Positions 1 through 64,000 of a stretch of 64,000 nt of DNA are shown one piece after another. The notes under the pieces were generated by a model. That model did not search any database. It saw only the letters and a list, made by a program, of their open reading frames with translations, and was not told the DNA's origin. The position numbers and the translations under genes were made by a program. The first letter of the stretch is position 1. The number at the start of each line of letters is the position of its first letter. Source of the DNA: an uncultured Actinomycetota bacterium (lineage in GTDB: Bacteria; Actinomycetota; Actinomycetes; Mycobacteriales; CAVVZQ01); NCBI GenBank assembly GCA_963752715.1, contig CAVVZQ010000007.1, positions 72,215-136,214 on the forward strand. The letters run 5' to 3'.

Positions 1-37
1 ATCCGGCCATCCTAGTCCTGGTCTACGCGCGCCTTGC

Positions 38-1063
38 TCACAGCCACCGGCGGCGCCGGAACAGCACGTAGAGGAAGACCGCGACCCCGCCCCACAGGGC
101 GGTGCTGAACACGAAGCCCCAGTGCGTGCCGAAGCCCGGGTAGGCCAGGTTCTGGCCGTAGAACCCGGTGACCGCCGTCGGCACCGCGATGATCGCCGCC
201 CAGGCGGCGAGCTTCTTCGTCACGGTGTTCAGCGAGTGGTCCGCCAGGGCGATGCGCGCCTCGTACAGGGTGGCCAGCAGCTCCCGCAGACCTTCCAGGT
301 TCTCCACGACCCGAATGGTGTGGTCGTAGACGTCCTGGTAGAGCCGCATGGTTGCGGTGTCGACCTCGACCTCGTCGTCCTCATCTCCGCGCATCGCCGA
401 GAGCACGACCTCGCGCATCGGGCCCGCCACCCGCCACAGTCGGACCAGCGACTTGCGCGTGGCGTAGGAGCTGCGCTGCAGCTGGCGCGGATCGAGATCG
501 GTCGGTCCTTCGAAGACGGTGTCCTCGAGCAGGTCGACCCGCTCGGTCAGCTCGTCGGTCGCGCTCAGGTGGCTGTCCACGATCTGGTCCAGCACGGTGT
601 GCAGCAGTCCAGCGGTCCCGTGCTGGTGGATCGAGGACTGCTGGGGCTGCTGGTCCCAGTGCCTGATCAGGGCCGAGGAACCGAGGCCTCCGCGGTCCAC
701 GAGGACGAGGAACTGGCGGCTGACGAACACCGGGACCCCGATCAGCCGCATTCCCTCCTGATCCGACTCGGGCTCTCCCAGGGGCGTCAGGTCGAGGTGG
801 GCGGCGTACAGATACACGAAGACGTGGCCGGGATAGCGCTCGTACTTCGTGCGCTGCCGCAGCTCGTCGTACGGGGCAGGCTCTCGTACGGCGTCCTCGA
901 CCGCGTTGGAGTGGAGGCCGAGGATGCCTGCCACCTCGGGCAGCTCATCGGGGGCGACTTCCAGGAACAGCACCGACGTCCGCTCGGCGAACGCCGCGGA
1001 CAGCCCCTCGGTTCCCGTCAGCGGGCTCACCGCGCCGTCCGCCCGCCAGACCCGGCCATGCAC
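38..1063 (-). CDS. corA: CorA-family Mg2+/Co2+ transporter
   Basis: 341-aa ORF. The C-terminal pair of hydrophobic helices is separated by 'GFYGQNLAYPGF', a variant of the CorA YGMN signature. Confidence 0.85.
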   Translation of the reverse strand: MHGRVWRADGAVSPLTGTEGLSAAFAERTSVLFLEVAPDELPEVAGILGLHSNAVEDAVREPAPYDELRQRTKYERYPGHVFVYLYAAHLDLTPLGEPESDQEGMRLIGVPVFVSRQFLVLVDRGGLGSSALIRHWDQQPQQSSIHQHGTAGLLHTVLDQIVDSHLSATDELTERVDLLEDTVFEGPTDLDPRQLQRSSYATRKSLVRLWRVAGPMREVVLSAMRGDEDDEVEVDTATMRLYQDVYDHTIRVVENLEGLRELLATLYEARIALADHSLNTVTKKLAAWAAIIAVPTAVTGFYGQNLAYPGFGTHWGFVFSTALWGGVAVFLYVLFRRRRWL

Positions 1064-1087
1064 GCAGCCACCCTAGCGGCGCGGCCT

Positions 1088-2338
1088 TCAGAACCGTTCC
1101 AGGAGCGTCCCTACCTCGTCATGCAGCGAGGCCCCTGCCAGCTCCCGGGCCTCCTCACGCCGCACCGCGAGAAACGCCCGAGCCAGGTCCGGGCCGAGCG
1201 CGGCGAGCAGCACCTCGTCCCGCTCCAGCGCGGCGACCGCTTCGTCCAGGTCCGTGGGCAGCCGCTCGCTTCCCGGCACCGTCGCGGGATCGACCTGGCT
1301 CGGCGGCGGGAGCTGTCTTTCGGCCCGGATTCCGTCCAGCCCCGCGGCCAGGACCGCCCCGAGCGCGAGGTACGGATTCGCTGCCGCGTCCACCGTCTTA
1401 ACCTCGACATGCGTCGGCGTCGGGCCCGTGGGCTCGGTCGGCACGCGCACCGCCGCCTCGCGGTTGTCGTACCCCCAGCTCAGGAAGGCCCCGCTCCAGG
1501 AGTGGGGCTGAAGGCGACGGTAGGAGTTCGGGCTGGGTGTCGTCACAGCCATCAGGGCAGGCAGGTGGGCCAGGACGCCCGCGACGAAGTGACGTCCCAC
1601 CTCGGACAGCGCGCCGTCCGCCGGCAGCACGTTGCTGCCGTCCCGCCACAGGCTCAGGTGCAGGTGACACCCACTGCCCGCCGCGGTGTCGAAGACCTTC
1701 GGCAGGAACGATCCGACGAGGCCGTGCCGGGCGGCGACCGCCCGTACGGTCTCCCGGAGCATCACGGCCTGGTCGGCGGCACACATCGGCGCGGCGTGGT
1801 CGACGGAGATCTCGTGCTGGCCGGGGCCCGACTCCGGGTAGTACCGCAGCACACCCACACCCTGCTCGACCAGTGCGTCGGTAACCTCGTCGATCACCGC
1901 TCGGGCGGCGTCCATGCCCGAGGTGGCGGCGAACAGGGAGCGCTCCGTCGCCACGACCGTCCCGTCCGGCTCACTTCGCAGCAGGTAGAACTCGTGCTCG
2001 AAGGCGGCCCGAGCCGTCAGGCCGTGCTCCGCCAGAGCGGCTTCCGACCTGCGCAGGAACTCACGGGGACAGCAGGACCACGCGCCGTCGCGGGTCACGA
2101 GGTCCGCCATCACCCGGACGTGCCCGGGCGCGTACGGCAGGGGGGTCGCGGTCGACCAGTCGGGGTGCAGCCACACCTCCCCCACGGGGCCCAGCCCACT
2201 GCCCGGCGCGGGGGCGTCCACCAGGGACGTGACCGCCTGCTGCGCGGTCGAGATCCCGATCCCGCGGTCCCGGTGTGCCGCGAGGTGGGCCCGGTGGAAC
2301 GCCTTGGCCCTGACCTGGTTGGCGTTGTCGCACCACAC
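1088..2338 (-). CDS. Glutamine synthetase-family protein (GlnA-like / gamma-glutamyl ligase type)
   Basis: Carries GS catalytic-domain motifs 'EHEFYLL', 'GPGQHEISV' and 'GSGCHLHLSLW'. In-frame homology ('...RFVRLVWCDN') continues upstream of the GTG at 2338 with no canonical start, so the 5' end is uncertain. Confidence 0.85.
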   Translation of the reverse strand: MWCDNANQVRAKAFHRAHLAAHRDRGIGISTAQQAVTSLVDAPAPGSGLGPVGEVWLHPDWSTATPLPYAPGHVRVMADLVTRDGAWSCCPREFLRRSEAALAEHGLTARAAFEHEFYLLRSEPDGTVVATERSLFAATSGMDAARAVIDEVTDALVEQGVGVLRYYPESGPGQHEISVDHAAPMCAADQAVMLRETVRAVAARHGLVGSFLPKVFDTAAGSGCHLHLSLWRDGSNVLPADGALSEVGRHFVAGVLAHLPALMAVTTPSPNSYRRLQPHSWSGAFLSWGYDNREAAVRVPTEPTGPTPTHVEVKTVDAAANPYLALGAVLAAGLDGIRAERQLPPPSQVDPATVPGSERLPTDLDEAVAALERDEVLLAALGPDLARAFLAVRREEARELAGASLHDEVGTLLERF

Positions 2339-2534
2339 CAGCCGGACGAACCTGGTCCCCCATGCCTCGAGGCGGGCGGCCAGCGCGTCCTGCGAGTCCG
2401 CGAGCGCCGGGCCGGAGTCGGCGGTCCGGTCGGTCCATCGCCCATCGCCTCTCGTCGGAAGTCTGGATCATCTCCCACCTGGAACTCGGGCGTCTACCAC
2501 TGGGGCCAGAAGGTCGCTGTCGTGCCGTCGAAGC

Positions 2535-2897
2535 TGGGGACAGGAGGCGTACGCCCGCAGCGACCGATGGTGGCGCAGTCTCGGCGCGCAGGGAAGGCAG
2601 GCGTTCCTCGCCGAGAGCGAGGCCCTCGCCCACGACTGGCAGCACGCCTTCCGGACGGGACTGGCCGTCGACAGCGAGCAGGTCGCCGCTCTGGCGGCGC
2701 GACACGTGGCCTGGATCGCCGCCAGCTGGGGAGGGGTGGAGCCGACCCGGGAACAGATCGCGGGACTGGCCGATATGTACGTGGCCGACGACCGATTCGC
2801 AGCCGTCTACGGCGGGCCGGAGGGGGCGCGCTATTCCCGGAAGGCACACCCGAGCAGGTGGTCGTTGACCACGCCGGTGGCCTGCATGTGCGCGTAG
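2535..2897 (+). pseudogene. TipAS-type (MerR C-terminal antibiotic-recognition) domain remnant
   Basis: 'WGQEAYARSDRWW...LADMYVADDRFAAVYGGPEGA' matches the TipAS pattern (WG.TDAY...EMYVAD.RF). There is no MerR HTH upstream in any single frame. The 3' end runs into the convergent tag gene. Confidence 0.5.
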
Positions 2898-3455
2898 AGC
2901 ACGGTCGGGCCGAGGAACCGAAAGCCCCTGGCCTTGAGATCCTTCGCCAGCGCACGCGAGGCGGGCGTGGCCGCGGGCACATCCGCGATGCGTCGGGGCG
3001 CCGGGCGCTCGGCGCCCGACTCTGCATCGTCATCGGGTACGACCGAGCCGAACAGTGTCACCAGCGACGACCCCTCCGCATGGAGCCGCAGCTACCGCCT
3101 GTGCGTTGCCGATCGTCGCCTCGATCTTGGCCCGGTTCCGGATGATCCCCGCGTCCCCCAGCAGACGCTCGACGTCCCGGGTGCCGTAGCCGGCGATCGC
3201 CTCGGCGTCGAAGTTGTCGAAGGCGGCGCGAAACCCCTCGCGCCTACGCAGGATGGTCAGCCACGACAGCCCGGCCTGGAAGGACTCCAGCACGAGCATC
3301 TCGAACATCGCGCGCTCGTCCGACACCGGACGGCCCCACTCCTCGTCGTGATAGGCGAGGTAGAGCGGGTCGGAGCCGGGCCACCAGCACCGCACCAGGC
3401 CGTCGGCGCCGACCTGCAGCCCGTCGCCGAGACCATCTGCTACCGCTGCCGCCAT
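2831..3455 (-). pseudogene. tag: DNA-3-methyladenine glycosylase I, frameshifted
   Basis: The N-terminal part (3030-3455, 'YHDEEWGRPV...IIRNRAKIEATIGNAQAV') and the C-terminal part (2831-3061, 'LAKDLKARGFRFLGPTVLYAHMQATGVVNDH') lie in different frames. The shift is near 3080-3095. Confidence 0.8.
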
Positions 3456-3556
3456 GCCTGGCAGCGTACGGCGGGACCCCCGGCAGCAGCGACTAGTCTG
3501 CGGTCCGTGAGCAGGGGATCCGCTTGCCGGGTCCGTGACCAGGAGGATGGTGCCGC

Positions 3557-4551
3557 TTGGCAGTTTCGGCAGGGTTGGCGGACGCGGCGAGCGAGGGACG
3601 GGAGCCGGAGGCGCGGGGGCGCCCCGGTACGACGCTGCCCACGGCGGGCGACTCCGTGTTCGCGGTGTTCCCGACCGAACGCGGGGCCGCCGAGGCAGCC
3701 GTCGAGGCGCAGCGCGCTGTCGCTAACGAGCCGTGGCCGGGTGGTCGGCGACTGCTGGTACGGATGGGCATCCACACCGGCGAGGCCAGCCTGGGCGGGG
3801 ACGACTACGTCGGGCTGGACGTGCACCGGGCCGCGCGCATCAGTGCCGCGGCCCACGGCGGGCAGGTGCTGGTCTGAGGGCCTCCTTCCCACCACGGCGG
3901 TCGCTCGGCGGCGTACCGGTGATCCTTCCGATGTCCCGCAGCAGCTTCGTCCCCCGGCCGGAGGTCGACGCGGTCGCCTCGCTGCTGGCGCAGGAGCGAC
4001 TGGTCACACTCACCGGCCCGGGCGGTACGGGCAAGACCCGGCTGGCGGTGGAGGTCGCTCGGCGGTCCAAGGACGCCTTCCTCGACGGCGTCGTCTTCGT
4101 CGGCCTGGCAGGGGTGCGCCAGCCGGCCCTGGTCCCGGCAGCCGTCGTCGACGTGCTGGGCCTGACGTCGGGCGCGGCGTCGCCGTCCCAGCGGCTGAAG
4201 CGCTACCTGGACGGCTGACGTGTGCTGCTCGTACTGGACAACTTCGAGCAGGTGCTCGATGCCGCCGATCTGGTCGAGGGGACCGACCAGAGAGCCACCG
4301 CCGAGCTGCACCAGGCGCGGCGCGAGGCGCAGCAGGCCGGTGACCGCCGCCTGGAGGCATGGGCGGTCTGGGGTCTGTCCGACATCGGGGTGGCCATGGG
4401 CGACTGGGACCTCGCGGCCCGCATCTTCGGTCCCGCGAGGCTTCCGGTCACCGACGACACCTTCGTGGGGGCCGGCGTCACCCAGACCTACACGTTCGTC
4501 ACCCGCGTGCCGTACGACTGCCGGTTCCTGCTGGTATGGGCGGGCGCCTGA
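3557..4551 (+). pseudogene. Class III adenylate/guanylate cyclase - P-loop ATPase - TPR regulator, 5'-truncated with in-frame stops
   Basis: A cyclase half ('GDSVFAVF...VRMGIHTGEA...VHRAARISAAAHGGQVLV') ends at a TGA at 3877. A P-loop segment ('LTGPGGTGKTRLA') ends at a TGA at 4218, followed by 'LLVLDNFEQVLDAADLV'. The remainder is collapsed. Confidence 0.7.
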
Positions 4552-5144
4552 TCCTCGAGCAGGCCAAGCACCTTCGTCGTCGTGGACCAGCTCCGAATGG
4601 TCATCTGCTGATACTCAGGCTTCCCGACAATCGTGCTCAGCCGACTCTGCGTACGACGGGCGCTGAGCCGCTGGAAGTACAACACACCGCTGCCGGGCCA
4701 CGCCTCGTCGACGCCCTCGCGGAGGGTGACGACCTGCATCGCCTGGTCGCTCGTCAGTGGTGTCTTCAGGAAGATCACGTCGCTGTGGAAGGTGTCGGGC
4801 GCTGTCCCGAACCCCTCTGGGGCCTTCGCCACAACCTGGCTCATCTGCTCTCGTGCGCGCACGACGACGACCAGCTGCAGCCCAAGGCGGCGGTGCAGCA
4901 TGGCCTCAATTTCCGACTCGAGCTGGGTGCCCGACTCGAGCTGGGTGACCGACGCGAGCTGGGTGCCGGACACCTCAGCATCGAAGAGCACGTTGCCCGA
5001 CTGGATGTACGTGGCGACCGACTCGTAGCCCGCGTCCTGGAACGCGGCCCGCAGGTCCCGCATTGCGACCTTGTTGCGCCCGCCCACGTTGATGCCGCGC
5101 AGCAGCGCCACGAATCTGGTCACGACACCGACCGTACGCAGCAC
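4488..5144 (-). CDS. DUF1697 family protein
   Basis: Has the N-terminal 'FVALLRGINVGGRNKVAMRDLR' hallmark. The start codon is uncertain. It contains an in-frame 18-bp repeat. Confidence 0.7.
   Translation of the reverse strand: MLRTVGVVTRFVALLRGINVGGRNKVAMRDLRAAFQDAGYESVATYIQSGNVLFDAEVSGTQLASVTQLESGTQLESEIEAMLHRRLGLQLVVVVRAREQMSQVVAKAPEGFGTAPDTFHSDVIFLKTPLTSDQAMQVVTLREGVDEAWPGSGVLYFQRLSARRTQSRLSTIVGKPEYQQMTIRSWSTTTKVLGLLEDQAPAHTSRNRQSYGTRVTNV
4913..4966. repeat. 18-bp imperfect tandem repeat x3 inside the DUF1697 CDS
   Basis: 'ccgactcgagctgggtgc' / 'ccgactcgagctgggtga' / 'ccgacgcgagctgggtgc'. It encodes a reiterated 'QLES/QLAS' segment. Confidence 0.9.
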
Positions 5145-5219
5145 CGCCCGGGTCGCCCAGCGTGCGGCTCAGCCTCCGCCGTTCAGCCGATGCGCCGTCG
5201 GCCCCTCGCTGGACGATGG

Positions 5220-6124
5220 TCAGCAGTCTGTCTCGCGCCATGTGAACGTGACTCCGGTGCCCATCGACACCTCCACGCAGCGTCGCATCGCATAGGGGTT
5301 CTCGGAGTCCTCGATCCACATCCGGGCCGTGAACCGCGTACCGGGGACCACCAGACCGGCGTCGCTGGTGTACACCTGACCTTCCCCGTACGTGGCGATG
5401 AGCTCGCTGCGCAGGGCAGGCAGCACGTCGGCCACCTCGGGGAGGCTGGCCACCACGGGGTCGACGGGTGGGCTGTGACCCGACCATGTGGCGGCGACTT
5501 CGGCCGCCGGATAGACAGTGGTGCACGGCACCCCGTCACCGCCGACATCCATGCGCGCAGGCCGAGCCTCCAGGTACCAGTAGTACACGGCCTCGGTGTA
5601 GGACAGCCCCGGCATGCCGTCGAAGGACTCGCCACGGGGATCGGTGGTCAGGTCGCGGCAGAGCAGCCCGGGAACGTAGGCGTCCAGCTGTACGGCGTCG
5701 CAGCACCCTGCGATCGCGTAGGCGTAGTGTCCCCGGTCGTCGAGCACGACCACCTGGACGGCGCCGAACTCCAGCGGCTCGTCGGGAATGAAGATGCAGC
5801 TGAACGCGCTTCCGTAGCCGACCGGACGGTCGGGCGGGCAGCTCCACGCACCCGGCCCGTACTCCGCAACGAGCGTCCGGCGCACCTCGGTTCCGATCGC
5901 CGAGATCGTCGTCAGGTCACGGGTCGCGTCGGCAGGGGACGTTTCCGACGGGGAGGGCGCGGCTGTCGGCGAGGGACAGAGGGACCTGACGTGGGACCTC
6001 CGTCGTCGCCGGTACCACCCACCAGAAACCACACGAGAAGGCCGGCAGCGGCGGCTGCCGTCGCCCCGAGAACGACCCACAGCCACGACGGCGTCCGCCG
6101 GGGAGCACTACCGGTCGCGCTCAC
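5220..6124 (-). CDS. Hypothetical Cys-rich protein with an N-terminal TM anchor in another frame (apparent frameshift)
   Basis: The main frame (5220-6086) has protein-like composition. The only TM segment ('WLWVVLGATAAAAAGLLVWFLVGG') is in the 5912-6124 frame. The junction is expected near 5950-6000. Confidence 0.4.
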
Positions 6125-6317
6125 ACTGTCAGGGTGACACCTGACGGCCCCGAGGGATCGGAGATCGTACGACGCCGTGTCCGGGAGCGGGGACCGACCG
6201 CGACCACAGCTTGCGAGAGGATCGCTCGGCTACGCAGGCGAGCCCGGCAGCCAATCGTCCTGAACGGCCTGGACGTGATCGAGTAGAAATCCTCCGTCCG
6301 GAACGCTGAACCGGGAC

Positions 6318-6363
6318 GAGTCCGTCCTGGCGGGAACAAAGAGTCCGTCCTGGCGGGAACAAA
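6318..6363. repeat. Perfect 23-bp tandem duplication in a ~440-bp intergenic region
   Basis: 'gagtccgtcctggcgggaacaaa' x2, followed by 'gcaggactc', which is complementary to the repeat start. Confidence 0.9.
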
Positions 6364-6448
6364 GCAGGACTCCCAGACGTCCTAACTGACAGCAACCCCT
6401 CGGCGGGTCCGCACACGCCCTCCCCCCCGGCGCGTGTCTGGTGACCAA

Positions 6449-6465
6449 CCCCCCTCGCCGGGGGG
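6449..6465 (-). terminator. GC hairpin (CCCCCC-tcgcc-GGGGGG), possible terminator of the ester cyclase gene
   Basis: A 6-bp G/C stem about 100 nt downstream of the 6568 stop. The plus-strand version is followed by 'TTTG', so strand assignment is ambiguous. Confidence 0.35.
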
Positions 6466-6567
6466 TTTGCCATGTTCCGGCACGCGAACCACGTCGGCAG
6501 TGCCGAGTCTCCTGGACCGGCACCGAGTCTTCGCGACCGCGCTCAGCCGCGCGCCTTCGCTGGCCCG

Positions 6568-6981
6568 TCAAGCAGGCGCGATACCCAGTTGCTGCATCAT
6601 CGCCATGTTGTCCATGACTCCCCAGTGCTCAGCCACGAGGCCGTCGGCGATCCGGAACATGTCGATCCCGGGCATGTCGACGCTCCGTCCCGTTGCGGGG
6701 ATGCCCATGAAGCTGCCTTGGTGCGTACCCGTCATACGGAATCGGCAGGCTGCCTTCTCCCCCTCGACCACGGTGTCCTCGACAGTCATCGTCAGGTCGG
6801 GGAACGCAGCGAACAAGCTCGTGAACATCTGCGCGACCCGGTGCCTGTCGCTGTCGCCCGGCGGTATGGGGAGGTCCTCATGCTCGATGAAGTCGTCCGC
6901 GACCAGGCTGAGCATCCGCTCGGCGTCCTGGGCGTTCACGGCGTCATAGAGGTTCCGGATGACATCTGGCATGTCGGACAT
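6568..6981 (-). CDS. SnoaL-like ester cyclase family protein
   Basis: 'FIEHEDLP...FMGIPATGRSVDMPGIDMFRIADGLVAEHWGVMD' matches the ester-cyclase pattern. The start is taken at 'MSDMPDV'. Confidence 0.75.
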   Translation of the reverse strand: MSDMPDVIRNLYDAVNAQDAERMLSLVADDFIEHEDLPIPPGDSDRHRVAQMFTSLFAAFPDLTMTVEDTVVEGEKAACRFRMTGTHQGSFMGIPATGRSVDMPGIDMFRIADGLVAEHWGVMDNMAMMQQLGIAPA

Positions 6982-7124
6982 GGACCGCTCCTGTGTCGAA
7001 CCGACGTGGTGGCAGCCCGTGAGGCCGTGCGGCACTCACGAAGTGCAACAGCAGGCTAGTCGGTCCAGACCCCCCGTCGTGCGGGGGTCAGAAGGGTTGC
7101 GTACGAGCGATAGCCGGACTAACG

Positions 7125-7142
7125 TACAACCTGATGGTTGTA
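7125..7142. promoter_or_regulatory. Perfect 7-bp inverted repeat spanning the ArsR-family start codon
   Basis: 'TACAACC-tgat-GGTTGTA'. The ATG at 7134 lies in the spacer/right arm. Candidate autoregulatory operator. Confidence 0.35.
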
Positions 7143-7493
7143 TATCTCGAGAACGTGCCCGACGGGGCGCTCTCAGACGACGAGGTGGACCGGATATTCC
7201 GAGCCCTCGCCGACCGAACGCGGCGCGACATCGTACGGCGCACGCTCGGCAGCGAGGTGACGGTTTCGCAGCTGGCCGGCTGCTACGACATGTCGTTCGC
7301 GGCGGTGCAGAAGCACGTAGCAGTCCTGGAGGGAGCGGGGCTCGTGAGCAAGCATCCACACGGGCGGGAGCGCCGCGTCCAGGCAAACCCCGAGACCATC
7401 CATCGTGCCCAGCACCTGCTGGACCAGTTCGAGCAGCTCTGGCGGGAGCGGATATCCCGCCTCGACGGCCTGCTCGCCGAGGACGACACCTGA
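7134..7493 (+). CDS. ArsR/SmtB-family HTH regulator
   Basis: 'FRALADRTRRDIVRRTL...VSQLAGCYDMSFAAVQKHVAVLEGAGLV' is a winged-HTH pattern. It sits in the usual pairing with a downstream SRPBCC gene. Confidence 0.8.
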   Translation: MVVYLENVPDGALSDDEVDRIFRALADRTRRDIVRRTLGSEVTVSQLAGCYDMSFAAVQKHVAVLEGAGLVSKHPHGRERRVQANPETIHRAQHLLDQFEQLWRERISRLDGLLAEDDT

Positions 7494-7518
7494 CCCCCCA
7501 CGACCGAAGGAGCGCCCC

Positions 7519-8499
7519 ATGCCCATCACATCCGTCACCAAGGACCCCGAGGCACTGACGATGACCGTGGTCGCCGAGTTCCCCGTCCCCGTCCACCGAC
7601 TCTGGGACGCCTACGCGGACCCACGCCAGCTCGAGCGGTTCTGGGGTCCGCCGACCTACCCCGCGAGGTTCTCCCGCCATGACATGCACGCCCCCGGTCG
7701 CAGCGACTACTGGATGACGGGACCGCAGGGCGACATCTCGCGTGGCTACTGGGAGTTCCTGGCGGTCAACCCTGGACGGTCCTTCGAGGTCCGCGACGGT
7801 TTCGCGAGCGAGGACGGCTCGGCCAACGCTGAGATGCCTTCGATGCGGATGGTCTTCACCTTCTCCGCGACCGACAGCGGGTCGAAGGTCACGACGACGA
7901 CGTACTTCGCCTCGGTGGAGGACCTCGACCGGCTGATCTCCATGGGCATGGAGGAAGGCATGCGCCAGGCCATGGGTCAGATGGACGCCGTGCTCGCCGA
8001 CCTGGTCTCGTTCGCCGCCGTGCGGGCCTGCGAGGCGCAGATTCTCAGCGACACGCAGGTACGCATCAGCCGGGTGATCCGCGGGACGGTGGAGCAGGTC
8101 TGGGATGCACACCACCGTGCCGATCTGATGCGCCGCTGGATGCTCGGCCCGGACGGCTGGGTCATGCCTGTGTGCGAGGTCGCGACCGAGGTGGGTCAGA
8201 CGTACCGGTACGAGTGGGAGCACGAGGACGGCGGCCAGCGCTTCGGCTTCGAAGGCGAGCTGCTCGAGACCACGCCCCCGACACGCGCGGTGACGACCGA
8301 ACAGATGATCGGCACCGGGGGTCCAGCCACGCGCAACGAGATGACCCTGACCCCGGTCGAGAGCGGCACCCTGCTCGCGGTTGTCATCACCTACCCCTCC
8401 GCCGAGGTCCGCGACATGGTTCTGGCCACCGGAATGACCGACGGCATGGAGGCCAGCTACGCCCGGCTGGAGTCCGAGCTCGATCTGCTCGCTAGGTAG
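7519..8499 (+). CDS. Tandem SRPBCC/AHSA1-domain protein
   Basis: Two repeats of the Aha1-like pattern ('VHRLWDAYADPRQLERFWGP...', 'VEQVWDAHHRADLMRRWMLGPDGW...'). The ATG is at 7519. Confidence 0.75.
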   Translation: MPITSVTKDPEALTMTVVAEFPVPVHRLWDAYADPRQLERFWGPPTYPARFSRHDMHAPGRSDYWMTGPQGDISRGYWEFLAVNPGRSFEVRDGFASEDGSANAEMPSMRMVFTFSATDSGSKVTTTTYFASVEDLDRLISMGMEEGMRQAMGQMDAVLADLVSFAAVRACEAQILSDTQVRISRVIRGTVEQVWDAHHRADLMRRWMLGPDGWVMPVCEVATEVGQTYRYEWEHEDGGQRFGFEGELLETTPPTRAVTTEQMIGTGGPATRNEMTLTPVESGTLLAVVITYPSAEVRDMVLATGMTDGMEASYARLESELDLLAR

Positions 8500-8866
8500 C
8501 GGGTCAGCGGCTCAGCACTCCACGCGAGGGATTCCGCCGGTCGTATGGCCCGCGCCGGGCGGCTCGTCGAACAGCAGCTCGATGTCGTACACGCCGCGCG
8601 AGCCGCGAGGGCTCAGATGGCCCGGTCCTCGTGCGAACACGCCGAGCATGGCCGCGGCCGAGGCTGCCGCACAGGAATGGGAGCAGCGCTTCGACGTCGA
8701 CATCTCGCTGCCGACTGAGGGCCTCGAGGAAGACACCGCAGCCTGACGTCCCGAGGCCCGGGAGTGGCCCACGCCGGACGCGTGATCCACCCAGCGACCC
8801 TGGTGCTGCTGTCGTACGGCCTCACCCAAGTTCCCGGGCTGCGCCGCTTCCTGTGACGTCCTGTCG

Positions 8867-9901
8867 TCAGACCAGCTGCCGCACCCGCGGAATGACCTCG
8901 GTCGCGTACAGCTCGATCGAGCGCATCAGCCGGCTGTGCGGGAGCGTTCCGGTGGAGTACTTCAGGTCCACGCGCTGGGCTCCCAGCTCGGTGACGGTAG
9001 ATGCGATCCGACGGGCGACGGTCTCCGGCGAGCCGACGAGCAGCGACCCGGACCGCACCTCGGCGTCGAAGCGCTCCCGCGTGGGCGGTGGCCACCCTCG
9101 CTCGCGGCCGATCCGGCCGAACGCGGCCTGGTAGTGCGGCCACAGCTCGTCCGCGGCCTGCTCGTCGGTGTCGGCGATGTGGCCGGGCGAGTGGATGGAC
9201 AGTGGCTGGGGAGCGTGGCCGAACTCCTGCAGTGCGCGACGGTACAGCTCGGCGAACGGACGGAACCGGCGTGGGTCGCCCCCGATGATGGCCAGCGCCA
9301 TCGGCAGCTGGTGCCGGGCGGCCCGGACCACCGACTCCGGCGTGCCGCCGACCGCGACGCGCAGCGGGATGTGTCCCCGCTCCGTCTTGGGGTAGACCTG
9401 CTGCCGGTCCAGCGCGGACCGGGTCGTGCCGGACCACGTGACCGCTCCTTCCCCGAGGAGCCGAACGAGCAGGTCGAGCCTCTCTGCGAACAGCACGTCG
9501 TACTCGGCGAGGGAGTACCCGAACAGTGCGAACGACTCGGTGAACGAGCCACGGCCGGCGGTGATCTCCGCACGTCCCGAGGAGATCGCGTCGAGAATGG
9601 CGAAGCGCTCGTAGACCCGTACCGGGTCGTCGGTGGAGAGCACCGTGACCGCGGTACCCAGGGTGATCCGCTTGGTACGCGACGCGATGCCGGCCAGAAC
9701 CATGTCAGGGGCAGGCACCGCGAAGTCGTCCCGATGGTGCTCCCCAACACTGAAGTGGTCCACCCCCAGGGAGTCGGCCAGCACGGCCTCCTCGGCGACG
9801 TTGCGGATCACCTGCCCAGCTGGCAGCGGTACGCCAGTGTCGTCGACGGTCATGTCCCCGAAGGTGTCCAAACCGAACTCGATACTTGTACCCTCCGCCA
9901 C
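8867..9901 (-). CDS. LLM-class flavin-dependent (luciferase-like) oxidoreductase
   Basis: 344 aa with 'IEFGLDTFGD...DHFSVGEHH...' and typical LLM family length and pattern. Confidence 0.8.
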   Translation of the reverse strand: MAEGTSIEFGLDTFGDMTVDDTGVPLPAGQVIRNVAEEAVLADSLGVDHFSVGEHHRDDFAVPAPDMVLAGIASRTKRITLGTAVTVLSTDDPVRVYERFAILDAISSGRAEITAGRGSFTESFALFGYSLAEYDVLFAERLDLLVRLLGEGAVTWSGTTRSALDRQQVYPKTERGHIPLRVAVGGTPESVVRAARHQLPMALAIIGGDPRRFRPFAELYRRALQEFGHAPQPLSIHSPGHIADTDEQAADELWPHYQAAFGRIGRERGWPPPTRERFDAEVRSGSLLVGSPETVARRIASTVTELGAQRVDLKYSTGTLPHSRLMRSIELYATEVIPRVRQLV

Positions 9902-9950
9902 GCTGGCTCCCTCCGTCGCGCTTGCGACCTGTTGGGCCGTCCACAGCTAC

Positions 9951-10052
9951 GCGCCGGTCGTCGGCCTGGTAGTGCCGGGCGAGGACGGTTGCGGCGAAAC
10001 GTCGTACGGACTCCCGGTAGCCCTCCTGGCTCTCGGCGAAGCCGAAGTCCAC
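9951..10052 (-). pseudogene. Acyl-CoA dehydrogenase N-terminal remnant (~34 codons)
   Basis: 'VDFGFAESQEGYRESVRRFAATVLARHYQADDRR' matches the ACAD N-terminus pattern. It is then lost at the LLM gene start. Confidence 0.45.
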
Positions 10053-10117
10053 TCCCGCCTGCCCTGTCGCGCACCTGCACGATACTGAACCGGCACGCCA
10101 ACGCCAGTTGCCGCCGC

Positions 10118-10483
10118 TCAGGCGGGAGGCTTGGCCCATCTGGACCCCGCGGCTCCGACTGCGACGGCCCCGACGGCTGCGACCGAGGCGGCGACTGCCA
10201 AGGCGCCCGGGATGCCCAACGGCCGTGCCAGCAGTCCGAACACGATCGGGCCGCCACCGAGGCCGAGGTCCACGAACACGCTGAAGGTGGCCGCAGCCGC
10301 GCCCCGGTGCTCGGGGCCGAGCCGGGACATCAGCATGCGGTAGAAGGCCGGGGTCAGGAACACCACGCCGCCTGCCAGGACCGCCGTCCCCACCAGCAGC
10401 CCTGCGGGGGACCGCCAGAGCGTCATGGCTGCCAGGCCTGCCGCGGACAGAGTCAGGGCCAGGGCGCTGAGCCGGTCCGCCGA
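10118..10483 (-). pseudogene. MFS transporter C-terminal fragment
   Basis: Only the last ~4 TM helices are present ('...FSVFVDLGLGGGPIVFGLLARPLGIPGALAVAA...'). The upstream sequence is replaced by repeat DNA. Confidence 0.55.
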
Positions 10484-10595
10484 GAGATGGTCCGACACGG
10501 AGGGTAGGTGGCTGCGCCAGCCGGGGCTACCCACGCAGCACTCGTGACCTAGATCCGACTCCACCCGGTTGTGCAGTGTCCGCTTCCATAGCCAC

Positions 10596-10800
10596 GCATG
10601 GTTGCGACCAACCGGAAGCCATGCATGGTTGCGACCACCGGAGGAGTTTGTGTGCAGGAGCAGCCGCCCGGCGCACACAAAGTACGCGGCTGCGATACCG
10701 CATCAGCACAAAGGACCTGGTCAGAGCTGCAACGGAGTCATCGCCGGCAGGGACAACTGAGGACTTTGTGTGCAGAGACCGCCGTGCGATGCACACAAAG
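10596..10800. repeat. Repeat cluster: duplicated 15-mer plus two copies of a 9-10-bp-stem hairpin
   Basis: 'gcatggttgcgacca' occurs at 10596 and 10623. The hairpins are 'tttgtgtgc...gcacacaaa' (10647-10681) and 'ctttgtgtgc...gcacacaaag' (10764-10800). Confidence 0.85.
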
Positions 10801-11037
10801 TCGGGTGACGCGGCCGTTCTTCAGGGGAGTTGGGCTCGCTGTCGGTGTCGGCGGCCTCCCGACGCCGGTCCATCAGGTTCCGGATCGAGGCCACCGCGCG
10901 CTCGGGCCGGTGAACGATGGGGCGGAGCAGTGGAAGAGATATGTCGGATCCACCCTGCTGCCGCACCGCACGCGCCTTGACAGCAGCCCGAGATGTTCTG
11001 GACTGTTGCACTATCCGATTCGCGCGAAGGGGTAGGC

Positions 11038-11424
11038 ATGCGCAAGGTTGTGCACTTCGAGATACCGGCCGAGGACCTGGAGCGAGCCAAGAGCTTCTAC
11101 GGAGCGGTGTTCGGCTGGGACCTGCAGACCATGCCGATGCCGGGCGGCGAGTACACCTCAGCGAAGACCACAGCTGTGGACGAGAAGACCCAGATGCCCC
11201 TCGAGCCGGGAGCGATCAACGGCGGCATGATGCAGCGCGACGAGCGCACGCCCGCACCGGTGATCACCATCGACGTCGATGCGATCGACGATGCCTTGCG
11301 GGAGATCGAGGCACGGGGCGGCACGACCGTCACCCCGCGGACGCCCATCCCGGGCATGGGCGCATTCGCCTACTTCAAGGATCCGGAGGGCAACGTCATG
11401 GGCCTGTGGGAGACGGTCACGTAG
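11038..11424 (+). CDS. VOC/glyoxalase-family protein
   Basis: 'VVHFEIPAEDLERAKSFYGAVFGW...GAFAYFKDPEGNVMGLWE'. The ATG is at 11038. Confidence 0.8.
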   Translation: MRKVVHFEIPAEDLERAKSFYGAVFGWDLQTMPMPGGEYTSAKTTAVDEKTQMPLEPGAINGGMMQRDERTPAPVITIDVDAIDDALREIEARGGTTVTPRTPIPGMGAFAYFKDPEGNVMGLWETVT

Positions 11425-11435
11425 GGGCACCACGC

Positions 11436-12491
11436 TCACCGCTCCCCGTCGGTGGCAGACTCCTTCCCCAGTCGGTCCAGCAGTGCGACGGTGGCGGCCA
11501 CGATTTCCGCCTGGGCCTCAGCCCGGCTCGTCGTGGGCTCCCCGTCCCCGGGCTGCTCCCCGTAGTCGCCGAAGTAGGCGTGAACCGCCCCTGCCACCTC
11601 CACGAAGGTCGTCGCCGGCGGCAGGTCCGATGCCCCGGCCAGCACCTGCTCGGGTGTCGCGAGCCCGTCCTGCGAGCCATATATGGAAGCGACCTCCAGT
11701 GCCTCGGCCGAGAGGTCATTGGCCGGCCAGGACGCCCACAGAACCAGCCCTGCCACCTCCGGGTCGCCACTGCCCGCGTACTGGCTGGCCGCCACGCCCC
11801 CCAGGGAGTGACCCCCCACCGCCCATGACCCGCCATCAGCAACCCAGTCCGACGCGGCGTTGATGCACAGCAGAGCGGTGTCGAAGGGACACTTCGGCAC
11901 TATGACGGGGTGACCCTGGCGCGCGATCTCCCGGGCCAGCACGGAGTAGGCACGCGGGTCAACGCGGGCGCCGGGGTAGAGCACCAGCCCAGCCCCGGAC
12001 TGCTGAGCCGGCGTGAAGGTGATCACCGATCGGTCCTGAGTCACGGTCACTGTCGCGTCGCTGTTCGTCGCGTCCAGGGCCGCGCTGCTCGCCTCGAACG
12101 GGCGGTACCAGACGAGCACGGCCGCCAGACCGACTCCAGCGGCGGCCGCTGCCACCCGCAGGATCAGACTGACCGCGCCTCCGGACGGCCGACTGTGTGT
12201 CAGCACGCCACTGAGCACCAGGACGACACCCAGCAGGGCCGCCAGAATCAGCGCCACCGGGTACGCGGGATGGTTGGCGACCAGCGCACCCCACGCGCTC
12301 ACGGCGACCACGCCGACCGCCAGCAGCAAGACCACGCCCGGCACGATTCGCAGGACCCGCACCCGGTCATCATGCCGGTACCGCCGGCGAGGCGCCTCGG
12401 CCCGCCCGCGGTGACGATGCAGCGACGATCGAGGTGATAGAGACGGACCGTGCGGCGGTCCCAGAGGCGAGGCATCGATCGTCCCAGCCAT
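11436..12491 (-). CDS. Membrane-anchored alpha/beta hydrolase
   Basis: N-terminal TM helices and the nucleophile elbow 'GGHSLGG'. The start is uncertain (ATG at 12491 or GTG near 12360). Confidence 0.7.
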   Translation of the reverse strand: MAGTIDASPLGPPHGPSLSPRSSLHRHRGRAEAPRRRYRHDDRVRVLRIVPGVVLLLAVGVVAVSAWGALVANHPAYPVALILAALLGVVLVLSGVLTHSRPSGGAVSLILRVAAAAAGVGLAAVLVWYRPFEASSAALDATNSDATVTVTQDRSVITFTPAQQSGAGLVLYPGARVDPRAYSVLAREIARQGHPVIVPKCPFDTALLCINAASDWVADGGSWAVGGHSLGGVAASQYAGSGDPEVAGLVLWASWPANDLSAEALEVASIYGSQDGLATPEQVLAGASDLPPATTFVEVAGAVHAYFGDYGEQPGDGEPTTSRAEAQAEIVAATVALLDRLGKESATDGER

Positions 12492-13808
12492 TCGGACGCA
12501 CCAGGACCGGGGACTGCTGACCGGAATGCCGAACGCGGGCATCCCCTGCCAGGTGAGCAGGCGGCTCGCGTCGCGGCGGTCCTCGGGCCCGAGACGGCCC
12601 ACGCACGGGTGCACGACAGTCCCGCTGACCGCAGCTGGACCGCGGACCTCGGCCTCGCGGCCGTCACGATCGGGCATGACATCCACTTGGGCGCCGCGAT
12701 CGCGTCGGAGTCCCAGGCGGTACGAGAGGCCATTCTGGCCCATGAACTTGTCCACGTGGCACAGCAGGGCAGCGCGGCCCGCTCCGCACCACCCGCCCGC
12801 GAGCTCTCGCCCCCGGCGCAGCGCGGAGGGCACGAGGATGAAGCCGAAACCCTCGCCCCCCAAGCATTCCTGGCCTTGCAGCACGGCCTTCGAACCGGCG
12901 CCCGCAGAAACCTACTGCCCAGACCACTGGCACTCCACGGATGCCCGGAGGACGCCGTTGCGAAGATGAAGGACCGCAAGCGGGAACTGGAACAGACAAC
13001 TGCCCCGCGCTCTGGCAAGTCGTTCTCAGAGGTCGGTGCTGCCTATACCGAACTTGTGGATGTCGAACATGACCTGGCTGTCAAGGAGTCCGGACGCGGC
13101 CTCTACAAGGGCAGCGAGTCCGGCGACACGAGCGCCGCCAAGGTCACCGACTGCACCGAGATCGTCTTCGAAGTGCTCCGCAAGACGTTCGCTCAGCAGG
13201 GCAAGAGCGCCGACTGGGCGAAGGTAGAAGCCAAGTACCGAGCCAACATCAAGGCCCGGGGCGGCGGCGGAAAGGGCTCCGGACTCGACCTGCAGGCAGC
13301 GCTGCAATCGGAGCTCGGATGGAAGGGGATCTACTGGGCGCCCGATCCGTCCTTCGCCTACAAGGGCAGCGAGGCACCGCAGGACCAGCGGCATCTGTCA
13401 GGTCGGGTGAAGGGAGACGAGGCCGACTACGGCGCGGGCCTCGCGAAATCGAAGGGCACCTACTACAAGGACTTCGGAAAGAAGGGCTACCCCGGCGTGA
13501 GCATCCATCAGAGAGTCACCGGCTACGGCCCGGAGAAGGGAAGCACCACCGTCGCCGACCGCACCGGCCTGAACAAGCTCAAGAAGCTGCCCTTCGGAGT
13601 CATGTCCGCCCACGGCGGGCACCACATGACTCTCATCACCAGTGGCAAAGTCACAGAGGTGCACTGGCGGTCCCCGGCTACCAGCCCGGACGTCATCACC
13701 CAGGAGGACCTCGAGACCTGGGCCATCGGCCCGAGCAGCGGCATCCGCTACTTCGCCAGCGGCGCCATCGTCGCACCCGCTGCAGACGTGGACGCCGCCT
13801 TCCGCTGA
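12450..13808 (+). CDS. DUF4157 (zincin-like HExxH) domain protein with uncharacterised Lys-rich Cys/His C-terminal domain
   Basis: 'ARVHDSPADRSWTADLGLAAVTIGHDIHLGA...ILAHELVHVAQQ' matches the DUF4157 pattern. The C-terminal ~270 aa contain 'VTDCTEIVFEVL' and 'SAHGGHHMTLI'. Confidence 0.7.
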   Translation: MRRSQRRGIDRPSHSDAPGPGTADRNAERGHPLPGEQAARVAAVLGPETAHARVHDSPADRSWTADLGLAAVTIGHDIHLGAAIASESQAVREAILAHELVHVAQQGSAARSAPPARELSPPAQRGGHEDEAETLAPQAFLALQHGLRTGARRNLLPRPLALHGCPEDAVAKMKDRKRELEQTTAPRSGKSFSEVGAAYTELVDVEHDLAVKESGRGLYKGSESGDTSAAKVTDCTEIVFEVLRKTFAQQGKSADWAKVEAKYRANIKARGGGGKGSGLDLQAALQSELGWKGIYWAPDPSFAYKGSEAPQDQRHLSGRVKGDEADYGAGLAKSKGTYYKDFGKKGYPGVSIHQRVTGYGPEKGSTTVADRTGLNKLKKLPFGVMSAHGGHHMTLITSGKVTEVHWRSPATSPDVITQEDLETWAIGPSSGIRYFASGAIVAPAADVDAAFR

Positions 13809-13845
13809 GAGCACCGAATCGGCGGACTGCGACAGTACCTACAGG

Positions 13846-14409
13846 TCAGCTGTTGACCGTGAACACCTGCTTCTGGACGCCGTTGGGGTAGGCCTGATGC
13901 TCCACCAGCGTCAGCATCGTTTTGTCCCGGTCGGTGTCGCTGAACAGCCGCTTGCCGGCACCCAGCAGGAGTGGGAACACCAGCAGGTGGTACCGGTCGA
14001 CCAGGCCGGCGTCGGCCAGACTCCGGCCCAGCGTGGCGCTGCCGTGGACGATGATCGGTCCGCCGTCGGTGTCCTTCAGCGCGGCGACGTCGGCCACCGA
14101 GCGGAGGATGGTGGCGGGCCAGCGGGGGTCCGACTCGGTCAACGTGGTGGAGACGACGTACTTCGGCATCGCGTTGTAGCCGGGGAACTCCGTCATGGTC
14201 GGCCACACCGGCGCGAACGCCTGGTAGCTGGTCCGTCCCAGCAGAAGGGCGGTCGCCTCGTCCTGCTCCCGTGCCTTGATCTCGTAGACATCGGGATCGA
14301 ACTCGATGTCCTTGACGGTCCACCCGGTGTTCCGATAGCCCGGCTCGCCGCCGGGCGCCTCCATCACACCGTCCACCGACACGAACGCGGTCACGATCAG
14401 CTCACGCAT
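13846..14409 (-). CDS. Dihydrofolate-reductase-like (RibD C-terminal domain) family protein
   Basis: 'MRELIVTAFVSVDGVMEAP...LLLGRTSYQAFAPVWP...IIVHGSATLGRSL...YHLLVFPLLLGAGKRLF'. Confidence 0.8.
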   Translation of the reverse strand: MRELIVTAFVSVDGVMEAPGGEPGYRNTGWTVKDIEFDPDVYEIKAREQDEATALLLGRTSYQAFAPVWPTMTEFPGYNAMPKYVVSTTLTESDPRWPATILRSVADVAALKDTDGGPIIVHGSATLGRSLADAGLVDRYHLLVFPLLLGAGKRLFSDTDRDKTMLTLVEHQAYPNGVQKQVFTVNS

Positions 14410-14594
14410 TGGAACACCTCGCCATGGACCGGAGTGAGTCGGCTGCATCGGAGTCTAGGAGCAGGCCCCCGACGCGCACGATCCAGATCGTGCGCCGAAA
14501 GTCCGCGCGCGGACTTCCCCGTGGCTCCGTCTCGCCCCCTGATCACGCGCTGTCCCGGTGCCGGAGATGCAGGGCTGCAGCCGCACGGCGCGTC

Positions 14595-14662
14595 TACGCC
14601 GGTACGCCGGTACGCCGGTACGCCGGTACGCCGGTACGCCGGTACGCCGGTACGCCGGTACC
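14595..14662. repeat. 8-bp microsatellite (TACGCCGG) x8 plus a partial unit
   Basis: Perfect copies counted from 14595 to 14658, then 'tacc'. It lies in the divergent intergenic region between 14409 (-) and 14765 (+). Confidence 0.95.
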
Positions 14663-14764
14663 ACCGATGATGGTCACGCGCATGGGGCAATGGTGCCCCA
14701 TCGACGGGATCCACTACCCGAGTGGCCTGCGCAGTCATAGGCTCGAGTGGAGGGAGTGTTTGCC

Positions 14765-15679
14765 ATGAAGCGCACGGTCCTGATCGTCCTGGGTGTCGTG
14801 TTCCTGCTCTTCTCCGCGCCTCTGATCGTCGGGGGCATCCTCGTGACGTCCTTCGCGGGCGACGATCCCACCATCGAGGGACGTGTCGGCGAGGTGCGCT
14901 CCCCGGGATACGCGGTGGTCTCCGAGACGGTCGAGCTGGACAGCGACGTCCCGTTCCTCGACCGGTTCGACCTCACGGTGGGCGTGCGATCGCTGCGTGC
15001 GGACGTCCCGGTGTTCTTCGGGTACGGACCCGTCGACTCCGTGGACGCCTACCTGGAAGGCGTACCTCACACCCTGGTCCGCAGCGTCGGCCGTACGGAC
15101 TGGACGGACCAGGATGTCCAGGTCCCTGGCACGGCCGAACCCGCCCCGCCGGGTGAGCAGACCTTCTGGCTCGAGCGCACCACAGGCAGCGGCCTTCAGG
15201 AGATCGAGCTCCCCAGCCAGAGCGGGGACTACCGCCTGGTCGCCATGAACGCCGACGGCTCCCGCGGTGTGGACGTCGCGGTATACGGCTCCGTCACGCT
15301 GCCGTTCCTCCTCCCGTTCGGCGTGGCGATGCTGGTCACGGGCGGACTGCTCGCGGTTCTGGGAATCGTGCTGCTGCTCATCGGTCTGCTCAGCTCGTCA
15401 CCACCGAAGCCCCCGGCTCCGGTGGCGCCTGGGCCGCCGGGCGGCCCGGGCGGTCAGGTGGGCAGCCCGGTCGGTCAGGTGGCCGGCGCGAGTGCCTACC
15501 CCGGCTACGGGTACGGACCGTACGGCGTTCCGCCCCCGGCAGGGTCCCCGCCACCCGCGGGCTCTCCCCCGCCGGCAGCGACATGGCAACCGGCCCAACC
15601 GCCAGCACCGCAGCAGCCAGCACCGCAGCAGCCCCCCGGCGCGACCCACCCCGATGCCCCCTCAGAGGAGACGCGATGA
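14765..15679 (+). CDS. Hypothetical membrane protein with Pro-rich C-terminal tail
   Basis: N-terminal TM ('VLIVLGVVFLLFSAPLIVGGILV'), a second TM pair near residue 190, and a tail 'PPPAGSPPPAGSPPPAA...APQQPAPQQPP'. Confidence 0.6.
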   Translation: MKRTVLIVLGVVFLLFSAPLIVGGILVTSFAGDDPTIEGRVGEVRSPGYAVVSETVELDSDVPFLDRFDLTVGVRSLRADVPVFFGYGPVDSVDAYLEGVPHTLVRSVGRTDWTDQDVQVPGTAEPAPPGEQTFWLERTTGSGLQEIELPSQSGDYRLVAMNADGSRGVDVAVYGSVTLPFLLPFGVAMLVTGGLLAVLGIVLLLIGLLSSSPPKPPAPVAPGPPGGPGGQVGSPVGQVAGASAYPGYGYGPYGVPPPAGSPPPAGSPPPAATWQPAQPPAPQQPAPQQPPGATHPDAPSEETR

Positions 15680-16221
15680 AAGCAGCGGTGGTCTATGAAT
15701 CCATGTTCGGGAACACCCACGTCGTCGCCGAACACATCCGCGACGGCCTGGCGGAGTCTCTGGACGTAGTCGTCGTGCCGCTGTCCCAGGCCGATCAATC
15801 GGCACTCGCTGGAGTGGATCTCGTCGTGGTTGGCGGTCCCACCCACGCCCACGGGATGACATCCGCAGGATCACGTTCGAGCGCGGTCGAGCAGGCGGCC
15901 ACGAAGGAGGACCTGGACCTCGACGAGGATGCGCCGGGACCGGGCCTGCGGGAGTGGCTCGCAGCTCTGGAAGCCCCGGCCGCCGGAGTATCCGTACGGG
16001 GCGCTGCCTTCGACACCCGCCTTCATGGCCCCGCGGCGTTGACCGGCCGGGCCTCGAAGAAGATCGCCAAGCAGCTCACACGCCACGGCCTGAGCATTCT
16101 GGCGGAGCCGGAGAGCTTCCTGGTGGACCGGGACAACCACCTCATCGACGGCGAGGCAGACCGCGCCCGTACCTGGGGGTCGAGCCTGGCACGCGCTCTC
16201 ACCGTGGCCGCGTCGACGTAG
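15676..16221 (+). CDS. Flavodoxin-family protein
   Basis: 'MKAAVVYESMFGNTHVVAEHI'. Its ATG overlaps the upstream stop (ATGA), which suggests translational coupling. Confidence 0.75.
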   Translation: MKAAVVYESMFGNTHVVAEHIRDGLAESLDVVVVPLSQADQSALAGVDLVVVGGPTHAHGMTSAGSRSSAVEQAATKEDLDLDEDAPGPGLREWLAALEAPAAGVSVRGAAFDTRLHGPAALTGRASKKIAKQLTRHGLSILAEPESFLVDRDNHLIDGEADRARTWGSSLARALTVAAST

Positions 16222-16667
16222 GGCCGACGGGCCGACAGCTGCTGGAGGCACCCCACAGCTGGAGTTTGAGGCAGCCTGCAGGTGGACGCGGTTCGACGCA
16301 GGCCTTGAGATGCTGGCCGATGACCAGGCCACGGCACGCTGCGACAGCCGCGTCGGGCACGAATCCGACCAGCGGTGGGACGCCACAGGCTCCGCCTGCA
16401 ATGGCGGATCGCCGTGGCCCAGAATGTGACCTCTGTCACACCCGCGTCAGGGATCCGTACCGCGCACGTCCCTACAAGTGACTACATCACCGACCTCACA
16501 CAGGGACGAGATCATGACTCAGAATGTCGAGACCACCCAGGCCCAGTACCAGCCCGGCGACATCGTCAACGGCCACCAGCTCAGCCCGGAGGGTCAGTGG
16601 GTGCCCGTCGCCACCACGACGACCGCGCCGCCCCCCGCGCAGCAGCCGAGCGAAGCCGAAGCAGGGC

Positions 16668-17186
16668 ATGAGCAGGACCAAGAAGATCCTCATCGGCGCA
16701 GGCGCCGCACTGGCCGCCGTCATCGTCTTCGGCGCCATCACCAGCGGCGGCGAGGAGAGCACCGACACCGGCAGCGGCACCGTCGCCACGCAGGACGCTG
16801 ACGCAGGCGTCGGCGACGCGGTGCGGGACGGCAACTTCGAGTTCACGGTGGACGGCGTCGAGTCCCTCGGTGACACCGTCGGCGACCAGTACTTCGGCGA
16901 GACCGCCCAGGGCGAGTACATCGGCGTCACGGTCACCGTCACCAACATCGGCGACGAGGCGCAGGCCTGGTTCGACGACAACCAGACCCTGATCATTGAC
17001 GGCAAGGAGTACAACGCGGACTCGATGGCCACCATCTTGATCAACGACGATGGCTTCTACGAGGAGATCAACCCCGGCAACACGATGACCATCACCCTGG
17101 TCTACGACGTGCCCGCCGGATCCAGCCCCTCAGCCATCGAACTGCATGACAGCGCCTTCTCCGGCGGTGCCACCGTCAAACTCTGA
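16668..17186 (+). CDS. DUF4352-domain membrane-anchored protein
   Basis: TM 'ILIGAGAALAAVIVFGAI' followed by 'FEFTVDGVE...GEYIGVTVTVTNIGDEAQ...'. An upstream ORF (ATG 16514) in another frame may be its original N-terminus. Confidence 0.7.
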   Translation: MSRTKKILIGAGAALAAVIVFGAITSGGEESTDTGSGTVATQDADAGVGDAVRDGNFEFTVDGVESLGDTVGDQYFGETAQGEYIGVTVTVTNIGDEAQAWFDDNQTLIIDGKEYNADSMATILINDDGFYEEINPGNTMTITLVYDVPAGSSPSAIELHDSAFSGGATVKL

Positions 17187-17302
17187 CAACACGCACACCC
17201 CGACGCCCGGCAGAGCCGCATCCCAGCGGACCTGCCGGGCGTCGGGCGTCCCCCTCCCTCCCGAATCGACAAGCGTCCGGGCACGGCGGGGGGCCGCGCC
17301 TG

Positions 17303-17425
17303 AACCAGCGGGTGGACGCGGAGGGCGTCGTCGAGCCGAGCCATCAGGTGCGGCGGTACACGGCCGACCACCGAGTCCGACCGCTCCAACGGCACCGAGC
17401 GGACCTGAACTCCCAGCGCCTCGCC
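17303..17425 (-). pseudogene. mazF: MazF/PemK-type toxin, 3' fragment
   Basis: 'GEALGVQVRSVPLERSDSVVGRVPPHLMARLDDALRVH' matches the MazF C-terminal pattern (..QVRSV..ERL...G.....M..VD.AL..H). Confidence 0.6.
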
Positions 17426-17442
17426 TTGCCACCAGCCGGCAT

Positions 17443-18025
17443 GTCCTCATGGGACGGCGATGCCATGATCGACTGATGGCCATGCCGACCGCACCCGAGG
17501 TCCATCTCGAAACGGCCGCGCAGTGGCACGACTGGCTGGCGACCCACCACGACACCGAGGCCGGTGTCTGGCTGGTCTCGTGGCGGACCGCCACGGGGCG
17601 GCCCCGGATCGACTACGAGGACGTGGTGTGCGAGGCGCTGCGGTACGGGTGGGTGGACAGTACGGTCCGGGTGCTCGACGACGAGCGCAACGCGCTCTAC
17701 CTGGCGCGTCGCAAGAAGGGCAGCACCTGGGCGCGCTCCAACAGAGAGCGGGTGGCGCGCCTCACCGCTCAGGGGCGCATGCAGCCCAGCGGCCTGGCGG
17801 CCGTCGAGCGTGCCAAAGCCGACGGGTCTTGGACGGTGCTGGACCCCGTCGAGAACCTGGTCGTGCCGGAGGACCTCGCTGCTGCACTCGACGCGCGCCC
17901 CGGCGCGCGGGCCGCGTACGAGGCACTGCCGCCCTCGGCGCGCAAGCAGATCCTGTGGTCGGTCGTCAGCGCGAAGCGACCGGAGACCCGGGCACGCCGG
18001 GTTGACCGGGCTGTGGCCACGCTCG
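17443..18025. repeat. Direct repeat copy 1 (583 bp) covering the first mazE codons, the intergenic region and ydeI-like
   Basis: Near-identical to 21930-22523, apart from substitutions near the left edge, one substitution near 18003, and an 11-bp insertion in copy 2. Confidence 0.9.
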
Positions 18026-18039
18026 AGTCCGGTCTCTGA
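17476..18039 (+). CDS. YdeI/OmpD-associated (OmdA-domain) family protein, intact copy
   Basis: 'YLARRKKGSTWARSNRERVARLTAQGRMQPSGLAAVERAKADGSW...SARKQILWSVVSAKRPETRARRV'. Confidence 0.7.
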   Translation: MAMPTAPEVHLETAAQWHDWLATHHDTEAGVWLVSWRTATGRPRIDYEDVVCEALRYGWVDSTVRVLDDERNALYLARRKKGSTWARSNRERVARLTAQGRMQPSGLAAVERAKADGSWTVLDPVENLVVPEDLAAALDARPGARAAYEALPPSARKQILWSVVSAKRPETRARRVDRAVATLESGL

Positions 18040-18050
18040 GTGGGGCCGCA

Positions 18051-18075
18051 CTGTGCCCGGTCCGACCGGGCACAG
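18051..18075. terminator. Perfect 10-bp-stem hairpin downstream of ydeI copy 1
   Basis: 'ctgtgcccgg-tccga-ccgggcacag'. No U-tract follows. Confidence 0.35.
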
Positions 18076-18133
18076 GCGCAGTGGACAGCGATGGTGCGTG
18101 CGCACAGCGACTGCACGTAAGCCGCAAGCACCA

Positions 18134-18178
18134 TCAGGCAGGCGCGACGCCCAGCTGCTGCACCATCGCGAGTCGATC
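18134..18178 (-). pseudogene. Ester cyclase 3'-terminal remnant (paralogue of 6568-6981)
   Basis: 'DRLAMVQQLGVAPA*' versus 'NMAMMQQLGIAPA*' at 6568. About 40 nt of nucleotide similarity includes the stop codon. Confidence 0.4.
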
Positions 18179-18275
18179 CCCATTGGGAGGGTGTGTCGGC
18201 CCGTGTAGGCGAGGATGCCGCGCCGGAACAGTCCCGGATCGACACGGATCGACAGGGTCGAGGCGGGGAGTCCTC

Positions 18276-18440
18276 ATGTCGGAGCTGCGGGCAGCGACGC
18301 GGCTGGTTCGCGTGACCGGCGGACCGCGTCGTGAGCAGGCCCGAGACATGCTCCGGGACGCCTACGGGCGCTTCACCGAAGGGCTGGACTACCCGGACCT
18401 GCAGGCAGCGCGTACCCAGATCGAGGCCGAACCGGCATGA
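18276..18440 (+). pseudogene. C-terminal remnant of a cyclase/ATPase-TPR regulator
   Basis: 'ARDMLRDAYGRFTEGLDYPDLQAARTQI' resembles the conserved tail (..VY..FTEGFDT.DL..A..LL) of that family. Confidence 0.4.
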
Positions 18441-18937
18441 ACCGGCTCGTGGAGTGCGGGTCATCGAGTCCCAGTCGACCTCCGGCCCCGGTCACCCTCC
18501 TGCGAAGGGCGGCATGGCGTCCACGACGGCCCCCTCGGGCAGCACCACCTCGACGTCCGCGGCGGGCCCGCCGTCGACCGCAACCGGCCATGGTCGCCGC
18601 AGCAGCGTTCGTCGGTGCGGGACGCATGGACGGAGGTCGCTCCGCTGCGCACTCCGGTGCGAGTTCCGCGCGCCCCGAGAGCCACGCGCTGATGGCCCCG
18701 CTTGCCGAACCGTCGGCGCGCCGCTGGATCGGCTCGGAGACCCTCAGCCCGCCGGCTGGACTTCCATGCTCACCTTCTCAGGAGCATTCCTGATCGAGGT
18801 CGGCGGCGTCGACCAGGCAGCCGCAGGGTGGCTGCTGGGGCTGGCAGCCGGCCCGTGGCCAGCGATCGATGAGAGCGGTCACCACCACCACCAGCATCGA
18901 CTGGAGTCGAGGGGTGGCGCTGAGTCACGAGCACGCG

Positions 18938-20758
18938 TCATGCGGGTTGCGGTACGGACCCGGCGAGCTCGGCGAGGCGCTCCGCGCCGATCGGTTCGGC
19001 GGCGAGTAGCGGAACGATCGCAAACCGGGGCGCCAGCCGACGCGCGGTGTCGATGTGCTCCTGCTCGGCGGCGGCGCGGCGCCGCAGCAGCTCCCCCGTG
19101 GGATGCGCCGCAGCGAGGGAGTTGTTGACCACCCAGGCCCACGGCTCGATGCCGGCCCGCTGCAGGTCGGCCTGCAGTTCCTCGGCCTCCAAGACGGGTG
19201 TGGGCTCGGCGAGAGTCACGACAATGACCATGGTCTGTTCCGGATCCTGCAGCGTCATCAGCGGAGTCGTGTACGTCGTCGAGTCGCCCAGCTGACGTAC
19301 GACGTCGCGATGGTAGGAGCCCGCGGCGTCAAGCAGCAGCAGCGTGTGTCCGGTGGGTGCGGTGTCGATGACGACGAACTGCCGGCGGGACTCGCTCACC
19401 GCGTGGCCGAACTTCCGGAACACCGCCACCTCCTCCGTGCATGGTGAGAGCAGGTCCTCGGCGAGTGCGGCGCGCCCGGCATCGTCGAGGTTCCGGCCCT
19501 TGGTGGCCATGACGTGGTCACGGTAGGCCTGCGTCGCCTCGACCGGGTCGATGCGGGAGACCCGCAGGCCGGCAACGTCCGAGGGCAGGGTGTCGGCAAG
19601 GTGCGCGGCGGGGTCGGTGGTCGTCAGGTGGACGGGATGACCGCGCCGTGCCAGCGCCACCGCGACCGCGGCGGCAAGCGCGGTCTTGCCGACGCCGCCC
19701 TTGCCCATGAGCAGGACGAGGCCGTGACCGCGCTCGGCCACCTCGTCGACCAGAGCGGCCAGCGGCGCCGTGGGCCCTCCCGCGGCGGCTGCGGCGGCTG
19801 TGGTGGCTGTGGGGGCTGTGGCGACCGCCGGCATGGGCAGGGCCTGCCCGCCACCAGTCGTCTCGAACAGCGACCGCAGAGCTTCTTGGCCGATCATGTT
19901 CGCTGCCTTCAGCTCGAAGATGTCGCGCGGCAGTTCGGCGAGCCCGGAGGGCATGGCAGCGATCGCCGCGGCCTCCCGCTCGCGGACCGCCGCGCTGAGC
20001 GGGTCGTCGTCGGCCATGCCGGCCTCGTCGGGCAGCACCCCGTTGACAACGAGGTAGGGCTCGGTGATGCCGATCTCGCTCAGCTCCGTTCGCGTCCGCT
20101 CCACCTCCCCGACGGACGAGGCCTGTGGTCGGGTCACGAGCACCATCCGGGTGCGGCGGCGGTCCTGCAGTGCGGCGACGGCGTCGGCGTAGGTCTGGCG
20201 CTGCTTGTCCAGACCCGCGAGCGGCCCGAGACAGGAGGCGTCGCCCTTGCCTGCCTGCAGGAAACCGGTCCAGGAACCGGGAAGCTGCAGCAGCCGGATG
20301 GTGTGACCCGTGGGCGCGGTGTCGAAGACGACGTGGTCGTACGCGGAATCGCTCACCGGGTGGGTCAACAGGGCGGTGAACTCGTTGAACGAGGCGACCT
20401 CGGTCGTGCAGGACCCGGACAGCTGCTCGGTGATCGCAGCGATCTCCGCCGCAGGCAGAAGTGTCCGTACCGGCGCGATGATGCGATCCCGGTAGGCCTG
20501 CGCCGCCTGCTCGGGGTCGATCTCCAGCGCGGACAGGCCGTCGACGCCGGGGACCGGAGTGACGGTGTTGCCGATAGTGATGCCGAAGACCTGGCCGACA
20601 TTGGACGCGGGGTCCGTGCTCACCAGCAGCACCCGACGGCCGGCATCGGCGAGCCGTAGGGCGGTCGCGCACGCCACCGACGTCTTGCCCACGCCCCCCT
20701 TGCCCGTGAAGAACACGAACCGTGGCAGGTCGTCGAGGAACCGTGGGAGGACGGTCAT
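18938..20758 (-). CDS. arsA: Arsenite-stimulated ATPase ArsA (two-domain)
   Basis: Duplicated P-loops ('FFTGKGGVGKTSVA', 'LLMGKGGVGKTALA') and 'DTAPTGHT' in both halves. 606 aa. Confidence 0.9.
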   Translation of the reverse strand: MTVLPRFLDDLPRFVFFTGKGGVGKTSVACATALRLADAGRRVLLVSTDPASNVGQVFGITIGNTVTPVPGVDGLSALEIDPEQAAQAYRDRIIAPVRTLLPAAEIAAITEQLSGSCTTEVASFNEFTALLTHPVSDSAYDHVVFDTAPTGHTIRLLQLPGSWTGFLQAGKGDASCLGPLAGLDKQRQTYADAVAALQDRRRTRMVLVTRPQASSVGEVERTRTELSEIGITEPYLVVNGVLPDEAGMADDDPLSAAVREREAAAIAAMPSGLAELPRDIFELKAANMIGQEALRSLFETTGGGQALPMPAVATAPTATTAAAAAAGGPTAPLAALVDEVAERGHGLVLLMGKGGVGKTALAAAVAVALARRGHPVHLTTTDPAAHLADTLPSDVAGLRVSRIDPVEATQAYRDHVMATKGRNLDDAGRAALAEDLLSPCTEEVAVFRKFGHAVSESRRQFVVIDTAPTGHTLLLLDAAGSYHRDVVRQLGDSTTYTTPLMTLQDPEQTMVIVVTLAEPTPVLEAEELQADLQRAGIEPWAWVVNNSLAAAHPTGELLRRRAAAEQEHIDTARRLAPRFAIVPLLAAEPIGAERLAELAGSVPQPA

Positions 20759-20759
20759 G

Positions 20760-21179
20760 TCAACAGCACCCGCCAGTGCCGCAGCAGGACCCGGACTCCT
20801 CCACCACCGCGAGCTCGGTAGCGCCGACCGGGACGGAGACCCGACTGGTGACGGGATCGGCGGTCACTGCGTCGGCGGTCACGCCCGCGTACGTCAGGAG
20901 CTCGCTGCGGTCGGGATAGCGGCCGGTCAGCACGGTCATCCCGTCGACCAGCGTCAGCGGCAGACCGGCGGAGCCGGCCACCGCCAGGAAGGCCCGCACG
21001 GTTTCGTTGCCGGCGAACGCGGACGGGTCGTTCGCCAGGTTGTGCCTTTCGACGTCGGCTCCGAGCCCCCTTGCGTAGGCAAGGTCTGCCGTGAACCCGA
21101 CGAGGGACTCGTCGACGTCGGGGCCACACACGCCGGTGTTGCAGCACAGGGCGGGTTCGAAGACGCGGACCGTACGCAT
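20760..21179 (-). CDS. arsD: Arsenical resistance metallochaperone ArsD
   Basis: 'MRTVRVFEPALCCNTGVCGPDVD' with the Cys12/13/18 motif. Confidence 0.9.
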   Translation of the reverse strand: MRTVRVFEPALCCNTGVCGPDVDESLVGFTADLAYARGLGADVERHNLANDPSAFAGNETVRAFLAVAGSAGLPLTLVDGMTVLTGRYPDRSELLTYAGVTADAVTADPVTSRVSVPVGATELAVVEESGSCCGTGGCC

Positions 21180-21207
21180 CTATGCCTCCTAGTCTGTTGG
21201 GTCTCGG

Positions 21208-21513
21208 TCAGCAGCAGCGGGTGGGAAGAGCACGGGACAGCCGGTCGTGGGCGTCGGAGGCCAGGGTGTAGTCCACCCATCGGCCCCGTTTGGCCGACGT
21301 CACGAGACCGGCTTCACGCAGCACACGCAAGTGGTAGGACAGCACGTTGGCTGCGACACCCGCGACGGGCTGCAGGTCACACACGCACCGCGTCCCTGCC
21401 GCGGACAGCTCCGCCAGCAACGTCCACCGGACGGGGTCTGACGCCGCGGCGAGCAGTCCCAGGGACTCGGAGATGTCCGCCGCGGACCTCTCGATGGCAA
21501 TTGCTTCGATCAC
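21208..21513 (-). CDS. arsR: ArsR-family metalloregulator
   Basis: 'CVCDL' metal site followed by 'LSYHLRVLREAGLV'. Confidence 0.85.
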   Translation of the reverse strand: MIEAIAIERSAADISESLGLLAAASDPVRWTLLAELSAAGTRCVCDLQPVAGVAANVLSYHLRVLREAGLVTSAKRGRWVDYTLASDAHDRLSRALPTRCC

Positions 21514-21547
21514 AGTTGAAGCATAGCACTTCTGCCCAGCCGATCTC

Positions 21548-21745
21548 CAGACCTGTCACTGTGCTGATACGCGGAGAGGACAAGGGGAGCACGCGATCTG
21601 AGCAGTCGCACGCAGGGGGCTGTCCCAGTCGGGTGGCGCTCGCATTGGCCCGGTCGTTGCTGACGATGACCGCCGGGCGTCGCTTGTTCGCCTCGCTGCC
21701 CCGCGCAGGTACCAGGTCCGTCAGGCGAATCTCACCTCGCAGCAT
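21548..21745 (-). pseudogene. mazF: MazF/PemK-type toxin, 5' fragment
   Basis: 'MLRGEIRLTDLVPARGSEANKRRPAVIVSNDRANASATRLG...VLPLSS...TGLEIGW'. The start overlaps the mazE-like stop by 14 nt. Confidence 0.65.
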
Positions 21746-21953
21746 CAACGAGCCCGTCGCCGGCGATGCCTTCCCAGACCTCGGCGTCTCCCGCGGCCTC
21801 CCACTCATCCCAGGCAGTCGCGTACGCGTCCTCCAGCGCAGGGTCGGCCAGCCTCCCGATCGCTTTCTGGACAGCCGCCGAGCGCGACGGCAGCCCCGTC
21901 GCCTTCGCGCAACGGTCGAGGAGGGCGACGTCCTCGTCGGACGGCGATGCCAT
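21732..21953 (-). CDS. mazE: Ribbon-helix-helix antitoxin (MazE/CopG-like)
   Basis: 'DEDVALLDRCAKATGLPSRSAAVQKAIGRLADPALEDAYATAWDEWE'. It lies immediately upstream of the toxin 5' fragment. Confidence 0.65.
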   Translation of the reverse strand: MASPSDEDVALLDRCAKATGLPSRSAAVQKAIGRLADPALEDAYATAWDEWEAAGDAEVWEGIAGDGLVDAAR

Positions 21954-22523
21954 GATCGACTGATGGCCATGCCGACCGCACCCGAGGTCCATCTCGAAAC
22001 GGCCGCGCAGTGGCACGACTGGCTGGCGACCCACCACGACACCGAGGCCGGTGTCTGGCCGGTGTCTGGCTGGTCTCGTGGCGGACCGCCACGGGGCGGC
22101 CCCGGATCGACTACGAGGACGTGGTGTGCGAGGCGCTGCGGTACGGGTGGGTGGACAGTACGGTCCGGGTGCTCGACGACGAGCGCAACGCGCTCTACCT
22201 GGCGCGTCGCAAGAAGGGCAGCACCTGGGCGCGCTCCAACAGAGAGCGGGTGGCGCGCCTCACCGCTCAGGGGCGCATGCAGCCCAGCGGCCTGGCGGCC
22301 GTCGAGCGTGCCAAAGCCGACGGGTCTTGGACGGTGCTGGACCCCGTCGAGAACCTGGTCGTGCCGGAGGACCTCGCTGCTGCACTCGACGCGCGCCCCG
22401 GCGCGCGGGCCGCGTACGAGGCACTGCCGCCCTCGGCGCGCAAGCAGATCCTGTGGTCGGTCGTCAGCGCGAAGCGACCGGAGACCCGGGCACGCCGGGT
22501 CGACCGGGCTGTGGCCACGCTCG
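21930..22523. repeat. Direct repeat copy 2 (594 bp)
   Basis: Matches 17443-18025. It contains the tandem duplication 'ccggtgtctgg' x2 at ~22048-22069. Confidence 0.9.
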
Positions 22524-22540
22524 TACCTGATCCTGCGTAG
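21963..22540 (+). pseudogene. YdeI/OmdA-family protein, copy 2, frameshifted by an 11-bp tandem duplication
   Basis: The N-terminus 'MAMPTAPEVHLETAAQWHDWLATHHDTEAGVW' switches frame. The remainder is read in the 22010-22540 frame. Confidence 0.85.
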
Positions 22541-22562
22541 GCCAGCCGGTGCACGGTCCGAC

Positions 22563-22598
22563 CCGGTACCCAGACCGGTACCCAGACCGGTACCCAGA
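22563..22598. repeat. Perfect 12-bp tandem repeat (CCGGTACCCAGA) x3 abutting the GNAT RBS
   Basis: Units at 22563, 22575 and 22587, then 'aaggag' and the ATG at 22612. Confidence 0.95.
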
Positions 22599-22611
22599 AA
22601 GGAGCCACACG

Positions 22612-23151
22612 ATGCAGCTCACCGCAGGCTACGCAGGCCGGGAAGAACAGATCATCGATCTGTGTGCCGCGACCTTCACCCACTCGGAAGGCGCTGAGGA
22701 GGGCGAGCGCATCGGCACACTGGTCAGGGACCTCCTCGGCACGACACCGGAGGACGACGTGTTCGTCTGCTGCGCGCAGGAGGGTCCGGCACTCCTGGCC
22801 TGCATCGTCTTCTCACGCCTGAGCTACGACCAGGACGACCGTACGGTGTTCATCCTGGCCCCAGTTGCCGTCCGCACCGACCGTCAGGGGCGCGGGATCG
22901 GACAGCAGCTCCTGACGTACGGGCTCGAGCAGTCGCGGAGCAGGGGCGTCGACTACGTGATCGTCTACGGCGACCCGAGCTACTACTCCAAGGTCGGGTT
23001 CCAGCAGATCACCGAAGCCTTCGCGGAGCCTCCCGTGATGCTGACCTACCCGCACGGCTGGATGGGACAGCCGCTGACCGCCGAAGTTGCGTCACCCATC
23101 GTCGGCCACTCCCGGTGCGTGCCGGCCCTGAACAGCCCGGAGTACTGGTGA
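22612..23151 (+). CDS. GNAT-family N-acetyltransferase
   Basis: 'LAPVAVRTDRQGRGIGQQLLTYGLEQSRSRGVDYVIVYGDPSYYSKVGF'. Confidence 0.8.
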   Translation: MQLTAGYAGREEQIIDLCAATFTHSEGAEEGERIGTLVRDLLGTTPEDDVFVCCAQEGPALLACIVFSRLSYDQDDRTVFILAPVAVRTDRQGRGIGQQLLTYGLEQSRSRGVDYVIVYGDPSYYSKVGFQQITEAFAEPPVMLTYPHGWMGQPLTAEVASPIVGHSRCVPALNSPEYW

Positions 23152-23170
23152 CAGCAGCGGCGGCGAGCCG

Positions 23171-23527
23171 TCAGCTGCCAGTCGCGTGACGATGCCGCTG
23201 GCTGGCGTAGTAGGCCACCTTCCTGGCCATGGTCACGAACTCCGCGACCTCCTCCGGCCAGTCCACCCGGCCGTTCTCGATCGGCGTGACTTCTTCGGAG
23301 ACGAAGAACTGCGCCTGCAGCGCGTACGTCACCGGGCCCTCTCGGAGCCTGTCGGCCATGTCGCCGGCCAGGTCGGTGGGCAGGTCGGTGGGCGGGGCTA
23401 CGCGTCTGCTGCGCTGGTCCGGCATCAGGCGAACCTTGGCCGCGTACCCACCCCATCGGATGGGCGCCGCGCTGAAGAACGTCTCGGTCGCGAATCCGGA
23501 GAACGACCGGAACAGCTCCTTGGTCAA
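23171..23527 (-). pseudogene. Catalase-related (y4iL-like) protein, C-terminal fragment
   Basis: 'FFVSEEVTPIENGRVDWPEEVAEFV' and 'ARKVAYYASQRHR' resemble the tail of catalase-like haem proteins. About 200 N-terminal residues are missing. Confidence 0.4.
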
Positions 23528-23538
23528 GCGTGCCGCAC

Positions 23539-23570
23539 TGGGCGGGTACTGGGCGGGTACGGGCGGGTAC
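23539..23570. repeat. 10/11-bp tandem repeat (TGGGCGGGTAC) x3
   Basis: 'tgggcgggtac tgggcgggtac gggcgggtac'. It lies between 23527 and 23606. Confidence 0.9.
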
Positions 23571-23605
23571 TGGGGCTGGGCCCGAGGCTCCCCGCGCGCG
23601 GAAAG

Positions 23606-24283
23606 CTACCGGTGCCCCGGGTCGCGAGCCATCAGCCACATCGGCAGGCCCAGGCCTCTGATGGTGAACGTGTCCAGCACGGAGAAGCCCAGTCCCTCGT
23701 AGAAGCGGACGTTGCCCTCCGTCTGCGTCTCGAGGTAGGTGCGCGCACCCTCCCGGTCCGCGCGCTCCAGCCCGGAACGGACCAGCAGCGTTCCCAGCCC
23801 CCGGCCGTGGCGCGTCGGAACGACGCCGAGTGTGGCGAGGTACCAGTGGGGCTCGGGTACCAGCGCCCTGCGCCTGCGGGGCATCTCACGGAACAGCCGG
23901 AAGCCGACCACTAGGGACGACGGCGTGGAGCGCAGCATCGCTCGAGGCATGGCCCAGCCCATGCTGAGCATTCCGCGGGCCCCGACGGTGACCCCGGGCG
24001 GCGTCCACAGCGCCGCGCCGCCACCGTCCGAAGTGCCGGTCAGCACACCTCCGCAGGCCAACGTGGAGCGGATCTCCGCAGTGAACATGTCCGGGGAGAC
24101 TCGGGCTCGGCGCACCGGGTCGGGCTCCAGGGCCACCTGGATCGGATCGTCATGGAAGGCCTGGGCGAACAACCGGCCCGCCGTAGCTGCGACGGTGCTC
24201 GGCAGCTGTGAGACGGTGATCGGAGGCGGGGTGTGCGACACGCTCCATCTTCCCTCCTGGCCCGCCATCGCCGGCACGAACAT
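23606..24283 (-). CDS. GNAT-family acetyltransferase
   Basis: 'LATLGVVPTRHGRGLGTLLVRSGLERADREGARTYLETQTEGNVRFYEGLGF'. Confidence 0.75.
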   Translation of the reverse strand: MFVPAMAGQEGRWSVSHTPPPITVSQLPSTVAATAGRLFAQAFHDDPIQVALEPDPVRRARVSPDMFTAEIRSTLACGGVLTGTSDGGGAALWTPPGVTVGARGMLSMGWAMPRAMLRSTPSSLVVGFRLFREMPRRRRALVPEPHWYLATLGVVPTRHGRGLGTLLVRSGLERADREGARTYLETQTEGNVRFYEGLGFSVLDTFTIRGLGLPMWLMARDPGHR

Positions 24284-24318
24284 CCGTGAAATGAAGCGGC
24301 GGGCGCGGGCACGGCCCG

Positions 24319-24741
24319 CTATCCGATGCGCACGAGCGTCTGACCACCCGTCACCGGGTCGCCGACGCGTACCAGCACGGCCAGCAACGTCCCCGCCGCC
24401 GGCGCGGTGATCTCGGTCTCCATCTTCATGGCCTCGAGCACGACGAGGACGTCCCCGGCCGCAACAGCCTGGCCTTCGCTCACCGGGACCCGGACGACGG
24501 TGCCGGCGAGCGGCGCCGCGACAGGCTGCCCCTCAGCGGGCTCGGCGGACTCGGCGCCGGTCCCAGCGGGTCCGCTGGGGCCGGATGGCTCCGACGGCTT
24601 CGCTGTCGCAGCCGGGGCGACAGCGTGCTGCGGGTGGAACCCGCCTCCCGCGAAGTACGGCCCGATCGGGGGGCGGGGCTCCTCCTCGACCTCGACCTCC
24701 ACCTCGTACGGGACGCCGTTCACCGTCACCGTGAGCTTCAT
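24319..24741 (-). CDS. Biotin carboxyl-carrier (1.3S-like) subunit
   Basis: Biotinyl-Lys motif '[11 protein letters not shown]'. The start is at 'MKLTVTVNG'. Confidence 0.85.
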
Positions 24742-24745
24742 TCTC

Positions 24746-25030
24746 TTACCTCCCCCGGCGCCTGACAGTGTGGTCCTGCACTGCTGCTCGCCCCTGCTGG
24801 GTCCAGGCGCCACCACCGGTGCGGTAGCGCACCTGTGTGAGGCGTGCGCGGTGCCCCAGGAACGCGGCGACCGCTGCGGTGATTGCGACGACGACGTCGT
24901 CGGGGATGTCGCCGGGTACGTCCTGCGGCCTGTCGGCGCGGGCTGCCGCCAGCTCGGTCTCCAGCGAATCGACCCGTGCGGCCAGCGCCTGCACTGCAGC
25001 CAGCACGTCCGCGATCGTCGGCTCGCTCAC
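24746..25030 (-). CDS. Small accessory subunit (OadG/epsilon-like)
   Basis: 94 codons. The GTG overlaps the 12S stop (GTGA). '[16 protein letters not shown]' resembles decarboxylase small subunits. Confidence 0.5.
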
Positions 25031-26583
25031 GTCGGCCCCAGACCGTGCTTCTTGGGCGGTCGGATGTCGCGCTTGGCCACGAGCATCTCCAGCGCCCGGG
25101 ACACCTTCTCCCGGGTACGGGCGGGGTCGATGATGTCGTCGACCAGGCCCCGGGAGGCGGCAACGTAGGGCGTGGCGAAGGTCGAGCGGTACTCCTCGAT
25201 GAGCTCCACGCGCCTGGCGCTGCGGTCCTCGGCCTTGGCGATCTCGCGCCGGAACACGATCTCGGCCGCGCCTTCGGCGCCCATGACCGCGATCTCGGCG
25301 GTCGGCCACGCGAACACGCGATCGGCACCGAGGTCCTTGGAGCACATGGCCACGTACGCCCCCCCGTACGCCTTGCGCAGCACGACCGTGATCTTCGGAA
25401 CGGACGCCGCGGCGTACGCGTAGAGCATCTTCGCGCCGTGCCGGATGATCCCGTTGTGCTCCTGGTCCACGCCGGGGAAGAACCCGGGCACGTCCACGAG
25501 CGTCAGCAGCGGAATGTTGAACGCGTTGCAGAAGCGGATGAAAGCTGAGGCCTTGTCCGAGGCGTTGATGTCCAGCACTCCCGAGAGCACCGTCGACTGG
25601 TTGGCGACGATGCCGACCGTGCGACCGGTGATGCGGCCGAAGCCGATCACGATGTTCTGCGCGTACCCGGCCTGCACCTCCAGGAAGTCGCCCCAGTCCA
25701 CGACGCGCGTGATGACCTCGCGGACGTCGTACCCCTTCTTGCCGTCCACCGGCAGCACGGAGGCGAGCGACTCGTCCGGTTCGATCACGGTGTCGGCGTC
25801 GACCACCGGCGGGTCCTCCGAGTTGTTCTGGGGCAGGAAGCTCAGCAGCTTCTGCACCAGGAGGATCGCCTGCGCGTCGTCGTCCACGACGAAGTGCACG
25901 ACGCCGGACCGGGACATGTGAGCGTCCGCGCCGCCGAGTTCCTCGGCGCTGACGCGCTCCCCCGTCACCTGCTGGATGACGTTCGGGCCGGTGATGAACA
26001 TGGTCGCCTTGCGGGTCTGCACGATGAAGTCGGTCAGTGCCGGGGAGTACGCCGCCCCCCCGGCGCACGGGCCGGCGATGATCGAGATCTGCGGCACCAC
26101 ACCGGAGAGCAGGACGTTGTGGTAGAACACCCGGCCGTACGCGGCCAGTGACGAGACGCCCTCCTGGACGCGAGCTCCGCCGGAGTCGTTGATGAAGATG
26201 AAGGGCGTCCCCGTCAGCAGGCTTTCCTTCAGCGTCGCCGCGACCTTGTCGGAGTGGACCTCACCGGCGCTCCCGCCGGCGACGGTGAAGTCCTGGGAGG
26301 CGACGTGCACCGGACGCCCGTGAATGGCGCCCTCGCCGGTGACGACGCCGTCGGCGGGGAGGTCCGCGTCGGCTAGCCCGAAGTACGTGGACCGGTGCCG
26401 CGCGAACATACCTGTCTCGAGGAACGTTCCTGGGTCGAGCAGCGCGTCGATTCGCTCGCGGGCGGTCATCTTGCCCTGGGCGTGCTGCGTGTCCTGACGT
26501 TCGGCGCCGCCGCCGGCCTGCACGGCGGCCTGCCGCTCGAGCAGCTCGGCGATCCGGTCGGCCATGGGTGGTGGAGTCGTCAT
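25027..26583 (-). CDS. Acyl-CoA carboxyltransferase (12S / propionyl-CoA carboxylase beta-type)
   Basis: 518 aa with 'GGARVQEG', 'PQISIIAGPCAGGAAYSPALTDF' and 'AYGGAYVAM'. Confidence 0.9.
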   Translation of the reverse strand: MTTPPPMADRIAELLERQAAVQAGGGAERQDTQHAQGKMTARERIDALLDPGTFLETGMFARHRSTYFGLADADLPADGVVTGEGAIHGRPVHVASQDFTVAGGSAGEVHSDKVAATLKESLLTGTPFIFINDSGGARVQEGVSSLAAYGRVFYHNVLLSGVVPQISIIAGPCAGGAAYSPALTDFIVQTRKATMFITGPNVIQQVTGERVSAEELGGADAHMSRSGVVHFVVDDDAQAILLVQKLLSFLPQNNSEDPPVVDADTVIEPDESLASVLPVDGKKGYDVREVITRVVDWGDFLEVQAGYAQNIVIGFGRITGRTVGIVANQSTVLSGVLDINASDKASAFIRFCNAFNIPLLTLVDVPGFFPGVDQEHNGIIRHGAKMLYAYAAASVPKITVVLRKAYGGAYVAMCSKDLGADRVFAWPTAEIAVMGAEGAAEIVFRREIAKAEDRSARRVELIEEYRSTFATPYVAASRGLVDDIIDPARTREKVSRALEMLVAKRDIRPPKKHGLGPT

Positions 26584-26590
26584 CGCAGCC

Positions 26591-28129
26591 TCACCCTCGT
26601 TCCACGGTGACCTGGTGCTTCGTACCCTTCAGAGTCACGGCGTAGGTGATCGGGCCCGTGACGGGCCCCTTCCCCGGTGGCTGCGACCCGCCGGCGGCGG
26701 TCACCTCGGCAGGATCGAGGCCGAGGTTGCGCGGGCCCTCCGTGCGCGTGGTGAAGAACGCGGGGGCGACCTTCGGGAACATCGCGTACGTCAGCACATC
26801 CTCGTCGCTGCCGTCGGCGCCTTCCAGGGCGTTCGCCTCCTCGCTCAGCCGCTGCCACTCGGGCTGCAGCAGGTCCGCGGGGCGAACGTCGATCGGCTCC
26901 TTGTTCGTCTGCGCACGCGCGGCCTCCACGATCCCGGGATCACGCTCGCCGAGCGTCGCCCCGTAGTAGCCGAGCATGAGATCCGCGAACTCCGCGGTAA
27001 GCACCTTGTAGCGGCCCATGAGCACGTTGAACACCGCCTGCGTCCCCACGATCTGCGACGACGGCGTGACCAGCGGCGGGTATCCGGCGGCCGCGCGGAC
27101 CCGCGGCACCTCGGCGAGCACCTCCTTCAGCCGGTCGCCGGCCCCCTGCTGGCGCAGCTGGCTCTCCATGTTCGTGATCATTCCACCGGGGATCTGGCTG
27201 TCGAAGATCTCCGTCTCGACGCCCGTGATGCCGGAGGAGAACTGGGCGTACCGGGGACGGACCTGAGCGAAGTGGTCCTTGATCCGTTCCAACCGCTCGG
27301 CGTCCAGAGCGGTCGTGTACGGGGTTCCCTCCAGCATGGCAACCAGGGACTCGGTCGGGTTGTGCCCCGGCCCCAGGGACAGCGACGAGATCGCGGTGTC
27401 GACCACGTCCGCCCCCGCCTCGATCGCCTTCATCAGGCTGACCAGCGTGACTCCGGTGGTCGCGTGGCAGTGCACGTGGACTCGGACATTCTGGCCGAGG
27501 TCGTCCTTGATCGCCTTGACGATGTCGTAGGCGGGCTGCGGCCGCAGCAGTGCGGCCATGTCCTTCAGGCACAGTGAGTCGCAGCCCAGGTCCATCAGGT
27601 CGCGAGCCATCTGCACGTACCCCTCGACCGTGTGCAGCGGGCTCTCCGTGTAGCAGATCGTGCCCTGCGCGTGCTTGTCGACGCGGCGGACCGCCTCGAT
27701 GGCGCGGCGGACGTTGCGCACGTCGTTGAGGGCGTCGAAGACCCGGAAGACGTCCATGCCGTTCTCGGCGGACTTCTCCACGAACCGGTCCACGACGCCG
27801 TCCTCGTAGTGCCGGTAGCCCAGCAGGTTCTGCCCGCGCAGCAGCATCTGCAGGCGGCTGTTGGGCATCAGCTCGCGGAAGGTGCGCAGCCGCTCCCAGG
27901 GGTCCTCGTTGAGGAACCGGATGCAGGCGTCGTAGGTCGCCCCGCCCCAGCACTCCACCGACCAGTAGCCGGCGGCGTCGATGTCGGCGCAGGCACCGAC
28001 CATGTCCTCCAGGGCCATCCGGGTGGCCATCAGACTCTGGTGGGCGTCCCGCAGGACCAGTTCCGTGACCCCGACCTCGCGGCGGGCGGGCGCCGCCGCC
28101 GGCGGACGGATTTCCGAAGCACCGCTCAT
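26591..28129 (-). CDS. Pyruvate/oxaloacetate carboxyltransferase (5S / OadA-type)
   Basis: 'LRDAHQSL.ATRM' and 'VHVHCHATTG'. The start is taken at 'MSGASEIR'. Confidence 0.85.
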   Translation of the reverse strand: MSGASEIRPPAAAPARREVGVTELVLRDAHQSLMATRMALEDMVGACADIDAAGYWSVECWGGATYDACIRFLNEDPWERLRTFRELMPNSRLQMLLRGQNLLGYRHYEDGVVDRFVEKSAENGMDVFRVFDALNDVRNVRRAIEAVRRVDKHAQGTICYTESPLHTVEGYVQMARDLMDLGCDSLCLKDMAALLRPQPAYDIVKAIKDDLGQNVRVHVHCHATTGVTLVSLMKAIEAGADVVDTAISSLSLGPGHNPTESLVAMLEGTPYTTALDAERLERIKDHFAQVRPRYAQFSSGITGVETEIFDSQIPGGMITNMESQLRQQGAGDRLKEVLAEVPRVRAAAGYPPLVTPSSQIVGTQAVFNVLMGRYKVLTAEFADLMLGYYGATLGERDPGIVEAARAQTNKEPIDVRPADLLQPEWQRLSEEANALEGADGSDEDVLTYAMFPKVAPAFFTTRTEGPRNLGLDPAEVTAAGGSQPPGKGPVTGPITYAVTLKGTKHQVTVERG

Positions 28130-28299
28130 AGGTGCGATTCTGGCACCCTCGGCCACCGCGCGAGGTCTACCGGCGCCTGATGCAGCCGATCGCAACGCAT
28201 CGCCTCCAGTCATCGGTGTTCTCGACGGCGCCGGTGCCACCTCGCGCTACCCCGCACCCACCTGCGGCCGAGCTGGGCGGGCCAGCCACAATCCTAGGC

Positions 28300-28776
28300 A
28301 TGCTGGAACAGGACACCACCATCCCGGGTACCGCGGTCGTGAGGTCGGGGCCGTGGGACATGGATCAGGTCGCGGAATTCCTGCTCGCCTCGGTGATTCC
28401 GATCCGCCTCGCCACGTCGGGCCTGCACGGGCCGCTGGTGCAGTCGCTGTGGTTCGAGTGGGACCGGGGAGCGTTGTGGTGTGCCACCCAGCAGGACGCA
28501 GTGGTCGCGCGTCGGCTCGAGGCCAACCCGGTATGCGGGTTCGAGGTCGCGGCGGACCGCCCACCGTACCGGGGCGTACGCGGCCAGGCCCGGGCCGGCA
28601 TCCTGCCCGCCGAGGCCCCCACAGTGCTCCCTCGTCTCCTCGACCGGTATCTGGCAGCGGGCTATCCTCAGCTGCGCCGCTGGTTGGAGTCGCGACTGAG
28701 CACCGAGGTAGCGCTCAGGCTGGAGCTCCTCAGCGTGTCCTCGTGGGACTACTCGCCACGCATGGCCCCGGCATGA
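28300..28776 (+). CDS. Pyridoxamine 5'-phosphate oxidase-family protein
   Basis: The split-barrel pattern '...IRLATSG..GPLVQSLWFEWD.GALW...' is seen. The ATG is at 28300. Confidence 0.65.
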   Translation: MLEQDTTIPGTAVVRSGPWDMDQVAEFLLASVIPIRLATSGLHGPLVQSLWFEWDRGALWCATQQDAVVARRLEANPVCGFEVAADRPPYRGVRGQARAGILPAEAPTVLPRLLDRYLAAGYPQLRRWLESRLSTEVALRLELLSVSSWDYSPRMAPA

Positions 28777-28949
28777 GTCGGCCATGACGTGAGCTGACTC
28801 CCAGCGAGGTCGGTCGGCAGGTCGGTGCGGACCATCGCCACCTCGTCGGACGGCTCTGCTTCCCCGGCAATGCAGGTCCTTGGTCCCCTGGCTGCGACCC
28901 GGGCCCGCCGTACGCTCGAGACGGGACAGCGGCAAGGCGGTGATGGGCC

Positions 28950-30278
28950 GTGAGCGCGGATCGTACGATCCGCCGGGACCGGGTGCTGGACCTGGTCAAG
29001 ACCAGCGCCCTGCTCGTCGTCGTGGTCGGGCACAGCCTGGCCTGGGACCTGACGGACGGCGAGCCCGGCTCAGTGCTCCAGGCGCGCCCCAGCCTGGGCG
29101 TGGTGACGTGGCTGTTCCAGTTGCTGCCGCTGTTCTTCGCCGCCGGCGCGGTCACCAACCTCGCCTGCTGGCACCGCTACCGGGACGGGTCGGATCCCCA
29201 CCCCGCACGGGCCTATCAGCAGCACCGGCTGGTACGGCTGGCCACACCCGCCGTCGTCTACTCCCTGGTCTGGACCTCGGTGGGCCTGGTCGCCGCGGCC
29301 GGCTCCGACGAGGCGACCGCGGTCGGGAAGTTCCTGTCGCAGCTGACCTGGTTCCTCGGCGTGTACACCCTCGTCGTGATCGCTGTGCCGCTGTCGGCCC
29401 GCGGGGCGGAACGACCGTGGCCGACGCTGGGCGTGGGTCTCGCCCTGATCCTCAGCGTGGACCTGCTGCGCTGGCAGGTCGTCGCGACAGCCGGTTGGGT
29501 GAACTTCGTCCTGGTGTGGGGATGGCTGCACCAGCTCGGCTACCACCTGCCTGGACTGCGCCAGGTGGGTCGGTGGCGGTTGCTCGGCGCGGCGGCGGCC
29601 GCCTTCGGCACCGCCGTGCTGCTGACCGTCCTCGGGCCGTACGCCCCGACCATGGTGTCGGTGACCGGCGAGGAGAAGATGTCCAACCTGTCTCCACCGA
29701 CCGTCGTGCTGGCGCTGGTGGGACTGGCACAGGTGCTGGTGCTGGCCGCGGCATGGTCGGCGCTGGCCCGCGTCATGCAGCGCGCGCGGTGGTGGTGGGC
29801 CGTCGCGGCCGTTGGCTCGCGGTCCATCGGCATCTACCTGTGGCACATCCCGCTGGTCGGCCTGGTCGCAGTTGCGGCCTGGTGGGCACCGTGGCAGCTG
29901 CCGGCGCTGTCGTGGGCGTGGTGGCTCGCGCACGTGCTCGGGCTGGCAGGGGTGTTCCTGGTGGTGTGGCCGCTGGCAGGGCTGGCAGGGGACGTGGACC
30001 GCGCCTGGGAGCGGTGGGGCTCCCGTCTCCGGCCGCGGGTGGGAACCACGCTGGCGGTGGCCGCGGTGCCCCTGGTCATCCTGAATGCGTCGGTTACCGG
30101 CTACGCCACGTGGTGGGGGCCGGGTCTGTTCGGGCTGCCCTCCTCCAGCCTGCTCAACATGCTGCTGCTGCTCGTCGCCTGGCGAGTGGTCGTCGCCCAG
30201 CCGCCCGCTTCGCTCGCCGTACCTGTGAACCACCGCTGGGGCCGGAGTCCCCTGGTTCCCGGCCACCCTGCGTGCTAG
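28950..30278 (+). CDS. Acyltransferase-3 family integral membrane protein
   Basis: 'RVLDLVKTSALLVVVVGHS' and about 10 predicted TM helices. Confidence 0.75.
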   Translation: MSADRTIRRDRVLDLVKTSALLVVVVGHSLAWDLTDGEPGSVLQARPSLGVVTWLFQLLPLFFAAGAVTNLACWHRYRDGSDPHPARAYQQHRLVRLATPAVVYSLVWTSVGLVAAAGSDEATAVGKFLSQLTWFLGVYTLVVIAVPLSARGAERPWPTLGVGLALILSVDLLRWQVVATAGWVNFVLVWGWLHQLGYHLPGLRQVGRWRLLGAAAAAFGTAVLLTVLGPYAPTMVSVTGEEKMSNLSPPTVVLALVGLAQVLVLAAAWSALARVMQRARWWWAVAAVGSRSIGIYLWHIPLVGLVAVAAWWAPWQLPALSWAWWLAHVLGLAGVFLVVWPLAGLAGDVDRAWERWGSRLRPRVGTTLAVAAVPLVILNASVTGYATWWGPGLFGLPSSSLLNMLLLLVAWRVVVAQPPASLAVPVNHRWGRSPLVPGHPAC

Positions 30279-30476
30279 CGGACCGAGCTGGTCATCGCGT
30301 GTCCGAACGGTCTCAGCCTGGCCGTTCCCCCCGTTGCGGCGAACACCGCCGCACAGTGCTGGACGCTCCCTGGACCGCCGGCGTCGCTCGACCAGGATGC
30401 ATCGAAGTGCCTCGCTCCCGGGTAGCTGCCGAACACCGCGGCGTGTCCACCCGCGGCTGACTTCCGAAGGTCCCGG

Positions 30477-31757
30477 CTACGGCGCTTCCGGGGTTTCGCC
30501 GCGTGCCCCAAGACCGAACTCGGGGGCCCCGACCAGCACTGCCATGTTGCCGTGCGGGTGCTTGTTCTCGTACATGAGCTGGTGCACGAGGGGGATCTCG
30601 TCGTAGGAGTACGCCTGGGACAGGCACGGGTCCAGGCGGCCCTGCAGCGCCAGCTCGTTCATCTCGTTGGCCTGCACGTCGTTGGCGAAGTGCGAGCCCT
30701 GCAGGCGCTTCTGCCGCATCCACAGGTAGCGCAGGTCGACGGTGGCGTTGAACCCGGTGGTTCCGGCGCAGATCACCACCATGCCGCCGGTCTCGCAGAC
30801 GAACGTCGAGGTGGGGATGGTGTTCTCGCCCGGGTGCTCGAAGACGATGTTCGGAGCGCGCTTCTCGCCGAGGATGTCCCAGATCGCCTTGCCGAACGAG
30901 CGTGCGCCCTTGGCCCACTCGCCGTAGGCCTCGGTGTCCTTCCAGTGCGGGAGCATCCCCCAGTGGTCGAAGTCGTTGCGGTTGATGCAGCCCTTGGCGC
31001 CAAGGTTCATGCAGTAGTCGAACTTGTCCTCGCCGGAGACGACCGCGATCGGGGTCGCGCCCGCCTCTTTGGCGATCTGGATGGCCATGGAGCCCAGGCC
31101 GCCGGCACCGCCCCAGACCAGGACGACGTCACCCTCCTTGACGGCGTTCTCGCCCCAGCCGTGCAGCATGCGCCACGCGGTGGCGCCGACCAGCGTGTAG
31201 GCCGAGGCCTCCTCCCAGGTCATGTGCGCGGGCTTGGGCATGCACTGCTGCCCCTGCACCTTGGCGAACTGCGCGAAGCTGCCCCAGTTGCTCTCGTACG
31301 CCCAGATCCGGAAGGTCGAGGAGTACATCGGGTCGCCACCGTTGAGCACCCATGGGTCGTTGCGGTCCCAGCGTCCGCAGTGCATGACGACCTCGTCGCC
31401 CACCTTGACGTTGGTGACGTCCCTGCCGACCTTGTAGACGATGCCGGAGGCGTCGCTGCCGCCGATGTGGAACGGTTCGGGCTCACCCAGTCCGCCCCGG
31501 GCGAGCGCCTTGTTACGGGCGCCGATGACGTCGACTGGGACACCCAGACCGGCCCAGACGTTGTTGTAGTTGATCCCGGCCGCCATCACGTAGACGAGCA
31601 CCTCGTCGTCGGCGATCTCAGGGACGTCGACGATCTCCTTCTGGAACGCCTGCTTGGGTGGCCCGAACCGCTCGGGGCGGATCAGCCACGCATGCATCTG
31701 CTCGGGCACCTCGCCCAACGGCGGCATCTCGTGCAGGTCGTACAAGGCCTTGGCCAT
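30477..31757 (-). CDS. ccr: Crotonyl-CoA carboxylase/reductase
   Basis: '[27 protein letters not shown]...[14 protein letters not shown]...'. Zn-independent MDR fold of Ccr type. Confidence 0.85.
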
Positions 31758-32031
31758 CGCGGCGTCCTCTCGGTGACAGTCTCGGCGGGGGACAGCCTCT
31801 GATCGTTCCGCTGGGCCGCGGTCCCTCCCCCGCGCGCGGCTACCGCTCATGCTCCCCGCGACCCGCGGCAACTACAAGATACGTGGGTGCGAGATTCACC
31901 ACCTGCCCGATGCCGATCTCCAGCGGCGCATGGCGAGGACCGCGCGTCCTCCCACCAGCCGACGAGAATCGCCATTCGCAGCGCCGACCCGTCTCGCCCT
32001 TGCCGGCGCTCCCACCGCGTACCGTCGGGGC

Positions 32032-32565
32032 ATGACCGAAGGCACTTTCCTCCGACTGCTCAACGAGCAGGTCGGGCACGAGTTCCACGCGTCCCAGCAG
32101 TACATCGCCATCGCTGTCTACTTCGATGGTGAGGCACTTCCGCAGCTGGCGGCTCACTTCTACGCGCAGTCGGTGGAGGAGCGCAATCACGCGATGATGC
32201 TGGTGCAGTACCTTATCGATGCAGACGCTCGGGTCGAGATTCCGGGGACCGGAGAGGTCGTCACGTCTTTCGACGCCTACGTCGAACCCGTCGCCCTGGC
32301 GCTGGCCCAGGAGCGGCAGGTCACCGAGCAGATCAAGGCACTGGTCCGCGCCGCGCGCGAGGAGGGGGACCTGCTCGGCGAGCAGTTCCTCCAGTGGTTC
32401 CTCAAGGAGCAGGTGGAGGAGGTCGCGACGGTGTCCACGCTGCTGCGGGTCATGGAGCACGCCGGCGACGCCATTCTGCAGGTCGAGGAGTTCCTCAGCC
32501 GTCAGCCACGCGGTGCTGGCGGGCCCGACCCGACGGCGCCTTCAGCAGCCGGCGGCGCTCTCTAG
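32032..32565 (+). CDS. Ferritin (non-haem, BfrB-like)
   Basis: 'LNEQVGHEFHASQQYIAIAVYF...SVEERNHAMMLVQY'. Confidence 0.85.
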   Translation: MTEGTFLRLLNEQVGHEFHASQQYIAIAVYFDGEALPQLAAHFYAQSVEERNHAMMLVQYLIDADARVEIPGTGEVVTSFDAYVEPVALALAQERQVTEQIKALVRAAREEGDLLGEQFLQWFLKEQVEEVATVSTLLRVMEHAGDAILQVEEFLSRQPRGAGGPDPTAPSAAGGAL

Positions 32566-32904
32566 CTACCGCGGCACACCAGCGGACAGCGTCACGATTT
32601 CGCGGGCGCAACGGCACGACCTTCGGCACTAGCGCCCGGCGACCGACGGCGGTAGGAATCCAGTCGCAGGGCTGCAGGCGGTGGTCCGGCCTACCGGTGC
32701 GTTCTGCCGGCGGGCCCTCGGGTAGTAGCTAGGTGGAGGCGGGTATGCGGAGACGCACCAGGGCTGCGCTACTCGCCGGCGGGACAGTGGCCGTCGGCGC
32801 GGCCTGGCTACTCGGTCGGCCAGAGGGCGCGGGCGGGAAACGCGGTGCCAGATGAGGGTGCGATCTTCACAGCCTTCGCGCCGGGCGGGCCGCAAGGGTT
32901 CTGG

Positions 32905-33132
32905 TGCAAACCGCGCGGCGGTGAACGCGCCTACCAGTCCAGCGCCACCCTCGTCGTAGGCCACGACGAGCAGCGCCACCAACGCCAGCGACTCGGCAAG
33001 GACGGACACCATCCAGGCCAGCAGCAGGCTACGCGCGCCGGGCAGCCGCACTGCCGCAACGACCGGGTGCCGTAGGTGACCGTTCCTCGGTCCCGAGGGT
33101 GCTTGATCCGTGCCCTCCGCGACATCACTCAT
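32905..33132 (-). pseudogene. MFS transporter N-terminal fragment
   Basis: Only the first two TM helices are present ('SLLLAWMVSVLAESLALVALLVVAYDEGGAGLVGAFTAARF'). Confidence 0.45.
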
Positions 33133-33340
33133 GCTCCCGTGCCGTCCTCGCTGATCGGGTCGGAGCCCACCCTCATGGCAGCGAAGCAACGAAACATCCG
33201 TGGAAACACGGAAGTCCACACCCGCAGAACCACGGAAGAATTCGGCTACGTGGGAGGCACTCTGGTCCGGAAGGACTCGGCGGCTACGACCCGACCGCCG
33301 ACGACCTGCCCCTGCACCGGAGCACCTCGAGGGAGGCGTG

Positions 33341-34753
33341 ATGACCACGCACCGGATGGACGGCTACGACGCGCTGCTATGGGCGATCGAAGGCCATCCG
33401 CTGCTGGGGTCCGGCATCGTCGGCGTCGTCCTGCTGGACGGCGCGCCCGACCATTCGGCTCTCGAGCAGCGCGTGACGGAGATGTCGCACGGCATCGTGC
33501 AACTGCGCTCCACGGCTGCGGCACGGCCGCACCCGCTCGCGCCCGCTCGCTGGCACCAACGGGACGACGTTGAGACTGCGCACCACATCAGCCGCGGCAG
33601 CGCACAGTCGCGTCCAGGCGAGCTCACCGCGCACGTTGCCACCCTGTCCGACGAACCGTACGTAGCGGGCGCCCCGCTGTGGCACCTGCACATCCTCACC
33701 GACCTGCCCGACGGACGCACCGCCCTGCTAGCCCGGCTGCACCACTCGATCACCGACGGCATGGGCGCAATGACCATGGCCGCCAGCTTCTTCGACGCCG
33801 ACCCGGACGGAACACGACTGGCCCCCACTCCCACCCCTCCCCCCACACGTACCCAGCAAGCCGCCGGTCGGACACGGACCCTGGCGTCCGCCCTCGCCGA
33901 AGACATCACGGCCGGTACCAGCCTCGCCCGAGGGCTGCTGTCCTCGCTGCCGCAGACCCTCTCCGCCGCGGTCCGCCACCCCCAGCAGCACTCCCGTGAC
34001 ACGGCCGCCCTGGCGTCTTCCTTCCTCCGGCTGACCGCGCCCGCCACCAGGCCCCTGAGCCCCGCCCTCACCGGCAGAAGCGGGCGGTCCACAGTCACCC
34101 ACCTCGACGTGCCTCTCGAAGGTCTGCGTCGCTCCGCGCACGCCGCCCACGGGCGGATCAACGACGCGTACCTGACCGGAGTGCTCCGAGGCCTGCAGCG
34201 CTACCACACCGCCGGCGGCCACCCGCTGGATGCGCTCCGGATGAGCATGCCGGTCAACTACCGGCATGCCGACGACACCCGATCGGGCGGCAACCACTTC
34301 ACCCCGGTCCGCCTCACCGTCCCCACCACACAGCACCACCCAGCTGCGCTGCTGTGCGAGGTGAGGGAGCACCTCCACCGCGCCCGGAGCGAACCGGCGC
34401 TGCGCGCAACCCCGCTCGTCGCCGAGGCCCTGGCCCGGCTACCCGTACGGCTGACCCAGGCCGCGATCGCCAGCATGTTCACCACCACCGACATCAGCGC
34501 CAGCAACCTCCCCGGACCGCCGATGCCGCTCTGGTGCGCCGGCCGCCGCGTGGAGGCGATCTACGCCGCACCACCATTGGGCGGGACCGCCGTGAGCTCG
34601 GCGCTGATCAGCTACCAGGGCACCGCCCACATCATGGTCAACATGGACACCACCGCCGTCACCGAACCCGACCTGCTCGCCGACTGCCTTCGCGACGGCT
34701 TCGACGAGGTCCTGAACCTCACCGACACCACGCAGCACACGTCCCGGCCCTGA
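33341..34753 (+). CDS. Wax ester synthase/diacylglycerol acyltransferase (WS/DGAT)
   Basis: Catalytic 'HHSITDG' (HHxxxDG). About 470 aa. Confidence 0.85.
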   Translation: MTTHRMDGYDALLWAIEGHPLLGSGIVGVVLLDGAPDHSALEQRVTEMSHGIVQLRSTAAARPHPLAPARWHQRDDVETAHHISRGSAQSRPGELTAHVATLSDEPYVAGAPLWHLHILTDLPDGRTALLARLHHSITDGMGAMTMAASFFDADPDGTRLAPTPTPPPTRTQQAAGRTRTLASALAEDITAGTSLARGLLSSLPQTLSAAVRHPQQHSRDTAALASSFLRLTAPATRPLSPALTGRSGRSTVTHLDVPLEGLRRSAHAAHGRINDAYLTGVLRGLQRYHTAGGHPLDALRMSMPVNYRHADDTRSGGNHFTPVRLTVPTTQHHPAALLCEVREHLHRARSEPALRATPLVAEALARLPVRLTQAAIASMFTTTDISASNLPGPPMPLWCAGRRVEAIYAAPPLGGTAVSSALISYQGTAHIMVNMDTTAVTEPDLLADCLRDGFDEVLNLTDTTQHTSRP

Positions 34754-34774
34754 CCCCCGAATCCCGCGAAGATC

Positions 34775-34870
34775 TCGCCGACTCACCCCTTCCCCGGGGT
34801 CGCGCTCTCGCCCCGCTCGCGCGTCAACCTCGCCAGAGCAGCCCTCAGGTCAGCGACGCCCCTCCCGGGC
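34775..34870 (+). pseudogene. LuxR-type HTH 3'-terminal remnant
   Basis: 34821-34846 'cgcgtcaacctcgccagagcagccct' matches 42610-42635 with one mismatch (encodes 'RVNLARAAL'). Confidence 0.45.
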
Positions 34871-34991
34871 GGACGAATCCCCCGAGCGATTGACCCGCAC
34901 TTCACCGCACAACCCATGTGCCCCGTAGTCACCGAGTTGCGTTCCCCCGCGACCTGCAGCGGGGCATGCCATTCGCCGCGTGACAGTCCAG

Positions 34992-35023
34992 GGGGCGTCC
35001 TCCCATCGCCGGGAGGACGCCCC
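34992..35023. other. Perfect 13-bp-stem hairpin
   Basis: 'ggggcgtcctccc-atcgcc-gggaggacgcccc'. Confidence 0.8.
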
Positions 35024-35196
35024 TCAGGGCCTTCTTCGTGTTCACCAGTTGCGCCCGTTCTGGGACCCCTGTCTTCTTCTCTGGAAGATCGACGTAACAG
35101 CGTCCACGACGGCGGTGGATGAACCCCAGCGCGTGGGGAGGAGCCATCAGTGGTTTGCGATGCCGACGAGCATGGCGGCGGGTGTTGCCCACGACC

Positions 35197-35988
35197 CTAG
35201 GCGCGTCGGGCGGTGATCGTCACTTCGCTTTCTGGTGTGATCATGCTGCCCGGAGCGGGCGTGATCTCTTCAACCACCTGGCTGCCTGCTCGTTGAGCTC
35301 CACGCACCAGGACCAAGGGCTCGGCGGAATGCCCCGCGTCCCGAAGCTGGCACAGGGCTTCGCTCAGCCCCAAACCGACTACGTCTGGGACAGCGACCGT
35401 TGCACCAGTCGCGACCCGCAGGAGGACTCGTGCCTTGCCGGTCACTGGTGTTCCTGCAGCAGGCTCTTGCGACAGGACTGTTCCTGCGCGAACCGGACTG
35501 TCTTCCGCGAGCCTGTGGGCCTCCATCTCAACGTCCGAGAGGCTCTGACGTGCGTACCGGTATGGCATACCCACTACGTCCGGCACTGGCCGTGGCTCTC
35601 GAAGGCGGCGCGCGACCCAACGGTCTTCGGCGGGTGGCAGTTCCTCGGACAGCCGCAACGCGGCCCGGCGGACGTCGAGTGCTCCCTGACCATCGACGCC
35701 AAGTCTGTCCATCAGTTCCTGAAGAGACATCCGTAGCAGGTCGGCCCGCGTCAGGTCGGGGTGCCCTTCCGAGATCCTGGCGGCGACGGCATCGTCGAGT
35801 CCTTCGATCGCAGTTGCTGGGGTGTTGTCCGGGTGCCCAGCTTCATTGATACGGCGGGCCACACCCTCAGCCTGGAACTGCGTCTCGTGCCATTCAAGCG
35901 GGCGAGGGTAGCGCTGCGGCGAGACGGATCCCACGTAGAGAGAGTCCCGTATGGCTTCAGCCCATCGCGTCGCATCCGCGATCGTCAT
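35197..35988 (-). CDS. Hypothetical protein D: novel N-terminal domain plus two C-terminal PASTA-like repeats, no signal peptide or TM
   Basis: 'PVPDVVGMPYRYARQSL...AGTVLSQEPAAGTPVTGKARVLLRVATG' and 'VAVPDVVGLGLSEALCQLRDAG...GSQVVEEITPAPGSMITPESEVTITA'. Confidence 0.65.
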   Translation of the reverse strand: MTIADATRWAEAIRDSLYVGSVSPQRYPRPLEWHETQFQAEGVARRINEAGHPDNTPATAIEGLDDAVAARISEGHPDLTRADLLRMSLQELMDRLGVDGQGALDVRRAALRLSEELPPAEDRWVARRLREPRPVPDVVGMPYRYARQSLSDVEMEAHRLAEDSPVRAGTVLSQEPAAGTPVTGKARVLLRVATGATVAVPDVVGLGLSEALCQLRDAGHSAEPLVLVRGAQRAGSQVVEEITPAPGSMITPESEVTITARRA

Positions 35989-36010
35989 CGAATCGCCAAG
36001 GGCCGGCAGG

Positions 36011-36655
36011 TCAACAGTCCCCGCAACGTCGAGCTTCGTGAACGATACCGGGGCCTTCCGTCGCGTTGACCGAAGGCCCGACCTCGGCTGGCGAGCAGCA
36101 GCACAAGCCCGTCTCGTGGAGCAACAAGGACGTGGGTACTCGGTCAGCCTTCCGCTTCCGCACGAAGAAGTCGATCTTGACTGAGGCATCGGGGAAGACC
36201 GCGGCCCACTCGTCCATGCCGACGTGACCGGCCTTCCAAAGGTTCCAGAGGTAGCTGGCGTCGACCGCTTTGATCCGGAGTTCGATCCGCGCCTCGTTCT
36301 TCGCGGGGTCGACACTAACGGTGACCGTCACCGCATCCTGGACAGGCCAGTCGGCGACGATTCCTGCGAACTTGACGTGATAGGGGCCTCCGACACGGTC
36401 CAGGTCGAACTCCCACCCAGGTTCAGGGGTGTGGACGAACGACTCCTGGTGGACGATGCTCTCCCTGGCATAGGTTTCTGCTGGATGCGGCTTCTTTCCG
36501 ACCCATTCTTTTTTCCACGGGTACTCGAATCTGTGTTCTGGATAATCATCCGACTGGTAGTCCCGCCGCCACTGTTGTGCCTTGTCGGGACGCCCGAGCT
36601 CGGTTGCTACGTACGCGCTCTCGAGCGTCGCCTTGACACAGAATTGTCCATCCAT
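36011..36655 (-). CDS. Hypothetical protein C (no recognised family)
   Basis: Protein-like composition ('YPWKKEWVGKKPHPAETYARESIVHQESFVHTPEPGWEFDLDRVGGPYHVKF...'). Lower GC than its surroundings. Confidence 0.55.
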   Translation of the reverse strand: MDGQFCVKATLESAYVATELGRPDKAQQWRRDYQSDDYPEHRFEYPWKKEWVGKKPHPAETYARESIVHQESFVHTPEPGWEFDLDRVGGPYHVKFAGIVADWPVQDAVTVTVSVDPAKNEARIELRIKAVDASYLWNLWKAGHVGMDEWAAVFPDASVKIDFFVRKRKADRVPTSLLLHETGLCCCSPAEVGPSVNATEGPGIVHEARRCGDC

Positions 36656-36978
36656 GCTGGACGGGCCACGACCAGCATGAAGTCCTGCACCCCCTCGAGC
36701 TCTCGTGGTCCGTTCACCAGCGTGGGTAGTCCCTGAACGACATGGGGTCGGGGCGACATCAGGAACAGGACGCGGTTGGTTCCTGTGTGGAAACTGGCGA
36801 GTTGATGGTGGAGCTGTGTGAGTTCTGTCGCGTGGGAGTACTCCTCACGCTTCTCAGCACTCGAGTCGGTCGTCTGCAGCGTCGACCTCGCCTGCTGGTT
36901 CACCCTCACCGTTCGGTCGTCCCCACCCAGCATCTGCCCAAGCTTCCGTACCCAGGGCTCCGCCAGCAGCACCACCAA
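36607..36978 (-). CDS. Hypothetical protein B (no recognised family)
   Basis: The frame opens after a TAG. 'GGGGAG' precedes TTG/GTG/GTG starts at 36978/36975/36972. GC3 is higher than in the overlapping tail of ORF A. Confidence 0.45.
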   Translation of the reverse strand: MVVLLAEPWVRKLGQMLGGDDRTVRVNQQARSTLQTTDSSAEKREEYSHATELTQLHHQLASFHTGTNRVLFLMSPRPHVVQGLPTLVNGPRELEGVQDFMLVVARPAWMDNSVSRRRSRART

Positions 36979-46622: not shown

Positions 46623-47378
46623 GTGTCACCCGAGATCCGGCAGGCTCCCCCTAAGTACCTGCAGATAGCAGATCACATTCGGGAACAGGTCGCCCGTGGT
46701 GATCTCAAGCCCGGCGATGAGGTTCCGAGCGAGCGCCAGATCGTCGCCGAGTGGGGAGTGAGCCGCCCCACCGCAACGCGCGCGCTAGCGGCTCTTCGAG
46801 CAGCTGGCATCGTCGAGGCACGCCAAGGCTCCGGCACGTTCGTTGCCGAACAGCCGGCCCTGAACCGGCGAGCCCGGGACCGCTACACCCGAACCAGGCA
46901 GACGGGTTTCACGTACACAAGTAGCGAGCACAGCGTCATCACGGATGCCGAGCAGACTGCTGCGCCGGACTACGTGGCGTCCGCCCTGGGAATCCCCTCA
47001 GGCGCACCAGCGATCCGCCGACGACGCGTCGTCTTTGACGAGGACGGGCCGGTGGAAGTGTCGACGTCATGGTTCGACGGCTCACTCGCAGCGACCGCCC
47101 CAGGCCTGCTCTCCAACGAGAGAATCCGCGAAGGAACGATGGCCTACGTCGAGAGCGTCACCGGTCGGCGCGCGGCCACTGCGCGCGCCACGATCTCAGC
47201 TCGCCTCGCCAGGCCTGACGAGCGAGAGGACCTGCGCCTAGCGGAGTCCCACTCCGCCGTCGTCCTGGTCCACCACACGGTCGTTGACGTGAACGGGGAC
47301 CCGCTGGAGTTCGCCGAGGCGACGTATCCGCCAGGCCGATGGATCTTCGAGGACTCCTACGACGTTCCGAGTGCCTGA
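46623..47378 (+). CDS. GntR/HutC-family regulator (KorSA-like position)
   Basis: 'GDEVPSERQIVAEWGVSRPTATRALAALRAAGIVEARQGSGTFV' followed by a UTRA-like C-terminal domain. Confidence 0.85.
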   Translation: MSPEIRQAPPKYLQIADHIREQVARGDLKPGDEVPSERQIVAEWGVSRPTATRALAALRAAGIVEARQGSGTFVAEQPALNRRARDRYTRTRQTGFTYTSSEHSVITDAEQTAAPDYVASALGIPSGAPAIRRRRVVFDEDGPVEVSTSWFDGSLAATAPGLLSNERIREGTMAYVESVTGRRAATARATISARLARPDEREDLRLAESHSAVVLVHHTVVDVNGDPLEFAEATYPPGRWIFEDSYDVPSA

Positions 47379-47488
47379 GACCAGCCCGCTGGTTCACCAC
47401 CTCTCCACAGCGCTTGACAGGAACCGTCAGACTCGTCAGGGTAAAGTGGCATTATCCACTAGCCACCAATCCACTTTGGGGGGTCGAT

Positions 47489-47719
47489 GTGAGTTCCGTC
47501 TTCTTGCCACCGCTGCTGTCCATCGATGAGGCAGCGGTGCTGCTGCGGGTGACGTACGCCGACGCGTCACGGGCGGTTCTCAGTGGCGAACTGCCGTGCG
47601 TCGTGGAACACGGCAGCATCGCTGTTCCGACGTATGAGCTGCTCCGCTCCTTCGGGGTGTCCGCCTCCGATGCGAGGACCCGCCTGAACAACGCCCACAG
47701 CCACCCGCAGTCGGCATAG
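47489..47719 (+). CDS. Small HTH (excisionase/MerR-like) protein
   Basis: 'LLSIDEAAVLLRVTYADASRAVLSGELPCVV'. GTG start after 'GGGGGG'. Confidence 0.5.
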   Translation: MSSVFLPPLLSIDEAAVLLRVTYADASRAVLSGELPCVVEHGSIAVPTYELLRSFGVSASDARTRLNNAHSHPQSA

Positions 47720-47736
47720 AGTCAGAGGAGAAAGCG

Positions 47737-47946
47737 ATGTCGCCAGAGGACGTACGAAGCCTTCCCGTCGTCGTAGACCTGCCCACCGCCGCGAAGGCGC
47801 TCGGTGTCGGCCGCTACGTCGCCTACGAGATGGTCCGGCAGGACAAGTGGCCCACTCCCGTGATCCGAGTCGGCCGGCACATCCGAGTCCCTCGGGCCGC
47901 CCTGCTCGAGGTCCTCGGGATCGTCGACAATCCCAACGCTGCCTGA
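47737..47946 (+). CDS. xis: Excisionase-family DNA-binding protein
   Basis: 'DLPTAAKALGVGRYVAYEMVRQDKWPTPVIRVGRHIRVPRAALLEVLG'. Confidence 0.75.
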   Translation: MSPEDVRSLPVVVDLPTAAKALGVGRYVAYEMVRQDKWPTPVIRVGRHIRVPRAALLEVLGIVDNPNAA

Positions 47947-47967
47947 CGATCCAGCGAAGGGACCGAC

Positions 47968-49292
<1,325 letters not shown>

Positions 49293-49395
49293 CAGTTCGA
49301 ACACAGCACGGACAACGCCCTGCAGCCCTGCCATCGCGCGCTCAGATCCTCTTCAGGGTAGGCGCTCGGTCGCGCTGTCAGGGCACGCGGCGGCC

Positions 49396-49587
49396 GTGCG
49401 AGAGGTCGACGACCTCGACGCCACCGTGGCTGCGGCCCTCGCCCATGGCGCGACCCTGGCGCAGGGCCGCCAGACCGTCCCTGGCGTCGGCTACACCGCC
49501 TACGTCATCGACACCGAGGGCAACCGCATCGGCCTGATGCAGGAGGACGTGAACGCCCCTGCCCCGGACCGTGGGCATCCCCGTTGA
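49396..49587 (+). pseudogene. VOC/glyoxalase C-terminal fragment
   Basis: 'VPGVGYTAYVIDTEGNRIGLMQ' parallels the tail of 11038-11424. There is no N-terminal half. Confidence 0.5.
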
Positions 49588-49658
49588 GCACCGGATAGTC
49601 CCTCCAGCACCGGATAGTCCCTACAGGCCCCCGCAGAAGCCCGACCCCGGCCTCGGCG

Positions 49659-50009
49659 TCAGCCGGAGATCTCCTCCACCACGGACATCCACCGGGTCGC
49701 CGTGTCGGCGATCGAGTCACCCGTGACATGGATCGCCCACCGGTAGCCCTCGTTGATCAGTCCCGCCTTCATGGCCAGGGTCTGGAACTCCGGGTCCTGG
49801 ACAAGCGCGCCCACCGCGTCAGCCTCACCCCGCGCGACCATCAGGCCACTGGGATCGTTCGCCGAGAAGTACCAGGCGAAGTCGGCCAGGCGCCCCTCCG
49901 ACACCCACTTCTCCGACATCGCGGTTGTCTCCGCCATGAGGGCCATGCCCTGCTTCTCCCGCCCCGGTACGGGCCCCGTCCAACTGTGCACGATTGCCGC
50001 CTGCGGCAT
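49659..50009 (-). CDS. Hypothetical protein
   Basis: 116-aa ORF with protein-like composition. No motif recognised. Confidence 0.4.
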   Translation of the reverse strand: MPQAAIVHSWTGPVPGREKQGMALMAETTAMSEKWVSEGRLADFAWYFSANDPSGLMVARGEADAVGALVQDPEFQTLAMKAGLINEGYRWAIHVTGDSIADTATRWMSVVEEISG

Positions 50010-50114
50010 GGCTTCCTCCCAGCGTCCTCACCGGTCACCCCGCACCCTTCCCCCTTGTATCACTGTCGGACCGGGCCGTGAAGGGGCAGCCTGCCCTCAG
50101 AGCACGTCGGCGGC

Positions 50115-51546
50115 CTACGGCTTGGGCACCGGCGCCACGACTTCCCGACGGTAGGAGTTCAACGCGTCGATGACCTCGGGCGTCCACCCCTCGACCTGCA
50201 TCACAGCCGCCCACCCAGCCGCGTGGGCGTGCGCGTAGTTGTGCCCCACGCCCGGTGGTACGAAACCGTTCGTCGTCAGGTCCAGCAGCACCTGCTCCCA
50301 GGTGAAGACCGGCCACCACACCATGCCCTCGGGGACCCGCTCCCCCCGCTCCCCCTCCAGCCACCGGGGCGGCGATGTCGCGACGGACAGCGCCAGATGG
50401 ACCTGGGGTCCCGGTGTCGTAGTCAGCCCACCGATCCACCAGCTCGCTGGCCGCCGGAGTACCGATCCACAGCACCCCCGCGAAGTCCGCGACGACTTCC
50501 TGCGGAGACTGGTCGAGCAGGTAGCGCTGGGATCCCAGCGCTCCCAGGGACTCCCCGTGCAGGTAGACCTCCGGTCGCTGACCCTCCGGCCGCTCGTTGA
50601 CCGCGTCGAGAACCGCCGGGATCAGCGCGCGGGCCTCCCGCTCAGCGCCGTCGGGATCGAGCACGGCGGTCATGAAGCTGGGCAGGTAGGAGTACTGGGT
50701 CGCGACGGTCGCCACGTCTCCGCCCGCGGCGAACTCCAGCGCGATTGCCGAGACCGGGTGCACAGCTCCCAGTCCGCTGGTGACCACGATGACCAGCTTC
50801 GCCCGGTCGAAGGCACCGGTACGTTCCAGCTCCGCCACCGCGAGCTCGGCCCGCTGCTGCGGACTCGGAGCGTTGTCCATCCCCACGTACACCCGGATCG
50901 GTTCCAGCGCAGGCTCGCCGGTGAACCCCGCGATGGCTCGAGCCGACGGCCCGCCCATGACGAAGGTACGGCCCTGTCTCCCGAGGTCGGCCCACTCGAC
51001 CAAGGAGCCTGGTCCACCCGAGCGCAGGGCGGTGGTCGGCTGCTGCTGCAGGTCCGTCCGTAGGTTCAGCGCCTCGAACTGGTTCGTCTGGTACCAGCCC
51101 ATGCCGGCGACGAGGGAAGCGAGCAGCCCCGCGGCGGTCACGACCCCGGCAACGCGAGCCAGCCGGTACGGCAGGACACGCCCGTACTGCCGGGCCAACC
51201 ATCGGGCTGCCGCTCGGACCCCGCGGCCGATCATAACGACGCCCACCACCAGGACCGGCGTAAGCACCATCACCGTGAGCCAGGACGGAACCGCCCACCC
51301 CACACTGTCCGCCTGATCGCTCTGCCAGCCCAGTCCCGAGGGGGTGAATGTCAGCCCTCCCACCAGCAGCGCCACCACGATCGCGACCTGTCCCCGCTGC
51401 AGCCACCGTGGCGACTCGGCCTGGGGCGCACCCCGTACGCGAGTGTGCAGCCAGCCGGCCAGGCGCCCACTCAGCATCCCCACCAGGTATCCGGTCAGGG
51501 TCAGCACCACCGACACGGCGACCTGTCCCGCCGTGGTGCGCGGCAC
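50115..51546 (-). pseudogene. Membrane alpha/beta-hydrolase (Abhydrolase_9-like), frameshifted
   Basis: N-terminal TM helices and the 'LHGESLGA' elbow. The C-terminus ('WWPVFTWEQ...GVGHNYAHAH') is in the 50115-50324 frame. The shift is near 50330-50400, in C-homopolymer-rich DNA. Confidence 0.7.
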
Positions 51547-51644
51547 CAGGGAGGGAGTCAGCGACTACCGAGGTAGGCCATCGAGACAGCCCGACGCGGA
51601 CCCGGGGGGTGAGTACGGTCAAGGCGCAGCGAAAGCGAGAGATC

Positions 51645-53483
51645 ATGACCAGTGGGCGACGTCAGCCTTGGTGGCGTCCGTTGGTGCCTTCTGTCCGCCA
51701 CCTGAGGGTCGCAGACCGCCGTATGCTGCGGGGCGACCTGCTGGCGGGGCTCACCGTCGCAGCCCTCGCGGTGCCGCAGTCCCTCGGGTACGCGGCCATC
51801 GCAGGAGTCCCCGTGGAGGTCGGGCTCTACGCGGTGCCCGTGGCTCTCCTCGCGTACGCCTTCTTCGGCACCTCGCGCCAGCTGGTGGTGGGACCTGTCT
51901 CGACCGTCGCCGTGCTCTCGGGCGCCCTGGTCGCGAGCTTCGACCCCGAGGACACTGCGCAGTCTGTCGCCTACACGCTGGCGCTGGCGCTCGGCGCCGG
52001 TGTGGTCCTGATCGCTGCTGGCCTGCTGCGGATCGGCTGGGTGTCGGAGTTCCTCTCCAAGCCGATCGTGACCGGGTTCGTCATCGGTCTGACCGTCCTC
52101 GTCGTCATCGGCGAGCTCCCCAAGATCCTCGGCATCCCCGCACCCGAGGGCGACGTCCTGGCTCGGATCGGCGACCTGGTCAGGGGGTTCGGTCAGGGGA
52201 ACAACCAGACCCTCGCCATCGGGCTCGCGGCGTTGCTCGTACTGTTCGGCGGTTCCCGCTTGGCACCCCGGGCTCCCTGGGCACTCCTGGTGGTGGTCGC
52301 AGCCATCGCCGCCTCCGCCGCCGGAGACTGGGCCGACGACGGCGTCGCGGTGGTGGGACCGATCCCCGCTGGCTTCCCCACCCCGGGACTGCCAGACGTC
52401 TCCGTCGCCGAGGTGGGCACCCTGGTCGTGGCCGGGGCAGCACTGGCGCTGGTGGGGATCGCGGAGGGACTCAGCGCAGCGCGGCTGTTCGCGACTGAGG
52501 GCGGGTACCGGGTGGACGCGGACCAGGAACTGGTCGCCACCGGCATCGCGAACCTGGGCACGGGCCTCTTCGGCGGGCTGGCGGTGGCCGGCAGCCTGTC
52601 GAAGACGGCGGCCGCGGTCCGCTCCCGGGGTCGCAGCCAGATCACCGGCCTGGTGACAGCTGCGGTCAGCATCCTGGTGATCGCCTTCCTCACACCGGCG
52701 CTGGAGCCGCTGCCGCTCGCCGTGCTCAGCGCTGTGGTGATCCACGCCGTCTGGGGCCTGCTCGACGTGGCCGCACTGCGGCGCTACCGCCAGGTACGGC
52801 GCAACGACTTCGTCGCGGCCCTGGTCGCCTGTGTCGGGGTCCTCGCCTTCGGCCCGCTTCCTGGGCTGGGCCTGGCCATCGCCGCTTCGGTCGTCGGCCT
52901 GGTCTACCGCTCGACCCGGGTCCGGGTGGACGTGCTGGGGCGGATTCCCGGCGAGAAGGCTGCGTACGGGAGCATCAGCGAGCACGGCGAGCGCCTCGTC
53001 ATCTCCGGCATTCTGGTGCTGCGCGTCGGCGTACCCGTGTTCTGGGTGAACGCGATGAGCGTACGTGACCGCGTGATGGACGAAGTGGACGCGGCGCCGG
53101 ACACCCAGGCAGTGGTTCTCGACGTCGAGGGAACGAGCCAGCTGGACACGACGAGCGCTGATGCGATCGCAGACCTGGCCAGCGAGCTGCACAGCCGCGC
53201 GGTTGACCTCTACGTGGTCCGCGTTCCCTACCCCGTCCGGATGTGCCTGCGCCGCTCGGGTGCCATGGAGCTCATCGGTGAGGACCACATCTGGCACAGC
53301 ATCTCGCAGGCCGTGCGCCAGGCGCACCGCGACCATGGCATCCCGCTCGAACGCCGGCCTGCTGAAAGAGATGACGGTGAGATGGACCGCTCCGAGAGGG
53401 ACCGCTCTGAGCAAGGCAGCAGCCACCCGTACGGTCTCCGGCGCAGCTCGGGCGAGGACGAGCACGGTCACCTGGAGACGTAA
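51645..53483 (+). CDS. SulP-family anion permease with C-terminal STAS domain
   Basis: 'LLAGLTVAALAVPQSLGYAAIAGVP' and the STAS-like 'AVVLDVEGTSQLDTTSADAI'. Confidence 0.85.
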   Translation: MTSGRRQPWWRPLVPSVRHLRVADRRMLRGDLLAGLTVAALAVPQSLGYAAIAGVPVEVGLYAVPVALLAYAFFGTSRQLVVGPVSTVAVLSGALVASFDPEDTAQSVAYTLALALGAGVVLIAAGLLRIGWVSEFLSKPIVTGFVIGLTVLVVIGELPKILGIPAPEGDVLARIGDLVRGFGQGNNQTLAIGLAALLVLFGGSRLAPRAPWALLVVVAAIAASAAGDWADDGVAVVGPIPAGFPTPGLPDVSVAEVGTLVVAGAALALVGIAEGLSAARLFATEGGYRVDADQELVATGIANLGTGLFGGLAVAGSLSKTAAAVRSRGRSQITGLVTAAVSILVIAFLTPALEPLPLAVLSAVVIHAVWGLLDVAALRRYRQVRRNDFVAALVACVGVLAFGPLPGLGLAIAASVVGLVYRSTRVRVDVLGRIPGEKAAYGSISEHGERLVISGILVLRVGVPVFWVNAMSVRDRVMDEVDAAPDTQAVVLDVEGTSQLDTTSADAIADLASELHSRAVDLYVVRVPYPVRMCLRRSGAMELIGEDHIWHSISQAVRQAHRDHGIPLERRPAERDDGEMDRSERDRSEQGSSHPYGLRRSSGEDEHGHLET

Positions 53484-53514
53484 CCATCGCGGACAGAAGC
53501 GCTACCGGAGCCGG

Positions 53515-53781
53515 CTACTGCGCTCCCCACGGGTAGGAGCCGTCACGCTCGGCTAGCTCGAGGCTCCACGCATCCCAGAGCACAGTGTCCGGGGCCGGCG
53601 CCGGCTCGGGGGGCACGTCGACCCGCTGCGCTGGCTGCCTCGGCGTGGGTTGGAGTGCCGGGATCGGCTGGATGCTGCAGTGAGCGCGCCGCAGCAGCCG
53701 AGGCGTCGCTACGACGGCCCAGACCAGGGAAGCCGCGACGTAGCCAAGGCCGGCTAGGAGCTTCCGGAAGAAGGAGCGCAC
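53515..53781 (-). CDS. Hypothetical small membrane protein
   Basis: One TM segment ('LLAGLGYVAASLVWAVVA'). Weak support. Confidence 0.3.
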   Translation of the reverse strand: MRSFFRKLLAGLGYVAASLVWAVVATPRLLRRAHCSIQPIPALQPTPRQPAQRVDVPPEPAPAPDTVLWDAWSLELAERDGSYPWGAQ

Positions 53782-53895
53782 ACCTATTGGGACATCCCGG
53801 AGGGGGTCGGGGCTCCTGCCTCGGCTGGGTACCCCAGGAACCCCGAGGCGTCCCAGCCGATCGAGGGCTCCTAGGTCTCTGACCTGCGGATATGG

Positions 53896-53968
53896 CTCCC
53901 GCGACTGGACTCGAACCAGTAACCTACCGGTTAACAGCCGGACGCTCTGCCGATTGAGCTACGCGGGA
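53896..53968 (-). tRNA. tRNA-Asn (GTT)
   Basis: Acceptor TCCCGCG/CGCGGGA, loop 'CTGTTAA' and T-arm 'GGTTCGAGTCC'. CCA is encoded at 53893-53895. Confidence 0.9.
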
Positions 53969-54127
53969 AGGGCACCGAAGCGCCCTCCCAGGTTACCCCA
54001 CGGATCGGCTCTCGCTGCTCGCCAGCGGAGTTGTGGACACGCCCGCGGGCCTCTGGACCGCGGGGCGAATCTGGGTGACAATCCACGCAATCGAACCCCA
54101 CGCAGTCGAACCCAAACCCGGGCGGTC

Positions 54128-54445
54128 ATGGTGAAGCACTGGTTCCTCGTCGCAGCAGGTGCCGGAGTCGGGTACGCCCTGGGTACGCAGACGGGACAGG
54201 CAGTGCGCCGGGGCAGTCGAAACCTGTGGGACCACCCGGTCAGCCAGGGAACCCTCGCGATCGCGCGGGGCACCGCGGAGCGCTGGGGCAACGCGATCGT
54301 GCCGAGTCCCCGTGCATGGAGTGCCAGCGCGTACGGTCCCTCCGCCAGCCACCCGTACGGAGCCCGTCACGCCCCTGAGACCCGGGAGCGGGTCCCGAGC
54401 GCAGCGGGACCGGAGCGAGTCCCCACGAGCTACCTGATCGGCTGA
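54128..54445 (+). CDS. Hypothetical small protein with N-terminal hydrophobic segment
   Basis: 'MVKHWFLVAAGAGVGYALG'. Weak support. Confidence 0.3.
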   Translation: MVKHWFLVAAGAGVGYALGTQTGQAVRRGSRNLWDHPVSQGTLAIARGTAERWGNAIVPSPRAWSASAYGPSASHPYGARHAPETRERVPSAAGPERVPTSYLIG

Positions 54446-54449
54446 CCGC

Positions 54450-54974
54450 TCAGGCGATGCGTCGGGCCTTCGCACGCTCGAGCAGCATCTCGACGCCGGC
54501 CAGCAGGTCCTCCCGGCGGTAGTCACCTGGCTCGTCGAAGACCACGCACCATCGCACGTCCGCGTCCCCGCTCAGGCGACGTCCGACGATGAGCACTCCC
54601 CGGCCCTGCACGTCGTGTCGCTCCGTCACCGCGACACTGCGTACGACGCGATCGCGCACCGCGGGCGGCAGCCGCTTCGAGCCGGTGACGGTGACGCGCC
54701 AGGGAGGCCGGCGCTCGACGACGACGTACCCCTCTCGCTCGGTGACCACCAGGCCCTCGGTCACCGTCAGTACGCCCTCAGCCCAGACGGCCGTGACGAT
54801 GTCCTCCCAGCGCACCAGGCGGGCGTCCTGGTCGTTGGACAGCCACAGACCACGCCGACTCGCCGACAGGATCCGGCCGTCCGAGGTCTCGGCATGGGCG
54901 ATGACGAGGTCATCGGCGTCGAGCTTTTGCGTGACGGCGGCTGGTGCCCGGCGCCGTCGAATCAGGTCGCGCAT
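54450..54974 (-). CDS. Hypothetical protein
   Basis: 174-aa ORF with coding-like composition. No motif recognised. Confidence 0.5.
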   Translation of the reverse strand: MRDLIRRRRAPAAVTQKLDADDLVIAHAETSDGRILSASRRGLWLSNDQDARLVRWEDIVTAVWAEGVLTVTEGLVVTEREGYVVVERRPPWRVTVTGSKRLPPAVRDRVVRSVAVTERHDVQGRGVLIVGRRLSGDADVRWCVVFDEPGDYRREDLLAGVEMLLERAKARRIA

Positions 54975-55077
54975 CAGGACCAGACTGACAGAAAACCCCC
55001 TAAAGGCGGAATATGGCGAAGATCACACCACGTCCCGCCGGACACCGCGGCGGCCCGTCACGGGCCGGGAAAGCCAC

Positions 55078-56544
55078 TCAGTCGAGGTAGTCGCGCAGCT
55101 GCTTGGACCTGCTGGGATGGCGCAGCTTGGCCAGCGACTTCGACTCGATCTGCCGGATGCGCTCGCGCGTCACGCCGAAGTTGCGGCCCACTTCCTCCAG
55201 CGTCCGGGGCTGACCGTCGGTGAGTCCGAAGCGCAGCGCGATGACCCGCTGCTCCCGCTCCGAGAGCGTCTGCATGATCTCCTGAAGCTGCTCCTGCAGC
55301 AGCTCGTACGCGGCAGCATCGAGCGGCGCGACCGCGTCCTCGTCCTCGATGAAGTCGCCCAGGTAGGAGTCCTCCTCCTCGCCGATGGTCAACTCGAGCG
55401 AGACCGGCTCCTGCTGCAGGCGGCGCAGCTCGGACACCCGCTCCGGCTCCATGCCGAGCACCTCGGCGATCTCCTCGTCCGTGGGATCACGTTCCAGCCG
55501 CTGGACCAGGTCGCGCTGCGCCCGCTGGATCTTGTTGATCGTCTCCACCATGTGGACCGGGAGCCGGATCGTCCTGGCCTGGTCGGCGATGGCACGGGTG
55601 ATGGCCTGCCGGATCCACCAGGTGGCGTAGGTGGAGAACTTGAAGCCGCGCTCGTAGTCGAACTTCTCCACGGCGCGGATCAGCCCGAGGTTGCCCTCCT
55701 GCACGAGATCCAGAAACAGCAGGCCCCGGCCCGCGTAGCGCTTGGCGATGGAGACGACCAGCCGCAGGTTCGCCTCGACCAGTCGCGACTTGGCTGATCT
55801 CCCCTGGCGTGCCACCTCGGCGAGGTCCGCCCGCAGCTCCCGCTCCAGCCCCGGTTCCGTGGTGAGCTTGTGCTCGGCGAACAGGCCGGCCTCCACGGCG
55901 CGCGAGAGCTGCACCTCTTCCTCGGCGGTGAGCAGCGGCACGCGCCCGATGGCCTTGAGATAGACCCGTACGCTGTCCGCCACGCTCCCGGCGCCGCCCG
56001 AGGTGTCGAGGCCGCTCCCCCGGTCGGGAGCCTTCCGGCGGCCCGACGCGGCAGCGCTCCGGGTCCGGCCACCGGACCGCCCGGAAGCCGCGCCGGCAGC
56101 ACCGGCAGCAGCGCCAGCATCGTCCGTCGCGCCCGCATCGGTGCCTTCGCCGTCGGCGTCTCCCTCGTCGAGAAGGTCGTCGGAGTCCGGGGACTCCTCC
56201 AGAGCGGGGACGTCGACATCGATGATCTCGATGCCGGTGGCCTGGAACATGGCCATGAGGTCGTCGAGACCCTCCACCGGCGGCTGCGAGCTGTTCAGAA
56301 CCGCCTCAACGTCGGCCGAGGTGATGAAGCCGGCCCGGCGACCTCGGTCGATCAGGTGCTGGACGGCTGTCGGCCACGCCTCGAGCCCGGAGCGCACCGG
56401 CTCCGCACTCACTGGACCTGCGGGGCCCGATGTGCTCGAGGTGCCCGAGGGACTGTCGCCGGCACCACGGGGCGTACCCGGATCTGGGCGGCTACCATCG
56501 TCCGGCCGGCCAGCACCGGGGCGCTGTCGTGACGACGATGGCAT
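55078..56544 (-). CDS. rpoD: Principal RNA polymerase sigma-70 factor (HrdB/SigA type)
   Basis: Regions 2-4 are present ('IAKRY...[40 protein letters not shown]', '[18 protein letters not shown]'). Confidence 0.95.
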
Positions 56545-56572
56545 GACCCTCTCCCCATTCGTGGTGATCAGG

Positions 56573-58576
56573 CTACAAGGCGCCTATCGCCTGCTCGCGG
56601 AGACCCCGCTTGTACTGCTCCAACGCGATCAGCTCGCCGAACAGCCGGGTGTGCTCCTCGGCGGACTCCACCGGGTTCACCCGCTGCAGCCGCGACTTCA
56701 GTGCGGCGATCTTCCGCGTCACGGCGACCTCCTGCAGCCGAGCCAGCACGGCGTGGGCGTACCGCGCGTCCACCTCCCCGGCCGCTCGGATCGGCTCGGT
56801 GGCCAGGGCATAGACCAGCGACCGTACGGAGTCGTCGGGACACGGCTGACGGACCCGCTCCACCCAGTCCGGCCCCGGTACCCCGGACGCCGCCCCGCCC
56901 GCTGCCGCGATCGCCTCCCGGACCGCCCGGTACCGGGGATCGACCCATGCCTCCGACCCGACCGAGTCGAACAGCGGCCCGGCCAGCACCGGCTGCTGGA
57001 CGGCGACCTTGAGCGCCTCCCGCTCGACCGCGAGCACGATGTCGCTGACCTGTGGCTGCCCGCCGTCGCCGCTGTCCCGCTGGCGCTCCCGGGGCGACGG
57101 CACGTCGTCACGTCCCCAGCCGTCCTGGTGGCGGCCCCGATCTTGACCATGAACCTGGCCCCGGCCCTGATCGTGACCCCGGCCCTGACCCTGGCCCTGA
57201 CCCTGGCCCCGCCCCTGATCCTGACCCCGGTCCCGTGCCCGCGTCTGGCCCCGCTGCGATCCCGCCCGGCCGACGGCGTCGTTCACCACCGCGACGTCCA
57301 TGCCGAGCTGTCCGGCCAGCAGTCGGGCGTACTCCGGCCGCAAGGCGCGGTCCTTGATGCCCGCGACCAGCGGCGCCGCCGACTCCAGCGCCTGCACCCG
57401 ACCCTCTGCGGTCTCCAGGTCGTACTTGGAGATCGTGGTGTCGATGACGAACTGCACCAGCGGCCGGCGGCTGGCCACCAGGTCACGTACGGCCGCCTCG
57501 CCGTGCTCGAGACGTACGTCGCACGGGTCCAGTCCGTGCTTCTCCACCGCCACGAACGTCTGCATCACGAAGCGCTGGTCGTCGGCAAACGCTCGCATCG
57601 CCGCCTTGCGCCCGGCCTCGTCGCCGTCGAAGGTGAAGATGACCTCCCCGCGGAACTCGTCCTGGTCCATCAGCAGCCGCCGCAGGATGCCGACATGGTC
57701 CGAGCCGAACGCAGTGCCGCAGGTTGCCACCGCGGTCGGGACGCCCGAGAGATGGCAGGCCATCACGTCGGTGTAGCCCTCGACGACCACTGCCTGGCGA
57801 CGGCGCGCGATCTCCTTCTTGGCGAGGTCGACGCCGTAGAGCACATGGCTCTTGTGGTAGATCGGCGTCTCGGGGGTGTTGAGGTACTTGGGGCCGTCGT
57901 CGTCGCGCAGCCGGCGCGCACCGAAGCCCACGACGTCCCCGCTCAGGTCCCGGATGGGCCACATCAGCCGGGCGCGGAACCGGTCGATCAGACCGCCGGA
58001 ACGGCCCTCGCGGGAGAGCCCTCCGGTGATCAGCTCCTGGGGGGTGAAACCGCGACCCCGCAGATGGCTGGTGAGGGTGTCCCAGGACGCCGGGCTGAAG
58101 CCGCAGCCGAACTGCTCCGCCGCGGAGCGGTCGAAGCCGCGGGAGGAGAGGAACTCGCGTGCCGTTGCGGCGTCTGGCCCCACCAGCTGCTCGGCGTAGA
58201 ACTCGGCCGCCGCCGCATGGGCCTCGAGGAAGCGGGTCCGCTGCGACCCGGTCCGTACCGCGGGGCCGGCCTGCTCGTAGTGCAGCTCCACGCCGGCGCG
58301 CAGGGCCAGCTTCTCGACCGCCTCGGTGAAGGACAGGTGCTCGACCTTCTCCAGGAACGTCAGGACGTCCCCGCCCTCTCCGCACCCGAAGCAGTAGTAG
58401 ACCCCGCGGGCTGGCGTCAGGTGGAACGAGGGCGAGCGCTCGTCGTGGAACGGGCACAGCCCCTTGAGGCTGCCGCCACCCGCTGGCTTGAGCTGCACGT
58501 ACTGCCCGACGATGTCCGCGATGGGCGAGCGGTCCCGGACGGCTGCCACGTCTTGCGCCCGGATGCGACCCGCCAT
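56573..58576 (-). CDS. dnaG: DNA primase
   Basis: Zn-ribbon '[30 protein letters not shown]' and TOPRIM 'VVVEGYTDV'. Contains an RG/GQ low-complexity insert. Confidence 0.95.
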
Positions 58577-58672
58577 CCGCTCACCCCCCGCCGGACGCCG
58601 GGAATTCGCTCCCGTTTTCGCGCCCTGTGGCAGCACAGTCTAGGCGGCCTGCGCGACGCGCGTAAGGCCCTG

Positions 58673-59953
58673 CTACGCCCTCGGGGCCAGCTCCGCCAGG
58701 GGCACGTCCGGGTCCCGCAGCCGCGCCACGTCCACCACGGCCCGGGACCGGATCAGCGCCTGGAGGTCCCCTGTCACGTCCCAGATGTTGCCGTTGAGCG
58801 CGGCCAGCACCGTTACGCTCCCGGCCTGCACCCGGTGCACCCAGAAGGCGATGAACTCGCGCGCCTCGACGTCCCCCCGGAACACGACCTCGTCGTAGCC
58901 GCCCGGGTCGATCCAGCCGCTGTACTCCATGCCGAAGTCGTACTGGTCGGAGTAGAAGTACGGGATGCGGTCGTAGACGACGTCCCCGCCCAGCATGGCT
59001 CGGGCCGCCGCCGGCCCGCCGTTGAGTGCGTTGGCCCAGTGCTCCACCCGCAGGCGCCGCTGGTAGAAGGGGCTCCACAGGTTCACGCAGTCGCCGGCGG
59101 CGAACACGTCGGGGTCCGATGTCCGCAGGTGCTCGTCCACGAGCACGCCGTTGTCCACTGCGAGCCCCGCTGCCTGAGCCAGCGATGTGCTCGGCCGTAC
59201 CCCGATCCCCACGACGACGACGTCCGCCGGGATTTCCTCGCCGTCGTCCAGTGCCACCGCGCCGACACTGCCGGCCATGCCGGGCGCGAAGCCGGAGACA
59301 CCGGTACGCATCCGCAGCTCGACGCCGTTGTCGCGGTGCAGCTGCGCGTACACCGCACCCAGCTCCGGGCCCAGGACTCGTGCCAGCGGCAGGTCGACGA
59401 CATCCACGACCGTCACCTGGCAGTCGTGGGCCCGCGCCGCCGCGGCGACCTCCAGACCGATCCAGCCGGCACCGACCACCACCACCCGCGCACCGGCCTG
59501 CAGCACCTCGTGCAGCCGATCCGCGTCGGAGACCGTACGCAGGTAGTAGATGCCGGGAAGGTCGGAGCCGGGCAGGTCGAGCCGAATCACCTCGGACCCG
59601 GTGGCGAGCAGCAGCTTGTCGTAGCGCAGCTCTCCGCCCTCGACGCTGACCTCCCGCTCAGTGATGTCGATCTCGGTCGCCTCCGTACCCAGCCGCAGGT
59701 CGATCCGGTTCACCTCGTAGAAGCCGGGGTCTTCGAGGAACGCCTGGGTACGGGCCTGCTCGGCGTCGGCGCCGGACTTCGGCAGGTACGCCTTGGACAG
59801 CGGGGGCCGGTCGTAGGGCGGCTCATCCTCCTTCGCCAGGACGATCACGTCGCCGTCGAAGCCCTCCTCGCGCAGCGTCGCCGCCGCCTTGGCACCCGCC
59901 AGGCCTCCGCCCACGATGACGAAATGCTCGTCGCGTCGCGACATGCCCCCCAC
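58673..59953 (-). CDS. FAD/NAD(P)-dependent oxidoreductase (ferredoxin-reductase type)
   Basis: 'FVIVGGGLAGAKAA' and 'VVVVGAGWIGLEVAAA' dinucleotide folds. Confidence 0.85.
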   Translation of the reverse strand: MGGMSRRDEHFVIVGGGLAGAKAAATLREEGFDGDVIVLAKEDEPPYDRPPLSKAYLPKSGADAEQARTQAFLEDPGFYEVNRIDLRLGTEATEIDITEREVSVEGGELRYDKLLLATGSEVIRLDLPGSDLPGIYYLRTVSDADRLHEVLQAGARVVVVGAGWIGLEVAAAARAHDCQVTVVDVVDLPLARVLGPELGAVYAQLHRDNGVELRMRTGVSGFAPGMAGSVGAVALDDGEEIPADVVVVGIGVRPSTSLAQAAGLAVDNGVLVDEHLRTSDPDVFAAGDCVNLWSPFYQRRLRVEHWANALNGGPAAARAMLGGDVVYDRIPYFYSDQYDFGMEYSGWIDPGGYDEVVFRGDVEAREFIAFWVHRVQAGSVTVLAALNGNIWDVTGDLQALIRSRAVVDVARLRDPDVPLAELAPRA

Positions 59954-60030
59954 TCCCGTCCCGGCGCGCCCGCACCGCTCGCAGCGACTGACTACACACC
60001 GTACGCCAGCGTCGTCACGCCAGACACCCT

Positions 60031-60105
60031 CAGTCCAGACAGCCTCAGTCCAGACCGCCTCAGTCCAGACCGCCTCAGTCCAGACCGCCTCAGTCCAGAC
60101 CGCCT
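60031..60105. repeat. 15-bp tandem repeat (CAGTCCAGACCGCCT) x5 with degenerate flanking units
   Basis: Units at 60031, 60046, 60061, 60076 and 60091. Degenerate copies lie at 60016-60030 and 60106-60120. Confidence 0.95.
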
Positions 60106-60138
60106 TGGTTCAGTCAGCTTGAGACGACGCCGCCCGCC

Positions 60139-61476
60139 TCAGCCGAGGCGCGCCCGCAGTGCCGCGTGCGCCGCCAGCGCCGAGGTGTCCGTCATCGAGG
60201 CAACCGCGTCGATCACGACCCGGCGCCGTGCCGCGTCGTCACCCGCCTCCGCCCAGGCCTCCCGCCACGCCGGCGCCATGACGTCCGGGGCGCCCCGCGC
60301 CATCCAGGTGACGAGGTCGGAGATGACCTCCTGCTGCCACCGCCGCCGTGAGCGCGACTCCGCGCGCATCATGACGTAGCGTGCCGCCATCGCCTTGAGC
60401 AGTGCGCAGCGGGCCCGTTCCTCCCGGGGAACCTCCAGGTCGAGGTGGTACCGGCTCGCGGGGACCTCCCCCGAAGGCTCCTGCTGCACCCGCAGCGTGC
60501 GGCGTACGGCAACCGCGATGAAGTGCGAGATCAGTGTGCTCGTCAGCTGCTTCAGCGCCGCCTGAGCCACCCGGCCACCGTCGAACGGCGGCAGGTCACG
60601 CACCGCGGGGAGGTCGAGCAGGTCGTCCAGCATCGCCTCCAGGTACGCGGGGTCCTCCGGGGAGTAGAGCTGTCCCGCCAGCGCACACAGCGCAGCCCGC
60701 TCCGCGGAGTCCGAACGCAGCAGCTCAAGATCCAGGTGGCCGCCATGCACCGCGTCCTCCACGTCGTGCACCGAGTAGGCGATGTCGTCGGCCCAGTCCA
60801 TGACCTGGGCCTCCAGGCAGCGGCGCGGCCTGCCTGCTGAGGCGGGAGCAGTTCCCGCATCCGGGGAGGTGGACCGGACCCAGTCGAAAGCCGGGCGGTC
60901 CTCCGCGTACACCCCGAACTTGGGTGTACCCGTGCGGGGCTCGGCCATCTCCCGCGGCCAGGGGTACTTGATGGCAGCATCCAGCGATGCCCGTGTCAGG
61001 TTCAGTCCCGCACTCGCGCCGTCCGCGCGCAGCACCTTGGCCTCCAGCCGGGTCAGGATGCGGAAGGTCTGGGCGTTGCCCTCGAACCCCCCGCAGTCCG
61101 CCGCGAGCTCGTCCAGAGCGCTCTCTCCTGTGTGCCCGAAGGGCGGGTGCCCGAGGTCGTGCGCCAGGCACGCGCCCTCCACCAGGTCCGGGTCACAGCC
61201 CAGGGACTCGGCCATGGAGCGGCCGATCTGCGCGACTTCCAACGAGTGCGTCAGCCGGGTACGGGGAAAGTCGTCCTCGCCCACGACGACCACCTGCGTC
61301 TTCGCCGCCAGTCGCCGCAGGGCGCTGGAGTGCAGGATGCGTGCCCGGTCCCGCTCGAAGTCCGACCGGGGGATGGCCTCGGGGTCGGGGTCCTCCGCCA
61401 CCCAGCGCTCCCGATCCTCCGCGCCGTACGTCCCGGGAACCTGACGCACCTCACCCGCACGCGGAACGTGCGTCAC
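60139..61476 (-). CDS. dgt: dGTP triphosphohydrolase-like HD-domain protein
   Basis: 'RTRLTHSLEVAQIGR' and 'CLAHDLGHPPFGH'. Adjacent to dnaG, as is usual in Actinobacteria. Confidence 0.9.
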   Translation of the reverse strand: MTHVPRAGEVRQVPGTYGAEDRERWVAEDPDPEAIPRSDFERDRARILHSSALRRLAAKTQVVVVGEDDFPRTRLTHSLEVAQIGRSMAESLGCDPDLVEGACLAHDLGHPPFGHTGESALDELAADCGGFEGNAQTFRILTRLEAKVLRADGASAGLNLTRASLDAAIKYPWPREMAEPRTGTPKFGVYAEDRPAFDWVRSTSPDAGTAPASAGRPRRCLEAQVMDWADDIAYSVHDVEDAVHGGHLDLELLRSDSAERAALCALAGQLYSPEDPAYLEAMLDDLLDLPAVRDLPPFDGGRVAQAALKQLTSTLISHFIAVAVRRTLRVQQEPSGEVPASRYHLDLEVPREERARCALLKAMAARYVMMRAESRSRRRWQQEVISDLVTWMARGAPDVMAPAWREAWAEAGDDAARRRVVIDAVASMTDTSALAAHAALRARLG

Positions 61477-62264
61477 GCCGCGCCCCGGTCACCCACGATG
61501 CGGTAGTAGAGCAGCGCTACGGTCTCGCGTGCCACGTACTCCGCGTCCGAGGCGTCCAGGTCCTCGACCGAGGCACTCCCCGGCGCCCCGTCCGCGGCCG
61601 AGGCGTGGGCCTCGATGCCCAGGTCCCGTGCCATGGTCCTGGCCCGCAGGCTGTGCGCAGGATCGGTCACGAGCACGGCGGAGGTCCACCCGTTCCGGTC
61701 GTACACCTCGGCCAGGCCCTCCATGCTTTCCAGGGTGTCGGCGCCGCTGCGGACCTCGACCAGGTCGGCACGCGGCACCCCCTGCTCGGCAAGCCAGGTG
61801 GCGCCGGCCTCCGCCTCGGTGAAGCGGTCTCCCGGCTGACGGCCACCTACGGTCACGACCGCCGGCGCCACGCCCTCCTCCCAGAGCGCGTAGGCGTGCT
61901 CGAGACGCCGTTGCAGCACCGGCGAGGGGCGGCCGTCGAACTGCGCCGCTCCCAGCACGACGATCGCGTCGGACCGCGGGCGCTCGTCCGTGTGGCCCAC
62001 CTGCCATACCTGGACTCCGGTCAGCACGACGATCGCCACGACGGCGGCCAGCAGCACCCCGAGCAGTCCCAGACCGACCCGACCGGCACGACCGGCACGA
62101 CCGGCACGACCGGCACGACGAGTGTGGCGCGCCGGGCCCGTGTGCCGGGTCAGAACCGTACCCGCCCCCACAGTCCTCACCTCATCCACCCGGTCCACCC
62201 GGTCCACACGGTCCCTACCGCCACGGAGCCATTGTCCCGCGCCCCCGGCACACGACTGCGGCAC
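61473..62264 (-). CDS. DUF218 (YdcF/ElyC-like) membrane-anchored protein
   Basis: 'AIVVLGAAQFDGRPSPVLQRRLEHA...VLVTDPAHSLRA'. The start is uncertain, and the 5' region carries 9-bp repeats. Confidence 0.7.
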   Translation of the reverse strand: MPQSCAGGAGQWLRGGRDRVDRVDRVDEVRTVGAGTVLTRHTGPARHTRRAGRAGRAGRAGRVGLGLLGVLLAAVVAIVVLTGVQVWQVGHTDERPRSDAIVVLGAAQFDGRPSPVLQRRLEHAYALWEEGVAPAVVTVGGRQPGDRFTEAEAGATWLAEQGVPRADLVEVRSGADTLESMEGLAEVYDRNGWTSAVLVTDPAHSLRARTMARDLGIEAHASAADGAPGSASVEDLDASDAEYVARETVALLYYRIVGDRGAA

Positions 62265-62356
62265 CGCGCCGAGTCCGTTTCATCCCGGATTCGGGGGTGC
62301 CGCAGCGTGTGTTCAGTTGTACCTACGTTCCCGAGGGTCCCCGAGGGACCCGAGGG

Positions 62357-64000
62357 TCAGCGGGTGTCGCCGCCACCGGAGGACACGGCCGCACGGCCTG
62401 CCTCCAGTCGCGCCACCGGAACCCGGAACGGCGAGCAGGACACGTAGTCGACGCCGGCGCCGTGGAAGAAGTGGATCGAGTCCGGGTCACCGCCGTGCTC
62501 GCCACACACACCCACCTCAAGGCCCGGACGTGCGGCCTTGCCGTCCGCCGTGGCCATCTCGACCAGCCGGCCCACCCCGTACGGGTCGATCGACTCGAAC
62601 GGGGAGACCCCGAAGATGCCCAGGTCCATGTACGGGCCGAAGAACGCCCCCTCGACGTCGTCTCGGGAGAACGCCATCGTCATCTGCGTCAGGTCGTTGG
62701 TACCGAAGGAGAAGAACTCCGCGGTCTCCGCGATCTCCGCCGCCGTCAGTGCCGCCCGGGGAACCTCGATCATCGTCCCGATCATGGCGTGGAGGTCGAC
62801 TCCGTACTCGTCCTCGACCCCTGAGATGACCTCGCTCGCACGCTCGCGCATGATCTCGAACTCCTGCACGAACGTGGTGAGCGGGATCATGACCTCGGGC
62901 CGCGGGTCCTTGCCGGCCTTCTTCAGCTCGGCCGCGGCCTCCGCGAGGGCCCGGACCTGCATCTCGTACAGGCCCTTGATCACCAGGCCGAGGCGGACGC
63001 CGCGCAGACCCAGCATCGGGTTCTGCTCGTGCATCTTGTGCACCGCGTCGTACACCTTCTCGCGGTCGGCCGACAGCGCGCCGCCCTCCGCCTTGGCCAG
63101 AGCGGACTCGACCTCCAGCTCGACGAGCGCCGGGAGGAACTCGTGCAGCGGCGGGTCGAGCAGCCGGACGATCACCGGCAGCCCGTCCATCGCCTCGAGA
63201 ATCTCGAGGTAGTCGCCCTTCTGCAGCGGCTTGAGGGCGTCCAGCGCCTCCGTCCGTCCCTCGTCGGAGTCGGCGAGGATGAGGTTCTCGACGAGCTGAC
63301 GCCGGTCACCGAGGAACATGTGCTCGGTACGGCACAGCCCGATGCCCTGAGCGCCGAACCGGCGGGCCCGGGTGGAGTCCTCCGGTGTGTCGGCGTTCGC
63401 GCGGACCAGCAGGCGGCGCTTCTCGTCCGCGTGCGTGATCAGCCGGTGCACCGCGTGCACCAGCGGGTCGTGGTCGTGGCGTACCTTCCCCTCGAAGTAC
63501 TGCACGACCGGGGAGTCCATGACGGCGACCTCACCCAGGAAGACGTCGCCGCTGGTGCCGTCGATGGAGATCACGTCGCCCTCACCGAGCACCGTCCCGT
63601 CCGGGATGACCAGCGTCTTGGCGGGCAGGTCGAGGTTCAGGTTCTCCGCGCCACAGACACAGGTCTTGCCCATACCGCGGGCAACCACGGCGGCGTGCGA
63701 GGTCTTGCCGCCGCGGGTGGTCAGGATGCCCTGCGCGGCGACCATGCCCTTCAGGTCGTCCGGCGTGGTCTCGCGGCGCACCAGGATGACCTTCTCGCCC
63801 CGCTCCGCCCAGTCCGCGGCCGTGTCCGAGTCGAAGACGATCTTGCCGACGGCTGCGCCCGGGGACGCGGCGATGGCCTTGCTGACCTGCTTGCGCGGGG
63901 CGTTGGGGTCGAAGTTGGGGAACATCAGCATCGTCAGCTGAGCCCCGGTGACGCGGTTGAGCGCCTCGTCCATGTCGATGACGCCCTCGTCCACCATCTG
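62357..64000 (-). CDS. ppdK: Pyruvate, phosphate dikinase (C-terminal ~546 codons; 5' end outside the window)
   Basis: Phospho-His region 'TTRGGKTSHAAVVARGMGKTCVCG' and PEP-utilising C-terminal domain 'NDLTQMT...SCSPFRVPVARL'. Confidence 0.9.
   Translation of the reverse strand, partial: QMVDEGVIDMDEALNRVTGAQLTMLMFPNFDPNAPRKQVSKAIAASPGAAVGKIVFDSDTAADWAERGEKVILVRRETTPDDLKGMVAAQGILTTRGGKTSHAAVVARGMGKTCVCGAENLNLDLPAKTLVIPDGTVLGEGDVISIDGTSGDVFLGEVAVMDSPVVQYFEGKVRHDHDPLVHAVHRLITHADEKRRLLVRANADTPEDSTRARRFGAQGIGLCRTEHMFLGDRRQLVENLILADSDEGRTEALDALKPLQKGDYLEILEAMDGLPVIVRLLDPPLHEFLPALVELEVESALAKAEGGALSADREKVYDAVHKMHEQNPMLGLRGVRLGLVIKGLYEMQVRALAEAAAELKKAGKDPRPEVMIPLTTFVQEFEIMRERASEVISGVEDEYGVDLHAMIGTMIEVPRAALTAAEIAETAEFFSFGTNDLTQMTMAFSRDDVEGAFFGPYMDLGIFGVSPFESIDPYGVGRLVEMATADGKAARPGLEVGVCGEHGGDPDSIHFFHGAGVDYVSCSPFRVPVARLEAGRAAVSSGGGDTR

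Follow-up and report, generated by a model that had tools for sequence, protein, structure and literature searches.

A putative eCIS-type effector in an actinomycete genome couples DUF4157 to a C-terminal toxin domain of a previously unannotated family

The window, i.e. the whole 64-kb stretch of actinomycete DNA analysed here, contains a 452-residue protein that we propose to be an orphan polymorphic effector of the eCIS type. Its toxin domain would be a new, envelope-directed thiol hydrolase, with peptidoglycan as the first-choice substrate; we place the probability of this reading at about one half. An N-terminal DUF4157 module followed by a variable C-terminal toxin is the signature of toxins associated with extracellular contractile injection systems (eCIS; PMC8213781, PMC11297309, PMC3482391), and ∼980 of the ∼1,130 predicted DUF4157 eCIS toxins have heads without a name (PMC11297309). 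One such nameless head is defined here as a family of 441 representative clusters with a confident structural model and four candidate catalytic residues, and the family gains a candidate immunity partner together with a peptidoglycan/envelope substrate hypothesis. If the domain does turn out to be a new enzyme that degrades the wall or envelope, the known antibacterial activities would gain a member and engineered injection systems a compact cargo.

The effector gene and its strain-variable segment

The existence of the ORF was confirmed, and its setting between two housekeeping genes, with the segment that differs in a close relative (L022), is as follows:

11436..12362, − strand: flanking gene, membrane-anchored alpha/beta-hydrolase (Abhydrolase_5), start codon 18 nt from the left indel junction
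12381..13802, unstranded: 1,422-nt segment replaced by 14 nt (GGGGCGACGGGGAG) in the close relative
12450..13808, + strand: complete effector ORF, 452 aa, GTG start
13846..14448, − strand: flanking gene, RibD_C-family reductase, convergent, 38 nt from the effector stop codon

The ORF has just two in-frame start codons, GTG at 12450 and GTG at 12609. As the Pfam match starts at residue 32 and homology to a Rhodococcus orthologue starts at nt 12537, 12450 is taken as the true start. In the public annotation the protein begins at GTG 12609 (P0001, 399 aa), which truncates the DUF4157 domain. Collinearity by blastn (89–97% identity) and inspection of the junctions reveal that the variable segment consists of 69 nt of upstream sequence and nearly the entire effector gene, of which the stop codon and the final Arg codon fall in sequence common to the relative, and that the two flanking genes are direct neighbours there. 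The effector gene is a strain-variable single-gene cassette in the source genome. Neither a target-site duplication nor a terminal inverted repeat >8 nt was found at the junctions, and the clean 1.4-kb indel points to movement of a toxin gene between closely related strains without the hallmarks of a mobile element. Polarisation of the indel was attempted with two outgroups (L023 and L025), which lack shared synteny. With a GC3 of 0.80 the gene falls somewhat short of its neighbours (0.85 and 0.92), and consensus scans for promoters and terminators around it gave nothing informative.

N-terminal modules and linkage to injection systems

Four regions are distinguished along the protein:

12450..12542, + strand: N-terminal region, residues 1–31, hydrophilic, Arg-rich and predicted disordered; candidate cargo-loading sequence by analogy to Cgo1/Cgo2
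12543..12773, + strand: DUF4157/eCIS_core (PVC-metallopeptidase) domain, residues 32–108; PF13699, HExxH, pLDDT 70–88
12774..12938, + strand: flexible linker, Ala/Pro/Arg-rich, residues 109–163; one helix (128–145), disordered at 113–130 and 149–165
12939..13805, + strand: C-terminal toxin domain (CTD), residues 164–452, 289 aa, Lys-rich; family without existing annotation

The N-terminal region has a mean hydropathy of −1.83 with 71% disorder-promoting residues, residues 1–25 are modelled at pLDDT <50 in the full-length model, and a search of the effector for a signal peptide or transmembrane segment found none (maximum 19-aa hydropathy window 1.38). An earlier note on this DNA had assigned the N-terminus to DUF4157 with an HExxH motif, in agreement with the PF13699 match (E = 8.8e-14, 51.9 bits against a cutoff of 22, profile positions 1–77 of 79) and the intact HELVH at residues 98–102 (nt 12741–12755). 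The description 'zincin-like' in the same note is based solely on HExxH and the match to Pfam; Foldseek against the PDB gave no metallopeptidase or zincin match for the effector. The linker terminates in LALHGC, a degenerate form of an L-x-L-Q-R-C junction motif common in the CTD family. The L-x-G-C at this boundary (MCIAGC in stand-alone forms) was considered as a lipobox and rejected, since in the stand-alone ORF a stop lies 14 codons upstream and leaves no room for a signal peptide, and since in the fusions the motif is the internal junction.

Homologues occur in eCIS loci. The Rhodococcus orthologue, which has the same architecture (64% identity overall, 74% in the CTD), sits between sheath/tube genes and tube/VgrG/gp25/baseplate genes of an intact eCIS operon; a second homologue (P0008) lies within another intact operon with a DUF4157 gene on either side, and a third (L016) within a third operon, the hosts of these embedded copies being Rhodococcus, an Acidobacteriota MAG and a metagenome contig. 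Four more (L005, L009, L015 and L017) adjoin sheath, baseplate or AAA genes, so that with L001, L021 and L016 the homologues found near an eCIS operon (within about ten genes) include seven loci, and two others (L011 and L014) occur in arrays of DUF4157 genes. In the window itself, homologues of sheath, tube, VgrG, gp25, baseplate, AAA and Pvc16 proteins were sought and none was found, so that 12 kb before the effector and 50 kb after it are free of eCIS genes. Judged within these 64 kb, the copy thus lies outside the distance of ∼10 genes from an eCIS operon within which ∼88% of known eCIS toxins are found (PMC11297309). Two other marks of eCIS-associated toxins (Geller 2021, Danov 2024) are present. 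One is DUF4157, which may be located in the toxin or up to two genes away and is here part of the protein itself; the other, by prediction, is a hydrophilic, disordered N-terminus as eCIS loading signal. We consider it very probable that the effector has an eCIS-type effector architecture.

The closest parallels are the DUF4157-fused eCIS toxins AlgoCIS Cgo1/Cgo2, EAT11 and EAT14, which share with the window protein a disordered N-terminal domain, DUF4157 with HExxH, a linker and a variable C-terminal toxin, lack a Sec signal, often lack an immunity gene, and have homologues in eCIS operons or beside DUF4157-only genes. In Cgo1/Cgo2 the plan is NTD-DUF4157-CTD and the NTD is needed for loading (preprint 10.64898/2026.05.27.728243). 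The window protein differs in that its head falls outside the described families (nuclease, deaminase, TGase, ART etc.), in that its gene is remote from eCIS genes within the window, and in being a putative effector known here from sequence.

The C-terminal domain and its conserved Cys/His site

Lys makes up 9.0% of the CTD and 0% of the N-terminal 163 residues, against a background of 1.58 ± 1.19% (maximum 3.9%) among 30 likely genes of the window, and Gly makes up 12.5% of the C-terminal part against a background of 9.1%, consistent with the unusual Lys/Gly content noted earlier for this part of the protein. High Lys is a trait of the family (mean 7.5%), and the net charge of the CTD is +4. 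The family, 25 clusters of which are close to this CTD, is distributed patchily over at least seven phyla, and the domain is almost always C-terminal (≤15 aa follow it in 145/169 members). Its N-terminal partners include DUF4157 (carried by 43/104 divergent members), an Ig-like module, helical modules, S8-VanY, hemopexin-M15 and Amidase_2, and stand-alone forms also occur. This recombination of one head onto diverse N-terminal trafficking modules, as read from the sequences, supports the assignment of the CTD as a polymorphic-toxin domain in the sense of Zhang et al. 2012.

No match to the CTD (164–452) was found in Pfam, NCBIfam, PADLOC, PHROGs or the PDB. The structure prediction proposed in the earlier note gave a confident AF2 model of the CTD (pLDDT 92.6, pTM 0.91) without a significant fold neighbour (Foldseek: best TM ≤0.3, no match at E≤0.001), and PDB sequence searches with the single protein and with a profile returned merely spurious tRNA-synthetase coiled-coil matches. 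Sub-threshold matches to T6SS_Tse3_N and T7SS_signal (∼22 vs 27 bits) cover ∼30 residues of linker modules, outside the CTD, and were set aside. The suggested kinship to NlpC/P60- or Tae4-like amidases did not hold: Pfam gave no NlpC/P60, CHAP or Tae4 match at E≤1 for the window protein or at E≤10 for 104 members, hhalign against MepS/MepH/NlpC gave a probability of 1% with the catalytic Cys residues unaligned, and Foldseek returned no NlpC/P60, CHAP or Tae structure. No fold or family tie of the CTD to peptidoglycan hydrolases or papain-like enzymes was detected.

A Cys and a His/Glu/His set located on a predicted beta-hairpin are invariant or nearly so in the family:

13152..13154, + strand: Cys235 (CTD Cys72), predicted nucleophile; first residue of CTD helix 72–86 (DSSP of the model)
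13623..13625, + strand: His392 (CTD His229), invariant; first residue of a beta-strand (DSSP)
13656..13664, + strand: Glu403-Val-His405 (CTD E240-x-H242); partner strand of the hairpin, facing His392

Cys235, within VTDCTEIVFEVL and pointed out in the earlier note, is invariant in 156/156 members. The His cluster in MSAHGGHHMTLI, also singled out there, holds in part: its final residue (His392) is invariant in 161/161 members, the remaining His residues are variable, and the equally conserved EVHW motif one strand further on (Glu403 in 156/162, His405 in 158/162) had been missed. In CTD numbering the hairpin spans 229–234/237–241 with its turn at the invariant Gly236. The window protein keeps the HExxH motif and all four candidate catalytic residues at full length. 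Residue conservation together with the modelled secondary structure suggests that the CTD is probably a thiol enzyme. The order of the NlpC/P60 class, i.e. Cys at a helix N-cap, His on a strand and a third, polar residue on the strand that follows, is matched in the model by Cys72, His229 and Glu240/His242, and the same holds on comparison with papain-like wall amidases and endopeptidases at large (NlpC/P60, CHAP, T6SS Tae1–4 with periplasmic Tai, and the Tox-NLPC/P60 of Zhang et al. 2012), in which the His/acid likewise follows ∼12 residues after the His. A periplasm-facing immunity-like partner in diderms and co-occurrence with other wall hydrolase domains are further points in common. The CTD is nevertheless unlike these enzymes in sequence, profile and fold; its Cys–His gap is ∼155 residues compared with ∼50 in NlpC/P60, and its ∼290 residues include an N-terminal helical hairpin and a conserved W-x4-W-A-P-D-P strand.

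Site of action and alternative readings

Two observations bear on where the CTD may act. At five Myxococcota loci the toxin gene is followed by an ORF with an overlapping start, whose product has conserved Cys residues and either a lipobox or a membrane anchor, and three of the five toxins carry DUF4157. This translationally coupled lipoprotein, found in one phylum alone, looks like a putative periplasmic immunity protein from its sequence; no immunity homologue was found in the 64-kb window, where the earlier note had likewise seen neither a cognate immunity gene nor eCIS structural genes, and none at the eCIS-embedded loci. In addition, the CTD is fused to wall hydrolases above Pfam cutoffs in S8-VanY-CTD (45 bits), hemopexin-M15_4-CTD (26.3 bits) and Amidase_2-CTD (27.1 bits) proteins, although such fusions are a small minority (∼6/104 members, only these three above the cutoffs). 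We lean slightly towards action of the CTD in the envelope; action on peptidoglycan specifically is held more tentatively, somewhat short of an even chance. eCIS are generally held to deliver cargo into the cytoplasm, the wrong side for a wall hydrolase, which counts against the envelope reading.

In the mechanism that we favour, the disordered, hydrophilic N-terminus would act as the loading signal, as in characterised cargo, and is followed by the DUF4157 (PVC-metallopeptidase) module, the flexible linker and the 289-aa toxin domain. DUF4157 modules of other systems bind the spike/baseplate complex or are proposed cargo processors. Cys235 at the helix N-cap would be the nucleophile, with His392 opposite Glu403 and His405 across the beta-hairpin supplying base and charge relay, and the CTD would most likely hydrolyse a bond of the target envelope, as first choice a peptide/amide bond of peptidoglycan. 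Release would have to depend on a CIS encoded beyond the window, or on cell lysis. An envelope target would explain the periplasm-facing lipoprotein in diderm producers and the relatives fused to VanY/M15 and Amidase_2 wall hydrolases, and a monoderm producer that holds a signal-less protein in its cytoplasm would need no immunity gene. The earlier proposal of a secreted or injected effector with a novel catalytic domain gains support from the eCIS-embedded homologues, the shuffled CTD, the invariant Cys/His residues and the absence of a known family or fold. A bolder version, in which the CTD founds a structurally new thiol-hydrolase superfamily, and with it a new class of envelope-directed antibacterial toxins with its own, likewise undescribed lipoprotein immunity family, carried as eCIS cargo in at least seven phyla and able in actinomycetes to move as gene plus leader alone, with no immunity gene, is speculative and in our view rather doubtful.

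On the same eCIS-cargo plan, the CTD could instead be a cytoplasmic protein-modifying toxin (a thiol protease, a deamidase or an enzyme of transglutaminase type, perhaps a ubiquitin-like protease directed at eukaryotic prey). Such a toxin would suit injection by eCIS into the target cytoplasm, and the Cys…ExH spacing of the CTD is reminiscent of the Cys…DxH carried by Atg4/UfSP-type proteases. Many DUF4157-fused heads are enzymes of this sort, including Tox-TGase, Tox-UCH and Tox-PLC39 (PMC3482391) and the EAT14 transglutaminase (PMC11297309). The deubiquitinase and ubiquitin-like-protease structures in the weakest Foldseek tail (TssM USP-like, UfSP, M48, Josephin) were rejected as noise because of their scores (E 0.8–5, TM ≤0.3) and their loss with the second, full-length model; moreover, the lipoprotein partner of the five diderm loci and the VanY/M15/Amidase_2 fusions would be left unexplained, and we regard a cytoplasmic target as unlikely. 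The CTD might also act in the envelope on lipids or lipoproteins in place of peptidoglycan, as an acyl hydrolase or acyltransferase similar to LRAT/HRASLS or the T6SS Tle lipases. LRAT/HRASLS are Cys-His-His enzymes and the immunity proteins of Tle lipases are periplasmic lipoproteins, reminiscent of the Cys, two His and Glu of the CTD and of its Myxococcota partner, and a Lys-rich, net-positive domain could bind anionic membranes; the fusion partners are, however, wall hydrolases and no lipases, and no lipase or LRAT family match was obtained, which makes this substrate improbable.

The effector might also serve its producer. As an accessory enzyme of the CIS it would remodel or lyse the wall of the producing cell, either for particle release or in CIS-dependent developmental cell death of the kind known from Streptomyces. 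The gene lies among structural genes in the middle of three operons and not at their 3′ end, an immunity gene is absent in monoderm hosts, and actinobacterial CIS have an intracellular action in differentiation (PMC11126660, PMC13277306). The shuffling of the CTD onto many N-terminal modules and its patchy occurrence over seven phyla are typical of a toxin head, and together with the dedicated lipoprotein partner in Myxococcota and the occurrence of the window copy without CIS genes they leave this role only a slight chance. The Streptomyces effectors Tme and Sle1/Sle2 resemble the window protein in their actinomycete host and in the DUF4157 proteins encoded in or beside CIS clusters, which bind spike or tube-initiator proteins and baseplate parts (PMC13277306, PMC11126660). 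The window gene, in contrast, lies outside any CIS cluster within 64 kb, and Tme and Sle1, with 400 to >2,000 aa, are effectors of a tape-measure-like, membrane-active or nuclease type, whereas the window protein is a compact, soluble predicted enzyme with another head. Finally, the gene may be a stranded cassette in the source genome, intact and functionless, with no delivery route and awaiting loss. The single-gene indel without partner genes, the lack of CIS genes across 64 kb and the lowered GC3 are in line with such a fate, which we judge quite unlikely: the absence of CIS was assessed within a window that covers 64 kb of the 544-kb source contig, and the ORF is full length, with its HExxH motif and the four candidate catalytic residues intact.

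Domain plan and start of the effector

The effector can be laid out as below, its four parts being taken from the AlphaFold model of the full-length protein (pLDDT 79.7).

12450–13808, + strand, GTG to TGA: effector ORF, 452 aa
Residues 1–25: N-terminus, disordered
Residues 31–111: DUF4157, compact fold, pLDDT 70–88
Residues 113–130 and 149–165: linker, disordered, with a single helix between the two stretches
Residues 164–452: C-terminal domain (CTD), confident part of the model

Only two in-frame starts, 12450 and 12609, are possible, and we place the start at 12450 because DUF4157 is matched by Pfam from residue 32 and tblastn similarity to the Rhodococcus orthologue (P0002) starts at nt 12537. 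The public gene call, P0001, is identical in sequence and starts at the internal GTG 12609; the resulting 399-aa product loses 53 residues (window 12450–12608), i.e. the first third of DUF4157 and the entire disordered N-terminus. Truncated calls of this kind would conceal the presumed loading signal from automated surveys.

The N-terminal DUF4157 domain with an HExxH motif recognized in the earlier note is borne out by PF13699 (DUF4157, renamed eCIS_core), which reaches 51.9 bits (cutoff 22), with HELVH at residues 98–102; no zincin match for this domain is obtained with Foldseek from the full-length model. The Lys-rich character of the C-terminal region also holds, with 9.0% Lys in the C-terminal 289 aa and 0% in the N-terminal part, against an average of 1.58 ± 1.19% in 30 likely genes of the window (G+C ∼70%). 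The effector has no hydrophobic segment (top 19-residue hydropathy 1.38) and is thus not exported by the Sec, Tat or lipoprotein routes; mean hydropathy over its first 31 residues is −1.83. In AlgoCIS Cgo1 and Cgo2, characterized cargo of like plan, tube loading needs the disordered region before DUF4157, and DUF4157 itself is dispensable for loading (preprint 10.64898/2026.05.27.728243). DUF4157 proteins of Streptomyces bind or co-purify with spike and tube-initiator proteins (PMC11126660, PMC13277306).

A junction motif, L-x-L-Q-R-C-[SK], recurs between DUF4157 or the linker and the toxin head in many members of the CTD family (P0042–P0074), and could mark a point of recombination or a site processed by the HExxH module; it is degenerate in the window (LALHGC, 12915–12947, residues 156–166) and reads LQRTPA in other members. 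Distinct unannotated ‘pre-toxin’ modules also recur upstream of the head (members P0006, P0011, P0015, P0019, P0021, P0023 and others). One, ending YADRSFYVWT, is probably Ig-like; a helical one (LTYGLFDWVITDxDA) resembles the N-terminal domain of Tse3 below threshold; and one with L-x-P-x-EMAEL...DELS is found in M15/Amidase_2 fusions and other members.

The C-terminal head and its predicted site

Whether queried as one sequence or as a profile, the CTD has no match in Pfam (E ≤ 1), NCBIfam, PADLOC, PHROGs or PDB sequences. A word-indexed search returns relatives in 25 clusters, and 1.84 billion representatives, searched exhaustively with a HMMER profile, yield 441 at E ≤ 1e-3 and 98 at E ≤ 1e-30. 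Members of the family are known from Actinomycetes, Gemmatimonadota, Betaproteobacteria, Myxococcota, Acidobacteriota, Bacteroidota and Chloroflexota. The domain is followed by no more than 15 residues in 145 of 169 retrieved members.

Over 181 aligned domains (CTD numbering, full-length in brackets), Cys72 (Cys235) is conserved in 156/156, His229 (His392) in 161/161, Glu240 (Glu403) in 156/162 and His242 (His405) in 158/162, and Trp128, Asp136, Gly236 and Pro280 are near-invariant. The Cys/His site proposed in the earlier note therefore stands in part: the Cys is invariant, the last His alone is invariant in the His cluster, and an E-x-H motif one strand later, just as well conserved, had been overlooked. 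Structure prediction of the CTD alone, as that note had suggested, gives a confident model with 24 homologues (pLDDT 92.6, pTM 0.91), in which Cys72 opens a helix and His229 starts one strand of a tight hairpin, Glu240 and His242 being on the other strand and the conserved Gly236 at the turn. From the two-residue hairpin register, His229 is expected to face His242 across the hairpin, Glu240 pointing to the same side, and the site so predicted is arranged like that of a Cys-His-His/acid thiol hydrolase.

Foldseek comparison of the CTD model with PDB and BFVD yields nothing at E ≤ 1e-3, with top TM-scores ≤0.3; a few matches to papain-fold deubiquitinases at E 0.8–5 are absent with the full-length model. 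Comparison of the CTD family profile with aligned E. coli MepS, MepH and NlpC by hhalign gives a probability of 1% with the catalytic Cys residues unaligned, and among 104 divergent members a permissive Pfam scan finds no recurrent papain-clan family. For these reasons the CTD is not assignable to a known fold or clan; membership of NlpC/P60, the kinship suggested earlier, is not demonstrable, and the CTD may resemble an NlpC/P60-type enzyme in action. We regard the head as a new predicted Cys-His(-His/Glu) enzyme family.

Relatives in eCIS operons and a candidate target

The Rhodococcus orthologue P0002 (64% identity overall, 74% in the CTD) has the same architecture, and its gene lies between Pvc16/sheath/tube/sheath genes on one side and tube/CIS_tube/VgrG/base_V/gp25/baseplate genes on the other, adjoining another DUF4157 gene. 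A second intact eCIS operon encloses P0008, a CTD protein lacking its own DUF4157 and bordered on both sides by DUF4157-only genes, and a third, found with the operons of P0002 and P0008 as queries, surrounds a CTD member in an Acidobacteriota MAG (L016). Sheath, baseplate or AAA genes are found near CTD members at four loci (L005, L009, L015, L017), and at L011 and L014 the members lie within DUF4157 arrays. A DUF4157 of their own is carried by 43 of 104 divergent members, and also by those of L008, L009, L015, L017, L019 and L020. The patchy spread and shuffled N-termini of the family are those of the PVC/eCIS polymorphic toxins (Zhang et al. PMC3482391; Geller et al. PMC8213781).

Across the 64 kb of the window there is no eCIS gene, no second DUF4157 gene and no immunity homologue, in agreement with the earlier reading. 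The effector is a polymorphic effector of the eCIS type, present here as an orphan copy; the proposal of an injected-type effector with a novel head was essentially right, given relatives in eCIS operons and a head that matches no known family. Its architecture and class are already familiar, and DUF4157 heads without a name are numerous (983 of 1,130 predicted DUF4157 toxins have an unannotated head; Danov et al. PMC11297309); hence this is not a new kind of system. The gain consists of a family that is now defined, a confident model without a PDB fold neighbour and four mutable residues, together with a candidate immunity family, a substrate hypothesis and a precisely mapped single-gene indel.

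Two independent clues bear on the target. In a minority of members the CTD is placed after peptidoglycan hydrolase domains, as listed below; three more members give sub-cutoff M15_4 matches, and no Sec signal is found in the fusions.

P0127: subtilase-VanY-CTD, VanY 45 bits, metal-binding motifs intact
P0087: hemopexin-M15_4-CTD, 26.3 bits
P0082: Amidase_2-CTD, 27.1 bits

In five Myxococcota loci, an ORF of 169–241 aa begins at a start codon overlapping the toxin stop (ATGA/GTGA).

L010, 10791–11360: candidate immunity ORF
L013, 10537–11259: candidate immunity ORF
L017, 10774–11316: candidate immunity ORF
L019, 10849–11373: candidate immunity ORF
L020, 10753–11259: candidate immunity ORF

Four of the five products carry a lipoprotein signal (VAAC, VGAC, LVAC, LVAC) and the fifth a membrane anchor; at 26–45% identity they have conserved Cys and Trp residues as well as an F-[AS]-P-[DG]-C motif in common, and have no Pfam match. 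These small coupled lipoproteins, found neither in the window nor at the eCIS-embedded loci, are a candidate new immunity family. Immunity to toxins that act in the envelope is usually provided by a partner of this sort, coupled in translation and facing the periplasm, as in the T6SS Tae/Tai and Tle/Tli pairs. Because such a partner is typical of that immunity, we favour by analogy an envelope target, peptidoglycan first and membrane lipid second. In a monoderm producer, a signal-less toxin would stay in the cytoplasm and need no immunity, which would fit the window.

The single-gene indel and its surroundings

In its host, an uncultured actinomycete, the effector gene is flanked by an alpha/beta-hydrolase gene on the left, whose best named relatives are in Demequina, Agrococcus, Serinicoccus and Pseudonocardia (46–49% identity), and by a RibD_C-family reductase gene on the right. 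In the close relative L022, collinear over ∼11 kb at 89–97% nucleotide identity, these two genes lie 88 bp apart with no gene between, and window 12381–13802 (1,422 nt) stands in place of 14 nt of that spacer. On the left, 18 nt separate the junction from the start codon of the hydrolase gene; on the right, it falls directly 5′ of the final Arg codon and the stop of the effector. The junctions have no direct or inverted terminal repeats, and the segment holds no second gene. Synteny is not kept in two more distant relatives. Gain of the gene would be more economical than loss in view of the family distribution and a slightly lower GC3 (0.80, against 0.85 and 0.92 in the neighbours).

In the spacer beside the RibD_C gene, an 8-nt unit (TACGCCGG) is repeated perfectly in tandem 8.4 times (14595–14661); the ∼210 nt around it are not alignable to L022, where the unit does not occur. 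A second difference from L022 is extra DNA between flavodoxin and ArsA genes (16285–18916), which holds a DUF4352 protein (16524–17186) and a ∼630-nt stretch (17443–18073) that is a direct duplicate of 21930–22569 (95.5% identical). At ∼23536–23541 the window lacks a 2.4-kb ABC-transporter pair (ABC_tran and ABC2_membrane) present in L022. Given this pair and the other indels, the neighbourhood is a hotspot where strains gain and lose genes. Farther along, a lower-GC patch (35197–38140, 0.63–0.65) holds a PASTA-domain protein (35197–36315, − strand) and a 428-aa ORF without a Pfam match. The lowest GC of the window (0.57–0.62 against ∼0.70) is found at 42822–45000. This stretch holds genes for a protein of 417 aa, matched at 27.7 bits by the astacin (M12A) metallopeptidases, and for one of 268 aa without annotation, and looks like foreign DNA.

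Follow-up and report, generated by a model that had tools for sequence, protein, structure and literature searches.

The locus at 17303-22540 is a mazEF toxin-antitoxin pair left in pieces around arsRDA, an ordinary rearrangement scar; positions are those of the window, the whole 64,000-nt stretch of DNA that was analysed. On balance we regard the pieces as the decayed remnant of a MazE/MazF module (RHH antitoxin and PemK toxin). This module seems to have stood formerly with a flavodoxin gene on one side and, on the other, a ydeI/OmdA-family gene in divergent orientation, and it was probably dismembered by several illegitimate recombination events rather than by one insertion. In the favoured reading, no functional toxin would be left in the window. 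A sequence-only reading had already described a fragmented mazF with arsRDA between the fragments, and long direct repeats that bracket the ars genes and could recombine; both descriptions are supported in outline. It had attributed the arrangement to one 4,104-bp insertion with a 7-bp duplication, but the right-hand junction of that insertion lies inside conserved native DNA upstream of arsR, and a single event of this kind is therefore excluded.

The features of the locus and its left flank are as follows.

16266-16291, minus: short remnant of the last mazF codons (..RVHLQ), from a three-way comparison with L055
16292-17310, plus: window-specific 1,019-bp block, not in relatives (blastn against L055)
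16524-17186, plus: DUF4352 gene (Pfam)
17199-17246: hairpin with 21-nt arms, within the DUF4352 block (repeat scan)
17300-17422, minus: mazF 3' fragment, family codons 76-115 (alignments; PF02452 profile positions 76-107, 15.2 bits)
17423-17442, no strand: junction filler of ~20 nt (alignments: no homology to mazF, mazE or relatives)
17443-18025, plus: repeat copy R1, comprising 15 bp of mazE (17443-17457, 2 mismatches), 18 bp of ydeI upstream DNA and ydeI copy 1
17476-18039, plus: ydeI copy 1, intact 187-aa ORF (PF13376)
18026-18073, plus: diverged native-type ydeI 3' end, in register (~74%; 0 of 2000 shuffles reach its score)
18074-18916, no strand: window-specific DNA, no match to relatives or mazF
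18276-18440, plus: 54-codon ORF
18917-21620, minus: ars block (Pfam and comparison with relatives, 98.1-98.6% identity), starting with 21 bp downstream of arsA that are common to relatives
18938-20758, minus: arsA (PF02374, 308.6 bits, 3 stretches)
20760-21179, minus: arsD (PF06953, 129.4 bits)
21208-21513, minus: arsR (HTH_5, 36.9 bits)
21514-21620, minus: 107-bp arsR upstream spacer, including the right-hand CCAGCCG (21536-21542)
21621-21944, minus: 324-bp block (mazF codons 1-41 at 21623-21745, plus mazE), absent from all eight relatives spanning this point
21732-21953, minus: mazE, overlapping the mazF start (21745) by 14 nt
21930-22523, plus: repeat copy R2, in native context (ydeI tail, then GNAT gene, as in relatives)
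21963-22540, plus: ydeI copy 2, frameshifted by an 11-bp tandem duplication

Remnants of mazF and mazE

True mazF DNA in the window consists only of codons 1-41 (21623-21745) and codons 76-115 (17300-17422). The core between them, codons 42-75 (GRGVVTVVPVTS...FPFQ...TGL), is absent, and the alignment shows unrelated sequence in its place. MazF-like coding sequence had been reported on the minus strand near both positions, as our alignments confirm; of the 5' part, previously drawn at 21548-21745, the 41 codons at 21623-21745 are genuine and the remainder is not. These codons match PF02452 profile positions 2-37 with 38.6 bits. The 3' fragment is 80% identical to the remnant found in relatives and has CAG at the family stop position, so its frame stays open to 17102. 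The short remnant at 16266-16291 occupies the site of the relatives' mazF 3' end, directly after the flavodoxin gene. The locus resembles MazE/MazF modules (PF02452 with an RHH antitoxin; the 'MazE9/MazF9'-type modules of Actinomycetota) in its N-terminal 41 residues, of which 40 match intact 115-aa MazFs and one is off the family consensus. It is unlike functional modules in that the toxin core is gone, no stop occurs at the family position and the PF02452 domain, continuous over ~109 profile positions, is represented by two pieces 4.2 kb apart.

The toxin gene lies directly downstream of the antitoxin gene and overlaps it, the 14-nt mazE/mazF overlap being identical to that of the intact module on L001 (5784-6014 and 6001-6348). 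The C-terminal two-thirds of MazE are 66-72% identical to 76-aa homologues. An orphan antitoxin had been proposed here, and mazE is indeed present, but it lacks the family's N-terminal strand (MASPS in the window, MKLSISLS in the family) and its RHH_1 (PF01402) score of 17.3 bits lies below the Pfam threshold of 20.5. MazE aligns to its family from S3 onward, which suggests that its first codons may be native to the DNA upstream of ydeI; the first three mazE codons lie in DNA that is also present in relatives. We lean towards the view that mazE is an N-terminally altered leftover.

The ars block and its counterparts in related contigs

Pfam confirmed the arsA-arsD-arsR genes noted earlier, which are contiguous on the minus strand and form one ArsR/ArsD/ArsA transcription unit with both ArsA halves (PF02374). 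The order arsR-arsD-arsA and the strong Pfam matches are those of arsRDABC-type operons, but neither an arsB/ACR3 permease gene nor arsC was found in the block or in the relatives' 11.6-kb syntenic stretch. The search for an arsenite permease (ArsB/ACR3) was likewise negative in 16-24.3 kb of the window and in the gene calls of L055, L056 and L062. The nearest annotated DNA is arsA-arsD on Rhodococcus plasmids, at ~70% DNA identity.

Eight metagenomic contigs of close relatives, from eight samples, carry the equivalent of 18917-21620 directly joined to ydeI. On L054-L062, YdeI homologues (97% identity) follow a flavodoxin gene, a mazF remnant, arsA arsD arsR and a 105-bp spacer, and precede a GNAT gene. 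As the relatives' ars genes and spacer are joined to ydeI, 21514-21620 is native spacer DNA. In blastn, the eight contigs are continuous to window position 21620 and resume at 21945 (equivalent to 17458 in R1), and each edge of the 324-bp block carries GGC microhomology. In the relatives, mazF codons ~38-115 survive on the other side of arsA, where the remnant reads ...AARLGRGVVTVVPVTSSVARVFPFQTLLPAEETGLRMDSKALVEQIRSV... and abuts the DNA downstream of arsA. The two lineages thus differ over mazEF, the relatives being without the 324-bp mazF'-mazE block and the window without the toxin core. The 5' piece in the window ends in CCCGACTGGG, and the relatives' piece starts with the same 10 bp.

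Identity to the relatives is 98.6% for arsA, 98.1% for arsD and 98.2% for arsR with its spacer, compared with 94% downstream and 90-92% in the left flank. After the arsA stop, the ars block continues for 21 bp in the window and about 60 bp in relatives, and the window arsR has lost the ATG used in relatives. An uninterrupted flavodoxin-mazFE-ydeI locus was not among the matches listed in the related-genome search, nor was an empty-site allele (mazF 3' piece-filler-ydeI-GNAT) among the contigs listed.

The duplicated ydeI segment

The direct repeat reported at 17443-18025 and 21930-22523 was confirmed. R1 and R2 share 583 bp at 99.8% identity, lie 4,487 bp apart and differ by one substitution (18003 T / 22501 C), two left-edge mismatches (17449, 17451) and the 11-bp tandem duplication in copy 2. 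The latter (22048-22069) had been held to inactivate ydeI copy 2, and it does cause a frameshift; it occurs neither in copy 1 nor in three relatives. Copy 1 is intact, with a 187-aa ORF whose C-terminal OmdA domain matches PF13376 (YdeI/OmdA) over profile positions 2-60 of 60 with 83.4 bits; it is 97% identical to P0121/P0241. R1 and R2 are both 97% identical to the relatives, with near-identical counts of 16-17 differences, almost all of them shared. The ars insertion had been called recent, a claim that fails on the identity at which relatives share the block; set against those 98.1-98.6%, the single substitution per 583 bp between the ydeI copies marks the ydeI duplication as the young event.

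At 18025/18026 identity between the R1 and R2 sides drops from 99.8% to ~74%, and the diverged 3' end beyond this point (18026-18073) holds a perfect hairpin with a 12-bp stem. The ORF at 18276-18440 matches only the extreme C-terminal tail of 930-1315-aa AAA_16/BTAD/cyclase regulators and is therefore a gene fragment. Our search for a donor allele found the 18074-18916 DNA next to arsA in none of the contigs listed. R1 lies between scar DNA (left) and foreign DNA (right), R2 between ars-side DNA (left) and native DNA (right). Direct repeats thereby flank a unit with reciprocal, copy-specific flanks, the arrangement expected of a Campbell-type integration. Homologous recombination between the 583-bp repeats could delete or amplify the ars operon.

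Proposed course of the rearrangements

The 10-bp overlap between the mazF pieces of the window and of the relatives suggests that mazF took up a ~2.7-kb ars block at codons 38-41. This block, without a permease gene, would have had one end shortly past arsA and the other about 100 bp upstream of arsR, and the CCCGACTGGG overlap is as a target duplication would give. The block may then have spread or been kept by recombination, being 98% identical where the flanks are 90-92% identical between lineages. In a second step, the relatives would have deleted the 324-bp mazF(1-41)-mazE segment at the GGC microhomology. The window lineage may next have gained the 1,019-bp DUF4352 block, inserted into the last mazF codons and duplicating 11 bp there; GGTGGACGCGG, a perfect direct repeat of 11 bp, stands at 16281-16291 and 17311-17321, exactly at both block edges, and the inverted-repeat test found no terminal inverted repeats of this block. 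Lastly, the toxin core and the DNA adjacent to arsA would have been replaced by filler, the second ydeI copy and 0.9 kb of gene-fragment DNA. The resulting pattern could be left by Campbell-type single-crossover integration of a 4,487-bp unit via ydeI homology, or by gene conversion between two older copies.

In the actinobacterium Dietzia, 'mono-homologous' linear DNA, which has one homology arm, is cyclised by NHEJ and then integrates through a single crossover (10.1101/300723). The window shares with that case a 4,487-bp unit between direct repeats with reciprocal flanks; it differs in being a natural event whose donor and circle were not observed, and gene conversion would give the same picture. 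NHEJ also captures heterologous fragments at breaks (PMC6379672), and homology-facilitated illegitimate recombination is a known route of illegitimate DNA integration (PMC3240628). As in such integrations, the junctions here have short filler or a microhomology of 0-3 bp, the inserted gene fragments lack both ends, and one side of the ars/ydeI segment is anchored in homology. Unlike typical NHEJ products, the locus has 10-11-bp duplications, and the mechanism is deduced from scars only.

Some observations count against the favoured course. Codons 1-41 are nearly at consensus, which requires that the gene was split recently or that they were recently copied from an intact gene. The two ars/mazF junctions do not occur together in any of the genomes compared, so that the 10-bp 'target duplication' combines sequence of two lineages. 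The 324-bp deletion in the relatives would have started no more than 3 bp from the proposed right end of the ars block, which would be coincidental unless the 324 bp were themselves inserted.

Alternative explanations

Insertion of that fragment is the core of a different account, which we consider possible but rather unlikely. Here mazFE at first adjoined arsA on its left, and the native arrangement is arsR-spacer-ydeI. A single deletion in the relatives would have removed the DNA between mazF codon ~38 and a point shortly after arsA. In the window, a break in the arsR-ydeI spacer would have received a 324-bp piece, cut or copied from mazE-mazF, through templated insertion or NHEJ capture, while filler, a ydeI copy and foreign DNA took the place of the remaining mazFE. 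Eight relatives are contiguous at exactly the point where the two edges of the 324-bp block fall, as expected from one insertion. A mazE without the family's first strand fits a 5'-truncated gene, mazF codons 1-41 are almost undecayed, and fragment capture by NHEJ is documented (PMC6379672). Under this account, however, the 10-bp mazF overlap would be a coincidence (with a chance of ~6% that two independent breakpoints in a 350-bp gene lie no more than 20 bp apart), as would the in-frame ATG and conserved Ser codon directly at the junction. R1 also has 15 bp of mazE joined to ydeI upstream DNA, so the paste must precede the duplication, which adds an event.

It is improbable that the second ydeI copy and the junctions are assembly artefacts, produced in a metagenome-assembled contig by mis-joined strain variants or mis-resolved repeats, although related populations are polymorphic at the locus. 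R1 and R2 are distinguished by a substitution, the 11-bp duplication and edge mismatches, and every junction has unique sequence that is missing from the relatives and from the other copy. Neither the 18025/18026 junction nor the filler at 17423-17442 would arise from a mis-join of known alleles, and one contig carries both ydeI products (187 and 138 aa) in the gene callers' records.

Still less probable is that the blocks are non-autonomous mobile elements (MITE-like, mobile insertion or integron-type cassettes) whose transposase or integrase is encoded elsewhere. Like an insertion sequence or transposon with a target-site duplication, they have direct repeats at their edges, of 11 bp around the DUF4352 block and, inferred across lineages, of 10 bp around the ars block. 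Unlike such elements, none of the three blocks has terminal inverted repeats scoring above shuffled background, and no transposase or integrase gave a significant match in 16-24 kb (only a trace of Transposase_20, E = 0.29); the absence of terminal inverted repeats and of a transposase had been noted before and is confirmed. Moreover, no second copy of any block occurs in the window and the three blocks have no common end sequences. The 7-bp repeat put forward earlier does not abut both ends of an element, the 11-bp and 10-bp repeats lying at other block edges.

A single recent insertion of 4,104 bp (17439-21542) into an intact mazF, with a duplicated 7-bp target, has practically no probability left and is refuted by the spacer, breakpoint and PF02452 results, the QPPACDCSDRVLPLSSPRISTVTGLEIGWWQG segment of the joined ORF being at issue. 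CCAGCCG does occur at 17432-17438 and 21536-21542, in the same codon phase as claimed, and the joined ORF matches PF02452 in one stretch. The right-hand copy is not at a junction, however: together with the next 78 bp it is native arsR upstream DNA, part of a 107-bp stretch (21514-21620) with 98% identity to the spacer between arsR and ydeI in eight related contigs, which have no mazEF there and read CCCGCCG at this site. The left-hand copy sits within the filler. The 7-mer occurs 28 times on the plus strand of the window, and size-matched random pairs from this sequence share a 7-mer by chance in 23-55% of cases.

Removal of the insert had been predicted to restore an in-frame toxin of ~107 aa. 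The resulting ORF has no stop at the family position and runs to 179 aa, and its supposed toxin middle is arsR upstream spacer, 32 residues that gave no Pfam match and displace the conserved core. No toxin is restored because core codons 42-75 are missing from this genome. Against PF02452 the joined ORF scores 51.6 bits, about the sum of its ends (38.6 + 15.2), with a best MazF identity of 61%. For comparison, a chimera of window codons 1-41 and the relatives' codons 42-115 reaches 89.9 bits and matches intact MazFs at up to 84% identity.

Joined reading frame of mazF

The features that the sequence-only reading had listed at this locus are real, but together they are the ordinary scar of several rearrangement steps in a variable islet. 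MazF-like coding sequence lies on the minus strand in both places where it had been reported, arsA, arsD and arsR lie on the same strand at 18938-21513 with strong Pfam matches, and the direct repeat carrying ydeI (R1 or copy 1, 17443-18025; R2 or copy 2, 21930-22523) is present as described. The 11-bp tandem duplication in copy 2 (22048-22069; TRF) does frameshift ydeI there. G+C content in the window is about 70% and composition shows no break across the region; promoter and terminator scans of this G+C-rich locus detected none. The locus is a toxin-antitoxin module under piecemeal dismantling beside an arsenic-resistance operon, and nothing at it is unexpected for a variable chromosomal islet. 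The surviving mazEF DNA is as follows:

21623-21745, mazF codons 1-41
21732-21953, mazE, with the usual 14-nt overlap with mazF
17300-17422, mazF codons 76-115
16266-16291, a few terminal mazF codons

It had been proposed that a single 4,104-bp insertion split mazF and that its removal would restore a toxin of ~107 aa. The joined ORF does align in one stretch to PemK_toxin in Pfam, at only 51.6 bits, and in a search of 5.8 billion proteins its best homologues reached only 61% identity. Its first 41 residues are nearly identical to those of intact 115-aa MazFs (40/41 identical to the intact homologue P0001). After residue 41 MazF similarity in the alignment breaks off abruptly: the conserved core GRGVVTVVPVTSN..RVFPFQ..LLPA.ETGL becomes QPPACDCSDRVLPLSSPRISTVTGLEIGWWQG, with a 5-residue gap and 3 extra residues, and similarity is back at (K/E)A..QVRSV. 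Scanned apart, the N-terminal piece scored 38.6 bits and the C-terminal piece 15.2 bits, with no match in the middle. A one-stretch Pfam match can span non-homologous sequence of the right length. The family's stop position is CAG in the joined ORF, which thus extends to 179 aa. With this length, the low score and a middle without family signal, the restored toxin does not hold. Judged from its sequence, the locus encodes no functional toxin.

The 7-bp repeat CCAGCCG, read as the footprint of the insertion, is present at both 17432-17438 and 21536-21542, but the right-hand copy lies inside the native arsR-ydeI spacer. The motif occurs 28 times on the plus strand of the window, and 23-55% of random window pairs of the relevant sizes share a 7-mer. 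The shared 7-mer at the two sites is uninformative. At 70% G+C, an in-frame join, even with a short k-mer in common, says little in favour of a clean insertion.

Right-hand junction in close relatives

A YdeI search recovered a cluster at 97% identity, on metagenomic contigs of close relatives (L054-L062; ENA, JGI and Logan assemblies). All of these contigs have the gene order flavodoxin, arsA-arsD-arsR, a 105-bp spacer, ydeI, GNAT. By blastn of the contigs against the window, the relatives' ars genes and arsR upstream spacer are about 98% identical to 18917-21620. Eight contigs, each from a different sample, then show the match resuming unbroken at 21945, equivalent to 17458 in copy 1, as followed base by base in the alignments. 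As the relatives are contiguous from 21620 to 21945, 21514-21620 is the native arsR-ydeI spacer. It holds the right-hand CCAGCCG, where the relatives have CCCGCCG, and all the sequence that had been taken for mazF codons 42-70. The relatives thus shift the right junction and leave its 7-mer in native DNA, and the clean insertion with a 7-bp footprint has to be abandoned. Through this comparison the junction shifts by about 80 bp, and the inferred history changes with it. An exact search of metagenome_contigs with the 22-mer across 21620/21621 found none. The window's arsR lacks the relatives' ATG start through a 1-nt deletion (window 21529-21542 vs L055 6338-6352); its longest ORF starts at GTG 21513 and encodes 101 aa, compared with 107-108 aa in the relatives.

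The 324-bp block at 21621-21944, made up of mazF codons 1-41 and most of mazE, is missing in 8/8 relatives and has GGC microhomology at its bounds. The window's MazE is without the family's N-terminal strand, having MASPS where the family has MKLSISLS, and scores under the Pfam RHH_1 threshold. The relatives carry a mazF remnant directly past the arsA stop, covering codons ~38-115 with one frameshift. A chimera of window codons 1-41 and the relatives' codons 42-115 gives a 115-aa protein that scores 89.9 bits and retrieves intact MazFs at up to 84% identity, suggesting that the two lineages carry complementary parts of one toxin gene. The two parts overlap by CCCGACTGGG (10 bp). A possible second copy of mazF codons 36-40 beside arsA (AGCGCCACCC..CGACT, 18897-18913) was rejected, its local alignment being no better than shuffles.

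Blocks specific to the window

Left of arsA, window 17423-18916 replaces the relatives' mazF core and about 40 bp of DNA downstream of arsA; its stretch 18074-18916 shows no significant similarity to mazF or to the relatives. The parts of 17423-18916 are:

Part 1, filler, 20 nt
Part 2, repeat copy 1
Part 3, diverged ydeI tail, 48 bp, with a hairpin
Part 4, 843 bp specific to the window, in which ~55 codons are the C-terminal end of an AAA_16/BTAD/cyclase-type regulator

For the 54-codon ORF at 18276-18440 the only match is to the far C-terminal end of AAA_16/BTAD/adenylate-cyclase regulators 930-1315 aa long, which makes the ORF a stranded gene fragment. Comparison ruled out a copy of the window's own AAA_16-TPR gene (39734-42637) as its source. 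Across 18026-18916 there was no significant Pfam match and no second copy within the window. A plasmid origin was rejected: arsA-arsD alone match plasmid DNA, at ~70%.

The DUF4352 block (16292-17310, 1,019 bp) sits within the last mazF codons and has no counterpart in the relatives. On either side of it stands a perfect 11-bp direct repeat, GGTGGACGCGG, at 16281-16291 and 17311-17321, drawn from the last mazF codons, and the outer flanks of the block on both sides are similar to the relatives' mazF 3' end. No transposase was found in the block, and no terminal inverted repeats above background were found at the ends of the DUF4352 block, the ars block or the ydeI plus foreign patch. The DUF4352 gene may be frameshifted at 16478-16700, where an N-terminal-looking ORF (MTQNVETTQAQYQPGDIVNGHQL..., from 16478) and a signal-peptide plus DUF4352 ORF (from 16524) are in different frames.

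The ydeI copies and relative ages

R1 and R2 differ by one substitution (18003 T vs 22501 C) and two mismatches in the first nine bases. The 11-bp tandem duplication is found in copy 2 only, and in neither copy 1 nor three relatives. Difference counts against the relatives are nearly equal for R1 and R2 (16 and 17), so almost all must be common to both copies. With a single substitution between the copies, duplication or homogenisation of ydeI is thus the youngest event.

Substitution-only identity of blocks between the window and L055, one of the relatives' contigs
arsA, 98.6%
arsD, 98.1%
arsR and spacer, 98.2%
ydeI repeat (R1 and R2), 97%
Downstream, 94%
Left flank, 90-92%
mazF 3' piece, 80%

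The arsenic-resistance operon is far more similar between lineages than its surroundings, and the sharing of the ars block between lineages postdates the divergence of the backbone. Identity to the relatives is 97-98.6% for the ars genes and ydeI (18917-22523) and 90-94% for the flanking genes, which suggests that the lineages recently exchanged the ars-ydeI segment by recombination.

To the right of copy 2 come the native ydeI tail and then GNAT, the arrangement of the relatives; to its left lies the 324-bp block. The left flank of copy 1 is filler and the mazF 3' piece; its right tail is in register with the native tail and significantly similar to it (~74% identity; 0/2000 shuffles reach the score). 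The sharp drop from 99.8% to 74% indicates a recombination or conversion boundary, not the end-point of a fresh duplication. Such reciprocal flanks would be expected from single-crossover integration of a 4,487-bp unit via ydeI homology. Single-crossover integration of NHEJ-cyclised linear DNA has been shown experimentally in the actinobacterium Dietzia (10.1101/300723), and both the capture of foreign fragments at breaks by NHEJ (PMC6379672) and homology-facilitated illegitimate recombination (PMC3240628) are documented. One structural point of the sequence-only reading stands: the ars operon lies between 583-bp direct repeats, through which its genes could be deleted or amplified.

Proposed history of the locus

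From the piece boundaries as redrawn, which are observed, we infer the following steps. The ancestral order would have been flavodoxin, mazF-mazE, ydeI, GNAT. At codons 38-41, mazF would then have taken up an arsRDA block of ~2.7 kb with its own upstream region, and 10 bp would have been duplicated. The relatives would subsequently have deleted the 324-bp 5' remnant. The window's lineage would have gained the DUF4352 block, with an 11-bp duplication, and would have lost the toxin core and acquired, on the side of arsA, a second ydeI copy and foreign DNA.

In the main rival account, mazFE is native to the left side of arsA, and the 324 bp would be a fragment that was pasted into the spacer. This account explains why both edges of the block fall exactly on one contiguous point in the relatives but leaves the 10-bp overlap and the in-frame mazE start without explanation, and we consider it unlikely. 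A genome deciding between fragment pasting and ars insertion was not found among the loci searched for an uninterrupted arrangement: neither ars nor mazEF was a neighbour of any of 50 reference-genome ydeI loci (best 58% identity), none of flavodoxin, ars, ydeI or GNAT lay beside 80 mazF loci from metagenomes (best 84%), and the nearest MazE homologue (72%) lay in an unrelated gene context. Very improbable is a mechanism shared by the ars block (10-bp repeat), the DUF4352 block (11-bp) and the 4.49-kb unit (583-bp), all in one 348-bp toxin gene, whereby promoter-bearing cassettes circularise and integrate by single crossover at any homology or microhomology, with the toxin gene as a preferred or selectively favoured landing site; if true, a direct repeat of the crossover sequence would be left, and inverted repeats and a cassette-borne recombinase would not be needed.

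Other differences from the relatives

In the relatives a 211-aa GNAT gene is followed by a second PemK toxin, intact and unrelated, together with its antitoxin (L062 7848-8380; L056 7219-7598). Its toxin gene, 4.4 kb right of ydeI (L062 7848-8114), was considered as the missing mazF half and discarded, because this toxin is intact, differs from mazF and is paired with an antitoxin of its own. Nothing in the window matches it; biotin-carboxyl-carrier and carboxyltransferase genes follow there instead. Between ydeI copy 2 and GNAT, at 22563-22598, the window has a perfect 12-bp tandem repeat in three copies (CCGGTACCCAGA), where the relatives have about two imperfect copies. Comparison of window 23223-23541 with L062 4125-6969 shows that about 2.5 kb of the relatives' DNA is missing in the window; this DNA holds a two-gene ABC transporter and the larger part of a 330-aa gene. 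The window retains only 311 bp as a remnant (23226-23536), and a tandem 11-bp repeat lies at the edge of the deletion (23537-23574).
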